DNA from: a virus
Taxonomy: Duplodnaviria; Heunggongvirae; Uroviricota; Caudoviricetes
Reading direction: 5' to 3' (one strand)
DNA: 64,000 nucleotides
IMG/VR virus record: IMGVR_UViG_2703718819_000006
Shown here: positions 1 through 64,000 of the stretch, piece by piece
Layout of the letters: each line of letters begins with the position of its first letter
Position numbering within the stretch: position 1 is the stretch's first letter
Translations under genes and position numbers: made by a program
The notes under the pieces: model-generated
What the model was told of the DNA's origin: nothing
The model's database searches: none
The model's input: only the letters and a program-made list of their open reading frames with translations

Positions 1-219
1 AGCACCACGCGTAAGTAGCTCTATATGCTTTGCTATTTCCATTTGAATCTGAAGCCGCTCATATAGAGGCATAGAATCACCTACTCGAACACCGAGGCGG
101 CTCATCAAACTTCCGACACCAGCATCCACGTAAGGGATTCCGTAATGTTTGTCGATATATTTAGCCAGGGTTGTTTTCCCACTGCCCTGAGCACCAGTGA
201 TCCCAATCCGGTAATCCAT
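1..219 (-). CDS. P-loop nucleotide/nucleoside kinase-like protein (partial; C-terminal part lies beyond the window edge)
   Basis: Minus-strand ORF running off the left edge; my translation starts MDYRIGITGAQGSGKTTLAKYI (Walker A). Its ATG overlaps the DHFR stop (TAATG). Confidence 0.5.
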   Translation of the reverse strand, partial: MDYRIGITGAQGSGKTTLAKYIDKHYGIPYVDAGVGSLMSRLGVRVGDSMPLYERLQIQMEIAKHIELLTRGA

Positions 220-695
220 TACGACCTTCTGTATACGATCTGCGAAAAGCCAGGCTCTTCCTCGCTGGCTCGTTGGGTATAAGCTGTTTCAACAGGCACA
301 AAGCCTAAATTACGCATCATGCTTGCCGGGAAGAATGCATCGGCGTTTGGCACATCAACGCCGATGTGGGAGAGCCAAATCTCTTCAACATGCGGCATGA
401 ATAGCGAGTAAATTTGTTCCCCGCCAATCACCCACACAGGCTCTGGTAATCGCAACACATCATCCACACCAGCAGGGTAGAATCCATTTGGTACAAAGCC
501 ATGAGAGCGCGTCAAAACGAGGTTATGACGCTCTGGAAGAGGGCGTTTGAGACTTTCCATCGTTTTACGCCCCATAACGACAGTGGCGTTTTTGGTGAGT
601 CTCTTAAATAGCTTCAGATCGGTAGAACAACGCCAGGGCAGTTCGTTCGCTATGCCGATCTCATAGTTACGGCCAACAGCAGCTATCATCTTCAT
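219..695 (-). CDS. folA: dihydrofolate reductase
   Basis: 158 aa; MKMIAAVGRNYEIGIANELPWR and VIGGEQIY match DHFR motifs as I recall them; adjacent to thymidylate synthase. Confidence 0.8.
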   Translation of the reverse strand: MKMIAAVGRNYEIGIANELPWRCSTDLKLFKRLTKNATVVMGRKTMESLKRPLPERHNLVLTRSHGFVPNGFYPAGVDDVLRLPEPVWVIGGEQIYSLFMPHVEEIWLSHIGVDVPNADAFFPASMMRNLGFVPVETAYTQRASEEEPGFSQIVYRRS

Positions 696-1105
696 TTGCT
701 CACCTCATAGATGACCGGTCTATGATGAGAGTCAGCTAAAGCGGCACGGAGTCGAGGATCGTGCACCAGCGCAGCGATAAGCAGATCGCCTTTATGCTCC
801 GCTAATGTGCGCTTAATATGCTTCTCATAACTAGTGCTATTCGGTACGAGGTGAAGCCAGTCGTAATCAACACCAAAATCTTTCAGCCATCGTTTAGTGG
901 GCGCTTCAAGAGTTTCAGAGCGGCTACTGATAAGCACCACTTCAGCCCCTGAGCGAGCAAAACCACGCAACATACGGCTGGTGGGGAAAATGAGTTCATC
1001 ACCGGCAATGAATTGGCCTGCATCCGAGTCAGATACAGATTTACGATGGCTGGTATTTGCCAGCACACCTTCAATTTCGCATAAGACATACATACCTCTT
1101 GCCAT
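692..1105 (-). CDS. hypothetical protein, possibly divergent HAD-like hydrolase
   Basis: Likely start at the internal Met (MARGMYVLCEIEGVL), 2 nt downstream of the thyA stop. Motif order resembles the HAD fold, but the canonical DxDG is replaced by EIEG. Confidence 0.35.
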   Translation of the reverse strand: MARGMYVLCEIEGVLANTSHRKSVSDSDAGQFIAGDELIFPTSRMLRGFARSGAEVVLISSRSETLEAPTKRWLKDFGVDYDWLHLVPNSTSYEKHIKRTLAEHKGDLLIAALVHDPRLRAALADSHHRPVIYEVSK

Positions 1106-1106
1106 A

Positions 1107-2237
1107 TCACACCGCCACTGGAACCTTGATCCACGGTAGAGGGGCATAGCCAAGAATAAGAATCTCGTCCCATTTGAAATCATCCAGCTCAGACCATTCA
1201 TTAGGGAATATAACGACCGGATCTGAATGCTCTGGAGCCTGTCGTTGCATTAGCTCACACACACCTTCCATGTGGTTGTTGTACAAATGCACGTCAAAGC
1301 CAAAATGCACAAATGCACCGGCCATGTGACCCGTAATCTTCGCGAGAAAATGAGTGAGAATGCCATAGCCAGCAATATTGAATGGCATACCAACAAAAGT
1401 GTCTACGCTACGCTGTACGAGGCAGGAGTTGAGGATGCGTTTGGGGATTCCAAGTTCATCCAGTTCAGTTTCAGTAACACTGCCGTCCATCTCCAGATCG
1501 TATAGCATCTTGGTGTAGATAGACTCATAACCGAGGCGACTGTGTTGAAGACCAATGTCAGTTGCCATCGTTAAACGGGTTTCAAAATCCAGTTCACGAC
1601 TCCACAAAGAGAAGACAAAGTGGCAAGGTGGCAGTTTCATATCCTCAAGCTCGCCTACGTTCCATGCGTTAAGCATGATGCGACGATCGGTAGGGTTCGT
1701 GCGCAGTGTATCGACAATACGCTGTAGCTGATCGATTTCACGGGACAGCACTACGCGATCTTCACTGATACCCAGGTATCCCTCGACTTTGTACCCGCGT
1801 TCACGGAAAGTAGCGATCTTGCTCAGATATTCACTATGGCTCACGATGCGGGTATCTTCCCATCGACGCCACTGCTTACCGTAAACCGGCCCCAAATCGC
1901 CATTCTCATCGGCCCATGCATCCCAAATCTTAACGCCGTTATCCTTGAGAAATTGGATGTTGCCCGTGCCTTTCAGATACCACTCAAGTTCGACAAGCAG
2001 TGGCTTAAGATTTACCGCCTTTCCAGAAATAAGCGGCACAGTCCCACCAGTAAGCATGTAGTAAGAGGGAACGTAGCAGGTGCTTAAAGTACCAGTGCCT
2101 GTGCGATCATCAGCCTGCACGCCGCTTTTAAGCACCGTCTCAATAACTTTTGCATACGATGCGTTTGTTACCTGACCGTTCGTATGCTCACGATTCAAAA
2201 GGAGTGACACAAAAACCTCACAAAGATAAGTAACCAC
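1107..2237 (-). CDS. thyA: thymidylate synthase (with two insertions relative to E. coli ThyA)
   Basis: DDRTGTGT, GPVYGKQWR, RRIMLNAWN, LPPCHFVF (catalytic Cys) and DVHLYNNH motifs. The longest ORF starts with GTG at 2237; a GTG at 2210 with a GAGG Shine-Dalgarno is an alternative start. Confidence 0.9.
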   Translation of the reverse strand: MVTYLCEVFVSLLLNREHTNGQVTNASYAKVIETVLKSGVQADDRTGTGTLSTCYVPSYYMLTGGTVPLISGKAVNLKPLLVELEWYLKGTGNIQFLKDNGVKIWDAWADENGDLGPVYGKQWRRWEDTRIVSHSEYLSKIATFRERGYKVEGYLGISEDRVVLSREIDQLQRIVDTLRTNPTDRRIMLNAWNVGELEDMKLPPCHFVFSLWSRELDFETRLTMATDIGLQHSRLGYESIYTKMLYDLEMDGSVTETELDELGIPKRILNSCLVQRSVDTFVGMPFNIAGYGILTHFLAKITGHMAGAFVHFGFDVHLYNNHMEGVCELMQRQAPEHSDPVVIFPNEWSELDDFKWDEILILGYAPLPWIKVPVAV

Positions 2238-2242
2238 TTATT
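2225..2242. promoter_or_regulatory. copy of recurrent GATAAGTA...TACTTATC palindrome
   Basis: GATAAGTAACCACTTATT at the thyA 5' end; one of about 17 similar intergenic copies. Confidence 0.3.
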
Positions 2243-2285
2243 CATTAAGTGAGTTTACATTTATTGAGGGAACAAGGCCAGATAG

Positions 2286-2312
2286 ATAAAAAAATGGTGG
2301 CCATAGGCCACC
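2286..2312 (-). terminator. rho-independent terminator after gene 2382..3251
   Basis: Perfect 7-bp stem GGTGGCC/GGCCACC with ATA loop, followed on the minus strand by a T-run. Confidence 0.6.
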
Positions 2313-2381
2313 AAAAACGAATAGTTGTTTCAGAAATTTAACGCGCCAGCGCAATATACACAGATAGATAACTACCTACAA

Positions 2382-3251
2382 TTATTTTTTGATCATTCCG
2401 TACATTGCTGAGGCTTTAGCTTGCTCAACAAAGGAGGATAAATCGACATCACTATAGGTTGGAGACTTCAGAATCTTTCCATCGGAAATTCGAAAACCGA
2501 TCATCTTATCGGTGCCATCAGCATGGCGAAATCCCAGGTCAGAAGAGTCGTATTTGCAGTTGGCCACAGCATGGCGACGCTCTTCGGCATCTGCAGGCCA
2601 TAATTTTGTCATGTTGGACCGATGAATTTCGCCAACCAGCTCGACGACATTGATACCGAGAAAATCAGCCAGTCGATAAGTCATCATGCACGCCACATAG
2701 ATTTTGTTCATTACACGGCGCAGTTCCTGAATCAGCTCAGAATCCTTAACAGTCTTCTTCTCAAGTTTATCTGCCAGCTCTTCGAGCATACATGACGCCT
2801 CACGAGCTTCCTGAAATGGCATTGCCATATCATCGAAAACAGTGTTACCAGGCACAAAAATTGTCTGCATAAAGCGATCAATGCTCTGTTCCTGCGTGTA
2901 ATAAGTCATGCCGGTAGAAATACCACCTTTGATGGCGACCATCGTACCAACACCAACGTATAAAAAGTCGGCCATTGCATCCAGCAGTTGCTCAATATCC
3001 CCATTCATTGCGGCTGGAATACCTTCCACTACAGCTTCTTCATGAATCAGGCTTGCACGGAGACGAAGCAGCTCTGGTGTCGGCATAACGCGTCTCGGAT
3101 GCTGGAAGAGTTCATGAAACTGATCGACCATCTTGTAAATACTTTCAGTGGCTACACCATGGCCTTCATGCAATTCATATGGTTCTGGCTTAAATCCAAT
3201 GAGTCGATCGGTGGCAAGTTTCAGGTGGTCAGTCAGTTTGGTAAAGTTCAT
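2382..3251 (-). CDS. putative MazG-like nucleoside triphosphate pyrophosphohydrolase (tandem all-alpha domains)
   Basis: 289 aa; two regions with an E-x-x-E ... E-x-x-D acidic pattern (IHEEAVVEG...IEQLLDAMAD; LEELADKLEKK...). Assignment by motif pattern only. Confidence 0.4.
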   Translation of the reverse strand: MNFTKLTDHLKLATDRLIGFKPEPYELHEGHGVATESIYKMVDQFHELFQHPRRVMPTPELLRLRASLIHEEAVVEGIPAAMNGDIEQLLDAMADFLYVGVGTMVAIKGGISTGMTYYTQEQSIDRFMQTIFVPGNTVFDDMAMPFQEAREASCMLEELADKLEKKTVKDSELIQELRRVMNKIYVACMMTYRLADFLGINVVELVGEIHRSNMTKLWPADAEERRHAVANCKYDSSDLGFRHADGTDKMIGFRISDGKILKSPTYSDVDLSSFVEQAKASAMYGMIKK

Positions 3252-3328
3252 GCTAGTTTTGTTCCTTCTTAATTCTTGTGATCCATTGTGGCCCAGCGTT
3301 GCCAGGCCACATAATGCTTTGTATCGGT

Positions 3329-4471
3329 TTACAGGTCTGCAAACTGGCTTAGAGAAGCCTTATCCACGGTAGAATCGATCTGACCTACCAGATATGTGCT
3401 TTGCTCTGCCTCTTGTGGTGCAATTTGCAGTGTGTCGGTTAACAACCACTTGTTCATCCAGACCAGCGGATCAGTGGTAACTTCTGGAAATAAAGCCTTC
3501 AGGCCAAGACGATTCATAGCCAGATTGGTGCGGTATTTTACATAGGTTTTGAGAATATCCGCGTTTAAACCAATCATCGAACCGTCTTTGAAGAGATAGT
3601 CGGCCCAGTTCATTTCTTGTTCGGCGACTGATTTCATGGTGTCGTAAATGACGTTTTCTTCATCAGCAGCAATCTCTTTCCACAATAAACCTTCGCGACC
3701 GGTACGCATGAAGCGGATCATGCGTTCAGTTCCTTCGCAATGCAGAGCTTCATCACGGGCAATAAAGCGCATAATTTTGGTGTTACCCTCAAGCAACTTC
3801 CGTTCACCAAAGGCAAACGTACATGCAAAACTTACGTAGAAACGGATCGCCTCAAGCGCATTAATGGACACCAACGTGCGGAAAAGCTGACGATGCAAAG
3901 GGTATGGCTCCCAGCCATATTCATTTACGTACAGACGCTCAAATTCCTTCTCACCTAACGACTGGCGCTCGCAGGTCATCCCATAAAGCCTGTCATATTC
4001 AGCAGAGATACTGATCGCTCGGTTGATGATTTCTTCATCCGTAACAATACCGTCAAAAACAATACTCGGATCGTCCACCATGCCACGAATAATGTGGGTG
4101 TAGCTGCGGCTATGGATAGTCTCAGAGAAAGACCACGTTTCAACCCACGTTTCCAGTTCAGGAATAGAGATAAGCGGCAGCAGCGTTGCATTTGGACTAC
4201 GTCCCTGAACTGAATCGAGTAACGTTTGATAACGGAGATTGCTCAGAAAAATGTGACGTTCGTGGTCCCGCAGCTTCGTGTTGAAGTCGATACGATCGCT
4301 CGAAATATCAACTTCTTCCGGCCGCCAGAAGAAAGACAATTGACGTTCAATCAACTTTTCAAAATCACGGTATTTTTGCTGATCGTAACGTGCCACGTTG
4401 ACAGATTGTCCGAGGAACATAGGCTCTTTGGTTGCATCATTAGCACCCAAACGGAACGTTGAATATGACAT
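3329..4471 (-). CDS. nrdB: ribonucleotide reductase class Ia beta subunit
   Basis: 380 aa; N-terminus [55 protein letters not shown] closely parallels E. coli NrdB as recalled. Confidence 0.95.
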
Positions 4472-4496
4472 GTGTTTTTCCTTTTTCTTTTTTGGT

Positions 4497-4517
4497 GCGT
4501 TTAAACAAGTTGTTATC
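4497..4517. promoter_or_regulatory. AACAAnTTGTT palindrome upstream of nrdB
   Basis: Minus-strand GATAACAACTTGTTTAAAC about 30 nt upstream of the nrdB ATG; similar sites at 18315-18332, 44135-44151, 47067-47084. Confidence 0.3.
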
Positions 4518-4577
4518 TTATGTGTTTAAACAAGGCTTACAAATCAAAGAGAAGGTGGGGATATCCCCCACCATATG

Positions 4578-6893
4578 TCAGATTTTGCAGGCTCCGTCGC
4601 ACTCATCTTCTGGCTCGACGGCTACAGCTTGCGTCAGTGGATTCTGCGGTTCGTCGTCATCACGCTTTCCTGCCCCATCTCTGGTGTTGTGGTAGTAAAG
4701 CGTTTTAACTCCCATCTTGTAGGCGAGAAGCAAATCTGACAGTAGCGTCATCATTGGGACTTTATCGCCTTCAAAGCGAGAAGGGTCATAGTTGGTATTG
4801 GCTGAAATAGCCTGGTCAAAGAACTTCTGGATGATCGCCACCTTTGTCAGATAGCCGCGGTTGTCCGGCATATCCCACAGGTATTCATACTGTTCCTTCA
4901 GTTTTTCAAACTCAGGCACGACCATCTTGACGATGCCGTCCTTAGAAGATTTCACTGACACCGGGCCACGAGGCGGTTCGATGCCGTTGGTGGAATTAGT
5001 GATCTGGCTGGAAGTCTCGCATGGCATTTGTGCCGTCAGTGTGGAGTTGCGAAGGCCGTATTTTGCAATACGTTCACGCAGTTCTTCCCACGGCATCTTT
5101 AACTCAAAGTTGGTTTCGCCACTTTCGTCTAATGAAGAACGGTAATGGTCGATCGGCAACTGACCAATTGCGTATTTGGTCTGCTCAAACCAGTCACACT
5201 CACCTTTTGCTTCAGCAAGTCGGCAGCTGGCATCAAGAAGGTAATACTGGATAGCTTCGAACGTTTCATGCACCAGTTTATTGCCAGCGGTATCAGAATA
5301 ACGAACGCCATTCTTTGCCAGGTAATAAGCAAAGTTGGTTACACCAATTCCCAAGCTACGACGAGCTTTGGCAGGCACTTCGGCTGCCTCCATCGGATAG
5401 TCTTGATAATCCAGTAACGAATCCAGTGCAGCAACGGCATAGAACGCCACCTCTTTAAGAGACTCCAGTGAACGGATGGCTCCGAGGTTAAAAGCGGATA
5501 AAGTGCATAGCGCGATCTCACCGTTCGGGTCGTCGGTAAATGCCAGTGGACGGGTGGGTAGGGTGATCTCCATACACAGGTTTGACTGGCGAACAGGTGC
5601 AAGAGCAGGAATGAAAGCGCCATGCTCATTAATATGATCGACGTTCGCAATATAAATTCGGCCCGTGGACGCTCGTTCCTGCATCAGAGATGAGAACAGC
5701 TCAATGGCAGGTACTGACTTCTTGCGAATTGAATCATCGGCTTCGTATTTATGGTACAGCTTTTCAAACAGCTCCTGGTCTGTGAAGAAGGCTTCGTACA
5801 TATCAGGCACATCATGCGGGCTGAACAGAGTGATGTTCTCGCTTCTGACGAGTCGACGGTACATTAGACGGTTACTCATGACGCCGTAATCAAGATGGCG
5901 AACGCGGTTTTCATCAATACCACGGTTATTTTTCACCACCAGCAGACTTTCAACTTCAAGATGCCAGATCGGGTAAAACGCTGTTGCTGCGCCACCACGA
6001 ACACCACCTTGCGAACAAGATTTAACAGCCGTCTGGAAATGCTTCAGGAATGGAATAACTCCAGTATGGGTGGCTTCACCATTGCGGATCTCGCTGCCCA
6101 GCGCACGGATACGGCCAAAACCAATACCAATTCCAGCACGACGTGAAACGTAGTCGATAATTGCGGCTGAAGCTGCACTAATCCCTTTCAGACTATCGCC
6201 AGACTCAATCAGCACACAACTGGAGAACTGACGGGTTGGAGTACGGACGCCGGCCATGATTGGTGTGGGCAGAGACAGTTTGAACGTACTTGTAACGTCA
6301 TAGAAACCTTTGACCATCTCCATACGTGTTTTGCCAGCGCAGTCGTCTTCCCAATTCTGGAACAGACACATGCCTACCAGCATATAGATATGTTGCGGTC
6401 CCTCATGAATCTCACCAGTAACACGGTTTTGAACGAGGTATTTGCTTTGCAACTGCACCGTAGCTGCATAGCCAAAAAGATCGTCACGTTTCGGCTTAAT
6501 GTAATTGCCGAGTTCTTCGATCTCTTCAAACGAATAATGTGTCAGCAAATCCTTGTCATAAACGCCCTTGTTAACGTTCTTGACAATGTGTTGGTAGAAG
6601 TTCGGATAGTCGTAACGACCGAAGGCATCTTTGCGGATTTTAAAAATGTTCAGGCGGGCAGCCACCTGTGAGTAATTTGGTGCTTCTGGTGAGATCAAAT
6701 CAGCGGCAGATTTAACCAAAGCCTCATGCAACTGGCTGGTGGTCATCCCATCAAAAATGCTGGCCGCAGCTCCCATTGCTACAGCGGATGCGCTTACACC
6801 ACGAATGCCTTCTACGCCATACATTACGACGCGGTTGTATTTTTCTTCGGATAACGGCTCTGTTTGGCCGTTACGTTTTACGATGCTTATCAT
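4578..6893 (-). CDS. nrdA: ribonucleotide reductase class Ia alpha subunit
   Basis: 771 aa; contains SLPTPIMAGVRTPTRQFSSCVLIE, KSCSQGGVRGGAATAFYPIWHLEVESLL, NLCMEI and C-terminal CDGACKI motifs of NrdA. Confidence 0.95.
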   Translation of the reverse strand: MISIVKRNGQTEPLSEEKYNRVVMYGVEGIRGVSASAVAMGAAASIFDGMTTSQLHEALVKSAADLISPEAPNYSQVAARLNIFKIRKDAFGRYDYPNFYQHIVKNVNKGVYDKDLLTHYSFEEIEELGNYIKPKRDDLFGYAATVQLQSKYLVQNRVTGEIHEGPQHIYMLVGMCLFQNWEDDCAGKTRMEMVKGFYDVTSTFKLSLPTPIMAGVRTPTRQFSSCVLIESGDSLKGISAASAAIIDYVSRRAGIGIGFGRIRALGSEIRNGEATHTGVIPFLKHFQTAVKSCSQGGVRGGAATAFYPIWHLEVESLLVVKNNRGIDENRVRHLDYGVMSNRLMYRRLVRSENITLFSPHDVPDMYEAFFTDQELFEKLYHKYEADDSIRKKSVPAIELFSSLMQERASTGRIYIANVDHINEHGAFIPALAPVRQSNLCMEITLPTRPLAFTDDPNGEIALCTLSAFNLGAIRSLESLKEVAFYAVAALDSLLDYQDYPMEAAEVPAKARRSLGIGVTNFAYYLAKNGVRYSDTAGNKLVHETFEAIQYYLLDASCRLAEAKGECDWFEQTKYAIGQLPIDHYRSSLDESGETNFELKMPWEELRERIAKYGLRNSTLTAQMPCETSSQITNSTNGIEPPRGPVSVKSSKDGIVKMVVPEFEKLKEQYEYLWDMPDNRGYLTKVAIIQKFFDQAISANTNYDPSRFEGDKVPMMTLLSDLLLAYKMGVKTLYYHNTRDGAGKRDDDEPQNPLTQAVAVEPEDECDGACKI

Positions 6894-6966
6894 GTATCAC
6901 CAAATAAAGAGGGCCACTAAATATAGTGGCTCATGTTAATAGATAAGCACTTACCTATCAATGAAA

Positions 6967-7536
6967 TCAAATGAGAGACTTAAGAACATCGCGCACCTGG
7001 CGGAACTGATCTGTTTGCATACCGGTATGGATGGCAGCCACCGCATCAGCCAAATGTTCGTTTTTGTTCACGAGAACATCCTGTCCAGATTGCTTACGAC
7101 GCAGCCACGGTGCTTTAGGGTGTTTTTTCGTAGCCCACTGGATAATCTCTTCTTTCGATGTAGTAAGTTTATTGCCGACAAAATGCTTGATTTCGTTTGG
7201 AGTAACCTGGATCAATGGCTTATCCACACACGCAAGTACACCGATACAAATACCGTAAGACGTCTGCGAACGAGAGTTTTGGCTCCCAACCGGTAGCTCA
7301 CAAAAAACCATATTTGCCTTATCAATGATTGGCTTCGCAACACGCCATATTTCACTGGCTCGGCGCAGATCGTCACTGTTCACACGAACGGTCTTTTTGT
7401 TACTCCCCGCTTTAGTCTCAACAAGAGTAAGGCCGTGAATCTCAAGTTCGTCCGTCTCAAGGTCTAAAGTGCCCACAGCAAGCCCAAAGTTGCTCATTGA
7501 GGGATCAACACCAACTACGCTGATTTTTTTACTCAT
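6967..7536 (-). CDS. RuvC-like Holliday junction resolvase
   Basis: 189 aa; N-terminus VVGVDPSMSNFGLAVG resembles the RuvC first strand (ILGIDPG...); C-terminal HLADAVAAIHTG. Confidence 0.6.
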   Translation of the reverse strand: MSKKISVVGVDPSMSNFGLAVGTLDLETDELEIHGLTLVETKAGSNKKTVRVNSDDLRRASEIWRVAKPIIDKANMVFCELPVGSQNSRSQTSYGICIGVLACVDKPLIQVTPNEIKHFVGNKLTTSKEEIIQWATKKHPKAPWLRRKQSGQDVLVNKNEHLADAVAAIHTGMQTDQFRQVRDVLKSLI

Positions 7537-7545
7537 ATAGTCTCC

Positions 7546-8289
7546 TTACCATGTTCCCCATATAGGGTTTTCCAATAATCTCGCCTCCAACGAATTGGCT
7601 ACTATTGCCGTTTGCAACGTTGGTTGGGGATAGTTTGCAAAGTCTGAATACTCATTTTCCTGCGTGACACGTTTATCTGCGGCATGTTTAACACCACTTG
7701 CTATGAAATGACGCATGATGCCCAACAGCCTCCGACTGTCTGCACTATCGTTTGCTAAAACATGAGGGAGCTGAAGTTCGATTTCTACCATTTCTCCATA
7801 CTTACCAACAAACTGTAGTTTGTCCGCACTGTACTTTTTATCCCTCCTTTGGATAAGGAAACCAGTAAAAGCATCACCTGGCGATGCCAAACTATCCACC
7901 CGCTTATTGGCAAGTCGAATAAGGTTCGTGAAAGCCATACAGTGATGCGCACCCATTCCCCCAAAGAACCCTTCGCTATTAATGTTAAGATCTTCAGTTT
8001 CATGGGATGCAATAAACCCAGGCCCGACGTTGGGAAGATATCCCCCCTCAACAAAAGGATTAATCAGGATCGGCGCAATACATCCAGGTGGTAGTGATTT
8101 CAAACTTTGCATCAATGGCGTCTCGGATATTAGACCAAGCAACGCGGCGAATTGTACTCCGTCAATATTGTTGCTGCCCCACAGAATACGTGGAGCCGCA
8201 CCATTGGAAGTATGCCCATTGATCAGTTTTATCGACTGCATCACTGCAAATACCTGCAAAAACTGCGAGCGGCTTAATTTAAACGACAT
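7546..8289 (-). CDS. hypothetical protein
   Basis: 247-aa ORF coupled to neighbours in the recombination cluster; no motif I can assign. Confidence 0.5.
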   Translation of the reverse strand: MSFKLSRSQFLQVFAVMQSIKLINGHTSNGAAPRILWGSNNIDGVQFAALLGLISETPLMQSLKSLPPGCIAPILINPFVEGGYLPNVGPGFIASHETEDLNINSEGFFGGMGAHHCMAFTNLIRLANKRVDSLASPGDAFTGFLIQRRDKKYSADKLQFVGKYGEMVEIELQLPHVLANDSADSRRLLGIMRHFIASGVKHAADKRVTQENEYSDFANYPQPTLQTAIVANSLEARLLENPIWGTW

Positions 8290-10195
8290 AGCTGCGCCCC
8301 TCTTTAACTTCCAGCGTAATAGTTTCCCGGAACCATGACTTCATCTCTTTATGGGAGATAATCAGCACAGTACCTCGCTCGCGAGCTTTGGACTCCAAAA
8401 TACCCATGAGGCGTTCAAGACCGGCTGTATCGAGTGCATCGTCAATTTCGTCGCCGATAAACAAATCGATGTTTTTACTCGCCCGGTTACTAACCAGATC
8501 CTGCAATGCCAAAGAACACGCAATGCGAACCTTCCGCTTCTCACCACCAGAGAGGGTCTGGAACGACTTACTTGAACCTTTCTTCTGCACACTAATGTTG
8601 AATTTGTCGCGATACTCACCTTTTTTAGTGACATCCATCGTCGACCACTCAGCAGTAATATTCCCGTCAGACAACGTATTGAGATACTCGGCAGTGCGTG
8701 TATTCAGGAAAGGCGTAACAGACGTCAAAATATGAGAACGCACCCCGGCAGGAGAGTAGACCTGACGAGCTTTTTCCAATAGCAACGTTTGTTCCTGAAT
8801 AGCCTTCAACTCATCTTTTAAGGACTTGAAGGTAGACTTACTGGATACCAGGTTATCTTCGTGTCTGGCGATAAGAGCAATAAACGGATTAATCTCTTTT
8901 GATATACGATCGACCTCAGTACGAGCACGAGTCACAAGAGACTCAATAGCAACAACCTCCTTCTCACGATGACGCAAAGATGAGAGTTGTTTCGTAAGCT
9001 CTTCAATCCGGGCAATGATAGCCGTTACATCAGGTGTCGTTTTAACAAGGGCAGACTCAATGCTTAACGCCTTCTCAAGATTCGTTTTGTGTTTAGCCAT
9101 TGCCTCTGCAAGTGTCTTCGCCTGACCAATTTCCTGACGTGCTTGTTCAATGAAATTCTCCTTCACCGTTGATAGATCTTCTTCGCAGTAGGCTTTGCCA
9201 CAAGTAGGGCATGGTGATCCCACTTTAGTACCAACCTCTTCTGCTTTGGTCTTAAAATTACGCGCGCGGTTCATTGCATCAGCCTGACTATTTTCTGTAG
9301 CGTTGATGCTTGCCCGAATATCAGTTATCGCACCACGAACTTTGAGCAACTTGGCGTCATGTTCTTCTTTTGAGGCTAACTTTTTGCGCTCACTTTCGAT
9401 TGCCTTCTCGGTATCACGGATCTGTTCGGGAAGAGTGCGGATCTCAAGTTCAACTTCCGTTAACTCAACTTCGGCACTGGCCAGCCCAGCCAGGGCATCG
9501 TCATAACGTTTAGAACGCTCTTGCTCCCATGATTCAGAGGAGGCTTTCGCTGACTCAATTTCTGACTGTGTTGCCTCAATGGTCGAGATTGTCGACTCCA
9601 ATTTGGTTTTAACCACATCCATACGTGCGGCAGCTGCATTAGCTCGCTCACGAGCAATAGCGTAGGCGCGTGTCAGTCTGTCAACGCCAGCGGCTTCTTC
9701 TACGATGGTTTTGAGGTTTTTGTCGGACATTCCAGGTAAATCTGGCATAGCTTCTTGGCTCGCATAGATGGAAGCCATGAAAACCTCTTTAGATGCACCG
9801 ATCAGACGCTCGACGAACTCTTGCGTCAGCGCATCTTTGCCTTTCGTCATATCGCCGTCTTCACCACGAACGATAAGCCGATTTTTGAACTCTTTGTGTT
9901 TACGGTGACGAATGATCGCATATCTCTTGCCTTCATCCTCGATGGTTACTGCAACACGACAGTTCTTTTCATGGTCGGTAGACAACACATCGTCACCCTT
10001 CACACCATGAGCTGTTTCGCCATAAAGACACCACATCAGGCTATTCATTAGCGTTGACTTTCCAGAGCCATTACTTGATGCGGAACTATCATCACTATTA
10101 ACACCCTGAATGAGTACTAAACCACGCTGATCTAACTCGACCTCCGCGCTGGCGATAGCCATAAAATTCTCAACCTGGAGCTTTAAAAACTTCAT
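8279..10195 (-). CDS. sbcC: SbcC/Rad50-like recombination ATPase
   Basis: 638 aa; N-terminal Walker A (GVNSDDSSASSNGSGKSTLMNSL), long central coiled-coil, C-terminal signature region (LSGGEKRKVRIACSLAL...FIGDEIDDALD). Confidence 0.85.
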   Translation of the reverse strand: MKFLKLQVENFMAIASAEVELDQRGLVLIQGVNSDDSSASSNGSGKSTLMNSLMWCLYGETAHGVKGDDVLSTDHEKNCRVAVTIEDEGKRYAIIRHRKHKEFKNRLIVRGEDGDMTKGKDALTQEFVERLIGASKEVFMASIYASQEAMPDLPGMSDKNLKTIVEEAAGVDRLTRAYAIARERANAAAARMDVVKTKLESTISTIEATQSEIESAKASSESWEQERSKRYDDALAGLASAEVELTEVELEIRTLPEQIRDTEKAIESERKKLASKEEHDAKLLKVRGAITDIRASINATENSQADAMNRARNFKTKAEEVGTKVGSPCPTCGKAYCEEDLSTVKENFIEQARQEIGQAKTLAEAMAKHKTNLEKALSIESALVKTTPDVTAIIARIEELTKQLSSLRHREKEVVAIESLVTRARTEVDRISKEINPFIALIARHEDNLVSSKSTFKSLKDELKAIQEQTLLLEKARQVYSPAGVRSHILTSVTPFLNTRTAEYLNTLSDGNITAEWSTMDVTKKGEYRDKFNISVQKKGSSKSFQTLSGGEKRKVRIACSLALQDLVSNRASKNIDLFIGDEIDDALDTAGLERLMGILESKARERGTVLIISHKEMKSWFRETITLEVKEGRSYVV

Positions 10196-10383
10196 ATAAC
10201 ACCTTTGATACCGTGTGTTAGCTTTTGACCTTCTTTCAATCTGAACTCCGTATGCGCCGGGAAGGATCTGCGCCTCAATACGCCTTTTCTGGTTAACCTT
10301 CCAAGATAAAACGCTACGGGATTTCCTTGTGGCGGGTAGGGCTTGTGAAACATCACCGTCTGGCCTCGTTCAAGTCTTTTCAT
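10192..10383 (-). CDS. possible small basic protein (63 aa)
   Basis: ATG-initiated ORF in the 229-bp spacer between sbcD and sbcC; its stop overlaps the sbcC start (ATGA). No clear Shine-Dalgarno. Confidence 0.2.
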   Translation of the reverse strand: MKRLERGQTVMFHKPYPPQGNPVAFYLGRLTRKGVLRRRSFPAHTEFRLKEGQKLTHGIKGVI

Positions 10384-10424
10384 CGTGATGGCAAAGTCTC
10401 GAAAGCTCCCATAACGACTTTGCC

Positions 10425-11510
10425 TCACACAGCCTCCGAACTCTCCGCTTCGGTGAGGATTTCCTGACACAAAATATCCAACTTGCTTAGATCAAATCCG
10501 CCGTCAGTATCGTGGACAATCTTGCAATAAGCAGATACCGACTCTCCCAGGCTATCGATTTTGCTGGTTTCCGTTGTGCTTGCTGTCCCTTCCATCATTG
10601 ATGACTTACGGATGAAGTTGCACACGACACCTTTTGCACCCATTGTTTTGAGGATGTTCTGGTACTTAATGCCTTCTTCATCGTTCTCAATTACGGCGCG
10701 GAAACGCACGTAGTTGCCGCGAATTTGGTCATCGGCAACATAATCTTCCAGGTTAATGAATTTAGGCGCACTGGTTTCGTAGTGACTGAAACTGCCGTCC
10801 GGGTTTACGATCATGTAACCAGCCAGAGATCCAACATCTCCCCAATTTTGATGGGTCAGCGCACCGACACTGATAACTCCAGGAATGACCTCTTTGTGGT
10901 TGTGGTAATGCCCACTAAGCACGAGACGAAAGCCGATATCCTTTAACTCCTGCGCATCGATACCGACGTCAGGCATTGTTGGAATGGCTTTGTTAATGGA
11001 TGTATGGATAACAACGTCATGATTATCACCTTCTACGCTCTTACGTAATGCTTTCAGATCGCTGATAAGCTCCGCATGATTGTTACGCCAGCTAATCAGG
11101 TGGACAGTCACATCACCAATTTTTATTGAGTGTGGGCGTTTGCCACATACGATTACCACGCCGATAGAACTCAGCGATGCTGCTGCGTTGGCGCTATATA
11201 CTGAATCGTTGGTTTCAAGATCGTGATTACCGGCCAGCATTACTACTGTCAGATCAAGCTCGTTGATAATCCACTTGTACGTTTCAGTTACGTAATGCAA
11301 AACAGAAGGGGACACAGTTCCTCGGACGTGAAATGTATCACCGGCAATCAGCATGTACTTACAACCGGCCTTCTTCATGGCGATGGCTGCTTCTTTCGTT
11401 GCTTCCAACTGTATTTCAAGTCTGGAGTTAAGCCCCTCAGCGTTCGTCGTGGAGAACGCATCCCATTTGTGGTAGTGGCAGTCAGAAATGACGCCGTATG
11501 GCAAAGTCAT
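10425..11510 (-). CDS. sbcD: SbcD/Mre11-like nuclease
   Basis: 361 aa; calcineurin-like phosphoesterase motifs (VISDCHYH, IAGDTFH, MLAGNHD, SGHYHNH). Confidence 0.85.
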   Translation of the reverse strand: MTLPYGVISDCHYHKWDAFSTTNAEGLNSRLEIQLEATKEAAIAMKKAGCKYMLIAGDTFHVRGTVSPSVLHYVTETYKWIINELDLTVVMLAGNHDLETNDSVYSANAAASLSSIGVVIVCGKRPHSIKIGDVTVHLISWRNNHAELISDLKALRKSVEGDNHDVVIHTSINKAIPTMPDVGIDAQELKDIGFRLVLSGHYHNHKEVIPGVISVGALTHQNWGDVGSLAGYMIVNPDGSFSHYETSAPKFINLEDYVADDQIRGNYVRFRAVIENDEEGIKYQNILKTMGAKGVVCNFIRKSSMMEGTASTTETSKIDSLGESVSAYCKIVHDTDGGFDLSKLDILCQEILTEAESSEAV

Positions 11511-11764
11511 GTGTTTTTCCTTTGTGGTTATTTTGATACAAATTTTAAGAGCAATGAGAAGGTAAACAACTATGCATAACGGTATGTTAGGAATGAAACG
11601 AGCGCATTAATATACAAAATTTATAAGTAAGTATATACCTATTTGTTGTGACGCAACTTTGCTTGTCTGTATGACTAAAAATAAGACAGGATCACTGTAG
11701 AACGCTATGAGAGCTATTTTGAGGGGGCGTAGATTCTATCTACGCCAATATACGATCTGGAGGG

Positions 11765-12409
11765 TTACAGCGCGTCAGTGGGCTTTTTACGCGCTGCGTT
11801 TATGCTTATGACGCCAGCTTTTGGACGTGGGTCAACAAGGTTAAGCTCTTCTTCACTGTGGTATTCGAGGTCGAACTCACGTTTTACATGTCTGATGTAG
11901 ATTGCGGTGAGTAGGCTATCTTTGGTCAAAAAGTGTCCGTAGGATTTGCGGATCACTTCTTCAACCTTCTCGATTTTCTCACCACCCATGCAGAGGTGAT
12001 TAAACCGGCTGTGTTTCCGCAACATCTCGTCAACTGGGCCTGAGTAAACCTTGTCTACTTTCCCAAAACGAATGATTTTTCCTGTATCTGCGGATACAAG
12101 GCAAATCAGTTTGTCTGGTGATAAACGATCTCGCCACGTCACACCTGAACGGAGTGTGTTGAAGTAGGGGGCATCCAATCCGATGATCGGTTTACGAAAT
12201 GCGAGCAATGGAACGTACCTAATACAACTATTCAAATGAAAGTTCACACCAGCCTTATCAAGTTTAATTCTGGTTTCGTAGATCGGGCACTTCGCCGCTA
12301 TACCGCAGATATCACAAAGTAACTTCTGCTTATTCAGGTTGGAATTTGATTCGATAGTGTAGGAGCCGTCCTCAAGACGACGAACCCAGCGCGTGCGTTT
12401 TAGATCCAT
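11765..12409 (-). CDS. hypothetical protein (Cys-containing, possible zinc-binding)
   Basis: 214-aa ORF with CDICGIAAKC; no family recognised. Confidence 0.45.
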   Translation of the reverse strand: MDLKRTRWVRRLEDGSYTIESNSNLNKQKLLCDICGIAAKCPIYETRIKLDKAGVNFHLNSCIRYVPLLAFRKPIIGLDAPYFNTLRSGVTWRDRLSPDKLICLVSADTGKIIRFGKVDKVYSGPVDEMLRKHSRFNHLCMGGEKIEKVEEVIRKSYGHFLTKDSLLTAIYIRHVKREFDLEYHSEEELNLVDPRPKAGVISINAARKKPTDAL

Positions 12410-12496
12410 AATCGTTTTTTCAGTAGTTATTGGCCGATGCTACGATAACTCATTAGGCATACCTTAATCTGCATTTGCCTGTTTACTTATCCCAGT

Positions 12497-12568
12497 TATC
12501 CACTGGATAGATCCAAATAAGAGATCCCAAGTAAGATCAAATAGAAGATCCAAAGAGATCCCCGATCG
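12497..12568. promoter_or_regulatory. DnaA-box-like site plus GATC cluster (origin-proximal module A)
   Basis: TTATCCACT at 12497-12505, then six GATC sites within about 60 bp (12510-12568) embedded in about 11-bp direct repeats. Confidence 0.5.
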
Positions 12569-12610
12569 CCTCTAGCCGTTGCGGTTACTGGTCTGAAAGG
12601 GTGTTGCCAT

Positions 12611-12710
12611 CCACTATGGAGAGCAAAGAAACCTCTGTAGAGAGCTGAATAACCGCTATGAAGAGTAAAACAACCACTCTGGAGAGCTGTATATATCCAC
12701 TGTAGAGAGT
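12611..12710. repeat. iteron array A (5 direct repeats, about 21-bp period)
   Basis: CCACTATGGAGAGC / CCTCTGTAGAGAGC / CCGCTATGAAGAGT / CCACTCTGGAGAGC / CCACTGTAGAGAGT starting at 12611, 12632, 12653, 12674, 12697. Confidence 0.7.
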
Positions 12711-12720
12711 AGAGCACATT

Positions 12721-12880
12721 GTCTTTTATGGATAACTTAATGACTTAATTCTTCATTAACATACTGATATACATAGATATATTTTAAACTCTACTCTTAG
12801 TCATGATTCTTATGTCCTTAAATATCCACAGAAGAGTAGAGTTACCTGTTCTTGAAATCCTCTGATTTTTATCCACAGGC
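12721..12880. promoter_or_regulatory. AT-rich spacer with perfect DnaA box (TTATCCACA at 12869-12877)
   Basis: Visibly AT-rich stretch between the two iteron modules; consensus DnaA box at its right edge and a near-consensus ATATCCACA at 12822-12830. Confidence 0.45.
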
Positions 12881-12991
12881 CCGATCCAGTAATTCAGATC
12901 ACAAAGAGAACCAAAGAGACCCATAAAGACCCAATAAGATCCCCGCCCACCTCAAACCGTTGTGCCATCTGCCTTCAGACATGATCGATAT

Positions 12992-13110
12992 CCACTATAG
13001 AGAGCGAATAATCCACTATAGGGAGCAAAGCAACCACTATAGAGAGGAGAAAAACCACTATAGACGGTAGGATAACCGCTGTGATGAGTGCTACTATCCA
13101 CTGTAATCAG
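12992..13110. repeat. iteron array B (6 direct repeats, 21-bp period) immediately upstream of rep
   Basis: CCACTATAGAGAG-type cores at 12992, 13013, 13034, 13055, 13076 (degenerate) and 13097; preceded by GATC sites at 12883, 12897, 12938, 12983. Confidence 0.75.
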
Positions 13111-13151
13111 CAAAGGCCACCAAAGCCGTCGAATAACAAGAGACATTTGGA

Positions 13152-14207
13152 ATGAGCGAAAACGGCAATAAAAACATAGCGATCGTTGAAGCATTTTCAG
13201 AAACAGATAAAAAGACAGGCGAAGTTGTTACGTTGGTTCCTAACACTAATAACACTGTTCAGCCTGTTGCTTTGATGCGTCTGGGCCTCTTCGTTCCGAC
13301 GCTGAAATCGACATCCAGAGGAAGAAAGGGGCAAATGGTCTCTATGGATGCCTCTGCTGAACTCAAACAGCTGTCTCTGGCAAAAGCCGAAGGGTACGAA
13401 GACATAAGGATCTCTGGCCTTCGGCTTGATATGGATAACGACTTTAAAACGTGGGTGGGAATAATCCACGCGTTTGCCAAACACAAGGTCGTTGGCGATA
13501 CTGTCACGTTGCCGTTCGTTGAGTTTGTAAGGCTGTGTGGCATTCCGACCGCCAGGTCATCAGCGAAGTTACGCAAACGCCTGGACAGTTCGCTAAGCCG
13601 TATTGCCACAAACACCATCTCGTTCCGTAGCAAAGGCTCTGATGAGTTTTACGTAACGCATCTTGTGCAAACGGCAAAATATAGTGTCAAGCACGATACG
13701 GTCGAACTGAAAGCAGATCCCAAGATTTTCGAACTCTACCAGTTCGACAAAAAGGTTCTTCTGCAACTCCGGGCTATAAACGAACTCTCAAGAAAAGAAT
13801 CCGCTCAGGCGCTTTATACTTTTATTGAAAGTTTGCCGCCTGATCCGGCACCAATATCACTAGCCCGTTTACGCGCCAGACTTAATCTGACAAGTCGCAC
13901 TATTACTCAGAATGCGACGGTAAGAAAGGCTATGGAACAGCTGCGAGAGATAGGATATCTCGATTACACGGAAGTTAAGCGCGGAAACTCGGTCTACTTC
14001 GTCATCCACTATAGGCGGCCAAAGTTACGCCAGGCACAAATATCAACAAAAATCGATAATGATGAGACGGAATATAGCCTCCCAGATGAGAATCAAGATG
14101 ACATTATCGACGTTGTGCCTGACGAAAAAGAAGGCAAAATGGTCATGTTGAGTAAAGAAGAACTGGCACTTCTCGAAGAGTTGCGCAAGGCAAAGACTCG
14201 CAAATAG
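13152..14207 (+). CDS. repA: iteron-binding replication initiator (RepA/RepE-like)
   Basis: 351-aa plus-strand ORF flanked on both sides by iteron arrays; the segment [13 protein letters not shown]...[14 protein letters not shown] parallels the RepE region AMRLYESLCQY...IVSLKIDWIIERYQL as I recall it. Confidence 0.65.
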
Positions 14208-14212
14208 CCCAA

Positions 14213-14690
14213 CCACTGTAGTTAGTAGTAAGGCTCACTATCCACTGTAGTGAGCCTTACTTATATCTGTAATTCGCTATCCACTATAGTGAGTATCGTT
14301 ATCTGTTGATAACCACTGTAGGCAGTAGAATGCAAATACTGAATTAAATGTTAGTGATCACTAACACTGATGAAACAAGGGCTGCGAGGTTAGTGGTCAC
14401 TGGGTATCTTGGAAAATTTACTGTCTATAGTGGTTGTTGTCGCCCTCATCTTTGAGCGTATCCACTGTGGCGAGTGGATATCCACTGAAAACAGCAAAGG
14501 CTTACTCACCATAGTGGATACCCGCTGGACATCTCACTCCAATACTCACCATAGTGGTTGTTTGATGCGAATGAAAGGCTGTCTACTCGCTACAGTGGTT
14601 AGCAGATATGTAGGAAGGTTTTGTTACTGACTACAGTGGATAATGAGCTGGATACGAATGCGGTGAGCAGACTACTCACCGCAGTGGTTG
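14213..14690. repeat. iteron array C downstream of rep (at least 10 copies, both orientations)
   Basis: Forward CCACT(G/A)TAG copies at 14213, 14244, 14279, 14311; inverted C(T/C)A(T/C)AGTGG copies at about 14417, 14495, 14535, 14588, 14629, 14682. Confidence 0.7.
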
Positions 14691-14729
14691 GTGCTATTAG
14701 TGTATTTTCTTCAACAGACCCCAAAGTGT

Positions 14730-14909
14730 TCAGGCTTTTGTAGTCAGTTTTCCTGTTTCTGGATCGTACATACGCCATTCACGCCGCTGGTGGACGATAT
14801 ACCCATCTTCACGTTCCAGACGCTCAAGAATGCCAGGCTGCTTGAAACCCTTAGCACGCCAGTAGCCGCTTGTTTTCTCGATTTCCAGACCTGCCAGTGT
14901 TAATGCCAT
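14730..14909 (-). CDS. small hypothetical protein (59 aa)
   Basis: My translation MALTLAGLEIEKTSGYWRAKGFKQPGILERLEREDGYIVHQRREWRMYDPETGKLTTKA; its ATG overlaps the stop of the upstream gene (TAATG). Below the ORF-track size cutoff. Confidence 0.3.
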   Translation of the reverse strand: MALTLAGLEIEKTSGYWRAKGFKQPGILERLEREDGYIVHQRREWRMYDPETGKLTTKA

Positions 14910-15244
14910 TATCCAACCTCCTTGCAGTCATCGAAAAGGTAGCTTTGCTGAGAAGCGTGAACGCCATAGAAGCCCTTGTATTTGTTGTATACGAAGTGGT
15001 CTTCTCCGACGCCGGTTAATTTGCCATTACGGTTTGTGAGATATGGGGATGACAACACTCGATCGTCACGCACAACATAGAACTGGTCGCCGCTGTCTAC
15101 GACCATCGCTCCATATGGTGCTTTTATGACGTCGGTAAGAGCGCCATTCTTAACGTCGGCTACAGACATTTCACACTGATAAACAGTGGTGTCGGCCACA
15201 ACGATCGAAGAAAGGAACAACAGCGCAAATGGGATGGCCTTCAT
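14909..15244 (-). CDS. secreted (signal-peptide) protein of unknown function
   Basis: 111 aa; N-terminus MKAIPFALLFLSSIVVA looks like a cleavable signal peptide; no lipobox Cys. Confidence 0.55.
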   Translation of the reverse strand: MKAIPFALLFLSSIVVADTTVYQCEMSVADVKNGALTDVIKAPYGAMVVDSGDQFYVVRDDRVLSSPYLTNRNGKLTGVGEDHFVYNKYKGFYGVHASQQSYLFDDCKEVG

Positions 15245-15420
15245 GCTGCCACCTCTTTGATTACATCAAATGCTGAATTAAATACGAGCACGATAGCCAA
15301 AGCGTTTATGACTACGTCGTTCACCGGGGAAAAGACTTTACGAATGACACCAGTGAAAATGCAGTCGATGACAAAAGCTATTGACACGATGAGTAACAAG
15401 TATTCAATAAAAATCTTCAT
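15241..15420 (-). CDS. small membrane protein (59 aa)
   Basis: My translation MKIFIEYLLLIVSIAFVIDCIFTGVIRKVFSPVNDVVINALAIVLVFNSAFDVIKEVAA has two hydrophobic segments; stop overlaps the downstream start (ATGA). Confidence 0.35.
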   Translation of the reverse strand: MKIFIEYLLLIVSIAFVIDCIFTGVIRKVFSPVNDVVINALAIVLVFNSAFDVIKEVAA

Positions 15421-15459
15421 GATAGGTAGATACTAACTTATATAAATTTTACTGTAAAC

Positions 15460-15735
15460 TCACTCAAAAGTGCTGATGCTTAAAATACGCTCAAGATGTG
15501 CGGCATCTTCATCACTGATTTGTTGAGTCTCTTCTACGTACCAACAGTTGCCGTTATGCCAACAAACACCATCATCATCAACCATCACTGAATCAGCGTC
15601 ATGACCTGTATATTCAACGAGAATACGCTGGATCAGTGCGTCAGTTTCTTCGTCGTTAAGGCCATCGGCTTTGACCATAAAAAGCGGAAACACGTCATAG
15701 ACAGTGCTGGTAACGATTCGAACTAAAACTCTCAT
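15460..15735 (-). CDS. hypothetical protein
   Basis: 91-aa acidic ORF in a co-oriented gene array. Confidence 0.45.
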   Translation of the reverse strand: MRVLVRIVTSTVYDVFPLFMVKADGLNDEETDALIQRILVEYTGHDADSVMVDDDGVCWHNGNCWYVEETQQISDEDAAHLERILSISTFE

Positions 15736-15790
15736 GTGTTTTTCCTTTTGTGGTTAGTGTTTACTTATTTTGTTAGTTATGAATAGGCGA

Positions 15791-16216
15791 TCAATCATCT
15801 TGTTTAGGGAAAAACTGTTCAATAACTCTGTCAACGGCTGTGTCTATATGGAGTAGATGCCACACAACCATATCTTTGCTCCCCATGCCTTGTGTGAATA
15901 TCACGTCATACTTACGCCATGCGCAGTGGAACCAATATGCTGAGTCATCAATTGGTAAATCCTCTCCCGCCTCTTTGAAGTATTTCAGCAGCATTGCTTG
16001 CTCTGCCGTTGGCGTTGGACCTATTTCCTGAGCGTACATACGGATAAATCGCTGCCAGTCTGTCTCGTCGGTGGTCGGATCTGGTGGATTCATTTCGGCG
16101 ATAGCGTTTCGTAGCTGATGCGCCCAATCAGGTTCAGGAAAGCCTTTTGATACTTCATCATCAATAACATCCAGAGCCGCGTTTGCGGCATCGTAGAGTT
16201 TCTTAATTGCTGCCAT
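15791..16216 (-). CDS. hypothetical protein
   Basis: 141-aa ORF; acidic, Trp-rich; no recognisable motif. Confidence 0.5.
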   Translation of the reverse strand: MAAIKKLYDAANAALDVIDDEVSKGFPEPDWAHQLRNAIAEMNPPDPTTDETDWQRFIRMYAQEIGPTPTAEQAMLLKYFKEAGEDLPIDDSAYWFHCAWRKYDVIFTQGMGSKDMVVWHLLHIDTAVDRVIEQFFPKQDD

Positions 16217-16277
16217 GTTTACTTCTCCTTATAAATAGGAAAATAATCACCTTTGAAAAAATAAAGCAAAGATATAT

Positions 16278-16667
16278 TCACTCCGATACAAGACGTTTAT
16301 ATGCTTCGATGTCTCGACGTGCTTCACCGAGTTTTCTTCTTAGGTCCATATTTTCTGATTCAAGTTTTTCAATGTTTTTTTGGTATCGGCCACGATGTTC
16401 TTCCCAGGCATCCTGATATGCCTTCATATATGTCGTATTAGCCTTTCTTTTTGCCTGACGAACCGCGTGGTGATTTTCTACAAACCAGTCAGGGTCGTTA
16501 AATGCTGCTCTTGCGCATTTATACCAATAATCGGTTGACTCTCTGTTTAACCAATGAATGGTGATAAATGGTAATCGAATAGACAGAATTTTTCGTTTGG
16601 AATCTCGCTCACCAAACATATGCCCTTTTTTTATCTTTAAACCGAACCCAGGTTGAATTAAAAGCAT
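16278..16667 (-). CDS. hypothetical protein with C-terminal coiled-coil
   Basis: 129-aa ORF (true start may be the internal MFGERD); C-terminal heptad-like region. Confidence 0.45.
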   Translation of the reverse strand: MLLIQPGFGLKIKKGHMFGERDSKRKILSIRLPFITIHWLNRESTDYWYKCARAAFNDPDWFVENHHAVRQAKRKANTTYMKAYQDAWEEHRGRYQKNIEKLESENMDLRRKLGEARRDIEAYKRLVSE

Positions 16668-16687
16668 TGTCAGTACCTCAGATGCAT

Positions 16688-17428
16688 TTATGGCAGTAAT
16701 TCTTTACCGCTTTCCATTTTGGTGATAGAGACAGTAGGATCATCGTTAATGCATGATTCTGTGCCTAATGCTGCTAACCCTTTACGCATAACCGTGCCCG
16801 CAACATACGCCTCAATCTCCGCCTTTCCAGATGAGACAATTTCATCCATTTGTTCCTGCATTAATTCGGTAGCAAAGCACAGATTTTCAGGAAGGTTAGC
16901 TACAGCAGATGCTAGTTTTCTATATAGTTCTTCAAGGTCACGTTTTCCAGCTCTTCCTTTTTTCACAAGTTCACCTAGCTCTGAAACTTGCTGATTAAGT
17001 CGATCAATCTCACTATTCGTAGCGGCCTTTATTTGATCGTTGAATTTTTGCCGAATACTTTTTTGCTCGGCAATATCATGAACTCTAATTGAGTCTCCAA
17101 TGGTTTTATATGAAATAGTGCATGGCACACCTTCGCCCACTCCAAAACTGCTAACCATAGCAGCCCATTGTGCCTGGCTAAGTCTAATTTCAACTAAAGG
17201 CCGTCTATTGCAACTTCTTTGTGGGCGGGTTCGTTCATTGTCTAAGGACAGTTCCGCCTCGTAAACGCCTATTTCAATATAGTCTCTATGTTCCAGTTCT
17301 GAATCAAATAGGCGAATGCCAGTTGTGCTAACACGGCTTGTTTTCACAAGACCGAACGCTGGATGTGTTTGAATTTTTTCCCCATGTTTATTAAGGGTCG
17401 TTTTTGGTTCTTCAATTTTTCTTTTCAC
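16688..17428 (-). CDS. hypothetical protein
   Basis: 246-aa ORF; no motif assigned. Confidence 0.5.
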   Translation of the reverse strand: MKRKIEEPKTTLNKHGEKIQTHPAFGLVKTSRVSTTGIRLFDSELEHRDYIEIGVYEAELSLDNERTRPQRSCNRRPLVEIRLSQAQWAAMVSSFGVGEGVPCTISYKTIGDSIRVHDIAEQKSIRQKFNDQIKAATNSEIDRLNQQVSELGELVKKGRAGKRDLEELYRKLASAVANLPENLCFATELMQEQMDEIVSSGKAEIEAYVAGTVMRKGLAALGTESCINDDPTVSITKMESGKELLP

Positions 17429-17474
17429 CTTATTAACCTCTATGCTTCATGCGTAAAGCTAAATGACAATTTTT

Positions 17475-18299
17475 TTAATATCCGGCGTATTCGTATTCTT
17501 CATTTAGACCGTATTCTTGTGGAGTGATACCAGGACAACATAACTCAAAGGCGAACTTGCGCCATTTGATTTTTTCTTCTGACGATTGTTTGTTATTCGC
17601 CGGTGCAATGTAGTCATATTCCCATTTGCCGTTGCGAAGTAAAATGAATCCGCAGTTATTGCCGAAGTCTTCGTCTGCATAACGTATTACAAACTCAAGG
17701 TGCGGGAACTTTCTAGCCATCGCTTGATAAATTGGTTTTGGCATAGACCAGGCTGTTTCAAAGCGAATCACCAACTCACCACCAGTTGCGGCATGTCTTG
17801 CAAGACGTTTTTTATAGATTCGTTTTGCATATGCTCGAACGTGTGTATGGCGGAAATTATGGCCGTACTTAATACGTGTAGGGATACGTTTTACGGGCAT
17901 TTCGATGTTGTAGGCATTCCATTTTGTTCCCCAATTAGCTCGCGACCAGTCAAACCATGAGTAATAGCCATAGCGACGATAATTCTCAAGCCGCATAAGA
18001 GCCTGCTCTTTGATTTTGCGAATTTCCTTGCGTGTCATTCCTGATTCACGCATAGCTAATTCGATCTGTTCTGGAGTCTTTAATTCACCGAACATGTGGT
18101 CGTAAACTGTTTCGCCCGCCATTGCAGAGGCCATGCGCCTGATATGATTGTTTTCTTCCATTTCTATACTTTTCGGACGTCTGCAAATGGTATTAAAGTC
18201 AATTAGACCTTTTTTGTTAGTTATGGCACGTATGAAATCTAAGCGTTGTTTATTTGTACCACCTATGACTCGGATTTCGTTTGTAATGTGGTTGGGCAT
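17475..18299 (-). CDS. hypothetical protein (Trp/Tyr-rich motif YSWFDWSRANWGTKWNAYN)
   Basis: 274-aa ORF; preceded by an AACAATTTGTT palindrome 20-40 bp upstream. Confidence 0.5.
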   Translation of the reverse strand: MPNHITNEIRVIGGTNKQRLDFIRAITNKKGLIDFNTICRRPKSIEMEENNHIRRMASAMAGETVYDHMFGELKTPEQIELAMRESGMTRKEIRKIKEQALMRLENYRRYGYYSWFDWSRANWGTKWNAYNIEMPVKRIPTRIKYGHNFRHTHVRAYAKRIYKKRLARHAATGGELVIRFETAWSMPKPIYQAMARKFPHLEFVIRYADEDFGNNCGFILLRNGKWEYDYIAPANNKQSSEEKIKWRKFAFELCCPGITPQEYGLNEEYEYAGY

Positions 18300-18350
18300 A
18301 ATTAACTTAACCTTTTAACAAATTGTTTTCTTGTGTGTGATAATAACGAG

Positions 18351-18376
18351 AATAAAACGGCGTCCAACTGGACGCC
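18351..18376 (-). terminator. rho-independent terminator after SPFH gene
   Basis: Stem GGCGTCC/GGACGCC with AACT loop, followed on the minus strand by GTTTTATT. Confidence 0.6.
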
Positions 18377-18394
18377 TGATCTTCTTAATGAGAG

Positions 18395-19225
18395 TTATTT
18401 CACTGTAATGAAAGGAGTGTTAGCCCCTTGAGTCATGTACTGCGGTAACTGGCCATTCCATTTATTGATGGCTTCCAGCTCCATAACGTTCGGGTTTTGA
18501 CGCAGAGCTTCACCGCGCAGACGAATGGCGTCGGCTTCTGCTTGCGCACGAGCACGGATAGCATCAGCTTCACCATTAGCCTGTTCACGTAGCATATTCG
18601 CCTCAGCTTTACGCTGTTCAACTTCCTGCTGACGTTGCAGAGTACGCTGGTTAGCCGTTACTTTGGCGTTGATAGATTCAATGACGGTTTTTGGGTAATC
18701 AGGCTTTCCAACCCATGACAGGCTCAGTACCTCAATACCAACCGGAGACATCTCTTTCTGAATATCTTTCAGTGCGTTGTCCAGCAATTGCGCCTTACCA
18801 CCGTCGATAAATGAGTCAGTGGTCATACGGCTGGCCAAACGGTTTAGAGAGTCGGCAATTTTCTGACGCAGATCTGATTCGGTGATATCGTCTACGCCTT
18901 TGCGATAGGTCTGGAACACCGTCGTTACCTTGTCACGATTAACCAGATACGCAACGCCAATTTTGTGACCAATAGCAGTACCGTCACTCATCTGGAATGT
19001 GAACGGCTCGTCGTAGGTCTTCATTTGTTTGAAGGTCGGGAATACGTAAAGTTCGGTGTTAAGACCTGTCCATTGGCGACCAACGCCAACCACTTCACCG
19101 ATCCCTTTGTCTTCACCTAATTTGTTTACTTTGATGCCAACGTATCCAGGCTCCACGCGATCACAGCCAGTAAGACCCATTGTGCAAATAGCCGCCAGAG
19201 CAACTGCAAGTAAACCTTTCTTCAT
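18395..19225 (-). CDS. SPFH/band-7 (HflK/C- or stomatin-like) lipoprotein
   Basis: 276 aa; signal peptide with lipobox (MGLTGC); SPFH-like core followed by an Ala/Glu/Arg/Gln-rich coiled-coil (RKAEANMLREQANGEADAIRARAQAEADAIR). Confidence 0.7.
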   Translation of the reverse strand: MKKGLLAVALAAICTMGLTGCDRVEPGYVGIKVNKLGEDKGIGEVVGVGRQWTGLNTELYVFPTFKQMKTYDEPFTFQMSDGTAIGHKIGVAYLVNRDKVTTVFQTYRKGVDDITESDLRQKIADSLNRLASRMTTDSFIDGGKAQLLDNALKDIQKEMSPVGIEVLSLSWVGKPDYPKTVIESINAKVTANQRTLQRQQEVEQRKAEANMLREQANGEADAIRARAQAEADAIRLRGEALRQNPNVMELEAINKWNGQLPQYMTQGANTPFITVK

Positions 19226-19228
19226 TAC

Positions 19229-19429
19229 TTATTTCCCCTTTGCTTTGATTAATGAGTTGATAAACTTACGACCAGCAATAAGACCGATTACAGGAGCACC
19301 AAAACCAACGATAACTCCAAACATGACGGCTAAATCACTCTTGGTAGAAATCAGCGACGGAACCAGTAATCCGTAGATGAGAGCCACTGAAAGGCCTGTG
19401 GCTACTGCCAATAGATAGATTTTGATCAT
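19229..19429 (-). CDS. small two-TM membrane protein (possible NfeD-like partner of the SPFH protein)
   Basis: 66 aa; two hydrophobic helices; directly upstream of and co-oriented with the SPFH gene. Confidence 0.45.
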   Translation of the reverse strand: MIKIYLLAVATGLSVALIYGLLVPSLISTKSDLAVMFGVIVGFGAPVIGLIAGRKFINSLIKAKGK

Positions 19430-19458
19430 GTGTTTTCCTATGTGGTTGTTATGTGAAA

Positions 19459-19487
19459 ATGATAAGTAAGTACTTATATATTTTCAA
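19459..19487 (-). promoter_or_regulatory. candidate sigma70-type promoter overlapping a GATAAGTA...TACTTATC palindrome
   Basis: On the minus strand: TTGAAA, 17-nt spacer, TATCAT, about 30 nt upstream of the AGGAAAA Shine-Dalgarno and ATG of gene 19229..19429. Confidence 0.35.
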
Positions 19488-19491
19488 GAAA

Positions 19492-19517
19492 TAAAAAAGG
19501 CGTCCTGTGGACGCCTT
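19492..19517 (-). terminator. rho-independent terminator after recA-like gene
   Basis: Stem AGGCGTCC/GGACGCCT with TGTG loop, followed on the minus strand by TTTTTTATTT. Confidence 0.65.
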
Positions 19518-19521
19518 GTGT

Positions 19522-21861
19522 TTACTCTTCTACTGACTCGGTGGGATTGTCTTTTGATCTCCGGTCGTCGATTGCCTGTAAAGCCGCAATGATTTCAGCT
19601 AGTGGCTTCTCCCGATACATCTCGACGATCTGTGATTTGGTGTATTTCTTGTCACCAATTTCTACTCGACCGCTGGCGTTCTTTGGCAGGTATCCTTCTT
19701 CCAGCATGTACTCGACGAGCGACTCGATAACGTCGAGGCCACGAGTAGGATCGAAGTAGAATTTCCAGGTGCATTTGCCATACGGTGGTGCAACTTTGTT
19801 TTTGATGCACTCTGCGCCTACGTCCTGGCCGATCTTCTCTTTCCCATCCTTCATCACCGATGCACCGAGACGGATGCGCACAGAAGCGTAAAACTTCGGT
19901 GAATCGCCGCCTGGAGACGTAGTAGGGTCGCCAAACATTACACCGATTTTTGTGCGAACCTGATTCAAGAAGATGATGCAGGCGTTGTATTTGCGTGCCC
20001 ACAAAGCCAGAGTAGGGAAGTTCGCACTCGTCGCACGAGCCAGCGCCGTATTGTCGTTCATGTTTAGCTGATCTTTGTCTTTGGCAGTGCCTTCAGCCAT
20101 CTTTTCGAACTTCTCGGCTTTGGAGTTCGGAACCATAGACGCAAGTGAGTCAGCCACGATACAGATAGGTGCTGATTCAGGAATAAGCTCTTCATCACGT
20201 ACCAATTTAAGAATTGTGCCGATCAACTCTACAGAGTCTTCGAAGGTATCAGGCTGCTTGTATACCCACTGACCGTCATCCTCATCTGCATTCAAACCAT
20301 TGGCTACAGCCAGGCCAACGTCAAAACTGTTTTCATGATCGAGGAATACCGCCAGACCATCTTGTTTTTGAGCGGAGATCATCGCTGCTGTTGCAAGGAA
20401 TGTGTTGTGGCTGATAATCCCGTTAGACCAGAAAGAGTGTGTTTCCGGCATCGCTACGTCGAACGTTGGTGCTTCACCTTCCTCAATAGCCACGACTTCG
20501 TCGTAGAACAAGTTAGAGCCAATTACCGCTGCCAGTTGTGCAAACAGATGCTCGTTAAAACGATTCTTTCTGCCAATGAAGGAGACATAGATTTCTCGCA
20601 GTTTGTCTATTCCGACACGATCGCCGCGGCCAATAACGTGGTCTACCAGAGCGTAGTCTTCACGGGTGGTCTTGGTGAGCGACTCGTAGAGTGATTTCAC
20701 TAAGCCGCTGATGTGCGGAACATAGCCTGAGTAAGTGCGGTCAAAACCAATGTCCCGTTTGGTTGCCACTGATAAACGTGCCGGAGATTCGAAACCAATC
20801 GTTGACAGAAAAAGGTCGTAATTAGAGCCACTGAATGACAGCCGGTAATATGTATTTTCATAACCCGCGACGTGTTTTTCAGAGATAGTTGACGTAATCC
20901 CCAGATTCAGGAGCATGAGGCGAATTTGCTGTAGCAGCAGCCCACTCGCGCTCACAACCTCAATGCAGCGACCATCATTGACGTGGCATTCCAGCTCAAA
21001 GTAGCCGCGAAGGAATGCAATTTGAGCCTCGCTATTGGCGCGACGCACACTCAACGGAACCTGCTTGCCAGCAGCTTTCTCATACTCCAGACCATATTCT
21101 TTAAAAAGCAGCGAACGCACCTCTTTGCTAAACAGCACATGGTCTTCCGAGCCGTTATGTTTTCTCGTAACTGGCATCTTGTCTGATACCAGCGAAATGA
21201 GGCGGTAGTACTCATCCTTGATGAAAGGATCTGTGTTAGAAAAATTCACTGAATTTTCAGAGGCCACGTATCCGTCAGCAATTAAATAGCCCATCAGTTT
21301 TGCGATATTGGCATCCAGGTGCTGATCGCCGAATTGATGTGTGCCAACCATTGAAGGAATCGTGTCGCCTACACTGATTTTTTCAGCATGTCGCCAGACG
21401 ACATTACCTAAGTCGTCAACCACACGGATTGGGTGACGGAACGTAGCCTCGATATAACCGCCTGATGCCAGCTTAATACGCTTGAATTTGCGACGGTTGT
21501 TCCATGTCAGGTGTGAGGTCTTCTCTATCACGCCATTTTCATTGATGAGTCCAACGTTATGCTCTACATCGCGAGTAGTGCATGTCGCTTTGTACCCTTC
21601 AATCTCAAACAACTCTTTCACTGTTACCATTCCACGCTCCGTCAGCAGCATGGTGTCTGCGGTAACACATTTCCCCGCGCTTGGAGGACCGAATACTTCT
21701 ACGATACGACCACATGGGAAACCGCCATCGTAACGACCGGAAATAGCTTTGTTTAACGGAGGAAAGCCTGTGTCAATCCAATGAGTTACTTTCTGAATTT
21801 CGTCGTTGCTACCGATTTTCTTTTTCAGAGCAAGTGCCAGTGCGGATTTTCCTTTTGCCAT
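19522..21861 (-). CDS. recA: RecA/UvsX-family recombinase interrupted by an intein
   Basis: 779 aa. Exteins (about 357 aa) carry GRIVEVFGPPSAGK|T and IIFLNQVRTKIGVMFGDPTTSPGGDSPKFYASVRIRL, closely paralleling E. coli RecA as recalled. Confidence 0.85.
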   Translation of the reverse strand: MAKGKSALALALKKKIGSNDEIQKVTHWIDTGFPPLNKAISGRYDGGFPCGRIVEVFGPPSAGKCVTADTMLLTERGMVTVKELFEIEGYKATCTTRDVEHNVGLINENGVIEKTSHLTWNNRRKFKRIKLASGGYIEATFRHPIRVVDDLGNVVWRHAEKISVGDTIPSMVGTHQFGDQHLDANIAKLMGYLIADGYVASENSVNFSNTDPFIKDEYYRLISLVSDKMPVTRKHNGSEDHVLFSKEVRSLLFKEYGLEYEKAAGKQVPLSVRRANSEAQIAFLRGYFELECHVNDGRCIEVVSASGLLLQQIRLMLLNLGITSTISEKHVAGYENTYYRLSFSGSNYDLFLSTIGFESPARLSVATKRDIGFDRTYSGYVPHISGLVKSLYESLTKTTREDYALVDHVIGRGDRVGIDKLREIYVSFIGRKNRFNEHLFAQLAAVIGSNLFYDEVVAIEEGEAPTFDVAMPETHSFWSNGIISHNTFLATAAMISAQKQDGLAVFLDHENSFDVGLAVANGLNADEDDGQWVYKQPDTFEDSVELIGTILKLVRDEELIPESAPICIVADSLASMVPNSKAEKFEKMAEGTAKDKDQLNMNDNTALARATSANFPTLALWARKYNACIIFLNQVRTKIGVMFGDPTTSPGGDSPKFYASVRIRLGASVMKDGKEKIGQDVGAECIKNKVAPPYGKCTWKFYFDPTRGLDVIESLVEYMLEEGYLPKNASGRVEIGDKKYTKSQIVEMYREKPLAEIIAALQAIDDRRSKDNPTESVEE
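20404..21669 (-). mobile_element. intein (about 422 aa) with LAGLIDADG homing-endonuclease domain, inserted in the RecA P-loop
   Basis: Starts with Cys right after GPPSAGK (CVTADTMLL...) and ends ...GIISHN followed by Thr (the extein T of GKT); internal LMGYLIADGY and FLRGYFELEC motifs. Confidence 0.75.
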
Positions 21862-21863
21862 GA

Positions 21864-22136
21864 TCAGGCTCCTTTTGTTTCGTTGATTCGTTTTAAAGCG
21901 GCGGATTCGTCGAATACAATCGCATCGTGGTTAAGGTGTTTGGATACACGAGCGAGGATTTTTACGATCTGCTCGCTGACTAATCCAAACTCGCGATCTG
22001 TCGCTTTCATTCCGGCAGTGCCTAGAATTGACGGCAGTGCGATGACAGCGTACTCACCGTGATAAAAGACAATCTCTTTTGCCAGTTGGGTAGGGGTGGT
22101 GGTAGCGCCATTAATAATCGATTTAAGCATTAGCAA
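21864..22136 (-). CDS. hypothetical protein
   Basis: 90-aa ORF between recA-like and flap endonuclease genes, overlapping the latter by 7 nt. Confidence 0.4.
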   Translation of the reverse strand: MLMLKSIINGATTTPTQLAKEIVFYHGEYAVIALPSILGTAGMKATDREFGLVSEQIVKILARVSKHLNHDAIVFDESAALKRINETKGA

Positions 22137-23074
22137 TACCTTTCGAATGGAAGAACAAACACTTCAAGGTCTTCAAGGAACGAACGGAAATTCAGCTCGT
22201 AGCACAGTTGCTCGAATGCTTTCACGTCACGATTGCCTTTGATTGTTTCGATTTCGGTAGGCGGAAACTTCGTCTCAATCAGGTTCATTAGCGTGATGTT
22301 TCTCTTGAACGCTTCGAGCATTCGACAGCCTGTTTTCTCGTTGAAGGCATTCTTCGCTAGTTTGTTGAAGGCGGTCTTATGACGCCCTTTATTAACCACG
22401 ATTGAGCCGTCGTTGATGCCGCGTACCATCGTTGCGACACTTCCCCATTCATGCAGCAGCTCTTTCGCACCGCCAGCACCAATGCCACCAACACCGCTAA
22501 TGTTGTCCGAGTTATCGCCTTGTAATGCTTTTGCTTCCAAAAATGCGCGAGGCGTGGCGAATCCTGTCAGCTCCGCAAATTGCTCAAAATTAACCTGCTT
22601 GTTTTTGGCGTCTTCACGCAGGCTTACCCAGCTTACGTTTTCGCGAACTAACTGAAGCCAGTCGCTATCGCCTGTTAACAGATAGATGTGTTCAACGGTT
22701 GGCTGCGGTGCCATGCGGGATACCAGCAGCCCGGCCAGATCATCCGCTTCTGCATCTTTTGCAATGATTTGGTTAACACCAAGCGCGGTCATCATTTTGA
22801 GGATGTATGGCTTCTGGATAGCAAAGCCTTCCTTCATCTTTTTCATATCAGGATCGTCGTCGCGATTTGCTTTGTAGTCCGGGTAAAAGTCGCGACGCTT
22901 GTCACTAAATCCATCCCAAAGAATCATAGGTCGGGCATGGAGGATGGAGGCATAACGACGGACGTTCTTAACAAAGCCGAAAGCAGCCTGTACTTCCATT
23001 TCGCCGTTGTGCAATTTGTCAGATTGTTGGTGGTAATAACCCAGGCTATTGCCATCTACGAAGAGATAATTCAC
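22130..23074 (-). CDS. 5'-3' exonuclease / flap endonuclease
   Basis: Motifs YLFVDGNSLGYY, AKDAEADD, LTGDSDWLQL, GVGGIGAGGAKELL. The longest ORF reaches 23125, but a terminator hairpin lies at 23090-23118; a GTG at 23074 with an AAGGAA Shine-Dalgarno is the likelier start. Confidence 0.85.
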   Translation of the reverse strand: MNYLFVDGNSLGYYHQQSDKLHNGEMEVQAAFGFVKNVRRYASILHARPMILWDGFSDKRRDFYPDYKANRDDDPDMKKMKEGFAIQKPYILKMMTALGVNQIIAKDAEADDLAGLLVSRMAPQPTVEHIYLLTGDSDWLQLVRENVSWVSLREDAKNKQVNFEQFAELTGFATPRAFLEAKALQGDNSDNISGVGGIGAGGAKELLHEWGSVATMVRGINDGSIVVNKGRHKTAFNKLAKNAFNEKTGCRMLEAFKRNITLMNLIETKFPPTEIETIKGNRDVKAFEQLCYELNFRSFLEDLEVFVLPFERYC

Positions 23075-23089
23075 CGGTACATTCCTTCC

Positions 23090-23118
23090 AAAAAGTAAGG
23101 CGTCCGTAGACGCCTTAC
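23090..23118 (-). terminator. rho-independent terminator after SSB gene
   Basis: 10-bp stem GTAAGGCGTC/GACGCCTTAC with 4-nt loop, followed on the minus strand by TTTTT. Confidence 0.65.
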
Positions 23119-23134
23119 TGGTCACGTAATGGGA

Positions 23135-24163
23135 TTACAGAGAGTCCAGCTCTCTCAGTAGATCATCCAGACCTTCATCTTCCACCGCAGATGCTGCGGC
23201 TACAGGTGTTGCTGCGACTGCTTCAGAGTCTTTGACTGATACAGCAACGGCAGCGGAACTTGCCTCTGGTTTAAATTCAGTTTCAACGGCACGGAGGATT
23301 TCTTCATCAACCAGACTGGTTGGTTCAGAAGCCGGTGTGTGCGCGGTTGCTACAGCCGTCGCTCCTTCTGTATGACCAGTGACAGAGCCAAATCCAGGTA
23401 GTGCCGCAGCCGATGTTTTCGCGGTTGAGGAAATTGCTGGTGCAGATGCTGCGGCAGTTGGTGCAGCGATGCCAATCAGACGACCCATAGTGCGAACTGT
23501 CGACAGAAGACGAGTTTCATCAGCCTGATTTGCGTATGCGATCAGATCATGCTGGGTGTTCCAGAATTTATCTTCGATATCGCCTTTGTAGACTTTACGC
23601 TTAGGCGAGACGTCATATTTGGTATCGCGACCAGAGCCAGTACGTTTAATCAGGAATGCGTAGCCTTCCTCTTTGCTCAGTGGATTGCCGATATCATCAG
23701 CGATGTCTTCGGTGATTGCTTTGCAGATATCATCGAATACAGTAGACGGCAGCTCGATTAACTGGCATTTCTCAGCATCTGCGAAATCCTCACGAGCAGA
23801 AAGAATGCCGTTGACCAGGTAGCGAGGAGTGGCACGCATTTGACCGATGCGTTCTTCCATTGCTTTGTTACCCTTGTGACGAGCGCGACCTTCCATCACC
23901 ATTTCGCATAGCTGACAAGCGCGACCGTGAGTATGTTGCTCACAAATATAAGCGTTGGTTGCTTCTTTACCTTCCTCGTTCTGATACTTAACGTAGTGCA
24001 TACCGAAAGTCTGGAAGAACTTACCGTTTGGGTCGTCTTTATTCGGGAAGATGCGGATATAGTTGACGCCGTCTTTTAAGCGAGTCAGATCAACGTTGTT
24101 ACCACGTTTGGCGGCAATGTCTTCACGAGTTTTGTTAAGCAAATCAAGTAATGTCTTAGACAT
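23135..24163 (-). CDS. single-stranded DNA-binding protein (T4 gp32-like)
   Basis: 342 aa; GVNYIRIFPNKDDPNGKFFQTFGMHYV parallels the gp32 segment as recalled; Cys/His cluster (CEQHTHGRACQLC); Ala/Ser-rich linker and acidic C-terminal tail (EDEGLDDLLRELDSL). Confidence 0.65.
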   Translation of the reverse strand: MSKTLLDLLNKTREDIAAKRGNNVDLTRLKDGVNYIRIFPNKDDPNGKFFQTFGMHYVKYQNEEGKEATNAYICEQHTHGRACQLCEMVMEGRARHKGNKAMEERIGQMRATPRYLVNGILSAREDFADAEKCQLIELPSTVFDDICKAITEDIADDIGNPLSKEEGYAFLIKRTGSGRDTKYDVSPKRKVYKGDIEDKFWNTQHDLIAYANQADETRLLSTVRTMGRLIGIAAPTAAASAPAISSTAKTSAAALPGFGSVTGHTEGATAVATAHTPASEPTSLVDEEILRAVETEFKPEASSAAVAVSVKDSEAVAATPVAAASAVEDEGLDDLLRELDSL

Positions 24164-24280
24164 GTGTTTCTCCTTGTTGTGATTTGGCCGATGGCGCTAT
24201 GCGCGTTGGGCTTTCGTTCATTCGTGGCTCTTTCGAGCTGTTAAATGATAGATCAGTGCTTACTTATTATCTATCAAAAA

Positions 24281-24712
24281 TCAACGGGGAGTAATAAAGC
24301 GTTCAGAGCCTAATCGCTCTAATTCAACGATGGCCATCTTTGACGCCTGAACGATCATGTCTCGGCGATGCGAAAAGGCGGCGACAGCATGTTTGTATAT
24401 GTCTGCGATGTGCCGTGCTTCATCCAACTTCTGCCTTTTAGACAGATACTGTGGGTTTGTTTTAACCTTAGCGTCCAGTACAGATTCGTTGAACTTAATG
24501 CCGTTCATACTCAAGTTCTTACGCTCTGTGTCGTATAGCTTTGCTTCAACAGCTTCAAGGTTAAGTTTTGCCTCTGCGACACTTCTTTCTGCATGAGCGA
24601 GTTTTGAGCCATACTCCATTAAAAGGCGGGGTTGTCTACGCCAGACTTCCTCCAGATTGTCTCGGTCAAACTCGAGATCAGACATTATTTTCTCGTAAAT
24701 ATCGGTGATCAT
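24281..24712 (-). CDS. hypothetical protein (possible recombination mediator; speculative)
   Basis: 143-aa ORF between SSB and polymerase; helical, no motif assigned. Confidence 0.45.
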   Translation of the reverse strand: MITDIYEKIMSDLEFDRDNLEEVWRRQPRLLMEYGSKLAHAERSVAEAKLNLEAVEAKLYDTERKNLSMNGIKFNESVLDAKVKTNPQYLSKRQKLDEARHIADIYKHAVAAFSHRRDMIVQASKMAIVELERLGSERFITPR

Positions 24713-24802
24713 GTGCTTTCCTTTTTACTTATCATCTTATATTGATTATATCATTGTGATGATAAGGCAAGGAGTTCGAGGATAGGGGATATGAGGGGAT
24801 AA

Positions 24803-24830
24803 GAGAAAACATGGCCATAGAGGCCATGTT
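24803..24830 (-). terminator. rho-independent terminator after polymerase gene
   Basis: Perfect 9-bp stem AACATGGCC/GGCCATGTT with 5-nt loop, followed on the minus strand by TTTTCTC. Confidence 0.65.
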
Positions 24831-24837
24831 TATGGGA

Positions 24838-27800
24838 TCACGACTTAATAGTTTCTGCTACGTCGGCTAATATCGCTTCTAGTCGTTCTCCCTCTTCAGG
24901 TCTGAAGTAAAGAATGTTGGGGTTAAACCCGTAAAAGACAGTAACGTCAAGGTCTGGAAGATACTCCTTCCTGCCGACCAAATCGGATGGCTTGTTTTTG
25001 TTGTTAAACAATGAAGTTGCCCGGCTGCCACACGTCAGCACATAGGTCGGACGCACCAGATTGATCTCTTCACGCATAAAGTCGGTGAACTGGCCGATCT
25101 CGTCTTTGGTGTAGTCCTTTTCTTTGTCTTTAACCTTCTTGCAAACGCCTGTGACATAGAGATCGCCCATGCGCAAATCCCCAGCCGTCAACAGCTTGGC
25201 CTTAAAATCGTCGTATCCGTTCTCCATAAAGTAACCGGTTCGAGCATCATTGCCGTTCGCATTGTCCAGAATGATCATGATTTTCGGCTTAATACCAATG
25301 CTGGGGCGGATTAGTTCATCACCTAAGCCCATTTCAGCCGCCATCCGCGTCATGAGTACGTTAATCTCAGCCGAACGTTTGGGGTTCATCTCAAACGGAC
25401 GTGAGGCTTTAACTGCGTCTATGACAAGGTTTCCCATCAATTCAGCCTGGTCGCGTAGGCGCTCTGGATCAGTTGCTGGCAGACTGCCTGGCTCGATGGA
25501 TGCAAACGCCCCTACTTTTTGCAGCGATTCGCGCACTCGACTATTACAGGCACGTTTCTCGACAGCTTCTTCGAATTGCGCAAGTGACTCGAATTTGCCA
25601 CCAACCTTTTCTCGCGCTCTCATGATGGCCTGGCAGCCATTCTCAGAACACCCCTTCACAGCAGAGAAGGGCGCATACAGCACCTGGCTGCCATCTTCAA
25701 GCGTGCGGATCTCAATTCGGTTAGATGACACGTTAACGTCTGGTGGCAATACGCGAATACCATAGGTCAGCGCATCTTTAACCAGCCCCTGGTGTTTATC
25801 TTCGCCAAGAATAGTGAGAGCAGCAGCGAAAAACTCTGCGGGATAATGAGTTTTCAACCACATAGATTGATAGCTGATTAAGGAGTAAGCAACAGAGTGT
25901 GATTTGTTGAACTGGTAGGCACCATTCTTTTCGAATGCGGTCCATATCTCCTTCGCTTTCATCTCTGATAGCCCTGGATGTGACGCTGTAACGCGTACTG
26001 CGTTTATAGGTAGTTTTGCGCCGTACTCAAGTGCCTCTTCGACAGTTTTCAGAGTTCCGTCTTCGCATTTAAAATGTTCCGCACGGTGAATGCGCTGTGT
26101 AGTGCCATCTTCCAGCTCAACGTCTATCCAGCCAGCTTGAGCCTGAACGATGAACTTCTCGCCCATGCTCTTCATTTTTTCCATGTCTTTTTTGCCGATC
26201 GCTTTACGAACGCCGTCAGCTTCAGCCATTGTGAAGCCAGCAAGCAATCGAGTCGCGTTCATCGTCTGTTCCTGATAGAGAATCACGCCATTTGTTTCTG
26301 CGGTAAGTTCATCAAGAACGGGGTGTAATGATTCCGGCGTCATAAAGCCTTTGGCTACAGAAACATAGTCATCCAACATGCCTGACTGAATTGGCCCCGG
26401 CCGGAAGAGCGCAGTCGTAGCAACAACCGTTTTAAAGCTCATTGGCTCAATTCCACCACCTAAATCTTTAAGCAGCTTGCGCATTGGGCCTGATTCAAGC
26501 TGGAAAACACCTTGAGTGTACCCAGCAGCAAAACCATCCAGCACCTTGCGATCTTCAAGAGAAATGGCATCAAGATTGATATCTTCACCTGTGTTCTCTT
26601 TTATGTAGCGTTTTGCACTATCGAGCAAATCGAGAGTTGCCAGACCAAGTACGTCCAGCTTAATTAGGCCCATAGCCTCGCAGTAACGCTTGTCAAATGC
26701 GATACAACGCGCGTCACCACGGCGTTCAACCGGTGTACGTTCTGTCAGAGGAACACCTGCTACGATCATCCCTGCCGCATGTCTACCAAAGCCACGCATA
26801 AGACTTTGTAACTTGCAGGCAGCATTGAATGCATCAGGGTATTTTGTCGCGTATTTGTCGAGACTTGCCAGTTGTTCGCGCAGCTCCTCCAATGGAAGGC
26901 TATCATCCTCGACGTTCTTCAGCTCTTTTGATACCGCCATATCTGCGGACTCCACACCATAAATACGAGCGGTATCACGTAGTGCAGAGGCTGCGCCCAG
27001 GTAGGTGAAGTTCGGAATGCCTGCAACGTAATCTTCGCCGTAGCGTTCATTCAGATACTCGATCACCTCATGGCGACGTGCCTGGCTGAAGTCCAAGTCC
27101 GCATCCGGCAAGTCGAGACGCTCAGGGTTGATGAAACGCTCAAACAGAAGACCGTGACGGATTGGGTCGACGTTGGTTATGCCTATGCACCACGCCACCA
27201 GAGAACCGGCAGAGGAACCACGACCAGGCCCGACAGGAATGCCAGTTTCACGACTGTGATTCATCAGATCGCGTACCATCAGGAAGTAACCACAAAATCC
27301 CAGGCGAGTCAGCGTGTCCATTTCGTACTTTAGCCGCTCAACATAAACCCTGTTCTCAGAAGCAGGTGGTGTGTAGCCAAACTCTTTTGTGGTAAGACGT
27401 TTACGCAGCCCTGCAACAGCCAGTTTCATCAGCGTTGCAGGTTCGTCGTCTGCCATCTTGGGCAGTGCTGGTGGCAATTCATGCCAGCGCCATGTGCAGG
27501 CATCGATAATGGAGTCCTGCGTTGTTGAGGCCATTGCAGCTGTTACCGGCACATCCATGCGAACGGAGAAGGCTTTAAGCGCCTCAAGGAGATGGCGACG
27601 ACCATTGATGGCGTTATCTCGCTGGTGGGGGATACGCAGACGATGCGGCTGGTCGATTTTTATGTTGTTCGTAACCATGTGCGCAATGTCTTTAATGTCT
27701 GCATCGTCGATCGATTCGTAATAAGCGGGATAGAACGCCACTGGCTCTATTTTCAATGCGCTGGCGACTTTCATCGCCCGGACGTTAATCTGGTCGTAGA

Positions 27801-28356
27801 ATGGGGTAGGGTGCGGATAAACCACACTATAGAAGTTGTCTTTTCCACCCGCTGTAATCAGTGAGCTTATGATTTTTGCAAAATCGTTGCGTTGGAACAC
27901 GCTACCGATGTCGGAAGTGAGCAGGATGATGTTGCCTTTGGCATATGTAGAAACCAACTGTTCGAGCGAGAGACGCGGTACAAAGTAGAACTGTTCTCGT
28001 GTGTTGGCCACCGTCATTAGTTCGCAGATGTCGCGATATCCTTGCTCATTTTTAATTAGAGCGGTAAACGAGTAGTTACGTCCTCGCTCTAATGATTCCA
28101 TACATCCCTTAGACTCTTTAGCAATTTTAGCCCGGTACTCGTATGTGGGATCATCAACGATATTTAGTTTCACACCACAAATAACCGCCATGTCGTCACC
28201 AGCGGCACGTTGTAGTGGAATAACGCTCGCAATATTCATGCTATCTGCTGAAATTACAGCGGTGTAGCCAGCTTCTCTGGCAATCTTCACCGCGTTTTCT
28301 GCTTTTAGAGCCGACTCCCCAAGTGAGAAGTCAGTTCGAACCATCAGTGCCTTCAT
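24838..28356 (-). CDS. dnaE: DNA polymerase III alpha-like replicative polymerase (DnaE family)
   Basis: 1172 aa; core motif [27 protein letters not shown] matches DnaE (GPGRGSGAGSLVAY...) as recalled; N-terminal PHP-like region appears to lack the usual His cluster. Confidence 0.9.
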   Translation of the reverse strand: [1172 protein letters not shown]

Positions 28357-28534
28357 GTGTTTTTACCTTTCTGGTTTTTTTGATTTTGTCATTGGGGAAG
28401 CCTACGAACTTCCCATGCATCGAAATCGCAACTTCTTTTGCTGATTGGTGACAATCGGGCTTGTCTGGACACACCAGACAAGCCTTACCAGTTTCAGAAG
28501 CAGCGATAAGAGAGCCGAAACATCCTTTACGCAC
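28331..28534 (-). CDS. possible small Cys-rich (zinc-ribbon-like) protein
   Basis: 67-aa ORF with CLVCPDKPDCH; overlaps the polymerase start by 26 nt. Confidence 0.25.
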   Translation of the reverse strand: MRKGCFGSLIAASETGKACLVCPDKPDCHQSAKEVAISMHGKFVGFPNDKIKKTRKVKTHEGTDGSN

Positions 28535-28536
28535 GA

Positions 28537-29772
28537 TTAACCAAATATTTTTTGAACAACTTCACGAGCCGCTTGTGCAGAAGCTGAAGGGAGTTTGTTA
28601 ATGAAAGAACGCTCAATACCTGTCACAAAGTCGCCTCGCATCATTCCAATCTTGGCCGACAACAAAAGTTCACGAGGGCCAATTGGCTGACTAATAAGGT
28701 GTTCTTCGTATCCATCGCGAACGATACCGGCAAACTTAACCATCTTTTCAGCGTATTCATCCACGATGCCTGCATTTATCAACATGTTGATCTCTGCGTC
28801 TTTGCTCATGTATTTCACATTCGAAACGATGCCAAAACGCGAAAAGTTCGCGGCGTTCTGGATGTTTGTACCCTGGTACAAGCCGGTTTCATCACCAGAT
28901 CCGTTCGTGTTGCCAGTGCCAATGAAAGCAAACCGTTCATGCGGAGTAATGCGACGCCATTCTGGAGTCGCCTCTTTGATGACCAACGCTTCACCTTCCA
29001 GCACTGGCTGATACACGCCAAGAATCTGTGGAAACGCAAAGTCGTATTCATCCGCGAGGTAAACCCAGCCATGCTTCATTGCGAGCGCAAGCAAGCCAGG
29101 CTCGAAATACGTAGAGCCATCACGCGCCAGAATTTGCCCCGTAACATGTGCCTCTTCCATTGATGCTGTATGTTGGGCACGGATCAACGGACGATTGAGC
29201 AAAGCACATAGCTGTGTAGGCAATGACGATTTGCCTGTTCCTGCATGACCCCACAAATAGCCAGGTATGCCAAGTTCAAGCATCATGAAAATGTCTTTGA
29301 TCAGTTCGAAGTCGCCATATACGTATCCCTTCTTCACTTCTGGAACGAACTCTGGAAACGGCGTATTGACGTTGACGCTAACCATGAGCGGCGTCCCACG
29401 TTTTGTTCCGAGTTCTTTCACCGTTACATTTAGCAGTTCGTGAGCTGCGACCAGATCTGTCTTGTACTCAACTGTGCCTGTGTAGCCTGGGCTACTGGTC
29501 ACGCCAGATGATTTGGCCATTTCGCTTTTTTGCTCGGCACGTTTAGCTTGAATTGCATCAAGTGCCTTTTTCGATAGCGTTGGCTCATCTGGAAACTGTG
29601 TTGTGTACATTTTCAGTACGGTGTCAGGATCGGCATCTTTTACTGACTCAGGAATGCCCTCGCAATTACCATTGGCTACATGGGACTTAAAATAGTGAAA
29701 TGATTTTCCGCACCACTTGCAAACAAGGTAATCAGAAGGATTTTTTTCATTTTGCAGTGCAGTAGTAGTCAT
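28537..29772 (-). CDS. AAA+ ATPase (MoxR/CobS-like) with N-terminal zinc ribbon
   Basis: 411 aa; N-terminal CKWCGKS...NGNCEG; Walker A GHAGTGKSS; Walker B VYLADEYDF. Confidence 0.75.
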   Translation of the reverse strand: MTTTALQNEKNPSDYLVCKWCGKSFHYFKSHVANGNCEGIPESVKDADPDTVLKMYTTQFPDEPTLSKKALDAIQAKRAEQKSEMAKSSGVTSSPGYTGTVEYKTDLVAAHELLNVTVKELGTKRGTPLMVSVNVNTPFPEFVPEVKKGYVYGDFELIKDIFMMLELGIPGYLWGHAGTGKSSLPTQLCALLNRPLIRAQHTASMEEAHVTGQILARDGSTYFEPGLLALAMKHGWVYLADEYDFAFPQILGVYQPVLEGEALVIKEATPEWRRITPHERFAFIGTGNTNGSGDETGLYQGTNIQNAANFSRFGIVSNVKYMSKDAEINMLINAGIVDEYAEKMVKFAGIVRDGYEEHLISQPIGPRELLLSAKIGMMRGDFVTGIERSFINKLPSASAQAAREVVQKIFG

Positions 29773-29867
29773 GCGTTTTTCCTTTGTTTTCTAATGAGCG
29801 TTCAACTTCTTATATAAATATATCATTAACTATCGTAAGTGGTTACTTATCATTAAGGCTGTTTTAT

Positions 29868-31976
29868 TCACTTCAAAATGATACGAGATAGTTCAGTAAC
29901 TACAGATGAACCAAGACTATCAACGCTCGTTACCAGGGCATGATTTGAGTAAAATCTCTCCGGTGCGTCAGTCATGATGCCAATTGCCATCAAATCAATG
30001 TCAGTCTGCGTTTCAATTTGCTTCGCAACCGAACGCAAATGAGCGTCAAAACCTCTCCCAACAGCCAACGGCGCGCCATCACTCAGAACAAGCATGATCT
30101 TCCTGTCCTCCATGCGACCGGAAAATAACGATGCAAGGCTGGCTATGCTTTCACCATCCACGTTATTAAGAAGTGGGAATGTGTAGCCTACGCACCCCAT
30201 ACGTGAGCGAACTTCGCGAGAATTTACCTTTTCATTCCAATTTTTGATGATAGGTAGCATTAAAGATTCAAAGCGAGAGAACTCATACTTGACAGCCTTA
30301 AGTTCTCCTGCCGCCATATGACTACCAAATGTAGTGAAGCCGGTGATAATGTTGGGAACATTTATTCGATCAAGGGCATCGGCGATGGTATATGCACTTG
30401 CAAGAGCCAATTGTATCGTTATACCACTCATTGAACCTGATAAATCAATCACTTGTTGAACACAGGCGTTAACGGCTTTAGATTCTTCTTTTTTACGAAA
30501 CACGCGATCATCATTCATTGCTAATCTGTAGATACTAGAACCATGAATGCGCCCCCGACGCTGGCCCGGTATAAACTGAACTCTGTTTCTGCTTGCTATT
30601 GCTCGCTCCAGATCTTTTGCCAGCGTCGACGAAACACCTGACGAAAGATGCTTTTCAATATATTTGTCGAAGAGCTGGTTGCCTTCAGGAACGATGCGAT
30701 AGCGGCTGATTGGATATCCTCCTAAATCAATATCGGAGAATGTTTTAATAAGCCGTTTGATATGGGCTTCTGCCTGATCAATCGAGCCGATGAAGTCGTA
30801 TGAGCGATTGTATGGTCTGTATTCGCTTTTCGAGCTTTCTGTTAACTCGCTTTTAATCGTTTCGGATAGCGCATCTTCTGTCATGCCTCCGACTTCATCT
30901 TCCATGCTATCCAACTCCTCTAAAGCCTCTTCCAGACTCATTTTTGACGGAGTTGGAATGTCTGAAGAGCCGTCTTCTGTCGATTTTCTTTTTTCGTGGT
31001 CAGTGGTAAATGATTCTGACGCCGCGTTATCAGAAGCACCAGAATCTGATACCTCTTTATCATTTTCTGTATCATCGAATATTGTTTCTGATGATTCAGA
31101 ATTATCTGAATCATCACTGTCGTTATTATCATGTTTGTGCTTACTGTGTGATTCTGATTTGATAGATTTGTGATTATCTACCGCTGAGGGTGTCTCATGA
31201 TCTTCGTTGTCTTCATTGTTTTCTCCAGAGGCATCCGTCTGGTCAGCGTCTGAAGGATCGGAAGTTTTTCCCGGAGCTGACTCCTTACCTTTGCTTTCAC
31301 TTTCAGTGTCTTTGAGGATCTTAGCTATGGTCGCAGCCACCTTTACACAATCCTCGGTGCAAGACATGTTACGCACGGCCACATCGATACCATGTTCTTT
31401 TAATAATGAAATTGGTTTCTCAATGACAGGCCAATATTCATCCATGAAATCTACGAACGGTGCTTGGCCATCCCAGGCTCTTACAACCGGACAGAGAAAG
31501 AAGTTTAGAAAAAGCGCGCGCTGATCTTTGCCACAATAAGCAATAGCCTCTGAAGCCTTTGGTTTAAAGACTTTTTCGATTATAAGGCGCTGAGTTGCCA
31601 TCAGATTACGTCTTGTTCCGTTAAAGACCTGACCCATTTTTCGCTCGATGAACACGTCTTCTAAGGCATTCCATAGCGACCAGGAAGGAACGCGTCCCTT
31701 TTCTCTCATTTTGTTGGACACACGAATATCGGTAAACAAAATGTGAGCAACCTCATGATCGAGAAATCCGCGCACAGCATTCATCAATGCCGGTGTTGCG
31801 TTATCCGGGATTGATGGGATGTTTACGAGAATTGGCTCTCCATCATCGTTATAGCGTACATAAGCGTCGTCCCCTCGTTCTGCAACAGGGATGTTTTTAC
31901 CTGAAAGGAGAGCGACTACTCGTTTTACACTGTCACGGAAGTCCTGAACCTCTTTGATGGAACGTTTTTTAGACAT
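29868..31976 (-). CDS. vWA-domain protein (CobT-like) with long acidic Ser/Asp/Glu-rich disordered region
   Basis: 702 aa; MIDAS-type DLSGSMSG and LVLSDGAP motifs in the C-terminal half; central region about 150 aa rich in D/E/S. Confidence 0.7.
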   Translation of the reverse strand: MSKKRSIKEVQDFRDSVKRVVALLSGKNIPVAERGDDAYVRYNDDGEPILVNIPSIPDNATPALMNAVRGFLDHEVAHILFTDIRVSNKMREKGRVPSWSLWNALEDVFIERKMGQVFNGTRRNLMATQRLIIEKVFKPKASEAIAYCGKDQRALFLNFFLCPVVRAWDGQAPFVDFMDEYWPVIEKPISLLKEHGIDVAVRNMSCTEDCVKVAATIAKILKDTESESKGKESAPGKTSDPSDADQTDASGENNEDNEDHETPSAVDNHKSIKSESHSKHKHDNNDSDDSDNSESSETIFDDTENDKEVSDSGASDNAASESFTTDHEKRKSTEDGSSDIPTPSKMSLEEALEELDSMEDEVGGMTEDALSETIKSELTESSKSEYRPYNRSYDFIGSIDQAEAHIKRLIKTFSDIDLGGYPISRYRIVPEGNQLFDKYIEKHLSSGVSSTLAKDLERAIASRNRVQFIPGQRRGRIHGSSIYRLAMNDDRVFRKKEESKAVNACVQQVIDLSGSMSGITIQLALASAYTIADALDRINVPNIITGFTTFGSHMAAGELKAVKYEFSRFESLMLPIIKNWNEKVNSREVRSRMGCVGYTFPLLNNVDGESIASLASLFSGRMEDRKIMLVLSDGAPLAVGRGFDAHLRSVAKQIETQTDIDLMAIGIMTDAPERFYSNHALVTSVDSLGSSVVTELSRIILK

Positions 31977-32074
31977 GGCTAATCCTTTGTTATGAAAACA
32001 AATTATTTACTAGTGTGTTTAATGTAGCACTGCGCGAACAGGGAACTAAGCCATTCGCGCAGGGAGAAGAGGGG

Positions 32075-32287
32075 TTAACAGATTCTGACGGCTAAAGACC
32101 CGGAGCCGATATTGAGAAGCGTGAAGCGTTTGTTGTTAAGTTCGAATATAAAGCCAGTTGTGTCATTCACACCAATCTGAATCTGCTCATTCGGTAGATC
32201 GGTGAGGATGTCAGCTACACACTCATCAGCTAATTTCTGTACGTGTCCGATCTCAAGAGCGATTAGGCTGGAAATAGTGGTGTTCAT
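32075..32287 (-). CDS. hypothetical protein
   Basis: 70-aa ORF, divergent from the XRE-like gene. Confidence 0.35.
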   Translation of the reverse strand: MNTTISSLIALEIGHVQKLADECVADILTDLPNEQIQIGVNDTTGFIFELNNKRFTLLNIGSGSLAVRIC

Positions 32288-32538
32288 TCAATCAATCCAT
32301 TCTAACTTATACTATGGTAAGGAATACTACTAAAATTTATATCAATACTGAATACATTCATATCATATGCAAGTTAATTTTCTTACCTGTTTTGGGCTAA
32401 TTTTTCTCCGTGCAATGGCCTTTAACCGGTCTTTTAAGTGCCTATCGAAAAAAATGATAATAGCTTTACAACCCTAACCTTTGATGTAATATCGGTAAGC
32501 ACTTACCAGAGAGAATTGAACGCGCAAAGGTTGTAACC

Positions 32539-32925
32539 ATGTCTGATAACAAGATTGAATTTATAGAAAGTCGCTATGCTGCTTTTATCGCAGGGCTGAT
32601 TGAATCCTCACCTATGAGTCAGGCCCAAATAGCCAGACTTATTGGTTATAAAAATGCCAACAACCTTTCTTTAATTAAAAGTGGCAAAATTCCTTTGCCT
32701 ATCGATAAGGTTCGTCCGTTGGCGCTGGCGCTGGGTATTGAGCCAAGTCGTCTTATGATGATGGTGCTGGAAGAACGCCAACCTGAACTCGCAGCATTTT
32801 TATACAAAGAAGGCACCGCTCCTCTTAACGAGGACGAAAAACAGGTTCTTGCTGCATATAACGAGCGATTCGGTAAAGAGAAAGGCGCATCACAAAAGGT
32901 TGTTGAGGCTATAAAGTCTCTATGA
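32539..32925 (+). CDS. XRE-family helix-turn-helix transcriptional regulator
   Basis: 128-aa plus-strand ORF; MSQAQIARLIGYKNANNLSLIKSGK resembles an HTH_XRE helix-turn-helix. Confidence 0.6.
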   Translation: MSDNKIEFIESRYAAFIAGLIESSPMSQAQIARLIGYKNANNLSLIKSGKIPLPIDKVRPLALALGIEPSRLMMMVLEERQPELAAFLYKEGTAPLNEDEKQVLAAYNERFGKEKGASQKVVEAIKSL

Positions 32926-34023
32926 AAAATTTACACGAATAAGCTCTGTTGATAGACGATCTCCCTTGAATTTGTGGTCAATTTCGTCTAAATCCGGTTG
33001 CTCTACGATTGATGCGATGTACGTCGAGAAACTTTCTAAGGCGTCTCGCATCTCGTCCATATAATCGTGCCGGTCGTAGACTCGATCTATCCCCTCAAGA
33101 CTGTGGTTCATGATTTTGCGTGATACCTCCTGGCTTATGCCTAATGCTGGGAAGTAACTACGCGCAGTACGGCGCAAGTCTCGGGGTGTAAATGGCTCAA
33201 GCTCCATCAGTTCTGGTCGTTCCAGAATACGACGTAATGCCTGGGCTATTGCCACTTTAGACATAGGAAGGTCTTTCCCGATTTTTTTATTCGAAGGCAC
33301 GAGCCACTGGCTGCCTTTACCGTATTCGAACAACTCTTCAATACATGTGCGCATTAATGTGCTTAAAGGCAGCGAATGCTCACGGGCAGATTTGTTCCTC
33401 TTGCCTTGATTCCAAACCCCATGCTTAAGATTGAACTCACTTTTTTTAGCCCGCAGTACTTCGTCAGGTCGTCTTGCGGATACAAGACACAGCCTGGCCG
33501 CCCATTTTGTACCAGCGCACACATTGAAGTAGTCCCATATATTCCAGAACACCCATACCTCTGCGTCGGTCAGCTTCCGCTCGCGAGGTGTTGGCTTTGC
33601 GCCACCGGCAACTTTGTTAAGTGACATATCGTTTAACGGTGACACGTCTATCATCCCCTGGAAGGCGCACCAGCTAAGGAACTGCTTCATCAGAGAGAAA
33701 ACGCGGCGGCCCATAACAATTTTGCCATCCAGTATTAGTGGGTTGACCAGTTGGTTCACCATGAACCTATTAATGTCACTTACTTTTACATCGGCAATGT
33801 GCGGCAAAACATGTATCAAAATACAATGAACAGCGATCTCTGGCCGACGTCTTGTTATCAGCAAAGATAAGCGAGTGAATAACATGAATGCGTCCGAGAA
33901 TCTCATGTCATTGCTGACCTGGGAGATCATAACGGCCTGCATTTGAGATGCTCTTTCGAGATACTCAATCGCCTCTTTTGAGGTGTTCTCCGCAGCGCGT
34001 GCTCTGTCAAAGCTATTTTTCAT
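32920..34023 (-). CDS. int: tyrosine recombinase (phage integrase family)
   Basis: 367 aa; box I-like LVSARRPDEV, box II-like FTPRDLRRTARS, C-terminal NHSLEGIDRVYDRHDY with candidate catalytic Tyr. Confidence 0.7.
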   Translation of the reverse strand: MKNSFDRARAAENTSKEAIEYLERASQMQAVMISQVSNDMRFSDAFMLFTRLSLLITRRRPEIAVHCILIHVLPHIADVKVSDINRFMVNQLVNPLILDGKIVMGRRVFSLMKQFLSWCAFQGMIDVSPLNDMSLNKVAGGAKPTPRERKLTDAEVWVFWNIWDYFNVCAGTKWAARLCLVSARRPDEVLRAKKSEFNLKHGVWNQGKRNKSAREHSLPLSTLMRTCIEELFEYGKGSQWLVPSNKKIGKDLPMSKVAIAQALRRILERPELMELEPFTPRDLRRTARSYFPALGISQEVSRKIMNHSLEGIDRVYDRHDYMDEMRDALESFSTYIASIVEQPDLDEIDHKFKGDRLSTELIRVNFS

Positions 34024-34182
34024 ATGACAATCACCGAGTTACGCCGATGCACTGTATAAGTAAACAGTATATTAGGCATAGATTCTTATAGGATCAAGAG
34101 TCAAAGTAACTCATTTTTAGTAATGATTCCATACATAGTAGGTATGGAATCATTTTAGGTCTAAAATTTAAATCTGTAATAT

Positions 34183-34368
34183 CTATAGAGAGGAATTGCA
34201 CGAAAACCGATAACCCTTTATAGCGAGGATTATTGGTTTATTTTTGTTATGGCGTCGTTGTTCCGCCGGGATTATCAAGTTCGATTTTGAGATTTTGATC
34301 AGAGCGTTGGCCCTGTGGGACACTGAAGCTATTACTTTTGGATCAGGAGGCGTGAAACTTTTCTGCAA
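34183..34368 (-). CDS. possible small protein
   Basis: 61-aa ORF overlapping the end of 34343..34759; weak. Confidence 0.2.
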   Translation of the reverse strand: MQKSFTPPDPKVIASVSHRANALIKISKSNLIIPAEQRRHNKNKPIILAIKGYRFSCNSSL

Positions 34369-34759
34369 CGTCTGAAAAAAACTTTAGCAACCTAGTATCT
34401 CTAGCAGACATGCGATCGTGAGCTGGAGTGACTAAACCCATCAGCAAATAACGGCCGCTCTCCCACATATGCTCGGTATAGATGAGATAGTGATCTGAGG
34501 TTCGATTGTAGTTTTCTTGCCTTGCAGTCCAAGTTAACTGGTAATGCAAATTTACATGAATATGTTGGACGTTAGCGTCAACGGCAAACGGAGGAAAGTC
34601 GAATGGCGCATCCCTACCGAGAAGGTTGGACGGCTTACCCGTGGATTTGTAGGTAATGAACTCAGTTTTGAGCTGACTTTCCAGATCAGGATAAACGACA
34701 AACGTGGGTTGAAAAAAATCAACCCACGTATCTTGACTGTATTCAGCCGTCAATGCCAT
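34343..34759 (-). CDS. hypothetical protein
   Basis: 138-aa ORF, start overlapped by the upstream gene (10 nt). Confidence 0.5.
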   Translation of the reverse strand: MALTAEYSQDTWVDFFQPTFVVYPDLESQLKTEFITYKSTGKPSNLLGRDAPFDFPPFAVDANVQHIHVNLHYQLTWTARQENYNRTSDHYLIYTEHMWESGRYLLMGLVTPAHDRMSARDTRLLKFFSDVAEKFHAS

Positions 34760-35298
34760 TTAGCCGCAGCCTTGTTGCCAGTCATCAATAGATGGTTCAT
34801 GGCAGAAAGGTTCACGCCAGACTCACGCACACAAGAGGTGCGAGTAATCTGATCAATCAGATTTAGATAATTTTTGGCGGCAATACTGACCATTTTAATA
34901 GCTTTAAAGAAGGCAAACTCTACAGCGTTTTTGTCGTAAGACAAAATGACGTCTTTTTCAGGTAACATCAAAACGAAAGATTCTGCGATACCGGCTACAT
35001 GAATAGTTTGATTCTTAATTTCTTCCGCTACATTGATAGCAGCAAAGAAGTCAGTATCAGCATAACGAGCAAGTTCAGCGCGGCTTGCGCGAAGTTCTGT
35101 CGCTAGCTCATTAAGGGCTGCTGTAAGATCACTGATGTCGGTTTTATTGACTCTAGCGCCCATCTCATAAACCCGCTCTACAATAGTAGGCTGACACGCA
35201 ACCGCTTTTGGTTGCGGCTGGATACTGGCAAGAACCAGTGCCACTGCTGCCTGTAAATGCTGGATTTTAAATTTCACGATAGACTCCATTGTCGTCAT
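34750..35298 (-). CDS. hypothetical protein
   Basis: 182-aa ORF, first gene of a two-gene overlapping pair. Confidence 0.5.
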   Translation of the reverse strand: MTTMESIVKFKIQHLQAAVALVLASIQPQPKAVACQPTIVERVYEMGARVNKTDISDLTAALNELATELRASRAELARYADTDFFAAINVAEEIKNQTIHVAGIAESFVLMLPEKDVILSYDKNAVEFAFFKAIKMVSIAAKNYLNLIDQITRTSCVRESGVNLSAMNHLLMTGNKAAAKWH

Positions 35299-35390
35299 TT
35301 CTCGACGAGGCGTAGCATTCTACTACTGAATCTAACTATAAGCTAAAAAAACTTGGTTGCATATGCGACTTAGACTGCAAAACACGAAAT

Positions 35391-35421
35391 GAAAAATTAA
35401 AGGCCGCTTTCACGGCCCTTT
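35391..35421 (-). terminator. rho-independent terminator after glutaredoxin gene
   Basis: Stem AAAGGCCG/CGGCCCTTT, followed on the minus strand by a T-rich run. Confidence 0.55.
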
Positions 35422-35425
35422 AAAG

Positions 35426-35671
35426 TCAAAGTGTGCTGACATGTGCTGCCAGTTCTGTGTATCCGCCAATCGGTTGACCATCGATCAGCACTTGGGGGAT
35501 AGTCTCTACCGGTTTACCAACAATTTCACTTAGTTTTTTCTTGTCGATACCGGCAGTGGTGATGTCTATGTACTCATAATCACCGTAGCCATGTCCCTTT
35601 AGTTGCTTCGCCAGCTCGACCGCACGTTTGCAGTATGAGCAGTTATCTCGTCCGTAGATAGTGATCGTCAT
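35426..35671 (-). CDS. grxA: glutaredoxin
   Basis: 81 aa; MTITIYGRDNCSYCKRA (CxxC active site) and VETIPQVLIDGQPIGGYTELAAHV parallel E. coli Grx1 as recalled. Confidence 0.85.
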   Translation of the reverse strand: MTITIYGRDNCSYCKRAVELAKQLKGHGYGDYEYIDITTAGIDKKKLSEIVGKPVETIPQVLIDGQPIGGYTELAAHVSTL

Positions 35672-36018
35672 TGCTTTGCCTCATGCCACTTTTGCTTCAG
35701 GAGATAGCCTTCCAGGGGCCAGATTTGATCGATAGCATCTTTTCGAGCGTACTCGCGACCAACATCAAAGTTGAAGATTTCTGGTCTTACGCACGCAGAT
35801 TTTCCCGTTACGGTATATCCATTTTTGAGAACCATAACGCAGAACGTTAAGAGTTTTAACGACTCATGACCTTTGTCGATATCTGTTTTTGAATTGTAAA
35901 CAGAGATGAAGTTATCCCCGTGGCTGGCATCATATGCAGTGAAATAATGTTCACTTTGAATGAGTTGTTCAATGTGTTCAGGGGTGACTTTTAGTGGTGT
36001 GTTCTCTTTGCTGGTCAT
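35668..36018 (-). CDS. hypothetical protein
   Basis: 116-aa ORF overlapping the glutaredoxin start by 4 nt. Confidence 0.5.
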   Translation of the reverse strand: MTSKENTPLKVTPEHIEQLIQSEHYFTAYDASHGDNFISVYNSKTDIDKGHESLKLLTFCVMVLKNGYTVTGKSACVRPEIFNFDVGREYARKDAIDQIWPLEGYLLKQKWHEAKQ

Positions 36019-36060
36019 TATTTCTTCCTACAAAGTTCGTAGACTTGACTCTTTCAGTTG

Positions 36061-36083
36061 CAAAAAAGGGGCCGAAGCCCCTT
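36061..36083 (-). terminator. rho-independent terminator downstream of tRNA cluster
   Basis: Stem AAGGGGC/GCCCCTT with CGAA loop, flanked by A-run and T-run (bidirectional-looking). Confidence 0.6.
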
Positions 36084-36159
36084 TGAATTTTGCGCTGAAA
36101 AAAGTGTTGCTAGGATGTTAGCAAGCTATGGTTAAGAACGTCTGCCGTAATTGTCTATC

Positions 36160-36235
36160 ACAGCGTTGAGCGGTCTGGTTTATGTTAGCGGAGTCTTAAT
36201 CTGGGTGATTAAAAGGCCAAACCGCTCAACGCTGT
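36160..36235. other. long hairpin (about 19-bp near-perfect inverted repeat, about 36-nt loop) 3' of tRNA-Ser
   Basis: CACAGCGTTGAGCGGTCTGG ... CCAAACCGCTCAACGCTGTG. Confidence 0.5.
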
Positions 36236-36238
36236 GTC

Positions 36239-36325
36239 TGGCGGAGAGTAATGGAATCGAACCATCATCGCTTGCGCAATGGGACGGTTTTCAAGACCGC
36301 TTGAGCACCATGCTCCCTACTCTCC
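36239..36325 (-). tRNA. tRNA-Ser (anticodon UGA), type II with long variable arm
   Basis: Hand-folded: acceptor GGAGAGT/ACTCTCC, anticodon loop CTTGAAA, T-arm GATGG-TTCGATT-CCATT, encoded CCA. Confidence 0.75.
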
Positions 36326-45970: not shown

Positions 45971-46008
45971 TGCATTGGCGCAATGTACGCGCCAATGCAT
46001 AATTTTTA
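45971..46008 (+). terminator. rho-independent terminator between convergent GIY-YIG and par genes
   Basis: 11-bp stem TGCATTGGCGC/GCGCCAATGCA with 7-nt loop, followed by TAATTTTT. Confidence 0.6.
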
Positions 46009-46365
46009 ACCTTTCTTCATCAACTCTCGTTTGATTTCATCGGTACGCATCGTGACATCGGCAGCGGTGATCGCCTCATTCAATTTCACGATGTCCTCGA
46101 TTTCCTGCGGTGACTTCTCTGCCAGATGGAAAATGGCTGCTCGAATCACGTCAGAACGAGTGAACTTCTCGAAGCGAGGGATGAACTTCATCATCTCCAG
46201 CAGTTCGAAGTATTCGTCCTCCAGTGACATTGTGCGGCTTTTAATTTTCTCTTTGCCACGAGTCGGGCGTCCCTGTGGTCTGACTGGTTGGCGCAAAGGA
46301 GTTGTGTTCTTAGCCGGTGCATCAGGCTCTTTGCGCTTTGCTAGGTCACCCATTTTCATGGACAT
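46006..46365 (-). CDS. small partition/centromere-binding protein (ParG/ParB-like)
   Basis: 119-aa ORF immediately downstream of and overlapping parA; basic Pro/Arg-rich N-terminus. Confidence 0.4.
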   Translation of the reverse strand: MSMKMGDLAKRKEPDAPAKNTTPLRQPVRPQGRPTRGKEKIKSRTMSLEDEYFELLEMMKFIPRFEKFTRSDVIRAAIFHLAEKSPQEIEDIVKLNEAITAADVTMRTDEIKRELMKKG

Positions 46366-47033
46366 TATTCTTCTTCCTCCAGACTCAACAGATAATCTAC
46401 AAATTCTTCAAACTCGGCTTCCGCCTTTTTGTCGCGCTCGCTACCGGTCATTTCAAAGATAGAACGACCAGACTCTTCCGCATCATCATAGACGTTGCGG
46501 TTATATAGATTGACTGGCGCAGACTCGATTCCAAACGTCTCAACAATCTCTTTAGCCGCCAGAATGCGAGACACTTGTGATGGCAAAGCCGGGCACTGGT
46601 TCATGACCGCGCGGACCTTCACTTTATCGTTTACATTGCGAACATTGTCGATAATAGGATCGATGTCACGTAAAGATTTCAAATCACGACGCTTAGGACG
46701 CAGCGGGATAATGATAACGTCAGCCATCAGCATCGCTTGTCGCTGAATTTCGGAGTCGAAGCCACCAGCATCTACCACTACAAACTCAGCTCTACCCTGA
46801 AGCGATTTTAGGTGCTTAATGATGTCATCCTGAACGTATGCAAAAGGAATCAGCTCAAGGTCTTCGTTCTGTCGACGGTCTTCACACCAGCTCGTTGTCG
46901 TGCGCTGAATATCTATATCGGTAATATAAACCTTCTTCTTCTTTTTGACTTTCAGGCAAACGGCAATTTGCTGGGCAACGGTGGATTTGCCAGGCCCGCC
47001 CTTTGTGCCGCCAACCACAAAGATCTTGGTCAT
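46365..47033 (-). CDS. parA: ParA-family partition ATPase (small type Ib)
   Basis: 222 aa; deviant Walker A KIFVVGGTKGGPGKST; ParA/MinD-like VVVDAGG. Confidence 0.8.
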   Translation of the reverse strand: MTKIFVVGGTKGGPGKSTVAQQIAVCLKVKKKKKVYITDIDIQRTTTSWCEDRRQNEDLELIPFAYVQDDIIKHLKSLQGRAEFVVVDAGGFDSEIQRQAMLMADVIIIPLRPKRRDLKSLRDIDPIIDNVRNVNDKVKVRAVMNQCPALPSQVSRILAAKEIVETFGIESAPVNLYNRNVYDDAEESGRSIFEMTGSERDKKAEAEFEEFVDYLLSLEEEE

Positions 47034-47351
47034 TGGAGAGTTCCCTTTGCGTATATAATTATCGTCTGAAACAACTTGTTTTCTTATATGTGATATAGCC
47101 TAAATGCCTACGGCTGCGGTGTAAAGGTTAAATGGTAGGTTGTGATTAACAATTGGCAAACATAGCTTGTATTTGTCTGTTGAAAAAAGTAACAATGACC
47201 TCTATATTACAAGTACGGTGATATGCCGTACACAATTTGATAATGCACACGTAATGGGCTATAGCCTTTTAAAGTAATTTTTGAGTCGAAAACTCAGTTT
47301 GAACAGAGGAGATTGATGGCCTTCCTACATCACGGCCATCAGGAGGAATAC

Positions 47352-47621
47352 ATGTCAGCACTAAAAAAGCAGCGCATCGATTTGAGATTAACCGATGACG
47401 ATAAAAGCATCATCGAGGAAGCTGCCGCAATGTCTAACCAGAGCATTACTCAGTTTATGGTTAGCAGTGCATCTGAACGTGCCGTGAAAGTTATAGAGCA
47501 ACACCGTAGACTAGTTCTGAATGAAGAATCCTGGAATCTGGTTATGGACGCTATAAGCAATCCTCCGGCACCGAACGACAAGCTGAAACGAGCTGCTGAT
47601 CGTCTGAAAAGCATGGAGTAG
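47352..47621 (+). CDS. antitoxin of GNAT-toxin TA system (DUF1778/TacA-like)
   Basis: Start placed at the ATG 6 nt after an AGGAGG Shine-Dalgarno (MSALKKQRIDLRLTDDDKSIIEEAA...); 8 nt upstream of the GNAT gene. Confidence 0.7.
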   Translation: MSALKKQRIDLRLTDDDKSIIEEAAAMSNQSITQFMVSSASERAVKVIEQHRRLVLNEESWNLVMDAISNPPAPNDKLKRAADRLKSME

Positions 47622-47628
47622 TTTACTC

Positions 47629-48150
47629 GTGGATAATATAAAGATAGAAATTTTCTCTGGAGAGAAAGATTATGATTTGAATGGTTTTGATTGCGGTGAA
47701 GAATCACTAAATGCCTTTTTAACCAACCACTTAAAAAGGCAGCATGAGGGAAAAATTCTTCGTGCTTATGTGCTTTGCACGAAAGAAGGCAGACCAAAAG
47801 TGTTAGGGTATTACACTTTGTCAGGTAGCTGCTTTGAAAAGGAGTCCTTACCTTCAAGAAGCCAGCAAAAGAAGGTACCTTATCGGAATGTTCCAAGTGT
47901 TACTTTGGGTAGGCTGGCTTTGGACAAGTCCCTTCAAGGTCAAGGATTTGGCTCAATGCTTGTAACACATGCAATGCGCGTTGTGTACAATGCATCTCTT
48001 GCTGTAGGCATTCATGGACTTTTCGTTGAGGCGTTAAATGACAAAGCCAAGGCGTTTTATAAAAGTTTAGACTTTATCCAGCTGGTTGGTAACAACGAGC
48101 GTTCTTTGTTCTATCCTACAAAATCTATCGAAAAATTGTTCGAAGAATAA
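47629..48150 (+). CDS. GNAT-family acetyltransferase toxin (TacT/AtaT-like)
   Basis: 173 aa; acetyl-CoA-binding QGQGFG motif; GTG start; paired with the upstream antitoxin. Confidence 0.75.
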   Translation: MDNIKIEIFSGEKDYDLNGFDCGEESLNAFLTNHLKRQHEGKILRAYVLCTKEGRPKVLGYYTLSGSCFEKESLPSRSQQKKVPYRNVPSVTLGRLALDKSLQGQGFGSMLVTHAMRVVYNASLAVGIHGLFVEALNDKAKAFYKSLDFIQLVGNNERSLFYPTKSIEKLFEE

Positions 48151-48181
48151 TGTACTCCCCTCAAGTGAGGGGAACTTCGCA

Positions 48182-48397
48182 TCACCAACCGCAAACTCTC
48201 TCTCCCATCGTATTGTGAAAAAGGATTTGGCGTTCGGTTTCTTCGGTCATCACATCATTATTGCTGATATAGATAGGCCCAGCTCCATCGCAGAACAATA
48301 CGCTGGCGGTTTGTGGTTTAATGACGCACCCACTTATCATACAACTCACGATGAACGGCAGAAGCATCTTTCTGACGTATTTTATTGCTCGTCTCAT
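48182..48397 (-). CDS. o-spanin-like outer-membrane lipoprotein
   Basis: 71-aa ORF with signal peptide and lipobox (IVSCMISGC), several Cys; overlaps the i-spanin-like gene out of frame, as in Rz/Rz1. Confidence 0.45.
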   Translation of the reverse strand: MRRAIKYVRKMLLPFIVSCMISGCVIKPQTASVLFCDGAGPIYISNNDVMTEETERQILFHNTMGERVCGW

Positions 48398-48569
48398 TCA
48401 CCACTTCCACTGTGCTTTGAAGTCGTTTTCTGTCTTCCTGTTTTGCCTTCTCTTCCATTGCTCGTCGCGCCGCATTCCCGCCCATCGTGTAAGCGCCGAC
48501 AAGAACGAAAAGAACGGCAGCCAGCGTAATCAAAGCAACTTTTAGCTTTGTCATCAGGCTGCCTAGCAT
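48318..48569 (-). CDS. i-spanin-like protein
   Basis: 83 aa; N-terminal TM (VALITLAAVLFVLVGAY) then charged helical periplasmic part. Confidence 0.45.
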   Translation of the reverse strand: MLGSLMTKLKVALITLAAVLFVLVGAYTMGGNAARRAMEEKAKQEDRKRLQSTVEVVNETSNKIRQKDASAVHRELYDKWVRH

Positions 48570-48570
48570 A

Positions 48571-49290
48571 TTAGACCATCCCTTTCTGGTGTTTTCTTAC
48601 CTGCGACCAGGCAATGAATCCGGCCACAACAATAGTGGCAATACCGAAGATGATGCGTACTGTATCCCCGCTAGAGATATGGCCTTGTGCCTTATCCATA
48701 GCAGCGGAAACCTGCGGCATAACATCGGCAAGCTGCGCCAGACCAATCCCTGCGGTAACAGTTGCGCCTGCGGTTTCTTTAGTTACAGGAACAGCCTTCA
48801 CGGTTTTCACCGGCTTAACGACGCCAGCTCGACGCAGACCTTCCTCAATAACTTCTGCCGCATACCAGGTGTTCAGCGTTTTTAGTGGACCTCGACCATT
48901 CTCGTGGCGAATGATTGCCTCAACCAAAGGTCGAAGGATGTCGTAATCATGCAGATCGATAATCATGTCTGCGGTTACACCAACGGCTTTAGACACCTCA
49001 TTAATGTAGGCGTCAGTGTTGTTTTCATTCGGCGGTGCCCAACGTTCAATAACTTCACGAATGGTATCGATACTTGAGCCGTCTTTTGCGCGACGTTTGT
49101 CGTGGTAGGTAATTAGAGTCACCGCCAGCGCACGAATCCCCCAAACAGGGTCTTTAAACGTGCAAAAGCGCGGTTCGTCTGGATTCGCAACTAGACCTTG
49201 CCACGGTGATCCTTTGTCAAGATTACCGGGGTTATTATTACGAATGCCTCTCGGAGTCTTCATCCTTGATCTCCTGTTATTGCAGTCCAT
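48571..49290 (-). CDS. lysis-associated protein, possible cell-wall hydrolase with C-terminal membrane anchor
   Basis: 239 aa; N-terminal conserved-looking domain (TPRGIRNNNPGNLDKGSPWQG...); C-terminal TM (IIFGIATIVVAGFIAW). Enzymatic class not established. Confidence 0.35.
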   Translation of the reverse strand: MDCNNRRSRMKTPRGIRNNNPGNLDKGSPWQGLVANPDEPRFCTFKDPVWGIRALAVTLITYHDKRRAKDGSSIDTIREVIERWAPPNENNTDAYINEVSKAVGVTADMIIDLHDYDILRPLVEAIIRHENGRGPLKTLNTWYAAEVIEEGLRRAGVVKPVKTVKAVPVTKETAGATVTAGIGLAQLADVMPQVSAAMDKAQGHISSGDTVRIIFGIATIVVAGFIAWSQVRKHQKGMV

Positions 49291-49621
49291 TTTTTACGCC
49301 ATACGCGGCTAACCCCAAAAGCAGTGCAGTGATAATGAACGACGTTATTTTAGAAACAATGCCGCCAAAGAACCCACTGGAGATGGAATCTAACCGGTTA
49401 AGGAGTTTGTCCAGATTGGAGTGTTGAATACTATGTTGCGCCGGGGTCATATCACCAAAGTAGGTTTTCAGCTGATCATTGACCTCCTGGCCAATTTCTT
49501 CACGTAGCTCTTTACCTAATTTGCCAACAACCTCCCGAGCAACGATCGCGGCGATACGCTCAACTTGCTCTGTTGTAACGCCCGCCATCTCGTTCGACAT
49601 GTTTCCTCCATGAAAAGTCAA
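49277..49621 (-). CDS. C-terminally membrane-anchored protein (possible holin or lysis regulator)
   Basis: 114 aa; single C-terminal TM (ITSFIITALLLGLAAYGV); first gene after the tail fibre. Confidence 0.35.
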   Translation of the reverse strand: MTFHGGNMSNEMAGVTTEQVERIAAIVAREVVGKLGKELREEIGQEVNDQLKTYFGDMTPAQHSIQHSNLDKLLNRLDSISSGFFGGIVSKITSFIITALLLGLAAYGVKNGLQ

Positions 49622-49737
49622 ATCGGGATGGCGGATTTATATCACATTTTACCCCTCAATTGATAGGTATGTACCTGCCTATTTATATTGCAAAACTAAT
49701 GAGGGCTTGGTTCTAAACTAATCCTCGTTGAAGTTAT

Positions 49738-52700
49738 TTATTCTTCACGTGAATTTAACTTCGTTTCAAGCTCCTCAACCCTTTTGGTCAATTGCTGAAT
49801 ATGATGAATGAGTGGTACAACCAAACGCTCATACATCACTCCTTCAGCGACCATACCATTTGAGGAAATATCTTCTGGAGAATCATTATTTGTTGGTTCA
49901 CGCCAATGGACATATTGCGGGGCAATCTCACCAACCTCTTCAGCAATAAGGCCGTAATACCCCCAATCCTTTCGGTCACCTCGACAAATTGAACGATACC
50001 AAACAGGTCTTAATGACAAAAGTTCATCAGCATATCGATCTTGTAATGTTTCAATATCCTTTTTATAGCGCCTTGAAGAGGTTGAACGCCAAACTGTATT
50101 GATACCTGGGTTTGGATCAATGTACATATTGGCACCGCTAGTAGTTGTGCCAATATCCCATATAGCAAACCCTCCACTACCGCCTGATTTGACAACCAGT
50201 GTTTCAGCAATAATATCCAGGTTGCCACTATAGCCTGTCAGTGATGATCTGCTTGCATAGGAACTTAGAAGGTTTGTTACCTCTGTTTTCGTGTAAGCAT
50301 TAAGGTTAGTCGCAGTCAAAGTTATATCGGCAGAGCCATCAAACGCCACACCAGCAATTTTCCTTGCTGTCTGCAATTTTGTGGCGGTTGCGGCATTACC
50401 AGTAGTGTTCTGATTACCAGTTGTATTCACACCAGGGATTGAATCCTTAGCGGTATATACCTGCGCCCACTCTGACCATGCCGCACCTGTGTAATCTCTT
50501 CGGGAGCGAATGAAAACCGGCGCATGTGCACCGCTCGTACCACTCCAGCCAATAAGCAACTCGCCCTCACCAGCAGCACTCGCACCTTTCATGTGCAATA
50601 CGTTGCCATACGTGGTCGGGTAGCTATTGTTGTACGCCTCATACATTTGAATGCCAGCAGTGCCTTGAGTAGAGCCGCTTAACGCCGTAACTCGGCCACG
50701 AGATACCAATGTATTAATGTTGATATCGCCTGAGCCATCAAACCTAACACCATTGATGTTTCTCGCTGTTTGCAACTTCGTAGCTGTTGAAGCATTACCG
50801 TTCAAACTACCATTTACGCCACCAGTCACATTTAGTCCATTACCAATAGACACAACACCGCTGGTATTGTTAATTGTAATCGGTCGCAAGCCGTTCCATG
50901 AACCTAACGTATCTCCTGATGCTGTTAGCATGAAATATGTGCTGCCGCCGTCATTACGGATAAAGAACCCAAAGCTACCGTAAGCAATGCGGAAACCATT
51001 TGCATATTTTGAAACGATCTCACCAGAAGATGTCAAACCTCCAGATAATGTACCACCGGTAAGAGGTAATGCACCAACGTCAGATGCAGTTGGTTTGTTT
51101 TTCGTGTTATATACTCTTCGCCATCCTGGAGAATAATCTGTGCCATTAAATACATAGATAAACTCCGCATTAGTGAGAGCACCAGAGACACTCGTCGTTG
51201 TGGCCGTTGTTATACGGATCGTATAATTGTTTGAGCTACTACCGTTATTAAATACCTCTATAACAGCTCCTGCCAATGGAATAACGCCACAACCAGTTTC
51301 ACTATTTGGTATGGTTGCACTATTGGCATAGGCCCACGCACATCGAGCAATCCATGACTTTGTGTTAAATGCTCCATTATTTTGCAATAACGTCACTAAC
51401 TGTGCTGTTGTTATTGCTCCGCCATTACTTCCTGTAGTTAACCAACCAGTAGGAGATGCCGGGCAACCTATATTTGCTGGCGACAAGGAAATATTTGCCG
51501 AGCCGTCAAACGACACCCCATTAATAGTACGCGCAGTCTGCAACTTCGTAGCAGTAGCCGCGTTGCCCGTTGTATTCTGATTACCAGTCGTATTAACACC
51601 TGGCAAATTAATATTCGCAGTACCATCAAAGCTCACGCCGCCGATAGTTCTTGCCGTCTGAAGTTTTGTAGCAGTTGCAGCATTACCAGTGGTGTTCTGA
51701 TTACCCGTAGTATTTACACCTGGAAGGTTGATATTTGCAGAACCGTCGAAACCAACTCCACCGATAGATCTTGCCGTCTGCAATTTCGTTGCTGTACTTG
51801 CATTACCATTTAATGTTCCGGTGATCCCACCAGTAACAGACAACGGACCTGAAACTGTTCCTCCGGTTGTTGGCAGTGCACCAATATCTAACGGCGTCGG
51901 TTTCTGATGTGTGCTATACATCGTATAAACAACACCATCGGTAGCGCTGGAAGGCTTACTCGCTGAATATGTAGGCGATGTATAAATAGAAACTGACGCA
52001 TTTGCAGTACAATCCCAATGGATGTTTACACTCGTCGCATAATTGCCAATCTCAACGTAAATATCATATGTATCGCCGGATGTGTTGATCCAGGCGAAAT
52101 TCGTTAATCCGACGGCTGTACGCTTCCACAAAGCACCTGTAATCCCTTTGGGGTTTCCATTGCCTGCTCGTAGAACCAGTTCTGAAATGCCTGCCTGATG
52201 TGGGGAGCCGACGTTGTAACCAGCGCCACCAATCAATGCGATGTAAACGATGGAACTCGCTTGTGGCATGGTAACCGTAGCCAGTTTGAACCACCCAGCC
52301 CCGCCAGAGAAAGACATCGTTACTGAATTTAAAGTACCAATATCTTTCGGCGTTAATGTGATATCCGCAGTCAGTGCTTTACCGTTAACTTTTCTGTTAG
52401 ATGGCACCCTGCTATTCGCATTGTCATTGGCTGCTTTAACTGCTTTTGGCGTTGCGGCCAGCGATTCACTGGTGCTGTCGACAGCACTGCTAAGTTTCAC
52501 AACACCTTTGGTGGTAAGGCTTGCGTCTTCCATCGCAACTGCATCGGCAATCTCTTCAGCACGATCAGCGGCAGCTTCCGCACGGGTCGCAGCGGATTCA
52601 GCAGCAGTTTTGCTCTGAGATGCAGCTGTCGCACTGCCTGCCGCCTCTGTTGCCTTTGTTGACGCTATCACAGCACTTCCAGCAGCCTCAGATGCTTGAC

Positions 52701-53580
52701 GTGCAGCCTCATCTTTTGAAGCAGAAGCAGAACTCTCTGATGAAGACGCAGAACTTGCAGATTCAGCAGCTGCGGCCATAGAGGAAGCCGCATTGTCTTC
52801 TGAAGCCTTTGCATTTAATTCAGATGACTTTGCTTCTAATGCATAATTTTTCGCAGTTGTTGCCTGATTTGTGGCCTCTATAGCTTTTTCATTAGCCGCA
52901 GCAGCTGCTGATGATGCGATAGCCTCCGATTGTGCAGCTGCTTCTTTTGCTAATTCTGCGTTCGTTTCAGATACCCTTGAAGCAGACTCACTCGCGCTAG
53001 CGGCACTTTGTGACGAAGCTGCAGCCTGTGCACTTTGAGACGCTTGAGAGGCTTTTTCTCCAGCGGTATTGGCGCTTTCTGCTGCTGCGGCAGCACTGGC
53101 CGCCGCCTCACGAGCTTTGTCGCCAGCAGCATCAATCGCGTCAGTGTTATTTTTATACCACTCAACGTTTTCGTTGTGCTCGTTGACGATCTGCATTAGC
53201 GGCTTAACGGTCACTTCTGTACCGTCTTCACGCTCGATTGTCACCTCATCCAGAGCAGTCAACCAACTGCGCATGGACTTGGAATCAGCTGACATACGCG
53301 ACATTAGCGCAGTAAAGCGCGCGCTAAACTGTGTTAAGTCGCCTTCATAGGTCGTAATGATTCGGCACGGAACTTCAGACTGAGTTTCGCCGGTATAAGG
53401 TTCTGAGAGAACAATATTCGTATCACTGGTTACACGCTTGATCTCATACAGCTTATTGTCGGGACCAATGACGATCATTCCCGGCAACACACCATTAGCT
53501 GTTACGTTCCAGGCTGTCCCAACCCCAACTAGAGTATTACTACCCTGTGTAAATGTGATAGTACCTTCCCTGTACCACAT
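49738..53580 (-). CDS. side tail fibre protein with C-terminal intramolecular-chaperone (peptidase S74-like) domain
   Basis: 1280 aa; Ala/Ser/Glu-rich coiled region; five copies of a GN(Q/A)(N/S)TTGNAATATKLQTAR...FDGSA repeat; C-terminus (NMYIDPN...SRRYKKDIETL...YGLIAEEV...) resembles the self-cleaving chaperone of T5 pb1 and endosialidases. Confidence 0.85.
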   Translation of the reverse strand: MWYREGTITFTQGSNTLVGVGTAWNVTANGVLPGMIVIGPDNKLYEIKRVTSDTNIVLSEPYTGETQSEVPCRIITTYEGDLTQFSARFTALMSRMSADSKSMRSWLTALDEVTIEREDGTEVTVKPLMQIVNEHNENVEWYKNNTDAIDAAGDKAREAAASAAAAAESANTAGEKASQASQSAQAAASSQSAASASESASRVSETNAELAKEAAAQSEAIASSAAAAANEKAIEATNQATTAKNYALEAKSSELNAKASEDNAASSMAAAAESASSASSSESSASASKDEAARQASEAAGSAVIASTKATEAAGSATAASQSKTAAESAATRAEAAADRAEEIADAVAMEDASLTTKGVVKLSSAVDSTSESLAATPKAVKAANDNANSRVPSNRKVNGKALTADITLTPKDIGTLNSVTMSFSGGAGWFKLATVTMPQASSIVYIALIGGAGYNVGSPHQAGISELVLRAGNGNPKGITGALWKRTAVGLTNFAWINTSGDTYDIYVEIGNYATSVNIHWDCTANASVSIYTSPTYSASKPSSATDGVVYTMYSTHQKPTPLDIGALPTTGGTVSGPLSVTGGITGTLNGNASTATKLQTARSIGGVGFDGSANINLPGVNTTGNQNTTGNAATATKLQTARTIGGVSFDGTANINLPGVNTTGNQNTTGNAATATKLQTARTINGVSFDGSANISLSPANIGCPASPTGWLTTGSNGGAITTAQLVTLLQNNGAFNTKSWIARCAWAYANSATIPNSETGCGVIPLAGAVIEVFNNGSSSNNYTIRITTATTTSVSGALTNAEFIYVFNGTDYSPGWRRVYNTKNKPTASDVGALPLTGGTLSGGLTSSGEIVSKYANGFRIAYGSFGFFIRNDGGSTYFMLTASGDTLGSWNGLRPITINNTSGVVSIGNGLNVTGGVNGSLNGNASTATKLQTARNINGVRFDGSGDININTLVSRGRVTALSGSTQGTAGIQMYEAYNNSYPTTYGNVLHMKGASAAGEGELLIGWSGTSGAHAPVFIRSRRDYTGAAWSEWAQVYTAKDSIPGVNTTGNQNTTGNAATATKLQTARKIAGVAFDGSADITLTATNLNAYTKTEVTNLLSSYASRSSLTGYSGNLDIIAETLVVKSGGSGGFAIWDIGTTTSGANMYIDPNPGINTVWRSTSSRRYKKDIETLQDRYADELLSLRPVWYRSICRGDRKDWGYYGLIAEEVGEIAPQYVHWREPTNNDSPEDISSNGMVAEGVMYERLVVPLIHHIQQLTKRVEELETKLNSREE

Positions 53581-53672
53581 GTTGAATATGCTCCTTGATT
53601 TGGTGGGCTATCCTTGCCCACCATAAAGTAAGTACCTACTTATTTTTACCGATGTAAATATTTTTTTCTACA

Positions 53673-56600
53673 TTACAGAAGGCCAATTCTTACTCGTAGG
53701 ACGTTGTTATCGTCATAAACGTCAATCCGCTGACCATTTATGACCAGTCGCCCATTACCTCCGCTATTACCGTTGATCTCAAGCGTTCCATTTTTGCCAA
53801 ACCGCCATCCAGATCTACCGCTAACAAAATTGGTAGATTGCAGATCACCTACCTTTGCATTGGTGATTGTACCATCCTTGATATACGCACCATTCATGTA
53901 AGCGATACTGTTTTCGATAACAAATGGCGTGGTGATCTGCCCGTTTACTGAGTTAACCAAACCAAATCTATCAGCCTGCACCAAAAACTGAGAAAGACCT
54001 GTTGTGTCAATTCCAAGAGCAATGCCTGCAACGTACTTCTGTCCTCCGCTAGTGGAGGTTTCCATTTTCAACGTATACGCAGTTGATACTTTTCTGTTTG
54101 TATCAGCAATAGCTGTCGCCTGCTGTTGAATTGTTGCACTATTTCCATTCACCTCAGCTCTAAGAGTATCAATTCGACCACCCAGAGCATTATCTGCCTG
54201 CGTTCTCGCTGTCGTTTCGGTTGTGACCGCCGCAGAAATGTTGGCTGCTGTTTGAGACTCTAAATTTGTGATTTGAGTCGCCAATGCAGCATCCTGCTCT
54301 GTACGTGTTTGCGTCTCAGTTGCAATCGCAGCTTTTATGTCGTCCTTATATTTGGAGGTTAGTGTGGTAATCCGCGATGATAATGCCGAGTCAGCATCAA
54401 CCCTGGCCTGTGCTTCAGTTGTTATATCTGCTCTAATATCATTCGTCGTCTGAGTTATTAAACTTGATAAATCTCTTGTTAAAGCCTCATCACCATCTGC
54501 TCGAGCAGTTGTCTCTCTGGCAATATACGCCTCGAGATCATTAGCTTTTGCTGTAAGAGATGTAATCTGGCTGGATAATGCGCTATCGGCATCCGTCCTT
54601 GCCTTTGTCTCTACAGCAACAGCTGCGGCAATATCAGTTCCGGTCTGCGCTCGCAGGCTGTTAATTTCTCTGGATAACGCCTCATCAGCACTTGCTCTTG
54701 CTTCCTGCTCTTGAGTAATGGCTGCTGATATATCATCGTCAACCCGTGCCCGGAGTTGGTTTATTTGTTGGGCTAAAGCAGAGTCCCCGTTTGCACGAGC
54801 CTCCTGCTCACTACGTATTGCAGCAGAAATATCATCATCAACTTTTGCCTGAAGTTGAGTGATCTGGCTTGCCAGCGCAGAATCTTCCGTTGCTCGTGCT
54901 TCTTGCTCCTCCCTAATTGCCGCTACGATATCGTCACTTACTTTTGACTCAAGCTGAGTGATCTGTGTTGTCAGAGCCTCATCAGCAGATGCACGAGCCT
55001 CCTGTTCTGTGCTAATCGCCGCGCTGATATCTCCTTCAAACTTAGATTGCAGCTGAGTTACACGGTTTGACAACGCTTCATCACCATCTACGCGCGCGGT
55101 AGATTCTTCCAGAATGCTACTCCTGATGTCTTCTTCAAGTTCAACACGAATCTCTTCAACCTTCGTAGCCATTGCAGACATATCATCAGCAAAGGTTTTC
55201 TGTGTTGTTGAGATCTTCGCGTTATTGACCATCTGCTTGTGCTGGTCTTCATCTTGACGAAGAGCCAGGTCAATATTTGTTTTGGCCAACGCCTCAATGT
55301 TCGTAGTAAGTTCTGCGCTGGCACGATCGACCTCTGCAACCGTCTTTTTCATTTCTTCAACGGCAGCGGAGCTTTCCTCTACCGTTGACTGCAACACTTC
55401 CAGTTGTTTAGCGTTTGCAGCATCACCTTCTACACGAGCCTCGCGCTCCTCAGCAATAAGAGCCGCAGCTTCGTTTCTTGCCGCACTTATCGCCTCGGCT
55501 GCGTTAGCAAGTGCAGTATCGTGTTCAGATACGGTGTTTTCGATTTCAACAATTGCAGCATTAGTAGCATCAATTTTTTCAAACGCTTCATTGACCTTAT
55601 CGATCGTTGCAGAAACCTCACCTCTAAGCTCGTTTTGCGCACTCTCCAAAGCATCGCTGCGCTCATTGAAGGTTATTTCAAAGTCCGCGATGTTGTCGCT
55701 GAACTGCTTTTCTAAGTCAGCTATATCTTCCTTAACGTTGTTTACCGTCCCCTCCAAAGATTCGACGCTCTGGTTGATATGATCATTTAACTCGTCAACT
55801 GCTTCTTGAGAGGCTTTGCTGTTGATGTCCTCAAGCAGAGCCTGACCAAGCTCAGACGATGTAATCTTACCTTCCAGGAACGACAATACATCGCGAGTTG
55901 TCGCCTCTGTACCCAAGTTTGAGTTCGGAGGACTTAACATGCCGCGCTTGTTCGATGCTCGAATCCAGTAATACCACGTTTCGCTATCCCCAAGACCAGC
56001 ATGTGTAAAGGTGGTGCTTGCAGACTCTGCGATCAGTGTCGCCATATCCAGATTGTTGGTCTGGGATGCGTAAACATTAATGTGATCAAGGTCTACCGAA
56101 TCTGGATTAATCCAATTCAGTATCACATTACGATAGTCTCCAACGGCCGTTAATGACGTTGGTGCATCAGGCGGTGTCATTGTGCCCAGCACCTGATAAA
56201 CGGTACTGATAATCTCTGTTTTTTTACCGTTGAATGAAACCGCATACAGTTGGAAGTCGTAGCGTCCATTCTCCGCGACATTAACGATTTCGTATTGCTC
56301 TTCGGTTACACGTGCCGATTGCCAGTTCGATACATTGTTTTCATCAGAACGTCGCCAACTGATCCAATACTCTGGAGATTTCCCTTCCCATGTTGCAGTC
56401 AGTTTTACTGACAGGTTGCCTGGGCTTGAGAGATAAGTCCCTTCGGTGATTTGCAAATTAGACGGCTTGGAGTAAGTCGGGTCCAATACCGTCGTATTCT
56501 GCGGGATAAGCGTTGCACCATTGTCAATCGCCTCATATTTAGACGGATTGTTCTCAACAGCGGTGATGTCAAAGCTACCCGGCGTTTCCCCCTGCGCGAT

Positions 56601-58406
56601 GTTAACGATGCGAACGCGCATAGGTTCGAGATCTGGTTCTGTAATTGTCCAGACACCGTTCAAAACAGGCGTTTCCGCTGACGACAGAGCTTTTGAAAAC
56701 GTAACCTTTGTTATGTTTTCGCCAGTTTCAAGAACATCGCGTTCAACGATTTTGCCTTCCTGATTCAATATCCGAATAAAGCTGCCGCTTTTAGCTAACG
56801 ACACAGGCGCATCGAGAGTGATGCTGTTTTTGGTAAACTCCACAATTCGACCGGAGTTACGTTTACCTGCACGATATTTGTTCTGAATCAGAACGGTTTC
56901 ACCGGGCATCAGAAATGAGGCGTCTAAACCGGCAGTAAATGTAATTACATCCGACTCCATTCTGGCGGTATACAAAAGCCACAAACCAACTCGGTGAGCC
57001 TGGCCTCGGCTTGTACATCCAAATGCTACGACTTCTGTTTTACGCTCACCATAACGGCGCATTGCGTCCTGATCTTCAACGTACTCGATGTTTTGCTTAT
57101 AACCGTCCTCCTTGTTGTTGTAGGTTACGAGCGCAACGGATGGGCGATCTTTACGCGCAGAACCTTTATAGGTAAACAGTCCATCTTTGACGTTGGAGTT
57201 GGTAAACATCATTACCGGATCTGATGGACTATCCTGCATGATGTTAACCATGCCACCAGCCCAAAACACCATACCGCGGAATGCACCGGCAATATCCTGA
57301 ATTAATCGGTATGCGTCCTGTCGACTGGTGATCTGCGTATTGATTGCAAAGCGTTTCTCTTTACCACCAAAGCCATCATCAACCTCTTCGTCACAATATC
57401 GACCGATCTGGTATAGCTGGCCGAGGTCAATCATAGATTCCGACACATACTGACCAAGGCCATATCGAGCATTGGTAAGCAAATCAAAGAGAATCCACGC
57501 AGGGTTTGAAGAAGACAACAGCTTAAAAGTGCCATCCCATACACCATCATAAGTGTTGCTTGCCTCGTTGTAGTTTGACGGCACGCGAATTTTTAATCCA
57601 CGCACCAAATACGAACGAGATGGCATGGTGCTACCAAATTGCTCAGAATTAACCTTCAGACCCACCAGCACAGAGTTTGGGTAGTTCATCGGTGTATCTA
57701 CAATCTCACCTATTGAGTCCACCCATGTATCGTTATAGAGATACTGGCTGCTGTTATCATCGGTAATACGGACTACACGAACCTTGTACGCGCGTCCAGG
57801 CTTAGGCAGCTTCAGCTCATAGCTACGGTAATAAACACCTGTCTTCTTTGCAGTTAGCTTAATGCCAACGCTTTTTTCACCTTCTGCGACCACATCTACA
57901 AATGTTGAGTCGCCATTTGCTATCTGGAACTTGTACTCAACGGTTGTACCGTTCGTGTCACCAGTTTTTTTATCTATGCTTCGCAAAGAAGGAAACTTCA
58001 TGATGACACGAACCCGATCAGCTTCATCGTTATCGATTGAAACCGTTACATAATGTGTTTTTTTTAACTGGATATTGACGGATTTAGGCGTTTCAACGAA
58101 ATCAAAGCCAGACATTGGAGTCTGGTCTTGCGAACCGTCGCGAAAATCCCATGTGATTCCGCTGAAGTTGGAGGAACCGTCTTCATTTACAATCGGCAGA
58201 TCGTCGATAAAAATAGATCTTGCGCCATTTACCAAGCCGCCAATTACCCCTTCCCCAAGAAGATCGAGGATAGCGGCCATTGCACGAGAATTTACGGTAT
58301 CGTCGGCTTCAACCGGTGTACGGCTAGAGCTTTTGCTGCTTTTTTTACCACCCGCACCTGCAATAAACAGCGGTAACTTTTTCTTCTTGAACTGTTCCAT
58401 GTTCAA
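53673..58406 (-). CDS. central tail fibre / host-specificity protein (lambda gpJ-like)
   Basis: 1577 aa; segments VNSEQFGS, RVPSNYN, GVWDGTFK, AFGCTSRGQAHRVGLWLL parallel lambda J as recalled; includes about 33-aa tandem coiled-coil repeats (EQEARAxADxAL). Confidence 0.85.
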   Translation of the reverse strand: MNMEQFKKKKLPLFIAGAGGKKSSKSSSRTPVEADDTVNSRAMAAILDLLGEGVIGGLVNGARSIFIDDLPIVNEDGSSNFSGITWDFRDGSQDQTPMSGFDFVETPKSVNIQLKKTHYVTVSIDNDEADRVRVIMKFPSLRSIDKKTGDTNGTTVEYKFQIANGDSTFVDVVAEGEKSVGIKLTAKKTGVYYRSYELKLPKPGRAYKVRVVRITDDNSSQYLYNDTWVDSIGEIVDTPMNYPNSVLVGLKVNSEQFGSTMPSRSYLVRGLKIRVPSNYNEASNTYDGVWDGTFKLLSSSNPAWILFDLLTNARYGLGQYVSESMIDLGQLYQIGRYCDEEVDDGFGGKEKRFAINTQITSRQDAYRLIQDIAGAFRGMVFWAGGMVNIMQDSPSDPVMMFTNSNVKDGLFTYKGSARKDRPSVALVTYNNKEDGYKQNIEYVEDQDAMRRYGERKTEVVAFGCTSRGQAHRVGLWLLYTARMESDVITFTAGLDASFLMPGETVLIQNKYRAGKRNSGRIVEFTKNSITLDAPVSLAKSGSFIRILNQEGKIVERDVLETGENITKVTFSKALSSAETPVLNGVWTITEPDLEPMRVRIVNIAQGETPGSFDITAVENNPSKYEAIDNGATLIPQNTTVLDPTYSKPSNLQITEGTYLSSPGNLSVKLTATWEGKSPEYWISWRRSDENNVSNWQSARVTEEQYEIVNVAENGRYDFQLYAVSFNGKKTEIISTVYQVLGTMTPPDAPTSLTAVGDYRNVILNWINPDSVDLDHINVYASQTNNLDMATLIAESASTTFTHAGLGDSETWYYWIRASNKRGMLSPPNSNLGTEATTRDVLSFLEGKITSSELGQALLEDINSKASQEAVDELNDHINQSVESLEGTVNNVKEDIADLEKQFSDNIADFEITFNERSDALESAQNELRGEVSATIDKVNEAFEKIDATNAAIVEIENTVSEHDTALANAAEAISAARNEAAALIAEEREARVEGDAANAKQLEVLQSTVEESSAAVEEMKKTVAEVDRASAELTTNIEALAKTNIDLALRQDEDQHKQMVNNAKISTTQKTFADDMSAMATKVEEIRVELEEDIRSSILEESTARVDGDEALSNRVTQLQSKFEGDISAAISTEQEARASADEALTTQITQLESKVSDDIVAAIREEQEARATEDSALASQITQLQAKVDDDISAAIRSEQEARANGDSALAQQINQLRARVDDDISAAITQEQEARASADEALSREINSLRAQTGTDIAAAVAVETKARTDADSALSSQITSLTAKANDLEAYIARETTARADGDEALTRDLSSLITQTTNDIRADITTEAQARVDADSALSSRITTLTSKYKDDIKAAIATETQTRTEQDAALATQITNLESQTAANISAAVTTETTARTQADNALGGRIDTLRAEVNGNSATIQQQATAIADTNRKVSTAYTLKMETSTSGGQKYVAGIALGIDTTGLSQFLVQADRFGLVNSVNGQITTPFVIENSIAYMNGAYIKDGTITNAKVGDLQSTNFVSGRSGWRFGKNGTLEINGNSGGNGRLVINGQRIDVYDDNNVLRVRIGLL

Positions 58407-58418
58407 AAAAATCCTTGT

Positions 58419-59012
58419 TTACATTAGCTGGTCAATCGTGATTGAAGAACTCACAACCTGTGAGCCAACCAGAATTTCCTCGCCATAGATAAGTTGTACT
58501 GGATTGCCCTGGTTTTCTGTATTTTGAGGGCCGTCGAAATAATATGAGTTCGAATTATCCGCTTGCCTCACACTTTCGTTAGTGGCTTGTGGCGATATGA
58601 TTTGTGATATACCGCCCATCATCAGTGACAAACCGAGAGGTGCTAAAGCAGGCATCATTACCGCCGATACAACCAACAAAGCGGCCCCTACTACCGTCTG
58701 AAACCACCCAAAAGCAGATCCGCCGCTCCCTCGCGGAACAGGGGTAATGCGTATTTTGGCAATGTTGTCAGACTGCCCCATCATCTGATATTCACTCTCG
58801 TCCACAGACCACTTGTGGCCCTGTTTATTGGTGATCTGGATGTGGTATCTGTCATAGGTTTTGATATTGCGCTTCATCCATGCTTTAAACCCAGGCTTGT
58901 TGGCCTCAATTAAATCCAGAGCCTGTTTTGTATTACGCACCTTTAGATGCCAGTGGCGGCCAAAATGTTTGGCCATAGGGCCGCCAAGCTGCACATGAAC
59001 TAACTCAGACAC
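58419..59012 (-). CDS. tail assembly protein (lambda gpI-like)
   Basis: 197 aa; Gly/Ala-rich hydrophobic middle and position between the K-like and J-like genes. Confidence 0.65.
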   Translation of the reverse strand: MSELVHVQLGGPMAKHFGRHWHLKVRNTKQALDLIEANKPGFKAWMKRNIKTYDRYHIQITNKQGHKWSVDESEYQMMGQSDNIAKIRITPVPRGSGGSAFGWFQTVVGAALLVVSAVMMPALAPLGLSLMMGGISQIISPQATNESVRQADNSNSYYFDGPQNTENQGNPVQLIYGEEILVGSQVVSSSITIDQLM

Positions 59013-59824
59013 GTCTCATCTCCCTTGAGCAAGTCTCTGTGACGCAAGTGATGCGTCGTATGTTTCTGATACATCCCGCCGTAATAAGCACGACAACTAA
59101 GGCGGTCGATCTGGTGATGAAGAATCATTCCATCGCCGATATAAACCGCACAGTGGTCAGGCATTTTTCCGTATTGGATAAAGAAGACGTCCCCACGTTG
59201 AGGTTCTGTTCCGGGCGCAAGCCGTACCAATCCTTCGTTTCGGTAGTTCTGATCGAGAATGTCGTTATCGCCGGTGTACCACGATGGAATATGCAGGTGT
59301 GCGTTCGGGTTTAGTTCGACGTTAAACTCACGCTTCAAATAGTCCCGACACAACATCCAGCAATCGAATACGCCAAATACATACGGTCTGCCCAGGTATG
59401 GCATTTCGAAACCATCAGGTGTGATCACATTCATCTCGCTAAAATGGAAAGGGGCGTCTCCCTCAACATTCTTGCGAATAGCCAGAATCATCCACGGAAC
59501 TTCCGTCGCTTCGCAGCCTGCACGATCGGCATCAGATGCTTCTGCTGATTCATCAGTATGTGAATGCCAGATTGCGATAACATCACCAGCATCCTCTGCC
59601 GCCATAATGTCGTCAACATGCATTACAAAAGTGCTCTGCGGGTTCTCCGAAACATTTCGCGCTTCCATAAAGCGATATTTGTCGCCATTAGTTCTCACCA
59701 GAAAGCCACACGCTTCATTAGGGTAGCGATTTATGGCGCAGAGATAGATTTGCTGCATAACATCAGAGCCAAGCTCAGGGATTGCTTTATTACCCATATC
59801 GCGTAGCTCCAATAAACCCGCCAA
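59000..59824 (-). CDS. tail assembly protein (lambda gpK-like; JAB/MPN plus NlpC/P60)
   Basis: 274 aa; JAMM-type motif IWHSHTDESAEASDAD in the N-terminal half; C-terminal Cys/His region. Confidence 0.8.
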   Translation of the reverse strand: MAGLLELRDMGNKAIPELGSDVMQQIYLCAINRYPNEACGFLVRTNGDKYRFMEARNVSENPQSTFVMHVDDIMAAEDAGDVIAIWHSHTDESAEASDADRAGCEATEVPWMILAIRKNVEGDAPFHFSEMNVITPDGFEMPYLGRPYVFGVFDCWMLCRDYLKREFNVELNPNAHLHIPSWYTGDNDILDQNYRNEGLVRLAPGTEPQRGDVFFIQYGKMPDHCAVYIGDGMILHHQIDRLSCRAYYGGMYQKHTTHHLRHRDLLKGDETCLS

Positions 59825-60521
59825 AATGGATCACTCCGTTGGCAAAATAATTCCGACGCGCATTACAGGCGTCATAACGTTTTGTGCAGTAATCAGCACC
59901 AGACATAGACGTCTGCTGGTTATTTTTGTCGAAATATGGACCGGTATAGCCGCATTCTGGCCCTCGGTATTTCCACGGGCAGGTGTTTTTAATGATCTGA
60001 CGATACGGCAGTTGCACCCCCATCAAATCGAACACACTGGACAATTCAAACTCGACAACCTGATGAGTTTCGAGAGTTTTCTGTTCGATAAACCACATTT
60101 CATCCGGGAAATGTTGGTTTGGATCTGCTGTTGGGTTGCCGTCTTTAAAATTAACGGCATCGAGGAAGCGAGCCAGCGTCATCTTGCGAATAATGCGGCA
60201 GCCAACCAGATCGTCGTTCGCCTGAACTTCCGCAGAGACGGTTCCGGCAAAGTTCGATACCTGAATTTTTGGACGTGGCAACGTTCCCTGGCCAGTTTTG
60301 TCAAAGCCTGATGCTTTGATTGGCCACGGCTCGTATGTCACTCCTTGCCAGACGACCGGTTGCATCAGTTCGTTTGTTCCGGCGTGGAAAAACAGCTCCC
60401 CCCCTGAAGTTGTGTTCGACATATCCAGTACGAACAACTCAATGAGTGCAGAGGGAGATAAGCTCTGAATATCAGCTTTAATTCCCATTGTTTCATCCTT
60501 GAAATAAGTAGGCGCTGACAT
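59790..60521 (-). CDS. minor tail protein (lambda gpL-like)
   Basis: 243 aa; VVWQGVTYEPWPI, RFLDAVNFKDGNPTADP and C-terminal Cys cluster (CPWKYRGPECGY...C) parallel lambda L as recalled. Confidence 0.75.
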   Translation of the reverse strand: MSAPTYFKDETMGIKADIQSLSPSALIELFVLDMSNTTSGGELFFHAGTNELMQPVVWQGVTYEPWPIKASGFDKTGQGTLPRPKIQVSNFAGTVSAEVQANDDLVGCRIIRKMTLARFLDAVNFKDGNPTADPNQHFPDEMWFIEQKTLETHQVVEFELSSVFDLMGVQLPYRQIIKNTCPWKYRGPECGYTGPYFDKNNQQTSMSGADYCTKRYDACNARRNYFANGVIHFGGFIGATRYG

Positions 60522-60570
60522 CCTGTCAGCGCCACAATGATAGTAAATTAGTACCTACTTATCCAGATAC

Positions 60571-60906
60571 TTAAGCCTCAAATACTTGTCTGAATGTAGC
60601 AGTTAAGACACAGTACCCCTGATATCGCTTGACCGTATGACTGTCGCATACAACTACAATCCGTTTTCCTCTTGGATTAACCCAATAGAACGACTCAACG
60701 CCTGCTCGCTCAGTCAGGAAGTCATCGATTGCATTAATTTCGTTGTATGATCTGGTAAAGGTTAACGACCATTCTTCTTTAATACGATTAAGACCTTGAG
60801 CCTGTCGCTGCTCGTAGTCATCACCAAAATTAAGTACCGTTACATTCGGTTTTACGCTTTTTTCAGATTCGTAATCTGGATACCAATTAAACGTTTGTCT
60901 TTCCAT
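60571..60906 (-). CDS. minor tail protein (lambda gpM-like)
   Basis: 111 aa; size, position between the tape measure and gpL, and loose similarity to lambda M. Confidence 0.6.
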   Translation of the reverse strand: MERQTFNWYPDYESEKSVKPNVTVLNFGDDYEQRQAQGLNRIKEEWSLTFTRSYNEINAIDDFLTERAGVESFYWVNPRGKRIVVVCDSHTVKRYQGYCVLTATFRQVFEA

Positions 60907-60948
60907 CTCACATCCTTGTGAGACTGCCCCGGTCGGGGCAGTCGATAG

Positions 60949-63900
60949 TTAGTTACGTTGAGTGTTTGGGTTGAGTGATCCGCCAGGGCGTTTCTCTTGA
61001 GCGATAGTCTCAAGCGCGATTGCTTTCATCCGTTGAGCGGCATTGTTCCATATGCTTTCTGTATCGCCGGATTCTGTCGTGCTACCGTCACTATGGACGT
61101 TGATCTCAATTGATACAGGAGAAAGAACATTTCCGCCTCCACTCATACCATCGGTACTGAGCGTTACAGGGATTGTTCGGCCATCAGGCAATGGAACATA
61201 CGCCTCATTCATAGAACCTTCCCCAAACAACGCTAATTGAGGCGAGTTAGCAATACCGCCTTTCTGGTATGCCCGAAGCGGGATCACGCCGTCTTTTCCG
61301 AATATTCCTCCATTTGCAAACTTCGGGATTGCAGGAATGCCTTTAGTTCCGTCAGCCACACTGCTGGTTGCGGTTTTAGCAGAGCTTGATGTCACGCTGT
61401 CGAAACCACCACCTGCCCATACTGAAACCAACCCAGATGCAACTGTCGCGCCGAAATTCAACCACTTATTACCAGAGCCGGAAGCATTAGCTCCAAGCAT
61501 TGCAAACGCGGCAGACAGAGCACCGGTAACAGAGCTGAGGTTCTGCATCGAGAAGATGGAATCCTTCACTGCTTTTGTCTCAGCATCTTTGGCTTCGGTG
61601 CTATCAAATAGCCCCGATACCCAGCTACCAATCGCATTTGTTGCTGTGCCAATTGCGCTGGTGGTCTGCTGTGTTGTTTGCCCCAATCCAGTTACCGAAC
61701 TGGACGTCTCCTTCGTGGCTTCTCCTACAGACTTGTCGCCGTTAACAGTGTTGCCCATTCGTACCCCTTGATTGGCAACGGCGGAAGCAACCCCGGTCAG
61801 CAAATTACCACTCTGTGAACTACCAGCAGCGGTGGTTCCCATCCCCAACATGTTCATTAGAGGCAGCGTGATCTGCGACTTCACGACCATATTGGTGATA
61901 TCTTTCAAAATGGACTGAGATAGGCTGGAGAAGCTCATCTTCCCGTTAATAACGAAATCAGTCAGGACATCAGTTAAGCCACTAAACAAATCAGTCCAGG
62001 TGCTTTCGATCTGCTCTGCCAGGTTTTCGTATTCCAGTGCCAACTTCTGCGTCGCAGTCCCCGTCTCTTTAATAAGCGCGGTATTGCCAGCAGCAATCAG
62101 TTGATTGATTTTCTTTGTATAAAGCGCCACAACTTTAGGATCAGACGCCTTATCACGAAGTTCTATCAACGCTTTGAGATTGCGGTTGTAGGTGTCTTCG
62201 AAATCAGCAACTTTATCTTCGCGAGACGGCGTATAGCCAGCACTAATAATGGAATCCGACTCCGGTGCCCAGGTGGAGATCATCTGCTCAACATTGCGGC
62301 GATTAAACATCTCGCGATATTCAGGTGTCGCATTTTTGAGGTCTTCAAGACGTTTTTTCGCCTTGTCGATCATCTCTTGAGTGATGAACTCGTTAGGAAC
62401 CGCATTAGCCAAATCTGTCAGCGATTTCGTTGTATCGCGAAGAGACTGATCAAACGATACCGTAGCCTTAGAGCTTTCACCCATTTGCCCCATAAGCTGA
62501 TCGGCTTTGTCCAGAGCCTTCTGGTATCCGGCTGCCAGTTTCTGTTGCGCTGCCTGTTCCTTCTTGGCCGCACGCTGCGAGGCGTTAGCTGATCGTTGGG
62601 CTGCTTTCTCGGCAGCTGCTGCATCCTGTTCACGAGCTTTAGTCAGTGCAGCAATGGCTGCGGCACGCTCTTCATCGCTCATTTTCTCCAGAGAGCTGGC
62701 GCTGGATGCTTTCTGCAAATTAAGCTGCGTCTTGAGTTGTTTAGGCCCAATAATCGGCTTACCTTCGAAGTCCATCATCGGAGTGCCGTCAGGCAAAGTA
62801 CGTTGATAAGTCGCAGAATCCATCTGGTTTCGCATATATTGCGCCAGCGCCTTCTGAGCAGCTTTATCAGTTGTACCTAACCCAAGAACAGTCCCCTGGT
62901 TTGACATTACGCCCTTACCAGTTTTGGCCGCGTTATCTCTCTCGAACTCTGCCTGAGTCAGCTCCTGAGCAACGGCTTCCAAATGCTCCTGATAACCACG
63001 AATACTGCCTTGCAGTTTCTGGATCTGCTCGGTATTTCCATCCTTTTTGGCTTTTTCAAGCTGATCATTAAGAGTCGCAATTTGCTTCTCGGTCGCATTC
63101 TTACGAGAAGAAAGTGAATCAACCAGTTTTTGCGCAGGCTCCAGATAGCTTTTGTTTACCGTTTCACGTAACGGTGCCAATAGCTTGTTCTTTTCGTCAT
63201 CTGAAAGTGAACCGTCATCATTGATTTTCTGGATCTTATCCAGAGCCTCTTGCCGGGCTTTCACGAATGTTGCCGCGAAAATCTGGTTTTCCGCTCGAAT
63301 TTTCTCAATCTGAGATTCGGCAGCCTCTTTAGCCAAACGCTTTGCTACAGCGCCGTCACCAAGAGCTATCGTGCCGGTTATCTTTTGATACTCCTCCTGA
63401 TTTTTTTTCAGGCGTGCTTCGATGTCAGCCTTCGACTCTTTGTGAGTAATAACACCGGCAGAGTTAGATACGTAATTAACACCCTCACCAGTTTTTAATG
63501 CTCGTTGATCAGCAAGAATCTGCTTTTCGAGCTTTTCTGCGCGGTCGGCCATTTGTGCACGTTTGGCCGCTGTCATCGCTTCTGGTATTTTCCTAATCTC
63601 GTCAACGACCTTTGAAGTTTCGCTGCGGAGCATGGTCATGTACGTGATTAGGCCAGCAACAGCTACAGTGGCAACTGTAAATGCTGCCCCTATAGGGTTT
63701 GCTGCAATGAACGCCGTTAATCCAGCAAAAGCGCCTTTAAGCCCCGTAATCGCCCCACGGATGGCGAAAATAAGAGAGGGGATCGGAGCCAGCCCCATAC
63801 GTGCCGCACGATTGAATCGAGTTACTGCTGTAGCGCCGAGGTTAAATGGAGTCTGTATGGCGGTCGCCATCGTGGCAAAGGTGCTAACCATCTGGCTCCC

Positions 63901-63960
63901 AGCGCCAACTACCCCCATGATCCCTGCTCGCATCAGTTTGAACGCAACCATCGCGGCCAC
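60949..63960 (-). CDS. tail tape measure protein
   Basis: 1003 aa; hydrophobic N-terminal segments, long helical Ala/Lys/Glu-rich central region, Gly/Ser-rich C-terminus; upstream of the M/L/K/I/J order. GTG start at 63960, in-frame stop upstream at 63982. Confidence 0.8.
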   Translation of the reverse strand: MAAMVAFKLMRAGIMGVVGAGSQMVSTFATMATAIQTPFNLGATAVTRFNRAARMGLAPIPSLIFAIRGAITGLKGAFAGLTAFIAANPIGAAFTVATVAVAGLITYMTMLRSETSKVVDEIRKIPEAMTAAKRAQMADRAEKLEKQILADQRALKTGEGVNYVSNSAGVITHKESKADIEARLKKNQEEYQKITGTIALGDGAVAKRLAKEAAESQIEKIRAENQIFAATFVKARQEALDKIQKINDDGSLSDDEKNKLLAPLRETVNKSYLEPAQKLVDSLSSRKNATEKQIATLNDQLEKAKKDGNTEQIQKLQGSIRGYQEHLEAVAQELTQAEFERDNAAKTGKGVMSNQGTVLGLGTTDKAAQKALAQYMRNQMDSATYQRTLPDGTPMMDFEGKPIIGPKQLKTQLNLQKASSASSLEKMSDEERAAAIAALTKAREQDAAAAEKAAQRSANASQRAAKKEQAAQQKLAAGYQKALDKADQLMGQMGESSKATVSFDQSLRDTTKSLTDLANAVPNEFITQEMIDKAKKRLEDLKNATPEYREMFNRRNVEQMISTWAPESDSIISAGYTPSREDKVADFEDTYNRNLKALIELRDKASDPKVVALYTKKINQLIAAGNTALIKETGTATQKLALEYENLAEQIESTWTDLFSGLTDVLTDFVINGKMSFSSLSQSILKDITNMVVKSQITLPLMNMLGMGTTAAGSSQSGNLLTGVASAVANQGVRMGNTVNGDKSVGEATKETSSSVTGLGQTTQQTTSAIGTATNAIGSWVSGLFDSTEAKDAETKAVKDSIFSMQNLSSVTGALSAAFAMLGANASGSGNKWLNFGATVASGLVSVWAGGGFDSVTSSSAKTATSSVADGTKGIPAIPKFANGGIFGKDGVIPLRAYQKGGIANSPQLALFGEGSMNEAYVPLPDGRTIPVTLSTDGMSGGGNVLSPVSIEINVHSDGSTTESGDTESIWNNAAQRMKAIALETIAQEKRPGGSLNPNTQRN

Positions 63961-64000
63961 GACCTTACCGAGAGTTCTTTGCTAACCATTGAGCAAGCTG

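Follow-up and report, generated by a model that had tools for sequence, protein, structure and literature searches.

Gene content and boundaries of the block

The window, that is the whole stretch of 64,000 nucleotides that was analysed, was identified as an SSU5-type phage-plasmid of E. coli that is 99% identical to p09EL50 and CMS-2020a. Eight minus-strand ORFs filled positions 14730-18299 exactly, with no competing ORFs there; the first ORF has its stop codon at 14730 and the last its start codon at 18299. The intergenic gaps were 61 nt or shorter, and overlaps occurred at two junctions. All eight ORFs matched PHROG families (E 1e-26 to 1e-105). Comparison with diverged orthologues from SSU5, plasmid AnCo3, and HK630 showed purifying selection on all of them (pN 0.11-0.24 vs pS 0.54-0.94), with dN/dS values of 0.06-0.13 where these were calculable. 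The PHROG matches, together with non-synonymous change far below synonymous change, showed that the ORFs are more than chance reading frames, and the original prediction of eight genes at this position was confirmed. Its gene list was correct in this total, but only two small proteins (59 and 59 aa) were found where it named three, and the listing itself sums to nine. The features of the block and its boundaries are shown in Table 1.

Table 1. Features of the eight-gene block and its boundaries, with positions in the window
Feature	Coordinates	Strand	Remarks
Downstream iteron array of the repA replicon (left boundary of the block)	14211..14692	.	Repeat families D2-D6
Cra-like gene, phrog_804	14697..14909	-	E 1e-26; ORF in the window 14730-14909, 59 aa
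Secreted 111-aa protein, phrog_2077	14909..15244	-	N-terminal signal peptide, two Cys
59-aa membrane protein with two hydrophobic helices, phrog_2535	15241..15420	-	Hydropathy
Acidic 91-aa protein, phrog_2209	15460..15735	-	pI 4.15, net charge -14
141-aa DUF7238 protein, PF23885, phrog_1451	15791..16216	-	pI 4.5
Spacer at the downstream end of the cassette	16217..16277	-	Own Shine-Dalgarno (TAAGGAGAAGTAAACATG) for the DUF7238 gene
129-aa basic protein with C-terminal coiled coil, phrog_1511	16278..16667	-	Homologue of a lambdoid nin gene
246-aa protein, phrog_6452, no Pfam model	16688..17428	-	
274-aa basic DUF1281_C/Api92-like ("YubB ferredoxin-like") protein	17475..18299	-	
Leader and ribosome-binding region of the block	18300..18358	-	AAGAAAACAATTTGTT(T)AAAGG(G)TTAAG conserved
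Terminator-like hairpin closing the SPFH operon (right boundary of the block)	18359..18376	-	

The block starts at a conserved leader past the SPFH terminator and ends at the replicon iteron array. Its flanks were as originally claimed, with the iteron/repA replicon on the left and the SPFH operon on the right. The iterons were of the ATCCACTRTAG type and were inverted in the second half of the array. The match of most relatives to the window ended left of 14697; RepA of these relatives was about 50% identical, while their block was 96-100% identical. The right-hand hairpin had a stem of 7 bp, 6 of them GC, ahead of a T-rich tail, and was kept in Cyrano and in the IMG/VR relatives.

All eight block proteins fall in catalogued families (PHROGs, Pfam DUF7238, DUF1281_C, and Cra). 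The view that none carried an assignable motif was contradicted by matches to DUF7238 (129.8 bits against a cut-off of 27, residues 16-137 of the 141-aa protein) and to PF18406, the C-terminal ferredoxin-like domain DUF1281_C (57.8 bits against a cut-off of 22.8, residues 171-242 of the 274-aa protein), and by the resemblance of the first ORF to P1 Cra. The expectation of something undescribed therefore held for the genes, which are uncharacterised, and not for their families. None of the eight was structural, and the block is thus not a set of core proteins with known structural roles.

A backbone shared by the SSU5 supergroup

Membership of the window in the SSU5 supergroup (SSU5, Cyrano/pLF82, PhiR41_1, and pHCM2- and pMT1-type plasmids) was demonstrated by high DNA identity and by synteny of the replicon, the block, the SPFH operon, and the RecA/exonuclease/SSB module. 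The common gene order was repA/iterons, Cra-like, secreted, membrane, 91-aa, and DUF7238 genes, then a slot, followed by SPFH, membrane protein, RecA, exonuclease, and gp32-like SSB genes. The five genes before the slot (14697-16216; Cra-like gene, secreted 111-aa protein, 59-aa two-helix membrane protein, acidic 91-aa protein, and DUF7238 protein) share 71-99% nucleotide identity within the supergroup. Cyrano showed 98% identity to the window over this backbone and SSU5 showed 75%. A total of 787 plasmid records matched the backbone, 414 of them covering at least 80% of it, and the hosts included Yersinia (Y. pestis, pMT1-type plasmids), Enterobacter, Salmonella, and Klebsiella. The distal five genes of the block are thus the backbone of the whole supergroup and not cargo. 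The window differed from the rest of the supergroup in the truncation of its Cra-like gene, a RepA variant found in few relatives, an intein in RecA, and a three-gene cassette in the slot, which only 25 PLSDB plasmid records carry in full.

The membrane, secreted, and Cra-like genes form a tightly coupled trio, in which the 59-aa membrane-protein gene overlaps the next gene by 4 nt (ATGA) and the stop codon of the 111-aa gene overlaps the start of the Cra-like gene. The Cra-like protein was similar to P1 Cra (43.5% identity over 62 aa, E 1e-4, in tblastn with cra of P1, phage P7, and SJ46), which is likewise a small basic protein of about 70 aa in the same PHROG, and was 82-100% identical among SSU5-type phages. 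The full length of Cra (about 70-73 aa) was not reached in the window, where GGA is changed to TGA at codon 60 (14730-14732); the gene has 70 codons ending at 14697 in relatives, and was intact in the four relatives compared. Unlike P1 cra, the window gene is truncated, is translationally coupled to the secreted-protein gene, and does not lie directly upstream of cre. Its neighbours were the secreted-protein gene and the replicon iterons, an arrangement also present in SSU5, Cyrano, and AnCo3.

A role of the Cra-like gene and the two genes upstream of it in plasmid replication or the control of copy number is very improbable. In its favour, all SSU5-type loci examined have the trio next to repA, 5 nt separate the end of the last iteron from the original stop codon of the Cra-like gene, and the annotators of Cyrano called Cra a putative regulatory protein. 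Against it, replicons have been exchanged without any exchange of the trio (RepA about 50% vs trio 98-100% identity in most relatives), homology breaks exactly at 14697, and the Cra-like gene is truncated in an otherwise intact element. P1 cra is also non-essential (PMC10695390), and adjoins cre rather than the P1 replicon.

The 111-aa protein, whose residues 3-22 form a hydrophobic stretch ahead of VVA/D, was found in all SSU5-type loci examined (identity 27-100%), and the 59-aa membrane protein was conserved at 51-100% identity. It would be possible to read this pair, a protein with a signal peptide and one with two transmembrane helices encoded by overlapping genes that are conserved in all SSU5-type loci, as a prophage-expressed module for superinfection exclusion or lysogenic conversion, perhaps together with the adjacent SPFH protein and 66-aa membrane protein. 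An envelope operon (SPFH lipoprotein-like gene and membrane protein) adjoins the pair, and the exclusion protein Sim of P1, which is periplasmic, offers a precedent. We consider this reading improbable, as the pair had no similarity to any named exclusion protein and sits in a unit with cytoplasmic proteins related to those of lytic phages. In Cyrano, the genes whose expression in lysogens exceeds background 5-fold or more do not include the backbone orthologues (CYRAN_58-62; PMC9928086 Table 1), and this speaks against exclusion functions of the five backbone genes that depend on expression in the lysogen; these data cover the backbone orthologues, and Cyrano is without the three cassette genes.

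The 91-aa protein was confined to SSU5-type elements (6 phage records), while residues 46-136 of the DUF7238 protein had matches in 414 phage records, chiefly those of T4-like, rV5-like, and Campylobacter phages. PDB searches gave no relative for the 111-aa, 91-aa, or DUF7238 proteins.

The variable slot and its three-gene cassette

The cassette (16217-18299), which comprises the 129-aa nin-region gene and the genes of the 246-aa protein and the 274-aa DUF1281/Api92-like protein, lies in a slot that has the SPFH terminator on one side and the DUF7238 gene on the other. Among 44 IMG/VR loci, the slot was empty in 24, contained NinX in 15, and held other combinations in 5 (274-aa, 246-aa, and 129-aa, n=2; 274-aa, 246-aa, and NinX, n=2; 246-aa alone, n=1). 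These five states, a sixth in CP056300, and flanks of 94-100% identity characterise the slot as an accessory hotspot. Slot variants were also present in Salmonella and Klebsiella, and cassette DNA was detected in 15 of 5,426 E. coli genomes. The assignment as accessory cargo was consequently upheld for the three cassette genes, with their variable slot and nin-shared gene, and rejected for the five backbone genes. In relatives without the cassette, the SPFH-proximal leader of the block stood directly before the ATG of the DUF7238 gene; as the cassette boundaries fall exactly at start codons, any occupant of the slot would be expressed from the same leader.

The 129-aa gene (GC3 0.32) has been exchanged with lambdoid nin regions. 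It matched phrog_1511 at E 3e-76, the lambdoid member of which sits between ninE and ninF, and showed 82% nucleotide and 81% protein identity to its counterparts in HK630 (HK630_055), VT1-Sakai (H0039/H0040 region), and CP-933V. NinE/NinF annotations flanked the homologue in about 340 E. coli genomes, and an allelic patch was located at the gene (48 mismatches in 16300-16700 vs 0-2 per 100 nt in the flanks). NinX (DUF2591), which fills this slot instead in SSU5 and many relatives, is another nin accessory gene, and in P22 it lies between ninE and ninF. In contrast to the nin regions, the 129-aa gene of the window had no flanking ninE, ninF, or Q and was embedded in a phage-plasmid operon near recombination genes. 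The lambda nin region is dispensable (PMC10695390).

The 246-aa and 274-aa genes diverged approximately like the backbone and behave as ancestral, often lost genes, not as recent imports. In AnCo3, the two proteins had 62-66% amino-acid identity, compared with 70-83% for the backbone genes, and in Klebsiella the 246-aa protein was 45% identical, compared with 27-45% for the backbone genes detected there. The low GC3 of the cassette (0.30-0.40 vs 0.39-0.55) would also fit a foreign origin of all three genes.

Protein structures were predicted for two of the block's proteins. The 246-aa protein contained an N-terminal beta domain (residues 1-120), for which no solved structural relative was found, and a long helical hairpin (125-216) tipped by a conserved basic GKAGKR. 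Its family comprised at least 4,101 clusters (50% identity), with members in phages that infect Actinobacteria and Alpha-, Beta-, and Gammaproteobacteria. Early-gene arrays in large virulent phages (Certrevirus CR3, phiCbK-like, Microbacterium Quhwahvirus, T4-like, and rV5-like) contained relatives of the 246-aa protein (125 records) and of the DUF7238 domain (414 records) amid runs of small hypothetical genes. These arrays shared no neighbour with the block, and their phages are strictly lytic whereas the window element is temperate and plasmid-borne. The family is the most interesting single item of the block, being very large and having no Pfam model and no fold relative. The 246-aa protein could conceivably be a stand-alone effector that affects a conserved bacterial target in a new way, such as a host-takeover or anti-defence factor, although we hold this to be rather unlikely; a partnership with the enzyme-like DUF1281 protein, its companion in E. 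coli/Salmonella phage-plasmids, would also be possible.

The 274-aa protein contained the invariant motifs MPNH, WGTKWNAY, FxTAW, and ADEDxGxN. PF18406 was present in all 118 listed homologues having a precomputed Pfam entry, and a Pfam search of the N-terminal 170 residues revealed no second domain. The fold resembled the solved structure of Api92 of Yersinia pseudotuberculosis (PDB 2ijr; Pfam DUF1281 proteins), but identity to 2ijr was only 15%, and neither phmmer nor a 25-sequence profile retrieved 2ijr at E<=1 over the whole length. The window clade also differed from Api92 in having an additional 45-residue insert rich in Lys/Arg/His (residues 131-175). As 2ijr is itself without known function, the match supplies a label for the protein but says nothing of its mechanism.

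The differing content of the slot at a fixed position could also indicate an anti-defence island, in which the 274-, 246-, and 129-aa proteins would each inhibit host immunity early in infection or induction and patchy gene presence would reflect an arms race. We regard this as doubtful. The 246-aa homologues in small-early-gene arrays of virulent phages of Actinobacteria and Proteobacteria, which are typical anti-defence sites, and the low GC3 of the cassette are in its favour, as are the strongly acidic 91-aa and DUF7238 proteins of the backbone, which recall DNA-mimic inhibitors. One 274-aa homologue was fused to LPD28, a domain of "polyvalent proteins" with a proposed early action in invasion (PMC5512222), but this was a single case, and the invariant motifs of the 274-aa protein have the look of an active site or a ligand-binding site rather than of an inhibitor surface. 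The divergence of the 246- and 274-aa proteins in step with the backbone is likewise unlike that of recent acquisitions.

No known anti-defence protein was matched by sequence or fold. In PADLOC-DB, the only match was that of the 129-aa protein to LmuB at coiled-coil level (E 0.007, 12.8 bits). The sole anti-defence system reported for SSU5-type elements is Rad. T5.076, a TOPRIM-like ORF beside tRNA-Tyr (189 aa from an upstream ATG) that we infer to be Rad, had no match in the window (best E 3.2) and none to any block protein, and no T5-like phages were among the matches of the 246-aa or 274-aa proteins. With these results and the Cyrano orthologues not being lysogen-expressed, nothing ties the block to the superinfection exclusion or anti-defence that had been proposed for it.

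Interpretation of the block as a composite unit

The block is probably (about 0.6) transcribed leftward as one unit and made up of dispensable accessory genes of the lytic cycle, a composite of backbone and cassette and not one system. As a promoter search of the 59-nt leader identified none, we can only infer the transcription unit and its timing. Assignment to the lytic programme is suggested by the DUF7238 and 246-aa homologues in the early-gene arrays of virulent phages. Dispensability is suggested by the non-essential P1 cra and lambda nin genes, the truncated Cra-like gene, and the absence of the cassette from most relatives.

The encoded proteins would serve the lytic (early) programme as dispensable accessories. 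The most likely targets of the 274-, 246-, and 129-aa proteins, which would work beside the RecA/exonuclease/SSB/UvsY module nearby, would be nucleic acids or host factors, as judged from charge, motifs, and neighbourhood. The leaning towards nucleic acids comes from the pI of 9.6, the basic insert, and the invariant polar motifs of the 274-aa protein, and from the pI of 9.8 and the coiled coil of the 129-aa protein. The membrane and periplasmic pair would act at the envelope, and no joint mechanism would link all eight. The original prediction, taken as a whole, was partly supported.

The block does not amount to a new type of system; it belongs to a known phage-plasmid family and consists of catalogued protein families. 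The gain is in annotation, with a five-gene backbone unit common to pMT1- and pHCM2-type plasmids (Y. pestis, Salmonella) and a defined variable slot. The slot offers a practical site in which to seek accessory functions; the phage-plasmid family has links to multidrug-resistant lineages of Shigella sonnei and S. Typhi. The Api92/DUF1281 structure has been solved since 2006 and is still without a function. A function for the 246-aa, DUF1281/Api92, or DUF7238 family would annotate hundreds to thousands of phage genes.

Layout, boundaries and setting of the block

All eight ORFs were found exactly where the original prediction had placed them, on the minus strand; its mention of three small proteins, which brought the count to nine items, was wrong, since only two small ORFs are present. 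Intergenic spacing within the block was 61 nt or less, with overlaps at two junctions. Each of the eight ORFs matched a PHROG family (E 1e-26 to 1e-105), and comparison with diverged orthologues gave a pN of 0.11-0.24 against a pS of 0.54-0.94, with dN/dS of 0.06-0.13 where calculable. Judged by the PHROG matches and by pN lying far below pS, the ORFs of the block are real genes.

Coordinates of the block genes, their boundaries and neighbouring features
Feature	Coordinates	Strand	Product or remark
214-aa ORF	11765-12409	-	between SbcD and the replicon
Upstream iteron array	12600-13110		flanks repA
repA	13152-14207	+	
Downstream iteron array of the replicon	14211-14692		left boundary of the block
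Cra-like gene	14730-14909	-	59 aa
Secreted protein gene	14909-15244	-	111 aa
Small membrane protein gene	15241-15420	-	59 aa
Acidic protein gene	15460-15735	-	91 aa
DUF7238 gene	15791-16216	-	141 aa
nin-like gene	16278-16667	-	129 aa
246-aa protein gene	16688-17428	-	246 aa
DUF1281_C protein gene	17475-18299	-	274 aa
Terminator-like hairpin	18376-18359	-	closes the SPFH operon; right boundary of the block
RecA gene	19522-21861	-	779 aa, with intein

The hairpin on the right is followed by a 59-nt leader that extends to the ATG of the 274-aa protein gene, and a sigma-70 promoter scan of this leader showed no convincing site. On the left, 5 nt separate the downstream iteron array from the original stop codon of the Cra-like gene. 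Homology to the window stops exactly at 14697 in most relatives, and RepA is only about 50% identical in most of them against 96-100% for the block, so that the left edge marks the border between modules, with replicons exchanged across it. A role in replication control for the Cra-like gene and the adjoining secreted and small membrane protein genes (the trio) is contradicted by this exchange, as the replicon was swapped at 14697 while the trio stayed unchanged.

Escherichia phage CMS-2020a shared 99% identity with the region, as did plasmids including p09EL50 (E. coli O104:H4) and several from Shigella sonnei. Identity to the phage-plasmid Cyrano was 98% over part of the region, and identity to Salmonella phage SSU5 was 75%. 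The annotated neighbours common to all these relatives were SbcCD, repA, the block, an SPFH/stomatin-like gene with a small membrane protein, RecA, a 5'-3' exonuclease, a gp32-like SSB and UvsY. The DNA identity and the shared neighbours identify the window as an SSU5-type phage-plasmid.

Other features of the surrounding region were also recorded. The two iteron arrays that flank repA are ATCCACTRTAGAG-type; in the downstream array, the distal half is inverted. The 214-aa ORF is annotated in Cyrano as "ASCH RNA-binding domain protein", and a Pfam scan of it gave no match at E<=0.001. An intein with a LAGLIDADG homing endonuclease interrupts the RecA gene (Intein_splicing, residues 73-486; LAGLIDADG_3, 279-356; RecA, 484-703). 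Cyrano carries an intein-split RecA of identical gene length (2340 nt), while pAVS0968-B, SSU5 and the Salmonella plasmid AnCo3 have a RecA of about 357 aa without intein; the RecA intein is thus polymorphic in the family. An SPFH protein 77-78% identical to that of the window was present in 35 IMG/VR viral contigs (L063-L097), in which no block gene, 66-aa membrane protein or window-type RepA was detected except for a weak Cra-like match (L094, 40%), indicating that the SPFH gene also circulates in a different type of element.

Conserved backbone and variable slot

The block had been proposed as a likely place for accessory cargo. This applies to the nin-like, 246-aa and 274-aa protein genes (the cassette), which occupy a variable slot; the five genes at 14697-16216 are backbone. 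This backbone stretch was matched by 787 plasmid records, 414 of which covered at least 80% of it, and the hosts included Yersinia pestis (71% nucleotide identity), Enterobacter, Citrobacter, Salmonella and, in part, Klebsiella. The trio was seen in nearly every SSU5-type locus examined, and only the most diverged Klebsiella loci gave no match for the small membrane protein.

The slot was vacant in Cyrano and PhiR41_1 and held NinX in SSU5, the 274-aa and 246-aa proteins with NinX in AnCo3, the 246-aa protein with other small ORFs in Klebsiella elements, and all three cassette proteins plus NinX in plasmid CP056300. Among 44 IMG/VR loci spanning the slot, 24 were empty and 15 carried NinX; the rarer states were the arrangement of the window (2), the 274-aa and 246-aa proteins with NinX (2) and the 246-aa protein alone (1). 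Only 25 PLSDB records contained cassette DNA, as did 15 of 5,426 complete E. coli genomes. The cassette genes had a GC3 of 0.30-0.40, compared with 0.39-0.55 in the backbone genes.

In cassette-less relatives, the leader AAGAAAACAATTTGTTTAAAGGGTTAAGAAAAT runs straight into the ATG of the DUF7238 gene. In the window it instead precedes the ATG of the 274-aa protein gene, and the last 61 nt of the cassette supply the DUF7238 gene with another, strong Shine-Dalgarno sequence. Since the leader is common to both slot states, any slot occupant would be expressed from the same leader. As a separate observation, Cyrano (OV696614; L001 7706-7717) has ATA at the codon aligned with the DUF7238 ATG of the window, where the other cassette-less relatives have ATG, and its deposited DUF7238 CDS begins at an ATT three codons downstream; either the start codon has mutated or the record has a sequencing or annotation problem.

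The block was also put forward as the likeliest site of something undescribed, which was not borne out: all eight genes fall into catalogued families, and dozens to hundreds of deposited plasmids and phages contain the same DNA under hypothetical annotations. The block does not form a system, and all its features are of known kinds; it is a conserved phage-plasmid backbone with an accessory slot of the mosaic type familiar from temperate phages, already known yet functionally uncharacterised.

Proteins of the backbone and the slot

The Cra-like protein was 43.5% identical to Cra of phage P1 (E 1e-4). Its gene (14697-14909, minus strand) is cut short by TGA in place of GGA at codon 60 of 70 (14730-14732), a nonsense mutation that costs the last 11 residues (GTLWGLLKKIH); four relatives, SSU5 among them, retain the intact codon. 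The 111-aa protein has a signal peptide and two cysteines, and the 59-aa membrane protein has two hydrophobic helices. Overlaps of 4 nt and 1 nt within the trio suggest that its genes are translationally coupled. The 91-aa protein is strongly acidic (pI 4.15, net charge -14) and confined to SSU5-type elements. The 141-aa protein matched DUF7238 (129.8 bits), and its C-terminal 90 residues were found in 414 phage records, mainly T4-like, rV5-like and Campylobacter myophages.

The basic 129-aa nin-like protein (pI 9.8) carries a coiled coil at its C-terminus. Its gene shares 82% nucleotide identity with one located between ninE and ninF in lambdoid phages and in about 340 E. coli genomes. Its family is limited to Enterobacteriaceae prophages and phage-plasmids, with all members annotated as hypothetical. 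When otherwise near-identical phage-plasmids were compared, a sharp patch at 16300-16700 stood out with 48 mismatches in 400 nt, the flanks having 0-2 per 100 nt; the patch was about 12% diverged from the IMG/VR relatives L019 and L024. This allelic patch indicates a recent, gene-sized exchange by recombination. With its nin-region relatives and allelic patch, this gene behaves differently from the other two cassette genes. In AnCo3, the 274-aa and 246-aa proteins were 66% and 62% identical to those of the window against 70-83% for flanking backbone genes, and the Klebsiella 246-aa protein was 45% identical against 27-45% for the backbone genes detected there; both look like old residents that are frequently lost. 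An obligatory module of the two was rejected on their separate occurrence, the 274-aa protein without its partner in a Pectobacterium prophage and the 246-aa protein alone in Klebsiella phage-plasmids and virulent phages.

Pfam, NCBIfam and PADLOC gave no match for the 246-aa protein. Its AlphaFold model, built from a 41-sequence alignment (mean pLDDT 82.8), comprised a beta-rich domain (residues 1-120) and a long helical hairpin (125-216) with the family consensus GKAGKR at its tip. Among 1.84 billion cluster representatives, a profile search returned at least 4,101 members at E<=1e-3 and 2,410 at E<=1e-30. Homologues occurred in 125 phage genomes (phiCbK-like, Microbacterium, Certrevirus, Brevundimonas jumbo phages and others), always within arrays of small early genes, and a scan of genome contigs yielded just 5 MAG loci. 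Outside SSU5-type elements no neighbour family was shared, and none of the domain fusions of longer members was informative.

The 274-aa protein matched DUF1281_C, or "YubB ferredoxin-like" (57.8 bits). The strikingly invariant motifs of its family (N-terminal MPNH, WGTKWNAY, FxTAW and ADEDxGxN) and a 45-residue insert in its clade with 16 Lys/Arg/His suggest that it may be a nucleic-acid-directed enzyme. Its invariant residues are N3, H4, D34, K126, N128, Y130, T182, W184, D209, E210, D211 and N215. A link to the F plasmid, taken from the YubB name, was dismissed when tblastn against 72,556 plasmids gave 47 records, nearly all non-mobilizable. Literature searches on YubB and DUF1281 function found nothing.

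Possible roles of the block

PDB sequence searches with the 111-, 91-, 141-, 129-, 246- and 274-aa proteins singly and with family profiles of the last two gave coiled-coil or chance matches only, and no functional study came up in the literature under DUF names, protein accessions or nin gene names. Superinfection exclusion by the secreted and small membrane proteins as an envelope pair is argued against by the expression data of the Cyrano lysogen (PMC9928086). An anti-defence island in the slot is possible: slot content varies, relatives of slot genes lie in early arrays, and a single homologue of the 274-aa protein is fused to LPD28, a polyvalent-protein domain; against it, PADLOC gave no meaningful match. 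Rad is the sole anti-defence system reported for SSU5-type elements (preprint), and this anti-retron gene occurs in 16-22% of Escherichia/Shigella SSU5-type phage-plasmids (2025 preprint). The cassette occurs in about 14% of close plasmid relatives, a similar frequency that suggested one of its genes might be Rad; this was rejected on size, distribution and a direct BLAST test. T5.076 (189 aa from an upstream ATG) is likely the T5 Rad gene, and it matched neither the block proteins nor, by tblastn, the whole window (1-64000), which also weighs against the anti-defence reading. Rad, if in the element, lies outside the window.

The block is more probably an early lytic-cycle unit of dispensable accessory proteins. 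The lytic-cycle part of this reading is suggested by homologues of the DUF7238 and 246-aa proteins in strictly lytic phages and by the position of the block in the recombination/replication region. Dispensability would fit the truncated Cra-like gene and the frequent absence of the cassette, together with the non-essential cra of phage P1 and the dispensable lambda nin region (PMC10695390). The family of the 246-aa protein is the most promising single lead, followed by the enzyme-like DUF1281 protein.

Follow-up and report, generated by a model that had tools for sequence, protein, structure and literature searches.

Api92 and the YubB protein of plasmid F are among the closest described relatives of the protein considered here. 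Api92 is encoded by the adhesion pathogenicity island of Yersinia pseudotuberculosis, contains the Pfam domains DUF1281 and DUF1281_C, and has a structure obtained by structural genomics (PDB 2IJR). In plasmid F (NC_002483), a 145-aa ORF of the leading region at 53343-53780, with sopB on one side and the first listed hypothetical gene on the other, is a clear Api92/YubB-type DUF1281_C protein (2IJR residues 168-274, E 4e-16); this ORF is missing from the PLSDB gene table. Supplementary file 3 of Samuel et al. (Nature 2024; PMC11541004) lists DUF1281/YubB as 'Uncharacterized' under leading-region family 27, the 27th largest. This family has 1,949 members; its FDR p is 0, and its median distance to oriT amounts to 22 genes. 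A search of the literature on DUF1281, Api92, PF18406 and YubB retrieved no functional study.

The window, i.e. the whole 64,000-nucleotide stretch of viral DNA that was analysed, encodes a 274-aa protein of the YubB/DUF1281_C family on the minus strand at 17475-18299, with an ATG start. The preliminary description had recorded this ORF, though not its strand, and had left it outside any family. The ORF exists as described, and the earlier interpretation is partly supported: the family can be named, being already catalogued as DUF1281_C/YubB/Api92-like, and no function is assigned to any of its members. The sole Pfam hit was PF18406 (DUF1281_C, the ferredoxin-like domain of Api92-like proteins) over residues 171-242, with 57.8 bits against a curated gathering threshold of 22.8 bits (E 1.1e-15), and the same model was matched by 32 of 32 aligned homologues. 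When the protein was scanned against Pfam, the N-terminal model PF06924 (DUF1281) gave no match at E<=1, and it was also missing from the families that the 32 homologues hit at E<=0.01. This makes the protein a member of the DUF1281_C superfamily and not a canonical DUF1281 protein. Its entire length (residues 1-274) aligned with profile positions 1-236 of 236 of phrog_12644, whose function is unassigned (E 1.6e-105), and an NCBIfam scan returned nothing at E<=1.

A word-indexed protein search retrieved 850 homologues at E<=1e-3, the named ones being called 'YubB ferredoxin-like domain-containing protein' or 'DUF1281 family ferredoxin-like fold protein'; the latter name is also given to identical copies of the gene in newer RefSeq records. 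In an exhaustive profile search, the number of representative clusters formed at 50% identity was 15,971 for E<=1e-3 and 9,979 for E<=1e-10, and nearly all matches start at residue 1 of profile and protein alike. Members occur in temperate phages and phage-plasmids, in the leading regions of conjugative plasmids, in ICEs and in giant viruses. Searches of PDB sequences with the protein or the 32-sequence profile gave noise only (R2 retrotransposon, dUTPase and thioredoxin, E >0.1), and the link to 2IJR was reached via structure comparison or with the F YubB ORF as a bridge. Membership of the family is secure, and the 850 homologues and 15,971 clusters mark the gene, on sequence grounds, as a real and selected coding sequence. 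Novelty is low because protein and family are already catalogued in Pfam, PHROGs and RefSeq and have a relative in the PDB: this is a 'known unknown' rather than a new kind of protein.

Conservation was assessed on 225 relatives, close homologues having been removed, which as a whole are no more than 25-35% identical to the query. Despite this divergence, M1, P2, N3, H4, N7, D34, F35 and P42 in the N-terminal part are each 92-100% conserved, as are G111, W115, W118, W123, G124, T125, K126, W127, N128, A129 and Y130, then F180, T182, A183, W184, P187 and P199, and finally A208, D209, E210, D211, G213, N215 and G217. The signatures read MPNHITN (residues 1-7), IDFN..P (33-42), the Trp-rich motif YSWFDWSRANWGTKWNAYN (113-131), FETAW..P (180-187) and YADEDFGNNCG (207-217). 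The Trp-rich motif had been singled out beforehand as distinctive and conserved-looking, and rightly so, ten of its residues being kept at 92-100% across the diverse relatives; such conservation at so low an overall identity makes YSWFDWSRANWGTKWNAYN one of five family signatures. The protein (32.6 kDa, pI 9.6) ends in an acidic/aromatic tail. No hydrophobic segment was found by a Kyte-Doolittle scan (maximum 19-residue mean 0.49), and the protein should therefore be soluble and cytoplasmic. A basic insertion at residues 134-172 (12 K/R, 0 D/E and 4 His) is present in part of the family only, mainly in an enterobacterial subfamily, and raises the pI, which is 8.4-9.7 for the full-length members of that subfamily. 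Outside the close subfamily the YubB-like proteins are acidic, with a median pI of 4.7 and 90% of them below 6, and often end in an acidic/aromatic tail such as NYEYVDD.

A confident AlphaFold2 model built from the 32-sequence alignment (pLDDT 91, pTM 0.84) showed significant three-dimensional similarity to Api92 (2IJR). The predicted chain begins with a strand (4-12) and a helix (16-26); helices are then inserted in the region from 35 to 122, and a strand (130-133) and a basic helix (154-171) come next. It continues with a strand (176-183), a helix (188-197), three strands (202-209, 216-222 and 225-231) and a last helix (240-254). The five signatures are located where predicted strands begin and end; in an antiparallel sheet they should thus meet on one edge and would make a pocket there. 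This single pocket would be lined by Trp/Tyr side chains, a Lys and a His, together with Asn residues and an Asp-Glu-Asp cluster. Two fold assignments were considered. A tautomerase with a catalytic N-terminal Pro was prompted by the invariant Met-Pro start, but the combination of a tautomerase fold with a strictly conserved Pro1 was not found. For a palm-like acidic hairpin as in nucleotidyl transferases or cyclases (YxDD or GGDEF), which would call for a further conserved acidic residue at the end of strand 1, there was no clear support.

We tentatively favour, at a little under an even chance, a small protein that acts on DNA or nucleotides, either as an enzyme or by binding a ligand. It would be a cytoplasmic, stand-alone member of the YubB/DUF1281_C/Api92-like ferredoxin-like alpha/beta family, whose pocket may bind, and probably process in a metal-dependent manner, a nucleotide, a nucleotide-derived small molecule, a DNA end or a base. 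The basic insertion would add affinity for nucleic acids in the enterobacterial subfamily. The role envisaged is to aid incoming or replicating mobile-element DNA, through support of recombination or repair or through counter-defence. Several observations place this role on the side of the mobile element, early in establishment or replication: the gene is accessory and stands alone, the contexts of the family are early regions, leading regions and polyvalent proteins, recombination and DNA metabolism dominate among the neighbours, and the invariant polar and aromatic residues look enzyme-like. A further-reaching version, rather unlikely but of larger consequence, holds that the clade defined by MPNH, WGTKWNAY, TAW and ADEDxGxNxG is an unrecognised family of metal-dependent enzymes of which Api92 and YubB are degenerate, non-catalytic offshoots. 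If so, phages, plasmids, giant viruses and polinton-like viruses would use the enzymes of this clade across the divide between prokaryotes and eukaryotes. Their substrate would be a nucleotide, a signalling nucleotide, a DNA base or a DNA end, for instance in the degradation or sequestration of an immune signal or in the modification or repair of entering DNA. Functions outside all the readings discussed here keep a minor share of the probability.

The genomic contexts of the relatives bear on this choice. Relatives of the 274-aa protein occur on 445 IMG/VR contigs, and in the loci examined they lie in early regions, flanked for example by a cI-like repressor and an integrase. Others adjoin SSB, a DNA methyltransferase and an HNH gene, Nmad5 and RNase T, or a KaiC/RecA-like ATPase. 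In 25 dereplicated loci, 121 ORFs lay no more than three genes away from the target; those that could be recognised were RecT, YqaJ/RecE-like exonucleases, RdgC, dNMP phosphatases, a methylase, Lar, a pentapeptide-repeat protein, an N antiterminator and LPD11. All-against-all ORF clustering of 87 loci revealed no consistently adjacent family that could be a conserved partner. Part of this setting would also suit a non-catalytic inhibitor of a host nuclease or of a restriction or defence complex, comparable to Gam, Ocr or ArdA and possibly a DNA mimic, which would protect the DNA of the element early after entry or induction. RecT/RecE-type recombinases, beside which relatives lie, are the usual neighbours of anti-RecBCD genes, relatives are found near Lar and methylases, YubB belongs to plasmid leading regions rich in anti-restriction genes, and in pPATH a DUF1281 gene adjoins an ArdC-like antirestriction gene (PMC10425158). 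The marked acidity of most of the family and its conserved acidic/aromatic C-terminal tails also fit an inhibitor. However, the window protein is basic, unlike a DNA mimic, and the YubB family had no sequence or structural hit to the anti-CRISPR and anti-restriction sets (Samuel et al., PMC11541004). Moreover, about 30 near-invariant positions, including buried-looking polar ones, are maintained across phyla and in giant viruses of eukaryotes, while inhibitors acting by binding usually evolve fast. An inhibitor is judged unlikely.

The element carrying the gene can be recognised from its surroundings. A 4-kb stretch around the 274-aa gene shows 99% identity with plasmids of ~109 kb from E. coli and Shigella sonnei, e.g. 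p09EL50 (NC_018651), as well as with 'Escherichia phage CMS-2020a', and its backbone genes are ~80% identical to those of Salmonella phage SSU5. Plasmid p09EL50 carries phage genes for capsid, portal, terminase and tail together with a RepB-type initiator, dnaE, nrdAB, thyA, a DnaB-like helicase, a ligase and a recA-like gene, and is typed as non-mobilizable. From this similarity and gene content, the window is part of an SSU5-like phage-plasmid. Some other genes of these elements deserve mention. Outside the window, NC_018651 harbours host-like metG (methionyl-tRNA ligase) and apbC genes amid phage genes at 28005-31296. The RecA-like gene of the window (19522-21861, minus strand, 779 aa; Pfam RecA, Intein_splicing and LAGLIDADG_3) contains an intein with a LAGLIDADG homing endonuclease in its Walker A loop, the insertion point being GPPSAGK|C...HN|TFLA. 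The p09EL50 allele is intein-free (357 aa), and that of phage Cyrano measures 2,340 nt, the length of the window gene. On the plus strand, a gene for a TacA-like antitoxin (PF08681) at 47313-47621 precedes one for a GNAT acetyltransferase at 47629-48150; this TacAT-type toxin-antitoxin pair, one of the few plus-strand units in the window, probably serves plasmid maintenance.

The 274-aa gene is followed on the minus strand by a 246-aa gene (16688..17428, phrog_6452), whose product has an N-terminal domain and a coiled coil, and by a 129-aa gene (16278..16667, phrog_1511). The latter shows ~82% DNA identity to a gene located beside ninE in lambdoid and Stx phages, which makes the 16278-18299 block a mosaic of imported genes. 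All three genes are missing in Cyrano, where the SPFH gene is directly followed by the DUF7238 gene; in phages Cyrano and PhiR41_1 and in plasmid CP053388, only 48% of the 4-kb query is matched. The 274-aa gene was found in 15 of 5,426 complete E. coli genomes, always plasmid-borne, and the adjacent SPFH gene has ~195 plasmid copies. PLSDB contains 386 records with the local backbone, of which only 25 cover at least 80% of the query, and protein-level relatives of the 274-aa protein were found in 46 plasmids. The 274-aa gene is a dispensable accessory gene of an SSU5-like phage-plasmid. In Salmonella elements the 246-aa neighbour is still next to it (66% and 61% identity), as it is in an SSU5-like element that is more distant (44% and 30% identity). 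Its family comprises 64 clusters, mostly from Enterobacteriaceae contigs of ~100-110 kb. An obligate two-gene system formed by the 274-aa and 246-aa genes was discarded since the 246-aa family also occurs in Klebsiella phage-plasmids, which yielded no relative of the 274-aa protein.

A variable three-gene block carried by a minority of otherwise near-identical plasmids could also be cargo of benefit to the host, i.e. a defence, superinfection-exclusion or toxin gene acting possibly with the two downstream genes. This is consistent with the prophage homologues, which lie close to the integrase end, a place of accumulation for morons and defence genes. Nevertheless, PADLOC gave no hit for the 274-aa protein and a single insignificant one (E 0.007) when the neighbours were included. 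There is no conserved partner either, the 246-aa neighbour occurring without the 274-aa gene. The gene is a single small one, and its other settings (plasmid leading regions, fusions to LPD28, giant viruses) point to the side of the invader; host-benefiting cargo is improbable.

The region upstream of the gene informs on its expression. A terminator-like hairpin, GGCGTCCAGTTGGACGCC then GTTTTATT (18359..18376, minus strand), follows the upstream SPFH gene, which suggests from the sequence that the 274-aa gene opens a new transcription unit. A purine-rich stretch, AAAAGGTTAAG (18306..18316, minus strand), is likely its ribosome-binding site. The palindrome AACAATTTGTT (AACAA-N-TTGTT), announced in the preliminary description as operator-like, is indeed present at 18317-18327, 17 nt from the ATG; it forms the 3' core of a longer asymmetric motif that may be promoter or operator. 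AACAAnTTGTT has four sites in the window, with one degenerate copy, and with one mismatch allowed it gave 9 strand-hits against 2.8 expected, a count reached by no shuffle. Alignment of the sites yielded ACAyAyWAGWAAAYAAnTTGTT(T). The window has 5 copies of this 22-nt motif, where 0.07 would be expected; all of them are on the minus strand and upstream of a gene start, ending 17-36 nt before the start codon. In addition to the copy of the 274-aa gene, ACACACAAGAAAACAATTTGTT (18317..18338), they precede nrdB (4504-4525), a CobT-like gene (31997-32018), a DnaB-like helicase gene (44138-44159) and a ParA-like ATPase gene (47070-47091). A weight-matrix scan of the whole p09EL50 detected ~15 sites on the minus strand, directly upstream of genes on that strand, compared with 0-2 in shuffles; about 10 of these genes come in addition to the five named above. 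The motif follows a terminator-like hairpin at the 274-aa gene and at least two other sites, and in Salmonella relatives a variant, AAGAAAACAAATTATTT, precedes the homologue of the 274-aa gene.

In Cyrano, the same motif and ribosome-binding site stand before the DUF7238 gene. The motif is therefore part of the backbone, and the three genes lie between it and DUF7238. Most simply, this distribution would make the motif a promoter or operator element of an early/replication regulon of the phage-plasmid. The C1 operators of phage P1 are dispersed through its genome, and scattered operators of the present kind would resemble them. The 274-aa gene, being the first of three between the backbone motif and the next backbone gene, would probably be switched on together with the replication and nucleotide-metabolism genes of the element. 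The element also encodes HTH regulators, one of them at 32539-32925. Other interpretations of the motif did not hold. As an RNA hairpin the palindrome would have a 5-bp stem with a 1-nt loop, which is not feasible, so that any symmetry would be read on DNA. No sigma-70 -10/-35 arrangement fits all sites, the -10-like hexamers lack a conserved final T, and only 17 nt lie between the motif and the ATG of the 274-aa gene. The motif also resembles AAAAUUGUUAUGUAA, the RNA target of T4 RegA; this likeness was dropped as a claim, the motif sites not overlapping start codons. The 274-aa protein could itself be a DNA-binding autoregulator recognising AACAAnTTGTT, given its basic character, the K/R-rich helix in 134-172 and the position of its gene directly behind the palindromic site. 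This is very improbable: Cyrano, which has no such gene, keeps the motif in position, so that the 274-aa protein cannot be the reader, which must be encoded elsewhere; no HTH or other DNA-binding domain was detected when the protein was scanned against Pfam; and most of the family is acidic and without the basic insertion. Finally, an iron-sulfur ferredoxin electron carrier, evoked by the Pfam name only and by cryptophyte polinton-like viruses whose DUF1281_C proteins are discussed as ferredoxins in a cyanophage-ferredoxin context (PMC12220804), can be put aside almost entirely, since 'ferredoxin-like' is the label of a beta-alpha-beta fold and none of the cysteines (C39, C216, C254 and C255) is among the 21 invariant alignment columns, which leaves no Cys cluster for ligation.

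The 274-aa copy itself, as an accessory 'hypothetical' of a common phage-plasmid, matters little. The family matters more: it counts ~16,000 clusters at 50% identity, has enzyme-like invariant residues, has been without a function so far, ranks among the most abundant conjugative-plasmid leading-region genes and extends to giant viruses. The E. coli copy offers a convenient entry to its function because the host is tractable and the gene is naturally present or absent in near-identical plasmids.

Cas2 and the dimeric alpha/beta-barrel 'Dabb' proteins give scores at the level of the fold only, with 6-13% identity over ~75 residues and no motif in common with the 274-aa protein, so that functional inference from them is unjustified. 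Api92 shares only 11-14% identity with the 274-aa protein at a global TM-score of ~0.37, a value implying that domain arrangement or insertions differ. Its alignment lacks the WGTKWNAY, TAW and ADEDxGxN signatures of the clade, and PF06924, which is part of Api92, is undetected in the 274-aa protein. The relation to YubB of plasmid F is one of sequence homology, the family profile matching the F ORF with E 3e-9 over the C-terminal half. YubB is the source of the UniProt and NCBI names given to the relatives and is likewise mobile-element-specific, early-expressed and uncharacterised. The F protein, however, consists of the C-terminal domain only, with degenerate motifs (YGVKG, FDTPW and YAEQGCNFCG), whereas the 274-aa protein has the full two-half architecture and the invariant N-terminus. 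The location differs as well: F YubB is plasmid-borne near oriT, and the 274-aa gene lies between the RepB-type initiator and recA of a non-mobilizable phage-plasmid. Since the invariant residues are kept neither in Api92 nor in F YubB, the solved structure represents a degenerate branch.

Other relatives are fusions (P0111, P0197, P0204 and P0208) in which the N-terminal ~230 residues form a YubB-like module and the C-terminal part is LPD28, a domain absent from the 274-aa protein. LPD28 is an uncharacterised polyvalent-protein-associated domain of phages and conjugative elements, for which an association with a metallopeptidase domain was reported (Iyer et al. 2017, PMC5512222). In another relative (P0236, 520 aa), the whole YubB-like module is tandemly duplicated and both copies are degenerate (MANS.., WGSTKNAY / WGVEFNAY); it may be a pseudo-dimer, which hints that the family works as dimers. 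A further related system is the phrog_12644 or 'MPNH-WGTKWNAY-ADED' clade of phages, prophages and giant viruses, which has all five motifs in common with the 274-aa protein and the same early-region context. Most members of this clade are acidic proteins of 205-260 aa, whereas the enterobacterial subfamily to which the window protein belongs, together with those of Salmonella, Pectobacterium, Dickeya and Pantoea, is basic and set apart by its insertion of ~38 residues.

Follow-up and report, generated by a model that had tools for sequence, protein, structure and literature searches.

A phage-borne SPFH lipoprotein and its small two-TM partner as a candidate inner-membrane scaffold

Why would a phage carry an SPFH protein? 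The structures of the SPFH cages (HflK/C, prohibitin, stomatin, flotillin and erlin) are now understood and their functions are largely enigmatic; papers up to 2026 still call the role in phages unclear. We addressed this question at a locus in a 64,000-nucleotide stretch of viral DNA (here, the window), in which an SPFH gene follows the gene of a 66-aa membrane protein. The subfamily is a compact and genetically tractable version of these assemblies, consisting of one lipoprotein and one 66-aa partner with no third gene. Knowing the reason for its carriage by so many phages would reveal the function of an SPFH cage that faces the periplasm, and could bring to light a step in infection, exclusion or stress tolerance that takes place at the membrane. 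New in this analysis are a non-NfeD partner family, the adjacency and natural fusions of the pair, its wide range, its conditional expression and its cage-type fold match.

An insulated two-gene unit

The window is an SSU5-like phage-plasmid, which bears out the phage origin proposed in an earlier note on this sequence. Both ORFs lie on the minus strand and run exactly as first described, from 19429 to 19229 (66 aa) and from 19225 to 18395 (276 aa), with 19429 the A of the partner's ATG and 18395 the final base of the SPFH stop codon (Table 1). Upstream, the terminator of a recA-like gene shields the pair from read-through. Folding of this hairpin (19517 to 19497) gave −14.7 kcal/mol with a z-score of −7.2, followed by a U-run, and its stem is kept in diverged SSU5-like loci with compensatory changes. 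The spacer of the sigma-70-like promoter is invariant and includes the palindrome AAGTACTT, and alignment of 10 loci with differing flanks revealed a near-invariant 30-nt promoter block, CTTGAAAATATATAAGTACTTACTTATCAT. Activity of this promoter is backed by the independent transcription of the orthologues in phage-plasmid Cyrano, described below. We also considered an operator role for the spacer palindrome TAAGTACTTA and dropped it because the palindrome is not enriched elsewhere in the window; five matches with at most one mismatch were counted where 1.55 were expected, a number also reached in 2 of 100 shuffles.

The two genes are separated by 3 nt (TAA GTA ATG) and have the promoter and terminator in common, and the Shine-Dalgarno sequence of the SPFH gene (AAGGGGA) is located within the 3' end of the partner ORF. 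The hairpin that closes the unit (18376 to 18359) folded at −14.3 kcal/mol with a z-score of −5.2. The promoter and both terminators are all conserved in diverged relatives. The pair is an insulated, translationally coupled transcription unit, and it has the layout of a phage moron, with its own promoter and terminator between unrelated phage genes. The description of two genes served by a dedicated promoter and terminator was thus upheld by consensus scanning, folding z-scores and conservation in relatives. No Rfam family of structured RNA was found within the unit region. The base composition of the unit is unremarkable.

Table 1. Features of the two-gene unit and its borders, in positions of the window
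Feature	Position	Strand	Basis
Intrinsic terminator of the recA-like gene upstream of the pair	19497..19517	-	Consensus scan and folding
Sigma-70-like promoter, TTGAAA-17 nt-TATCAT	19459..19487	-	Consensus scan
Shine-Dalgarno sequence AGGA, 6 nt 5' of the small ORF's ATG	19436..19439	-	Sequence reading; conserved in alignment
66-aa two-TM partner protein	19229..19429	-	ORF; PHROG
Conserved partner motif Y-G-L-L-V-P-S-L-I-S-T-K-S-D (aa 19-32), at the predicted periplasmic end of TM1	19334..19375	-	Alignments
276-aa SPFH/Band_7 lipoprotein precursor	18395..19225	-	ORF; Pfam; PHROG; AF2; Foldseek
Predicted lipoprotein signal peptide (aa 1-20) with lipobox L-T-G-C	19163..19225	-	Sequence pattern
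SPFH (Band_7) domain (aa 23-209)	18599..19159	-	Pfam envelope; AF2 alpha/beta fold, pLDDT 94-98
Predicted long Ala/Glu/Arg-rich helix (aa 179-243) and short helix (aa 245-255)	18461..18691	-	AF2 secondary structure
C-terminal motif W256-N-G-x-L-P ... P271-F-I	18398..18460	-	Alignment conservation
Intrinsic terminator closing the two-gene unit	18359..18376	-	Consensus scan; kept in relatives

The SPFH lipoprotein and its small partner

The presence of an SPFH domain in the larger protein, proposed from the sequence, was confirmed by a profile check: the 276-aa protein matched Pfam Band_7 (PF01145) over residues 23-209 with an E value of 2.6e-30 (106.2 bits against a cut-off of 23.6). It also matched PHROG 200, 'lipoprotein', with an E value of 3e-108. 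RefSeq labels its orthologues 'lipoprotein', and the name given to several of the homologues in phages is 'prohibitin family protein' (CDD cd03401 SPFH_prohibitin). The N terminus, MKKGLLAVALAAICTMGLTG followed by C, is a lipobox. The signal layout, MKK-GLLAVALAAICTMG-LTG-C21, satisfies the n-region, the h-region and the lipobox pattern [LVI][ASTVI][GAS]C, making Cys21 (codon 19165-19163) the predicted lipidated first residue. The lipobox seen earlier therefore stands, both as the LTG-C21 pattern and by its conservation in relatives: the string GCDRVEPG is conserved in 80 of 80 viral (IMG/VR) loci, and a Cys occupies the lipobox position in approximately 88% of scored non-fused members and in all 18 fusion proteins (18/18). 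The residue at +2 is Asp22, and C21-D22-R-V is present in the same 80 of 80 viral loci as well as in phiP27, P88, Fifi051 and PHA46, with Glu at this position in phage SSE121. Asp at the +2 position of a lipoprotein is an inner-membrane retention signal in E. coli, acting by Lol avoidance, and the Arg at +3 of the phage protein might weaken this avoidance.

The AF2 monomer model of the SPFH protein had a pLDDT of 93.4. The C-terminal coiled-coil that the earlier note had read from the sequence appears in it as a 65-residue helix. Together with the short helix that follows, this helix is the modelled equivalent of the CC1/CC2 wall helices of SPFH cages; full-length Foldseek matches place it against the corresponding helices of HflK/C, prohibitin and erlin, and its region gave a weak match to the Flot profile (E = 8e-4). 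Foldseek returned full-length matches to HflK/C, prohibitin, erlin, stomatin, flotillin and MVP with E values down to 6e-14, including HflC/HflK (7vhq, 6e-14), QmcA–YbbJ (8z5g, 2e-7) and prohibitin (8rrh). As modelled, the SPFH protein is of cage-type architecture over its full length. Beyond the helices, W256 is invariant and G258, P261 and P271 are at least 90% conserved among 107 diverse sequences, a set in which this C-terminal motif includes one of the family's only two invariant columns; we propose that the motif may form a cap or crown contact. Some relatives carry the label 'serine protease' (in Stx2a phages, Erwinia phage Pastis, Kosakonia and a note on P88), which we consider an inherited mis-annotation: no protease domain was found in the relatives so labelled, only Band_7, and the weak PHROG 'protease' match falls on the Ala/Glu-rich helix.

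These matches bear on one possible function, that the cage imitates or associates with HflK/C and either traps FtsH or shields it, altering the turnover of cII-like or membrane proteins and hence the choice between lysis and lysogeny or envelope homeostasis. Consistent with such a role in the FtsH or HflK/C pathway, the best structural matches include HflC/HflK–FtsH complexes (7vhq, 9cz2 and 7wi3), the sole match in a sequence search of the PDB was HflK (E = 0.007), the predicted periplasmic orientation is that of HflK/C, and several SPFH cages enclose AAA proteases (PMC13086221). However, the phage protein is not an orthologue of HflK or HflC, scoring 18.7 bits against a cut-off of 159.4 (TIGR01933) and 30.2 against 134.4 (TIGR01932), with 16-18% identity to HflK/C in structural alignments; prohibitin, erlin and stomatin are structural matches of equal quality. 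Moreover, the unit has one SPFH gene instead of a K/C pair, with a predicted lipid anchor replacing the TM segment and cytoplasmic N terminus, neither FtsH nor any other protease is encoded beside it in any context examined, and its carriers include strictly virulent phages, for which a lysogeny decision does not arise. We therefore regard modulation of FtsH as unlikely.

The 66-aa protein is, as the earlier note had it, a two-TM protein: the ORF contains two hydrophobic stretches (residues ~4-27 and ~33-53) followed by a basic tail (residues 54-66). Its predicted topology is an N-in/C-in hairpin with a periplasmic loop, STKSD, at residues 28-32. It matched PHROG 1130, 'membrane protein' (E = 2e-25). 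By contrast, the analogy to NfeD/YbbJ that had been implied for this protein was not supported; neither NfeD nor any other Pfam family (E ≤ 0.1) matched it, and NCBIfam gave no match either. At 66 aa, there is no room in it for the OB-fold domain of NfeD. In alignments of both separate and fused partners, the motif at residues 19-32 is the sole strongly conserved stretch, and we propose it as a candidate docking site for the SPFH protein. Judged from its sequence, the partner is a small family of its own with a conserved motif in a predicted periplasmic loop, and is not NfeD.

Its length, its two TM segments and its highly basic C-terminal tail are also hallmarks of holins, and membrane proteins are confined by SPFH cages. 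The small protein could accordingly be a holin-like or toxic pore former kept in check by the SPFH protein, the two forming a lysis-timing or toxin-antidote pair. However, the partner matched no holin PHROG, and the pair lies outside the lysis cassette; in Cyrano the holin, endolysin and Rz/Rz1 genes are located away from it. The occurrence of 1:1 covalent fusions and of chromosomal housekeeping contexts, described below, suits a structural subunit better than a toxin, and a holin-like role is very improbable.

Linkage, distribution and expression of the pair

We found the pair in hundreds of loci, a recurrence that places it far beyond chance. The genome scan was run with an 11-sequence SPFH alignment, and conservation was taken from the 107-sequence set. 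The pair is present in 14% of complete E. coli genomes, and 373 sequenced phages carry it, including virulent, jumbo, N4-like and crAss-like phages. It occurs in temperate phages, among them four unrelated types (SSU5-like, P1-like, lambdoid and P2-like), and in strictly virulent phages. Carriage of the same pair by strictly virulent phages weakens the link to lysogeny or plasmid maintenance that the earlier note had raised. A syntenic chromosomal pair is found among housekeeping genes in Dyella and Leptospira, and the family also extends to free-living soil bacteria.

The partner is directly upstream of the SPFH gene in 141 of 167 fetched loci and is present in all 80 IMG/VR loci (80/80). Among species-level genome loci, the gene just upstream, in the same orientation, matched the partner HMM in approximately 58 of 80, and visual inspection added a few more cases. 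The partner also accompanies the SPFH gene in three virulent phages (SSE121, Fifi051 and PHA46), with a weak signal in IAS virus. It diverges fast, with identity of about 42% where the paired SPFH proteins are 70-90% identical, and its divergence is correlated with that of the SPFH protein (r = 0.71). Approximately 16% of loci are without the partner, suggesting that the SPFH protein can function alone or with other partners: Bruynoghevirus Ab22 and phiCbK have other small membrane ORFs instead, and Myxococcaceae and Kapaibacteria have no small membrane ORF. Clustering of neighbouring genes in 69 non-enterobacterial loci revealed no third conserved gene (protease, FtsH or NfeD) beside the pair, and only the synteny within Rhodanobacteraceae.

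Single-ORF fusions were found in approximately 18 of 150 distant representatives (50% identity clusters). In these the 2TM module comes first and is followed by a basic linker, a signal-like helix that contains a Cys, and the SPFH domain. Thirteen of the ~18 matched the partner HMM (E values from 9e-10 to 4e-4), the N-terminal 2TM modules matched no profile family, and one fusion (P0157) is predicted to have three N-terminal helices with pLDDT 83-88. We speculate that these fusions may be polyproteins cut by signal peptidase II at the internal lipobox, which would yield subunits in a 1:1 ratio. The Cys found in 18 of 18 fusions was discarded as proof of internal processing, since its chance probability is ~0.1 given the ~88% frequency in non-fused members. 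The pair is co-inherited across phyla and has been repeatedly fused into one polypeptide.

Published RNA-seq data provide a view of the orthologues CYRAN_56 and CYRAN_57. Both are silent in LB (2.3 and 3-4 log2(fpkm+5), respectively) and reach 7.6-7.7 and 7.3-7.4 log2(fpkm+5) in macrophages at 6 h (PMC9928086, S1 Table). This is an increase of ~5-20-fold in one data set, for the orthologue in phage-plasmid Cyrano. The flanking genes stay silent, with RecA near 4 and CYRAN_58 at 2.3-4.2 log2(fpkm+5), and several other Cyrano genes also rise in the same macrophage samples (PMC9928086). In keeping with their background level in LB, CYRAN_56 and CYRAN_57 are absent from the list of morons expressed in that medium (PMC9928086).

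One explanation for such a unit is superinfection exclusion or another membrane-level defence or anti-defence, in which the cage blocks entry of the DNA of other phages or guards the inner membrane from lysis-from-without or membrane-targeting Abi effectors. The moron-like architecture argues for this, as does the position of the unit in accessory regions of the four temperate phage types and of many virulent phages. The predicted location is also typical of known exclusion proteins, which are at the inner membrane and exposed to the periplasm (T4 Imm and Sp, HK97 gp15 and Ltp). However, the Cyrano lysogen does not express the unit during growth in LB, a condition in which one would expect an exclusion gene to be active, and a cellular role is indicated by the syntenic copies among the housekeeping genes of Dyella and Leptospira. 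No PADLOC-DB 2.0 model matched either protein or the two downstream genes at E ≤ 0.1, and a search of the literature on SPFH proteins with defence, anti-phage activity or superinfection exclusion found nothing relevant and no published link; we therefore rejected assignment to a known anti-phage defence system. Overall, we consider an exclusion or defence function improbable.

Macrophage induction could instead indicate a lysogenic-conversion virulence lipoprotein that is released in vesicles and acts on the animal host. The precedent is PM0222 of a Pasteurella multocida prophage, which its authors call HflK/C-like; it is found in OMVs and signals via TLR1/2, and its deletion attenuates virulence (PMC9872710). 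PM0222 has the same domain layout, and these data, with the induction of the Cyrano orthologue, hint at relevance to pathogen fitness. Against a role in the animal host, Asp at +2 and the inner-membrane partner favour its retention at that membrane. Family members are also carried by virulent phages, by crAss-like phages and by soil bacteria that live free of any animal host. We judge this explanation to be highly unlikely.

A proposed scaffold and its known counterparts

Our preferred reading, to which we assign a probability of roughly 0.55, is that the two genes constitute one self-contained inner-membrane SPFH scaffold. The probable product of the pair is a cage like that of HflK/C, seated on the inner membrane. 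The small protein would insert as an N-in/C-in hairpin, and the SPFH precursor would be exported and lipidated on Cys21. The mature protein would be held on the periplasmic leaflet of the inner membrane by Asp at +2 and, independently, by the inner-membrane partner. Protomers may then join through the 65-residue helix and the W-N-G-x-L-P C terminus to form an HflK/C-like ring or dome, with the partner docking beneath the wall through its periplasmic loop. The partner would supply a bilayer-spanning 'fence', which HflK/C obtain from their own TM helices, and would place its basic tail in the cytoplasm. Such a cage would enclose a patch of inner membrane and either shield it or limit access to a client membrane protein, a function proposed by analogy with other SPFH cages. 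The benefit would most probably be that inner-membrane integrity or proteostasis is preserved or re-tuned under envelope stress, such as phage infection or the macrophage vacuole.

For the phage, we lean slightly towards the unit being an accessory host-envelope module and not a replication, morphogenesis or lysis cassette. A more specific possibility, tentative and rather doubtful, is that the pair is a membrane-protection device spread by phages, in which the cage and its trans-acting TM fence wall off membrane patches, excluding phage DNA or toxins or neutralizing membrane-attacking Abi effectors or host stress, including that of the macrophage vacuole.

Several known systems share parts of this layout. 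PM0222, alone among prophage SPFH proteins in having been studied experimentally, has by its published description the same organization, with Band_7 at 23-221, a signal-like N terminus and a prophage location (PMC9872710). Its reported activity, as OMV cargo and a TLR1/2 agonist, concerns the animal host. Prohibitin (the human PHB1/2 cage; 8rrh and 9o9z) is as good a structural match as HflK/C and has a similar length of ~275 aa. However, prohibitins are anchored by an N-terminal TM segment and work with m-AAA proteases as a PHB1/PHB2 heteromer, and they have neither a lipobox nor a 2TM partner. FliL, a periplasmic SPFH-like ring around the flagellar stators, is a precedent for a ring that encloses an inner-membrane complex. 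It differs from the phage protein in having its own single TM segment, no long cage helix and a place in flagellar operons, and the only similarity of this type was a weak viral 'flagellar basal body-associated' fold match (E = 0.04).

SPFH–NfeD operons (QmcA–YbbJ, 8z5g; FloA/FloT–NfeD; PH1511–PH1510) resemble the phage unit in combining an SPFH gene and a small membrane-protein gene in one operon, and the small membrane partner in these operons is thought to aid assembly. By contrast with the phage partner, which has no such domain and no Pfam match, NfeD partners have an OB-fold domain (PF01957). The QmcA cage of E. coli faces the cytoplasm, whereas the phage SPFH protein is predicted to be periplasmic. 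HflK/HflC–FtsH (7vhq, 7wi3 and 9cz2), among the best structural matches in Foldseek, shares with the phage protein the SPFH1/2 domain, the long wall helix, the C-terminal cap region and, as predicted for the phage protein, a bulk on the periplasmic side of the inner membrane. Whereas HflK/C are two paralogues with N-terminal TM anchors, the phage system has a single SPFH gene and a predicted lipid anchor, and its bilayer-spanning part would be provided in trans by the 66-aa protein.

The unit and its setting

[quoted passage not shown] These matches identify the window, at the level of sequence, as an SSU5-like phage-plasmid. Recombination and replication genes surround the unit. The upstream RecA-like recombinase (779 aa; Pfam matches RecA, Intein_splicing and LAGLIDADG_3) is split by an intein that carries a LAGLIDADG homing-endonuclease domain, and the Cyrano RecA gene has an identical length. 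A gene for a 274-aa DUF1281_C/Api92-like protein lies directly downstream. At the megablast level, the slot adjoining the unit was common only to the closest relative, CMS-2020a (CP054387), and matches to Cyrano, PhiR41_1 and SSU5 began at about 18306, which marks this slot, by that comparison, as variable. Rfam placed three tRNA genes side by side in the window and gave no RNA families in the unit's region.

The coordinates in the earlier note proved exact, with both genes on the minus strand. Its suggestion that the unit has its own promoter and terminator is well supported, because an alignment of ten SSU5-like relatives with diverged flanks showed a nearly invariant 30-nt promoter block and the stems of both terminators preserved through compensatory changes.

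Features of the unit and its surroundings (window positions)
Feature	Position	Strand	Details
recA-like gene	19522-21861	minus	first in the unit's minus-strand order, ahead of the upstream terminator
Upstream hairpin terminator	19517..19497	minus	-14.7 kcal/mol, z -7.2
Promoter-like element	19487..19459	minus	TTGAAA-17-TATCAT
SD AGGA		minus	ahead of the 66-aa ORF
66-aa two-TM partner ORF	19429..19229	minus	ORF reading
SPFH ORF start			junction TAA-GTA-ATG; own SD AAGGGGA within the 3' end of the partner ORF
276-aa SPFH ORF	19225..18395	minus	ORF reading
Downstream hairpin terminator	18376..18359	minus	-14.3 kcal/mol, z -5.2
Variable slot	17400-18305
DUF1281_C/Api92-like gene	17475-18299	minus	directly downstream of the unit
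Three tRNA genes	36975-37218	minus	Rfam

The two proteins and their linkage

The SPFH domain claimed earlier was borne out by a Pfam Band_7 match to the 276-aa ORF (E 2.6e-30, 106 bits against a cut-off of 23.6, residues 23–209); the C-terminal helix gave a sub-threshold Flot match. The claimed lipobox was also present: the N terminus reads MKKGLLAVALAAICTMGLTG-C21-D-R-V, a lipoprotein signal of classical form whose lipobox, LTGC, includes C21. Aspartate at position +2 is the inner-membrane retention signal of lipoproteins in Enterobacterales. An AlphaFold2 model built from 107 diverse homologues (pLDDT 93.4) comprised a signal helix, an alpha/beta SPFH region (21–176), a continuous helix (179–243), a short helix (245–255) and an extended tail. 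Foldseek against the PDB returned full-length matches to cage-forming SPFH proteins at 13–18% identity: HflC/HflK (6e-14), prohibitin, erlin, stomatin, flotillin, major vault protein and QmcA–YbbJ. By sequence, HflK was the sole PDB match (E 0.007). HflK and HflC equivalog models scored far below their cut-offs, ruling out a captured hflK/C. On these scores, the low identity and the lone HflK match, the protein is a deep-branching lineage of its own within the SPFH superfamily. Its family's (nearly) invariant positions are a glycine run in the membrane-proximal N-terminal sheet and a C-terminal W256-x-G-x-x-P...P motif, which, by analogy, we propose contributes to the cage crown.

Database labels for such proteins include 'SPFH domain-containing protein', 'lipoprotein', 'prohibitin family protein' and, wrongly, 'serine protease'. 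The last is common on relatives (Stx2a-converting phages, P88, Erwinia phage Pastis, Kosakonia); no protease domain was detectable in family members, and since Band_7 is the only detectable domain, the label looks like a propagated mis-annotation.

The 66-aa protein has the two hydrophobic segments expected of a two-TM partner (about 4–27 and 33–53), separated by the five-residue loop STKSD, and five basic residues in its tail; the positive-inside rule predicts an N-in/C-in hairpin. It matched no Pfam or NCBIfam family, NfeD included, and the suggested NfeD analogy thus found no profile match. The protein belongs to PHROG 1130 ('membrane protein') and diverges fast, but a motif, Y-G-L-L-V-P-x-L-I-S-x-K/S-S/D, is retained where TM1 ends and in the loop.

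Several observations indicate that the two proteins function together. In IMG/VR, a 62–78-aa two-TM ORF with this motif lay directly upstream of the SPFH gene in 80/80 loci. Among 80 species-level genome loci, the same-strand ORF ending at the SPFH start matched the partner HMM in about 58, two loci (L129, L139) encoded a partner–SPFH fusion, and further divergent partners were recognized by eye in L098, L154, L158 and L160. Over all fetched loci with an SPFH homologue, the partner was present in 141 of 167; pairwise identities of the two proteins were correlated (r = 0.71), with the partner evolving faster. No third gene family was found conserved beside the pair outside Rhodanobacteraceae synteny. 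The usual gap between the genes is 0–4 nt, against about 770 bp of extra DNA in L088 and L089 (4027-5001; Shigella flexneri and E. coli chromosomal prophages), and in L152 the partner lies downstream of the SPFH gene (5750-6064). Five partnerless Bacteroidota loci (L153, L157, L159, L161, L162) carry a signal-bearing ORF of about 100 aa upstream. Two phage loci that we checked likewise had no 2TM partner: the upstream ORF has 72 aa and one TM in Bruynoghevirus Ab22 (L165 ORF16), and 116 aa and three TMs in phiCbK (L166 gp181). Such small membrane or secreted proteins may be alternative partners.

An exhaustive search over 1.84 billion cluster representatives gave 2,816 relatives, with 195 reaching E <= 1e-30. 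Fusions of 320–390 aa made up about 18 of the top 150; they open with a 2TM module bearing the partner motif, which a basic linker joins to a signal-like helix that ends in Cys, and SPFH follows. The partner HMM matched thirteen of these (E 9e-10 to 4e-4), and a model of the fusion P0157 had three N-terminal helices at pLDDT 83–88. By an independent route, the topology predicted for the fusions (N-in, out, in, out) gives a periplasmic SPFH domain and a cytoplasmic partner tail. In another relative, P0162, the 2TM module is at the C terminus; unless a lost stop codon explains it, this arrangement would leave the partner with reversed topology. Cys at the former lipobox position, after the third hydrophobic helix, is retained in 18/18 fusions (including P0157, P0167 and P0168), alongside which stand the fused loci L129 and L139. 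Signal peptidase II might cut the fusions internally to yield two subunits; the Cys retention is not statistically compelling, because about 88% of non-fused members have the Cys anyway. The 1:1 fusions, together with the unit's position outside the lysis cassette, make it unlikely that the partner is a holin-like toxin and the SPFH protein its keeper.

Distribution and expression

By tblastn, the SPFH protein occurred in 373 of 50,697 phage records. The temperate phages among them were SSU5-like, P1-like (RCS47), lambdoid (phiP27, Stx2a-converting phages) and P2-like (P88). Carriers that are clearly virulent included Vequintavirinae (SSE121), N4-like (Fifi051, SPSP) and jumbo phages (PHA46, fENko-Kae01), Bruynoghevirus, phiEa21-4-like phages, phiCbK, Lak phages and crAss-like phages. 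We found the partner in SSE121, Fifi051 and PHA46, weakly in IAS virus, as gp11 in P88 and as an unannotated ORF in phiP27. Complete E. coli genomes had a match in 760 of 5,426 cases (195 covering most of the unit), at 418 chromosomal and 440 plasmid places. In Dyella the pair sits amid housekeeping genes (S9 and M56 peptidases, hemerythrin, ribonucleotide reductase), syntenic across species, and in Leptospira it adjoins succinate dehydrogenase. From this spread over many phage types and housekeeping chromosomal contexts, we conclude that the pair is a cellular module repeatedly acquired by phages. The phiCbK band-7 lipoprotein gene (L166, 3655-4887) is two genes away from an RtcB-like RNA ligase, and PaFlo8, an SPFH protein of P. 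aeruginosa, lies within the rtc locus according to a 2026 paper; this may be coincidence.

Regulation of FtsH by the pair, an analogy drawn in the earlier note, is possible and has no specific support: the SPFH protein is not an HflK/C orthologue, no protease gene is linked to the pair, and virulent phages carry it too.

Published Cyrano expression data, given as log2(fpkm+5) for two replicates per condition (PMC9928086, S1 Table), cover the orthologues CYRAN_56 (partner) and CYRAN_57 (SPFH protein). Their values were 2.32, 2.32 and 4.30, 3.02 in LB overnight; 3.48, 3.09 and 5.00, 4.76 in medium at 6 h; and 7.61, 7.70 and 7.25, 7.42 in macrophages at 6 h. The flanking genes were low in every condition (RecA 3.1–4.2, CYRAN_58 2.3–4.2), the study's list of Cyrano morons detected in LB omits CYRAN_56/57, and its authors report no induction of the Cyrano lytic cycle in macrophages (PMC9928086). 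We read these data as showing a unit with its own transcription, essentially off in the LB-grown lysogen and on under intramacrophage conditions. CYRAN_60-62 (three small genes just past CYRAN_58-59, on the opposite side of the unit from recA), CYRAN_5, CYRAN_12-13, CYRAN_44 and CYRAN_46 likewise show a strong increase at 6 h in macrophages (PMC9928086); a common regulator may govern the raised genes.

Superinfection exclusion or a role in defence or anti-defence is attractive given the unit's moron-like layout, but PADLOC gave no match, we found no support in the literature, the orthologous Cyrano unit is silent in the LB lysogen and copies exist on cellular chromosomes. A lipoprotein directed at the animal host, like the Pasteurella multocida prophage-encoded PM0222, called HflK/C-like by its authors (PMC9872710), is worth testing, but cannot account for the pair in virulent phages, crAss-like phages and soil bacteria.

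A candidate membrane scaffold and its known counterparts

We propose, with a probability of roughly 0.55, that the pair is a two-component inner-membrane SPFH scaffold that shields a membrane patch or confines a client. That the proteins form a complex and a scaffold at all is the firmer part, and we consider it probable; any particular functional output would be far less so. The SPFH protein would be lipidated at Cys21 and held on the periplasmic leaflet, its protomers oligomerizing through the long helix and C-terminal motif into an HflK/C-like ring or dome. The partner's periplasmic loop would dock beneath the cage wall, making the partner a bilayer-spanning fence, the role filled in HflK/C by their own TM helices. 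By analogy only, the enclosed patch might be shielded, or a client protein confined, and this might aid the inner membrane under envelope stress, during infection or within a phagocyte.

The SPFH protein's role in phages was called unclear in papers of 2021 and 2026 (PMC8540360; PMC13239085). The searchable literature gave us no account of the 2TM partner and its motif, the partner–SPFH fusions, the pair's predicted periplasmic inner-membrane topology, its breadth over virulent phages and cellular genomes or its conditional expression. The pair is unsurprising in kind, and offers a clean, very widespread handle on the role of a periplasm-facing SPFH cage. HflK/C come closest in working, as a periplasmic SPFH cage (predicted here), but the pair falls outside HflK/C by their defining tests. 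SPFH–NfeD operons share its organization, an SPFH gene with a small membrane partner, but the tests that define those operons likewise exclude it.

Follow-up and report, generated by a model that had tools for sequence, protein, structure and literature searches.

The segment at positions 19,459 to 19,487 is a promoter-like element whose spacer is occupied by a palindrome, and copies of this palindrome recur throughout the 64,000-nucleotide stretch of viral DNA analyzed here (IMG/VR record IMGVR_UViG_2703718819_000006; referred to below as the window). The window belongs to a phage-plasmid of the SSU5/pHCM2 type and shares 97% identity with Escherichia phage PhiR41_1, 95 to 98% with Cyrano (pLF82) and CMS-2020a, 82% with Salmonella phage SSU5, and ~79% with Klebsiella phage-plasmids. 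Nearly all of its genes lie on the minus strand, and synteny with Cyrano gives their order as tail, lysis, partition, replication, an integrase/XRE module, dnaE, recombination, repA, sbcCD, and nrd/thyX. Phage-plasmids of this type are common in clinical Escherichia, Klebsiella, Enterobacter, Salmonella, and Acinetobacter isolates (the helicase and the candidate repressor are each found in more than 900 PLSDB records), and some of them bear resistance genes. Their lysis-lysogeny control is essentially undescribed, and our literature search found no paper describing a 20-bp palindrome of SSU5-like phage-plasmids.

A previous reading of the sequence alone had described the repeat as the half-site GATARGTA in inverted orientation around a 3- to 6-nt spacer. 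The half-site is overrepresented in the window, with 15 occurrences on both strands compared to 2.2 expected, and none of 100 shuffles reached 15. However, the strict form GATARGTA-N3-6-TACYTATC matched once, at 37964, and the pattern was therefore too narrow. We replaced it with a better model, the 20-bp palindrome ATARGTARGTACYTACYTAT (ATARGTARGT followed directly by ACYTACYTAT), which has a TA step every 4 bp. This 20-mer matched eight times with two mismatches, three times with three, and four times with four, whereas Markov shuffles gave expectations of 0, 0.07, and 0.17, respectively; two of the four 4-mismatch matches are overlapping registers of one site. Strong copies, defined by at most four mismatches, make up 13 sites versus ~0.2 expected. 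Pairs of ATARGT and ACYTAT are spaced almost exclusively by 4 and 8 nt because AAGT recurs every 4 bp. The information profile is near-symmetric across the 20 bp, as for a dimer site, with AT-rich flanks, and the best-conserved positions in enteric genomes are the outer ATA and TAT.

We then compared these sites with the gene map (Table 1). Intergenic enrichment had been named beforehand as a test of the motif, and it was borne out: all 13 strong sites are intergenic, although intergenic DNA is 13.7% of the window (binomial P = 6e-12). Motif copies occupy ~15 gaps between lytic genes of the window. Most of the ~17 copies originally listed are real, namely, the 13 strong ones and the weaker ones at 29831 and 32491, but the entry at 24726 is a lone half-site and that at 45037 has a 1-nt spacer and sits in a larger AT-rich inverted repeat (45018-45074). 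In all, the window has three or four weaker copies: 2360, which was absent from the original list, 29831, the core-only 32491, and, if counted, the atypical 45031.

Table 1. Copies of the palindrome and associated features in the window
Feature	Position	Strand	Context
Strong copy, two registers (2222 and 2226)	2222..2245	-	11 nt upstream of thyX GTG start; SD directly after palindrome
Weak copy, 5 mismatches	2360..2379	-	Between mazG end and terminator 2296-2312
Strong copy	6939..6958	-	Within TTGATA-17-TAACAT (6933-6961), upstream of nrdA
Strong copy	11623..11642	-	Upstream of sbcD
Strong copy	15422..15441	-	1 nt upstream of ATG of 59-aa ORF; overlaps TTTACA-17-TAGTAT (15430-15458)
Strong copy	19462..19481	-	Gene-oriented ATATATAAGTACTTACTTAT; fills spacer and first 3 nt of -10 of TTGAAA-17-TATCAT (19459-19487)
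Terminator hairpin	19499-19515		Motif copy 19462 lies just downstream of it
Strong copy	24248..24267	-	Within TAGATA-17-TATCAT (24245-24273), upstream of gp32-like SSB gene
Weak copy, core GTAAGTGGTTAC	29831..29850	-	Between CobT-like and CobS/MoxR-like genes
Core-only copy GGTAAGCACTTACC (32494-32507)	32491..32510	+	Begins 1 nt after -10 of predicted XRE-gene promoter TTTACA-16-TAATAT
XRE-type HTH protein, 128 aa	32539..32925	+	Beside integrase; candidate binder
Strong copy	37965..37984	-	Followed by TGTGTATAAGAT (37949-37960), extended -10-like; upstream of tRNA cluster
Strong copy	40610..40629	-	2 nt upstream of annotated ATG of 160-aa ORF
Strong copy	41480..41499	-	Followed by TGTGAGAAT (41466-41474), extended -10-like, kept in relatives
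Strong copy	44914..44933	-	12 nt upstream of ATG; SD directly after
Strong copy	49663..49682	-	Upstream of holin/lysis genes
Strong copy	53624..53643	-	After J-like tail gene; followed by hairpin 53602-53622 and tail-fibre start
Strong copy	60543..60562	-	Within TGGATA-17-TATCAT (60537-60565); followed by hairpin 60511-60533 and minor tail protein L start

The position of the palindrome relative to promoter-like hexamers follows several patterns. In a large subset of copies, a -35-like hexamer (TTGAAA, TTGATA, TTGATG, or TAGATA) abuts or overlaps the left arm, and a -10-like hexamer starts at palindrome position 18 (TATCAT) or 21 (TAACAT or TATTAT), giving 17-bp spacing. Other copies are followed ~8 nt downstream by an extended -10-like element, TGTnAGAAT or TGTATAAGAT, that is kept in relatives, and a few abut an SD or ATG or precede terminators. 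Overall, the -10-like hexamer is at position 18 or 21 in ~40% of sites and elsewhere in the rest, and several sites have a good -35. The sequence-only reading had singled out the 19461 copy as the only one overlapping a sigma70-like promoter; those at 6939, 24248, 60543, and 15422 overlap promoters too. The next start codon is 1 to ~112 nt away, a wider range than the 20 to 90 bp given for most copies. At 6939, the predicted start site of the promoter falls inside the 5' arm of a terminator hairpin (6913-6930), an arrangement in which upstream read-through would be expected to terminate while transcripts from the copy's own promoter would not.

To follow the motif across the family, we compared the window with Cyrano, SSU5, Klebsiella oxytoca plasmid pCAV1015-111, and Acinetobacter plasmid p5759_1, adding pHCM2 and a K. 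pneumoniae plasmid for the XRE promoter. A locus search with the helicase returned relatives that were all at least 92% identical, and distant relatives were taken from the plasmid collection PLSDB, in which 930 plasmids carry the helicase; its identity to the window protein is 68% in pCAV1015-111 and 37% in p5759_1. Orthologous copies with at most four mismatches number ~22 in Cyrano, ~24 in SSU5, and ~24 in pCAV1015-111. Those of Cyrano and SSU5 occupy orthologous gaps over the region between the terminase genes and ~85 kb, as well as the gap before the ParB-like gene; one, filling the spacer of TTGAAA-17-TATGAT, is within the 3' end of the portal gene. Head-gene units also carry copies in the complete relatives. 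In alignments of orthologous spacers, the palindrome is a conserved island in diverged sequence, and the same holds for the terminator located after it in the nrdA upstream region. The K. oxytoca copies vary at the center (ATAAGTAA-N4-TTACTTAT, also written ATAAGTAAG-nnn-TTACTTAT), and the Acinetobacter plasmid has ~30 copies of a shorter version, AWTAT-TAGTAAGCGCTTACTA, in which the upstream flank AWTAT is much better conserved than the downstream flank. The core common to the enteric and Acinetobacter versions is GTAAG-NN-CTTAC. A scan of IMG/VR for the exact consensus found 41 stretches, mostly on contigs of 37 to 112 kb, with a few on short fragments. The palindrome is a real feature that is strongly nonrandom and deeply conserved.

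Published RNA-seq data from LF82(Cyrano) lysogens bear on what the sites do. Motif-flanked genes were at background, including CYRAN_56/57 and CYRAN_4/5, which lie behind near-consensus promoters (PMC9928086, supplementary table), while the XRE gene CYRAN_45 was ~10-fold above background and the ParB-like gene CYRAN_119 was at the detection floor (PMC9928086). Strong, self-sufficient promoters are thus silent with the palindrome in their spacer, which argues for repression. The LF82 data set is not a promoter map because steps at site-bearing junctions go both ways, for example, up from gene 55 to 56 (+3.6 log2) and from 59 to 60 (+3.9) and down from 34 to 35 (-2.4) and from 64 to 65 (-2.4).

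The sequence-only reading had left the choice between an operator and a phage-specific promoter element. An operator for one protein is the better supported of the two, and a phage-specific promoter element is made less likely by the variable placement of the site with respect to -10-like elements and start codons. Variable geometry combined with self-sufficient promoters fits an operator and not an activator site. Starting from the observed motif, its statistics, its intergenic placement, its conservation, its overlap with promoter-like hexamers, and the lack of expression of the flanked genes in the published lysogen RNA-seq data, we infer a bound protein, its repressive action, and its identity: with moderate confidence, we read the palindrome as the operator of a global prophage repressor, the likely binder being the XRE-type protein encoded beside the integrase. 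A dimeric, possibly tetrameric, repressor encoded by the phage-plasmid would bind operators in or beside the sigma-70 promoters heading most lytic units (nucleotide metabolism, replication, recombination, lysis, and tail). Bound repressor would block RNA polymerase and keep ~20 units silent during plasmid replication, and the core over the start region of the repressor gene itself would provide negative autoregulation. Operator and candidate repressor together would give a direct handle on the silencing of ~20 lytic units and could be used in predicting immunity groups, curing or inducing plasmids, and annotating promoters across the family.

Next, we examined the candidate binder. The XRE-type protein is annotated in Cyrano as a putative master repressor (PMC9928086). 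It matches Pfam HTH_19 weakly and a PHROG family annotated as transcriptional regulator. Its distribution over host genera nearly equals that of the helicase (961 versus 930 PLSDB plasmids), and its gene is beside the integrase in all records listed. In an alignment of XRE proteins, 7 of the 14 invariant residues fall in the HTH region (residues 28 to 49), which reads GYKNANNLSLIKSG in both the window protein and that of pHCM2 and has two to four substitutions in two Klebsiella proteins. This conservation of the XRE HTH region parallels that of the motif core. The recognition helix (NANNLSLIKSG in enteric proteins versus NQNMVSFIVRG in those of Acinetobacter) is nearly invariant, with overall identity down to 31%. 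In the window, in pHCM2, and in the K. pneumoniae plasmid, the predicted -10 of the XRE gene is followed by the core GTAAGYACTTAC despite diverged flanks, which places an operator-like core at the gene's own predicted promoter in three lineages. As judged from these sequence comparisons and the lysogen data, this protein is the only recognizable sequence-specific regulator that is both expressed in lysogens and present family-wide, making it a reasonable candidate for the putative binder.

Several points limit this assignment. The immunity region has a single core-type site that lacks the strongly conserved outer ATAA and TTAT, so the dispersed sites could belong to a different protein. SSU5 has motif sites without the XRE/integrase module, and the assignment therefore requires SSU5 to be an immunity-deletion derivative, which we assume it is, given that it was isolated as a free phage. 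A profile scan detected no S24 peptidase domain in the XRE protein, so that SOS induction, which is reported for Cyrano, would need an antirepressor. Pfam and PHROG scans of ~25 small ORFs of the window gave no further DNA-binding candidates, and sequence searches of the PDB with the XRE protein and with an 88-amino-acid protein discussed below yielded nothing useful.

Some observations run against the operator reading. Several copies abut an SD or ATG or precede terminators, and at these a simple overlap with the promoter of the next gene is impossible. The asymmetry of the AWTAT flank in Acinetobacter is unexplained by a purely symmetric operator. The lysogen RNA-seq steps at site-bearing junctions, being both up and down, also count against it.

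The palindrome might instead be the site of a phage-encoded activator made after induction, which would bind in place of a -35 contact and switch on the motif-bearing units, by analogy with P1 late promoters. We regard this as unlikely, although good -35 hexamers are missing at many copies and the box AAGTTACTT that the P1 record places upstream of the -10 at LPhot resembles the motif center AAGTACTT. The downstream flank in SSU5 also prefers TAT-CAT to the mirrored form (15 of 26 copies have A at position 22, compared to 9 of 26 mirrored), and a candidate activator exists in a winged-helix-like protein of 88 amino acids encoded outside the window, just upstream of terS, in all four lineages, a position like that of lpa. 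However, promoters with near-consensus -35 and -10 or extended -10 elements should need no activator and are nonetheless silent in the lysogen, the -10-like hexamer is found variously at position 7, 18, 21, or 29 to 35, and the core is also present over the predicted promoter of the repressor gene itself. Furthermore, sites precede early-type genes (nrd, thyX, the helicase region, and SSB) as well as late ones, and no Lpa homolog emerged, since tblastn with P1 Lpa gave nothing significant (best E = 0.22, in nonconserved ORFs). An RNA hairpin, whether it acted near the SD as a translational operator or served in processing, stability, or antitermination, is highly improbable. Many copies do lie 1 to 45 nt from an SD or ATG or just before terminator hairpins, and positions 4 and 17 covary (A:T 35, G:C 15, A:C 16, and G:T 6). 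On the other hand, two of eight copies folded better than shuffles, the others giving 0 to -4 kcal/mol, positions 5 and 16 form A:U pairs in 0 of 76 copies versus 14 A:C mismatches and 15 G:T, and a search of Rfam 15 at the gathering threshold gave no match over motif copies and only three tRNA matches in the window. Because sequence is conserved and pairing is not, a protein-binding DNA site is the natural reading. We give equally little credence to dispersed partition or condensation sites, comparable to the scattered centromere repeats of N15, that would be bound by the ParA partner or by ParB_N proteins. The window does encode a type Ib-like ParA (46365-47033) with a 119-amino-acid partner (46006-46365), and two ParB_N proteins are kept in all lineages, with a motif copy directly upstream of the first. 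Yet CYRAN_119 is at the detection floor in lysogens, as noted above, no homolog of the ParA partner was detected in the Acinetobacter relative, and ~20 sites placed exactly at gene junctions and in promoter spacers are not what a centromere needs.

A host protein, SlmA, offers another reading that we consider improbable. SlmA is a TetR family protein of nucleoid occlusion that binds palindromes, and here it could be a silencer titrated upon replication or could couple the element to division-site control. The SlmA-binding sequence (SBS) is GTGAGTACTCAC, in which position 3 can be any purine (the G-to-A change giving a Kd of ~60 nM) and position 6 any pyrimidine (PMC3020112). The inner 12-mer of the motif consensus, GTAAGTACTTAC, obeys this rule, and the 24-mer SBScons AAGTAAGTGAGCGCTCACTTACGT (PMC4423959) contains a 20-bp palindrome, GTAAGTGAGCGCTCACTTAC, that shares 14 of 20 positions with ATAAGTAAGTACTTACTTAT. 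Both have the same RTRAG repeats offset by 4 bp, and SlmA is a dimer of dimers. With at most one mismatch, the core GTRAGYRCTYAC occurs 6 times in the window versus 1.8 expected (one exact and five one-mismatch copies versus 0.05 and 1.75) and 14 to 17 times in complete enteric genomes versus ~2 to 3. Homology searches found no SlmA homolog encoded by the element, and any SlmA would thus be the host's. Acinetobacter, however, lacks a SlmA ortholog (PMC7481262 and PMC13060281), and the motif persists in that genus; indeed, the Acinetobacter relative has the best SBS-like cores, with 11 exact matches compared to 0 to 3 in enteric genomes. Since the best cores occur where SlmA is absent, the conserved binder is most likely encoded by the element. 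Additionally, one copy in the window (32495) meets the 12-mer rule exactly, and the most conserved motif positions are the outer ATA and TAT rather than the SBS core. SBSs are chromosomal and sparse, with ~50 per 4.6 Mb, and lie outside promoter regions (PMC3020112), whereas the sites described here are strictly intergenic. Cross-binding by SlmA in enteric hosts is possible. That the palindromes are functional SBSs in those hosts, with an element protein of the same specificity serving hosts without SlmA, is as improbable as the general reading. If it were true, the element, with ~20 sites on each of ~5 copies in a cell, would take up more SlmA than is reported per cell, and SlmA would act as a copy-number-sensitive lytic silencer or as a blocker of septation over plasmid or phage DNA. 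The likeness to SlmA sites is in this respect a lead to possible cross-talk with host cell division.

Other candidates for a protein acting at these sites were set aside. The ParB-like proteins as lysogenic silencer were rejected, as they are unexpressed in lysogens and only a ParB_N domain was found in them. As for a phage sigma factor, a sigma-70-like ORF is present in the Acinetobacter relative (L132:17690-18355; Pfam Sigma70_r2, E = 0.0026, below the cutoff), and we found no enteric counterpart of it. The 67-amino-acid ORF at 28331-28534 aligns with the N terminus of PHROG 3616, a family to which the protein neighboring the Acinetobacter sigma-like ORF belongs and the sigma-like protein itself does not. 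A palindrome is in any case an unlikely sigma target.

We compared the proposed operator regulon with known systems of dispersed or palindromic sites. It is of a known kind but previously undescribed in the SSU5/pHCM2 family. The closest in arrangement is C1 of P1, which is likewise a phage-plasmid: one repressor acts at many dispersed operators over sigma-70 promoters, including that of its own gene, and in the P1 record the annotated operators Olpa and Oc1a-e overlap promoters. The sites described here are similarly dispersed over the genome and overlap promoters, with 13 strong ones in the window and ~22 to 24 per complete genome. P1 operators are asymmetric sites and are annotated as 17 bp, in contrast to the 20-bp palindrome, and P1 late genes are controlled indirectly via Lpa, whereas here one motif precedes both early-type and structural genes. 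A tblastn search with C1 against Cyrano, SSU5, and the K. oxytoca and Acinetobacter plasmids gave no match below E = 1. P1 late promoters resemble the present arrangement in having an inverted repeat just upstream of the -10 at many phage-plasmid promoters, with the box described above. They differ in that the palindrome here spans 20 bp, stands closer to the -10 and at varying distances from it, and is not confined to late genes: sites precede thyX, nrdA, sbcD, SSB, and the primase/ligase region as well as lysis and tail genes. The stoperators of cluster A mycobacteriophages, bound by L5 gp71 as a monomer, are asymmetric 13-bp sites in one orientation. Tens of them reportedly occupy small gaps between co-oriented genes, many away from promoters, and a comparable role may explain the copies here that abut an SD or ATG or precede terminators. 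In contrast to stoperators, the enteric motif is symmetric over 20 bp and only its flanks are directional (AWTAT upstream in Acinetobacter and CAT downstream in SSU5). Given the failed homology tests for C1 and Lpa and the symmetry of the site, the motif is not a member of the P1 C1 or stoperator families. The 434 operator ACAAG-N4-CTTGT and the P22 c2 operator are short palindromes for an HTH dimer and are autoregulated. These cI/XRE operators share with the present motif half-sites of the form AAG-N-CTT and the autoregulation proposed here at the repressor promoter, but they number two to six in one immunity region versus ~20 genome-wide here.

CYRAN_114, annotated as a transcriptional regulator, was also considered as a binder of the palindrome. 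It is FljA-like, matching Pfam Flag1_repress and showing a weak Hfq-like match, but the Acinetobacter relative lacks it, and it is therefore not the binder.

A second motif, AAACAAnTTGTTT, is present in five gaps of the window (4503, 18316, 31996, 44137, and 47069; 5 observed versus 0.46 expected), none of which carries the palindrome. It is absent from the Acinetobacter relative, which is also without CYRAN_114. Each complete enteric genome has ~18 to 20 copies, which sit shortly before the SD and ~13 nt past TGnGATAAT-like extended -10 elements. Two regulons therefore appear to exist in the family, and between them they occupy most intergenic gaps.

The palindrome core GGTAAGCACTTACC begins 1 nt past the -10 element of the promoter predicted for the XRE repressor gene. 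At this gene, the core is kept in pHCM2 and in a K. pneumoniae plasmid despite diverged flanks. Family plasmids in PLSDB, pHCM2 among them, carry the module of integrase and XRE repressor (961 records; helicase, 930). The module is absent from SSU5 (NC_018843, L005-L007), as would be expected if this phage were a virulent derivative that arose by immunity deletion.

At the promoter-like TTGATA-17-TAACAT, a terminator hairpin follows no more than 2 nt downstream, and the predicted transcription start lies within the 5' arm of that hairpin. Given this position, the terminator would block read-through from upstream and not transcripts of the promoter itself.

Coordinates of predicted promoters, hairpin arrangements, and AAACAAnTTGTTT copies in the window
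Feature	Position	Strand	Promoter elements
Predicted XRE repressor gene promoter and palindrome core	32465-32507	+	TTTACA-16-TAATAT
Promoter-like sequence, then terminator hairpin	6913-6961	-	TTGATA-17-TAACAT
Comparable site-then-hairpin arrangement	53602-53643		
Comparable site-then-hairpin arrangement	60511-60562		
AAACAAnTTGTTT copy	4503-4515		
AAACAAnTTGTTT copy	18316-18328		
AAACAAnTTGTTT copy	31996-32008		
AAACAAnTTGTTT copy	44137-44149		
AAACAAnTTGTTT copy	47069-47081		

Another intergenic palindrome, AAACAAnTTGTTT, is also dispersed through the window, with five copies against 0.46 expected, and it occurs only where a gap has no copy of the first motif. Each copy is positioned with a Shine-Dalgarno sequence directly 3' and a TGnGATAAT-like -10 element approximately 13 nt upstream. 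Each complete enteric relative holds approximately 18 to 20 copies, and the Acinetobacter relative holds none. Likewise, the FljA-like protein CYRAN_114 of Cyrano has no counterpart in the Acinetobacter relative.

We also compared the first motif with the late promoter LPhot of phage P1 (L135:522-545), whose annotated -22 box is AAGTTACTT. The center of the first motif, AAGTACTT, is one central base apart from this box. Despite this likeness, no homolog of Lpa, the P1 late-promoter activator, is present.

A large AT-rich inverted repeat lies at 45018-45074, with 17-bp arms CCTGCTTCTGTATATAT and ATATATACGGAAGCAGG that enclose AATAAGTAACTTATT. It sits in the divergent region between an ORF of 249 aa and one of 255 aa on the plus strand (45186-45953); the matching position in Cyrano is occupied by another gene, oriented opposite to the 255-aa ORF.

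The RecA-like ORF at 19522-21861 (-) encodes 779 aa, the SSU5 recombinase has approximately 358 aa, and their alignment covers only approximately 293 residues. The difference suggests that an intein, homing element, or similar insertion is present in the ORF. A 67-aa ORF (28331-28534, -), located between the MoxR-like gene and dnaE, aligns with the N-terminal portion of PHROG 3616, a family whose member at the equivalent position in the Acinetobacter relative is a full-length 226-aa protein. The early operon of that plasmid, p5759_1, encodes, 3' of its MoxR-like gene, a protein of 221 aa (L132:17690-18355) that carries a sigma-70-family annotation and has a weak Sigma70_r2 match; no counterpart was found among enteric members. 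Finally, four tRNA genes lie at 36239-37218 (-), namely, Ser-tga, Thr-tgt, Tyr-gta, and Asn-gtt; the matching locus is annotated with Asn, Thr, and Ser in Cyrano and with Asn only in SSU5.

Follow-up and report, generated by a model that had tools for sequence, protein, structure and literature searches.

A probable class 1 LAGLIDADG intein with the footprint of recent homing in the P-loop of a RecA-family recombinase of SSU5-like phage-plasmids

The 64,000-nt stretch of DNA analysed here (the window) carries a gene in which a RecA-like protein is split by a long insert, which raises the question whether this insert is an intein that can leave the protein by splicing and whether it is still mobile. 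As stated in the original prediction, which gave no strand, an ORF of 779 aa with an ATG start codon is present at 19522-21861; it lies on the minus strand. In silico removal of residues 65-486, an insert that starts with Cys, ends with Ser-His-Asn and is followed by Thr, yielded the 357-aa protein with the restored Walker A motif GPPSAGKT that had been foreseen. The precursor has a calculated mass of 86.6 kDa, the intein of 47.5 kDa and the spliced product of 39.0 kDa; the last had been put at about 39 kDa. The gene and its surroundings are laid out as follows.

21869..21874, minus strand: Shine-Dalgarno sequence AAGGAG, 7 nt to the ATG, read directly from the sequence
19522..21861, minus strand: whole precursor ORF, 779 aa plus stop codon (19522-19524), RecA-family recombinase interrupted by the predicted intein
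21670..21861, minus strand: N-extein, residues 1-64, with the C-terminal end GPPSAGK, which aligns with ...GPESSGK of E. coli RecA
20404..21669, minus strand: predicted intein, 422 aa, ORF residues 65-486, Hint splicing domain with a LAGLIDADG endonuclease domain inserted into it
19525..20403, minus strand: C-extein, residues 487-779, with the +1 Thr as first residue
19497..19517, minus strand: terminator-like hairpin, 9-bp stem with 6 GC pairs, then TTTTATTT; consensus match only

When the full ORF was searched against Pfam, RecA (3.4e-36) and LAGLIDADG_3 (2.4e-17) were each matched in two stretches, and Intein_splicing (2.1e-11) was matched over residues 73-486. After removal of the insert, RecA was matched in one stretch (2.3e-42). 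Such an insert and domain pattern far exceeds what could arise by chance. [quoted passage not shown] No compositional anomaly of the intein was seen: its GC content is 48.2%, that of the exteins 46-49% and that of the window 46.2%. A tblastn search of the 64,000 nt did not find a second intein or related endonuclease elsewhere. The longest antisense ORF inside the gene (119 aa, 20335-20694, plus strand) was rejected as a gene candidate, as stop codons interrupt it in 14 of the 22 alleles, and the shorter antisense ORFs sit in near-invariant DNA and are uninformative. Upstream, the stop codon of a 90-aa ORF (21864-21866) abuts the recA start codon, and downstream the terminator-like hairpin begins 5 nt past the recA stop codon. 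This hairpin suggests that recA is the last gene of a putative transcription unit SSB - 5'-3' exonuclease - orf90 - recA.

Judged from its sequence, the host gene, which lies on an E. coli phage-plasmid of the SSU5-like type, encodes a RecA-family phage or plasmid recombinase. The spliced extein scored 145.7 bits against Pfam PF00154 (cut-off 27), and it reached 153.7 bits against the NCBIfam equivalog TIGR02012, below the cut-off of 325.3, and is therefore not an ortholog of chromosomal RecA. In the PDB, the host protein matched bacterial RecAs with E-values of about 1e-31 to 1e-35, T4 UvsX (3io5) with E=1.1e-5 and other phage UvsX structures with 1e-9 to 1e-10. A T4 UvsX-type recombinase was rejected because bacterial RecAs match far better than the UvsX structures, and the predicted RecA/UvsX-like protein could thus be placed in the RecA family (Pfam), nearer to bacterial RecA than to T4 UvsX. 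The label given by PHROGs to the matching family phrog_97 (1.2e-91) is 'UvsX-like', a broad family name. Alignment of GPPSAGK/C...HN/T with GPESSGK/T of E. coli RecA (slashes mark junctions) located the insert between the Lys and Thr that correspond to K72/T73, which agrees with the proposed P-loop location.

The insert is very probably an intein of class 1 whose LAGLIDADG homing endonuclease is monomeric and has two motifs, and it bears the footprint of recent homing. It passed the cut-offs of Pfam PF14890 (Intein_splicing, 46.6 bits, cut-off 35.8), NCBIfam TIGR01445 (intein_Nterm, 35.5 bits, cut-off 24.5) and TIGR01443 (intein_Cterm, 17.8 bits, cut-off 15.6). The following motifs of the splicing and endonuclease domains were located.

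21667..21669, minus strand: Block A, intein Cys1 (C65 of the ORF), predicted first nucleophile, invariant in 22/22 alleles
21421..21447, minus strand: Block B, ATFRHPIRV, intein residues 75-83 with T76-x-x-H79, invariant in 22/22 alleles
21268..21297, minus strand: LAGLIDADG motif 1, LMGYLIADGY, intein residues 125-134, predicted catalytic Asp132, aligned with GYLIADG of TliVMA
20986..21015, minus strand: LAGLIDADG motif 2, FLRGYFELEC, intein residues 219-228, predicted catalytic Glu226
20404..20469, minus strand: Blocks F and G, PTFDVAMPETHSFWSNGIISHN, intein residues 401-422, penultimate His421 and terminal Asn422

Cys65 is also kept in all distant relatives of the intein, in which the T-x-x-H of Block B is found at the same position. 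As in class 1 inteins, the C-terminus is formed by H485-N486 and followed by T487 (ORF numbering); besides Cys1 the intein contains three other cysteines. The insertion is in frame at a conserved site of the host protein and is precisely absent from orthologous alleles. An AF2 model of the intein (pLDDT 80.3, pTM 0.84) was compared to known structures using Foldseek, and the top matches were the TliVMA intein (7qss, 1.5e-20), PI-PfuI, PI-PkoII and PI-SceI; GyrA, RadA, DnaB and VMA inteins as well as Hedgehog Hint domains were also matched.

The endonuclease domain was recognised by Pfam PF14528 in two stretches (65.8 bits, cut-off 22.5). Both of the LAGLIDADG-like blocks that had been predicted were recovered, each with an acidic residue, and both are covered by sequence matches to known intein endonucleases (E about 1e-7). 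E226 takes the place of the motif-2 Asp in the alignments with TliVMA and PI-PkoII. The model matched I-DmoI-DNA complexes (E about 1e-4) and full-size intein endonucleases (down to 1.5e-20), which supports the alpha/beta fold characteristic of such endonucleases. The alignments that had been proposed as a check of the prediction, to RecA/UvsX and to inteins, returned matches to both the host family and Hint/LAGLIDADG domains.

The Lys/Thr junction of the P-loop is a classic and common insertion point of inteins (Kelley et al., 2016; PMC5050341; PMC4760082), and the intein described here belongs to the P-loop Lys/Thr insertion class defined in PMC5050341. The mycobacteriophage TerL1-a intein and the DnaB-b, MCM-a and RFC-a inteins of other ATPases occupy the same site after the invariant Walker A Lys, with Thr as +1 nucleophile, but they reside in other host proteins and show no close sequence kinship with this intein. 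Relatives of this intein, distant in sequence, were found among metagenomic RecA inteins (P0004-P0013, 28-45% identity) and in the RecA of Bacillus phage fHSPT3 (33% identity), all at the same site, G-x4-G-K/C...HN/(T or S). Together with the intein of the window they make up a single allelic family of P-loop inteins in RecA, the hosts of which range from a canonical bacterial RecA (GPESSGK/TTL, on a 550-kb contig) to the RecA of a Herelleviridae phage. In contrast to the intein studied here, P0007, P0012 and P0013 no longer contain LAGLIDADG motif 1 or are missing larger portions of the endonuclease.

In archaea, the RadA P-loop inteins of Pyrococcus horikoshii and Thermococcus sibericus leave the precursor compromised in its ATPase until splicing (PMC5790916, PMC8529194), and the P. 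horikoshii structure (4e2t) matches the splicing domain of our model. These are, however, mini-inteins of about 170 aa that lack an endonuclease and reside on hyperthermophilic archaeal chromosomes, whereas the present intein of 422 aa has an intact LAGLIDADG domain and resides on a mesophilic enterobacterial phage-plasmid with signs of ongoing mobility. The M. tuberculosis RecA intein (PI-MtuI; NF007072, 'intein-containing recombinase RecA') is likewise a full-size, endonuclease-bearing intein that interrupts RecA and must splice out before RecA works, as is predicted here. Its site differs, since the NF007072 match ends at profile position 253 (extein residue 269, as opposed to P-loop residue 64); its +1 residue is Cys (PMC8529194) and not Thr, and its splicing domain (2imz) was a weak structural match at rank 49. 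With an NF007072 score of 100.8 bits (cut-off 1024), an M. tuberculosis-type intein-containing RecA was rejected on both score and insertion site. TliVMA/PhoVMA, PI-PfuI, PI-PkoII and PI-SceI share the Hint and double LAGLIDADG architecture with extra DNA-binding elements (Foldseek E 1.5e-20 to 1e-9, TM up to 0.68), but they are only 10-21% identical to this intein and interrupt a V-ATPase, a ribonucleotide reductase or a DNA polymerase, and their DNA targets presumably differ.

Subsequently, 22 occupied and 67 empty alleles of the recombinase gene were compared codon-exact after in silico removal of the intein. The 357-aa allele of phage CMS-2020a is identical to the in silico spliced product except for one C-terminal residue, and SSU5 and 65 further alleles are empty exactly at the Lys/Thr junction, with contiguous residues. 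As these intein-less alleles match the predicted spliced product, the boundaries of the intein are exact. In all 22 occupied alleles the intein is uninterrupted and 422 aa long within an open reading frame of 2.3 kb, and blocks A, B, F and G as well as both LAGLIDADG motifs are invariant. With an omega of about 0.15-0.2, the intein as a whole is under purifying selection. Purifying selection on the exteins is mostly older than the arrival of the intein and is therefore weak evidence for splicing. Database records that contain only a 3' fragment could be read as natural mini-inteins; the one that was examined (L091) is a remnant truncated by IS elements, and this reading was rejected.

For the same allele pairs, dS was about 0.09 in the intein versus 1.1-2.3 in the exteins, and between the window and Klebsiella phage p4727 the nucleotide identity was 97% in the intein versus 79-81% in the exteins. 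Occupied alleles were found in at least four extein lineages, each of which also holds empty alleles that differ by only 0.3-1.4%. All 22 occupied alleles, and none of the 67 empty ones, have the junction GCGGGGAAA/ACATTCCT; the common empty allele reads GCAGGGAAA/ACGTTCCTT at the insertion site. Differences between occupied alleles and their nearest empty alleles are concentrated around the insertion site, at distances of up to about 10-230 nt, in the manner of co-conversion tracts: between one pair (L086 and L032) 11/11 differences lie between -120 and +36, between another (L081 and L030) 33/35 lie between -102 and +126, and the shortest exchanged tract covers three marker positions (-6, -3 and +3). 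Fisher tests on these flank markers ignore shared ancestry, and the other allele tests were likewise made without correction for phylogeny. The low dS of the intein, its presence in multiple extein lineages and the site-centred flank differences together form, at the level of sequence, the genetic signature of homing between related plasmids that is active or very recent. This supports the expectation of an active or recently active homing intein, with empty alleles at the exact junction, co-conversion tracts and an intein dS more than 10-fold below that of the exteins.

Of 251 E. coli genomes with this recA, 120 carry the intein, never on a chromosome; they make up about 2% (120/5,426) of complete E. 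coli genomes, and 115 of the 120 copies are full length. Among PLSDB plasmids, 248/731 carried it, in the genera Escherichia, Klebsiella, Enterobacter and Citrobacter. Occupancy was near 50% in several genera, with the intein at least 97% identical. The exact precursor protein was present on 452 contigs in public collections, and scans of species-representative genomes and viral contigs returned 4 and 80 loci, respectively. In Yersinia (0/63) and Salmonella (1/40) the intein was absent or nearly so; divergence of the target site was rejected as the cause of this scarcity, because the site type is shared with a lineage that has 7 occupied alleles. The phage-plasmid Cyrano, which makes virions and is induced by genotoxic stress (PMC9928086), bears the intein with 99.5% identical DNA, and the intein is thus compatible with a working element. 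No paper describing this intein in SSU5-like elements was found in the literature searched, and the Cyrano paper (PMC9928086) does not mention it. Novikova et al. (2016) count 56 bacterial RecA inteins, some of them from Proteobacteria, and this intein may already be among them.

The sequences establish the anatomy, the exact boundaries, the intactness of the catalytic residues and a population-genetic footprint left by repeated recent transfer, whereas splicing and DNA cleavage are inferred as chemical events. Translation would yield the 86.6-kDa precursor, in which ATP binding is predicted to be impaired because the P-loop is split. Cys65 would undergo an N-S acyl shift, the resulting thioester would be attacked by Thr487, and cyclisation of Asn486, aided by His485, would release a 39-kDa RecA with intact GPPSAGKT and the free 47.5-kDa intein. 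When an intein-bearing element and a relative with an empty recA meet in one cell, the free intein would cut the empty site, in a predicted region of about ...GCNGGNAAA/ACNTTYYTN..., and recombinational repair would copy the intein and a short, variable flank into the cut allele. Without a working endonuclease, an intein and its flanks could also be moved by general recombination between co-resident elements.

Accounts of the locus with an inactive endonuclease or a non-splicing insert also have to be weighed. The intein might splice but carry an inactive endonuclease, the patchy distribution and flank tracts then arising from ordinary homologous recombination of co-resident or co-infecting phage-plasmids. 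Recombination among phage-plasmids is frequent, the exteins are mosaic (the window and Cyrano diverge to different degrees along the gene), and the clearly degenerate endonuclease domains of the distant relatives P0007, P0012 and P0013 indicate that decay occurs in this intein family. We nevertheless regard this account as unlikely, since all 22 alleles keep both LAGLIDADG motifs and the acidic residues of these unchanged, purifying selection on the whole intein is unexpected for a dead endonuclease, and the exchanged tracts are very short and centred exactly on the insertion site, which fits double-strand-break repair there; an occupancy near 50% in several genera with a nearly identical intein also argues against it. 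A non-splicing insert in a recA gene that is dead and decaying is barely credible. An IS1-disrupted recA allele exists (L092), so that recA is dispensable for plasmid maintenance, and the IS-truncated L091 could be read in the same way; this dispensability also makes it less compelling to argue that splicing is required because the element needs RecA. Yet the splice-site residues are all intact and invariant, the reading frames are open in every occupied allele, nearly all E. coli copies are full length, and the intein is under purifying selection.

The intein could also have been co-opted as a post-translational switch that keeps RecA ATPase-dead in the plasmid state and releases it upon stress or lytic induction, with homing possible in addition. 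A precedent exists in P. horikoshii RadA, where the P-loop intein compromises the ATPase before splicing and splicing depends on temperature and ssDNA (PMC8529194, PMC5790916); Cys1 and the three other cysteines would in principle allow a redox trap, and Cyrano responds to genotoxic stress (PMC9928086). However, about half of otherwise near-identical elements do not have the intein, so that the life cycle does not depend on it; its evolutionary pattern is what a selfish invader would leave, and the sequence carries no specific sign of conditionality. We consider such a switch very unlikely and retain the reading of a splicing intein with a homing endonuclease.

As an element, this intein is unremarkable, being one more instance of a well-known type of selfish element; since that type is textbook knowledge, no new principle follows from it. 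Its endonuclease would represent a new LAGLIDADG specificity, the target of which is the coding sequence of the Walker A motif. Database names for the protein vary ('LAGLIDADG family homing endonuclease', 'hint domain-containing protein', 'recombinase RecA', 'intein-containing recombinase RecA'), so that some hide the RecA encoded by these phage-plasmids, and this inconsistency affects their comparative genomics and typing. It is improbable that the intein serves as a conditional-splicing gate of the phage-plasmid RecA between plasmid and lytic states, or that its endonuclease acts as a weapon against competing intein-less SSU5-like elements; if the latter held, linked markers would be driven through clinical populations of Enterobacteriaceae. 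E. coli is usually regarded as intein-free; in that species this would be an intein that occurs naturally and is spreading at present. As a mesophilic, full-size and apparently still mobile intein, with occupied and empty alleles both at hand in a tractable host, it offers a convenient natural system for the study of homing, co-conversion and the homing cycle.

The 779-aa ORF at 19522-21861, which had been described in the original prediction, was confirmed and lies on the minus strand, a detail left unstated there. Every number given for its insert was correct as well. The N-terminal part (residues 1-64) ends with ...VFGPPSAGK and is followed by an insert of 422 aa (residues 65-486), which starts with CVTADTMLL, ends with ...GIISHN and precedes Thr487 (the +1 position) and FLATAAM. 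Removing residues 65-486 in silico restores Walker A as GPPSAGKT in a protein of 357 aa. The neighborhood was surveyed on the minus strand of the window (17475-19429 and 21864-24163) and contains the following features:

23135-24163, minus strand: gp32-like SSB
22130-23125, minus strand: 5'-3' exonuclease
21864-22136, minus strand: 90-aa ORF, abutting the recA start
19522-21861, minus strand: precursor ORF, 779 aa, ATG start
20404-21669, minus strand: insert, residues 65-486
19229-19429, minus strand: 66-aa membrane protein
18395-19225, minus strand: SPFH/stomatin lipoprotein

The window represents an SSU5-like phage-plasmid of Escherichia, the region being 97% identical to phage PhiR41_1 and 96.6% to phage-plasmid Cyrano (pLF82). 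The recA gene is the last of a minus-strand cluster (gp32-like SSB, 5'-3' exonuclease, 90-aa ORF, recA), and the order of its neighbors is kept in Cyrano and SSU5. An AAGGAG Shine-Dalgarno sequence lies upstream of the ATG, the start codon directly adjoins the stop of the ORF before it, and a strong terminator-like hairpin is found 5 nt past the recA stop codon. Antisense ORFs within recA were not conserved.

Alignment to RecA/UvsX and to intein families, as proposed with the original prediction, revealed both RecA and intein/LAGLIDADG similarity. In the full ORF, Pfam detected RecA (3.4e-36) and LAGLIDADG_3 (2.4e-17), each in two stretches, and Intein_splicing (2.1e-11, residues 73-486). After removal of the insert RecA was matched in a single continuous stretch (2.3e-42), in line with the predicted RecA-like host protein. 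Among solved structures the extein matched bacterial RecAs best (E 1e-31 to 1e-35; T4 UvsX 1e-5), and GPPSAGK/T (the slash marks the insertion site) aligned onto GPESSGK/T of E. coli RecA, that is K72/T73. Since the extein missed the cut-off of the NCBIfam equivalog for chromosomal RecA (153.7 against 325.3 bits) and its PHROGs family is the broad 'UvsX-like recombinase', sequence comparison identifies it as a RecA-family recombinase that is a phage or plasmid RecA paralogue and not the recA ortholog.

The insert passed the curated cut-offs of Pfam Intein_splicing and of NCBIfam intein_Nterm and intein_Cterm, and it contains the complete class 1 residue set (Cys1, block B T76-x-x-H79, block F, His421-Asn422 and the +1 Thr). 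Both predicted LAGLIDADG blocks were found, LMGYLIADG with Asp132 and LRGYFELEC with Glu226; the latter residue corresponds in the alignment to the catalytic Asp of motif 2 in the TliVMA and PI-PkoII inteins. An AlphaFold2 model of the intein, built with ten relatives, was confident (pLDDT 80.3, pTM 0.84). Its best structural matches were exclusively full-size intein homing endonucleases, led by TliVMA (7qss, 1.5e-20, TM 0.68) and followed by PI-PfuI, PI-PkoII and PI-SceI, while its splicing domain was matched by the mini-inteins GyrA, RadA and DnaB and its endonuclease domain by I-DmoI. The composition of the intein showed no anomaly relative to its surroundings, and no second intein was found in the window.

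The comparison covered 89 recA alleles: that of the window, those in annotated phage and plasmid records, and others from 4 genomes and 80 viral contigs. The 422-aa intein was present in 22 of them, and the remaining 67 were empty with K/T contiguous in every one. Phage CMS-2020a harbors a 357-aa recA (DNA 98% identical) whose product equals the predicted ligated exteins save one residue near the C-terminus, and the SSU5 allele (358 aa) is also empty. At sequence level, such natural empty alleles fix the intein boundaries.

Sequence divergence shows the intein to be far more recent than the gene it occupies: when the window was compared with alleles of the Klebsiella or Enterobacter type, dS was ~0.09 for the intein but 1.1-2.3 for the exteins, and the nucleotide identities were 97% and 79-81%, respectively. 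Occupied alleles fall into at least four extein lineages diverging by up to ~18%, and each of these lineages includes empty alleles that differ from occupied ones by just 0.3-1.4%. The junction GCGGGGAAA/ACATTCCT was found in 22/22 occupied and 0/67 empty alleles (Fisher p = 2.5e-21, shared ancestry ignored). Differences between occupied and nearest empty alleles were concentrated at the insertion site: 11/11 lay within -120 to +36 nt for L086 against L032, 33/35 within -102 to +126 for L081 against L030, and those near the site were only at -6, -3 and +3 for L003 against L062. Such site-centered tracts of variable length would be the expected trace of double-strand-break repair there. The intein is maintained, as all sampled copies were intact with invariant catalytic blocks and omega was 0.15-0.2. 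The dS contrast, empty alleles, flank tracts and intact copies thus offer strong comparative support for the predicted active or recently active homing.

The commonest E. coli-lineage empty allele (16 copies; e.g. L011, L013-L026) differs from the intein-linked flanks at two synonymous positions only: GCA against GCG, and ACG against ACA in the +1 Thr codon. Such alleles may be good homing targets, resistant variants or the outcome of intein loss.

This recA was present in 251 of 5,426 complete E. coli genomes, plasmid-borne in all, and 120 of the 251 contained the intein (115 full length), in no case on the chromosome. In PLSDB 731 plasmids had the gene and 248 the intein, with all intein copies at least 90% and most at least 95% identical.

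Plasmids in PLSDB with the intein / with recA
Escherichia: 123/231
Klebsiella: 71/269
Enterobacter: 41/85
Citrobacter: 6/22
Salmonella: 1/40
Yersinia: 0/63

Target-site sequences were compared and do not explain the lack in Yersinia and Salmonella; plausibly, donor elements have not been encountered there.

Several disrupted copies were observed. In E. coli plasmid p2 (CP059946.1; L092 1623-2411) an IS1 of ~770 bp with an InsAB-like ORF, terminal inverted repeats and the target duplication AATTTTTC (~8 bp) lies at ~codon 142 of the intein and breaks both intein and recA; therefore, the gene is dispensable for plasmid maintenance. Only the intein 3' part and the C-extein remain in NZ_CP162200.1 (L091 2501-3765), NZ_CP075717.1 (H151) and CP057895.1 (H152). 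The first, annotated 'recombinase', adjoins IS3, IS30 and IS110 fragments and was rejected as a natural mini-intein in favor of a rearrangement remnant. In IMGVR_UViG_2724678972_000008 (L090 ~2694-3040) recA is truncated, with homology to intact alleles beginning at gene nt 183, 10 nt upstream of the insertion site. Upstream of the break lies the N-terminus of an unrelated, PhoH-like looking ORF ending ...ALTFATGEAGCW*, so that two P-loop coding sequences appear fused out of frame beside the homing site. This fusion could stem from illegitimate repair of an endonuclease cut or from microhomology recombination between the P-loops, or it could be an assembly artefact.

The Lys/Thr junction of Walker A has been called a 'classic' site for P-loop inteins (PMC5050341), which are frequent in DnaB, MCM and RFC (PMC4760082); in archaea, mini-inteins are found in the P-loop of the homologous recombinase RadA (PMC5790916). 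In contrast, the M. tuberculosis RecA intein uses a different site, and the NF007072 profile match of the window protein stops at position 253 (100.8 against a cut-off of 1024). Every relative at 28-45% identity is inserted at this RecA site. The hosts are phage-type and canonical bacterial RecAs from metagenomes, and in some the endonuclease is degenerate. In RecA of Bacillus phage fHSPT3 (Herelleviridae; L005 1288-3765), a related intein with 33% identity interrupts Walker A at the same point, with Ser at +1 (GKPGGGK/C...NHN/S). Inteins ~31-34% identical occur in helicases of Twort-like Staphylococcus phages (~34%) and of phages of Listeria and Enterococcus. Metagenomic relatives P0007 (L093 3001-5166, GCA_027484465.1), P0012 and P0013 carry same-site inteins in canonical or divergent RecAs, but LAGLIDADG motif 1 or more extensive parts of the endonuclease have been lost from these inteins, which resemble the decay phase of the homing cycle within one and the same intein family.

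From known class 1 intein chemistry and LAGLIDADG homing (PMC5790916), the following mechanism is proposed. The 86.6-kDa precursor with its split P-loop should be ATPase-defective, as is the precursor of P. horikoshii RadA with its P-loop intein (PMC8529194). Splicing by Cys65, Thr487 and Asn486 would release a 39.0-kDa RecA and a 47.5-kDa intein (calculated masses). The freed intein would cut empty alleles of co-resident relatives, and recombinational repair would copy it with short flanks into the cut allele. The intein-bearing phage-plasmid Cyrano forms virions (PMC9928086), so a working element can harbor the intein.

Public databases already contain the identical protein on 452 contigs, and its cluster at 90% identity has 1,496 members. 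RefSeq naming of this one architecture is inconsistent ('recombinase RecA', 'LAGLIDADG family homing endonuclease', 'hint domain-containing protein'; 'intein-containing recombinase RecA' for Enterobacter copies), and the whole fusion is modelled by PHROG 9666 ('unknown function'). No paper describing the intein was found in the literature searched. It is an uncharacterised example of a well-known element type, with predicted splicing and cleavage. Its main value lies in offering a natural and tractable setting, in phage-plasmids of E. coli and Klebsiella, for work on intein homing, and in correcting inconsistent annotation.
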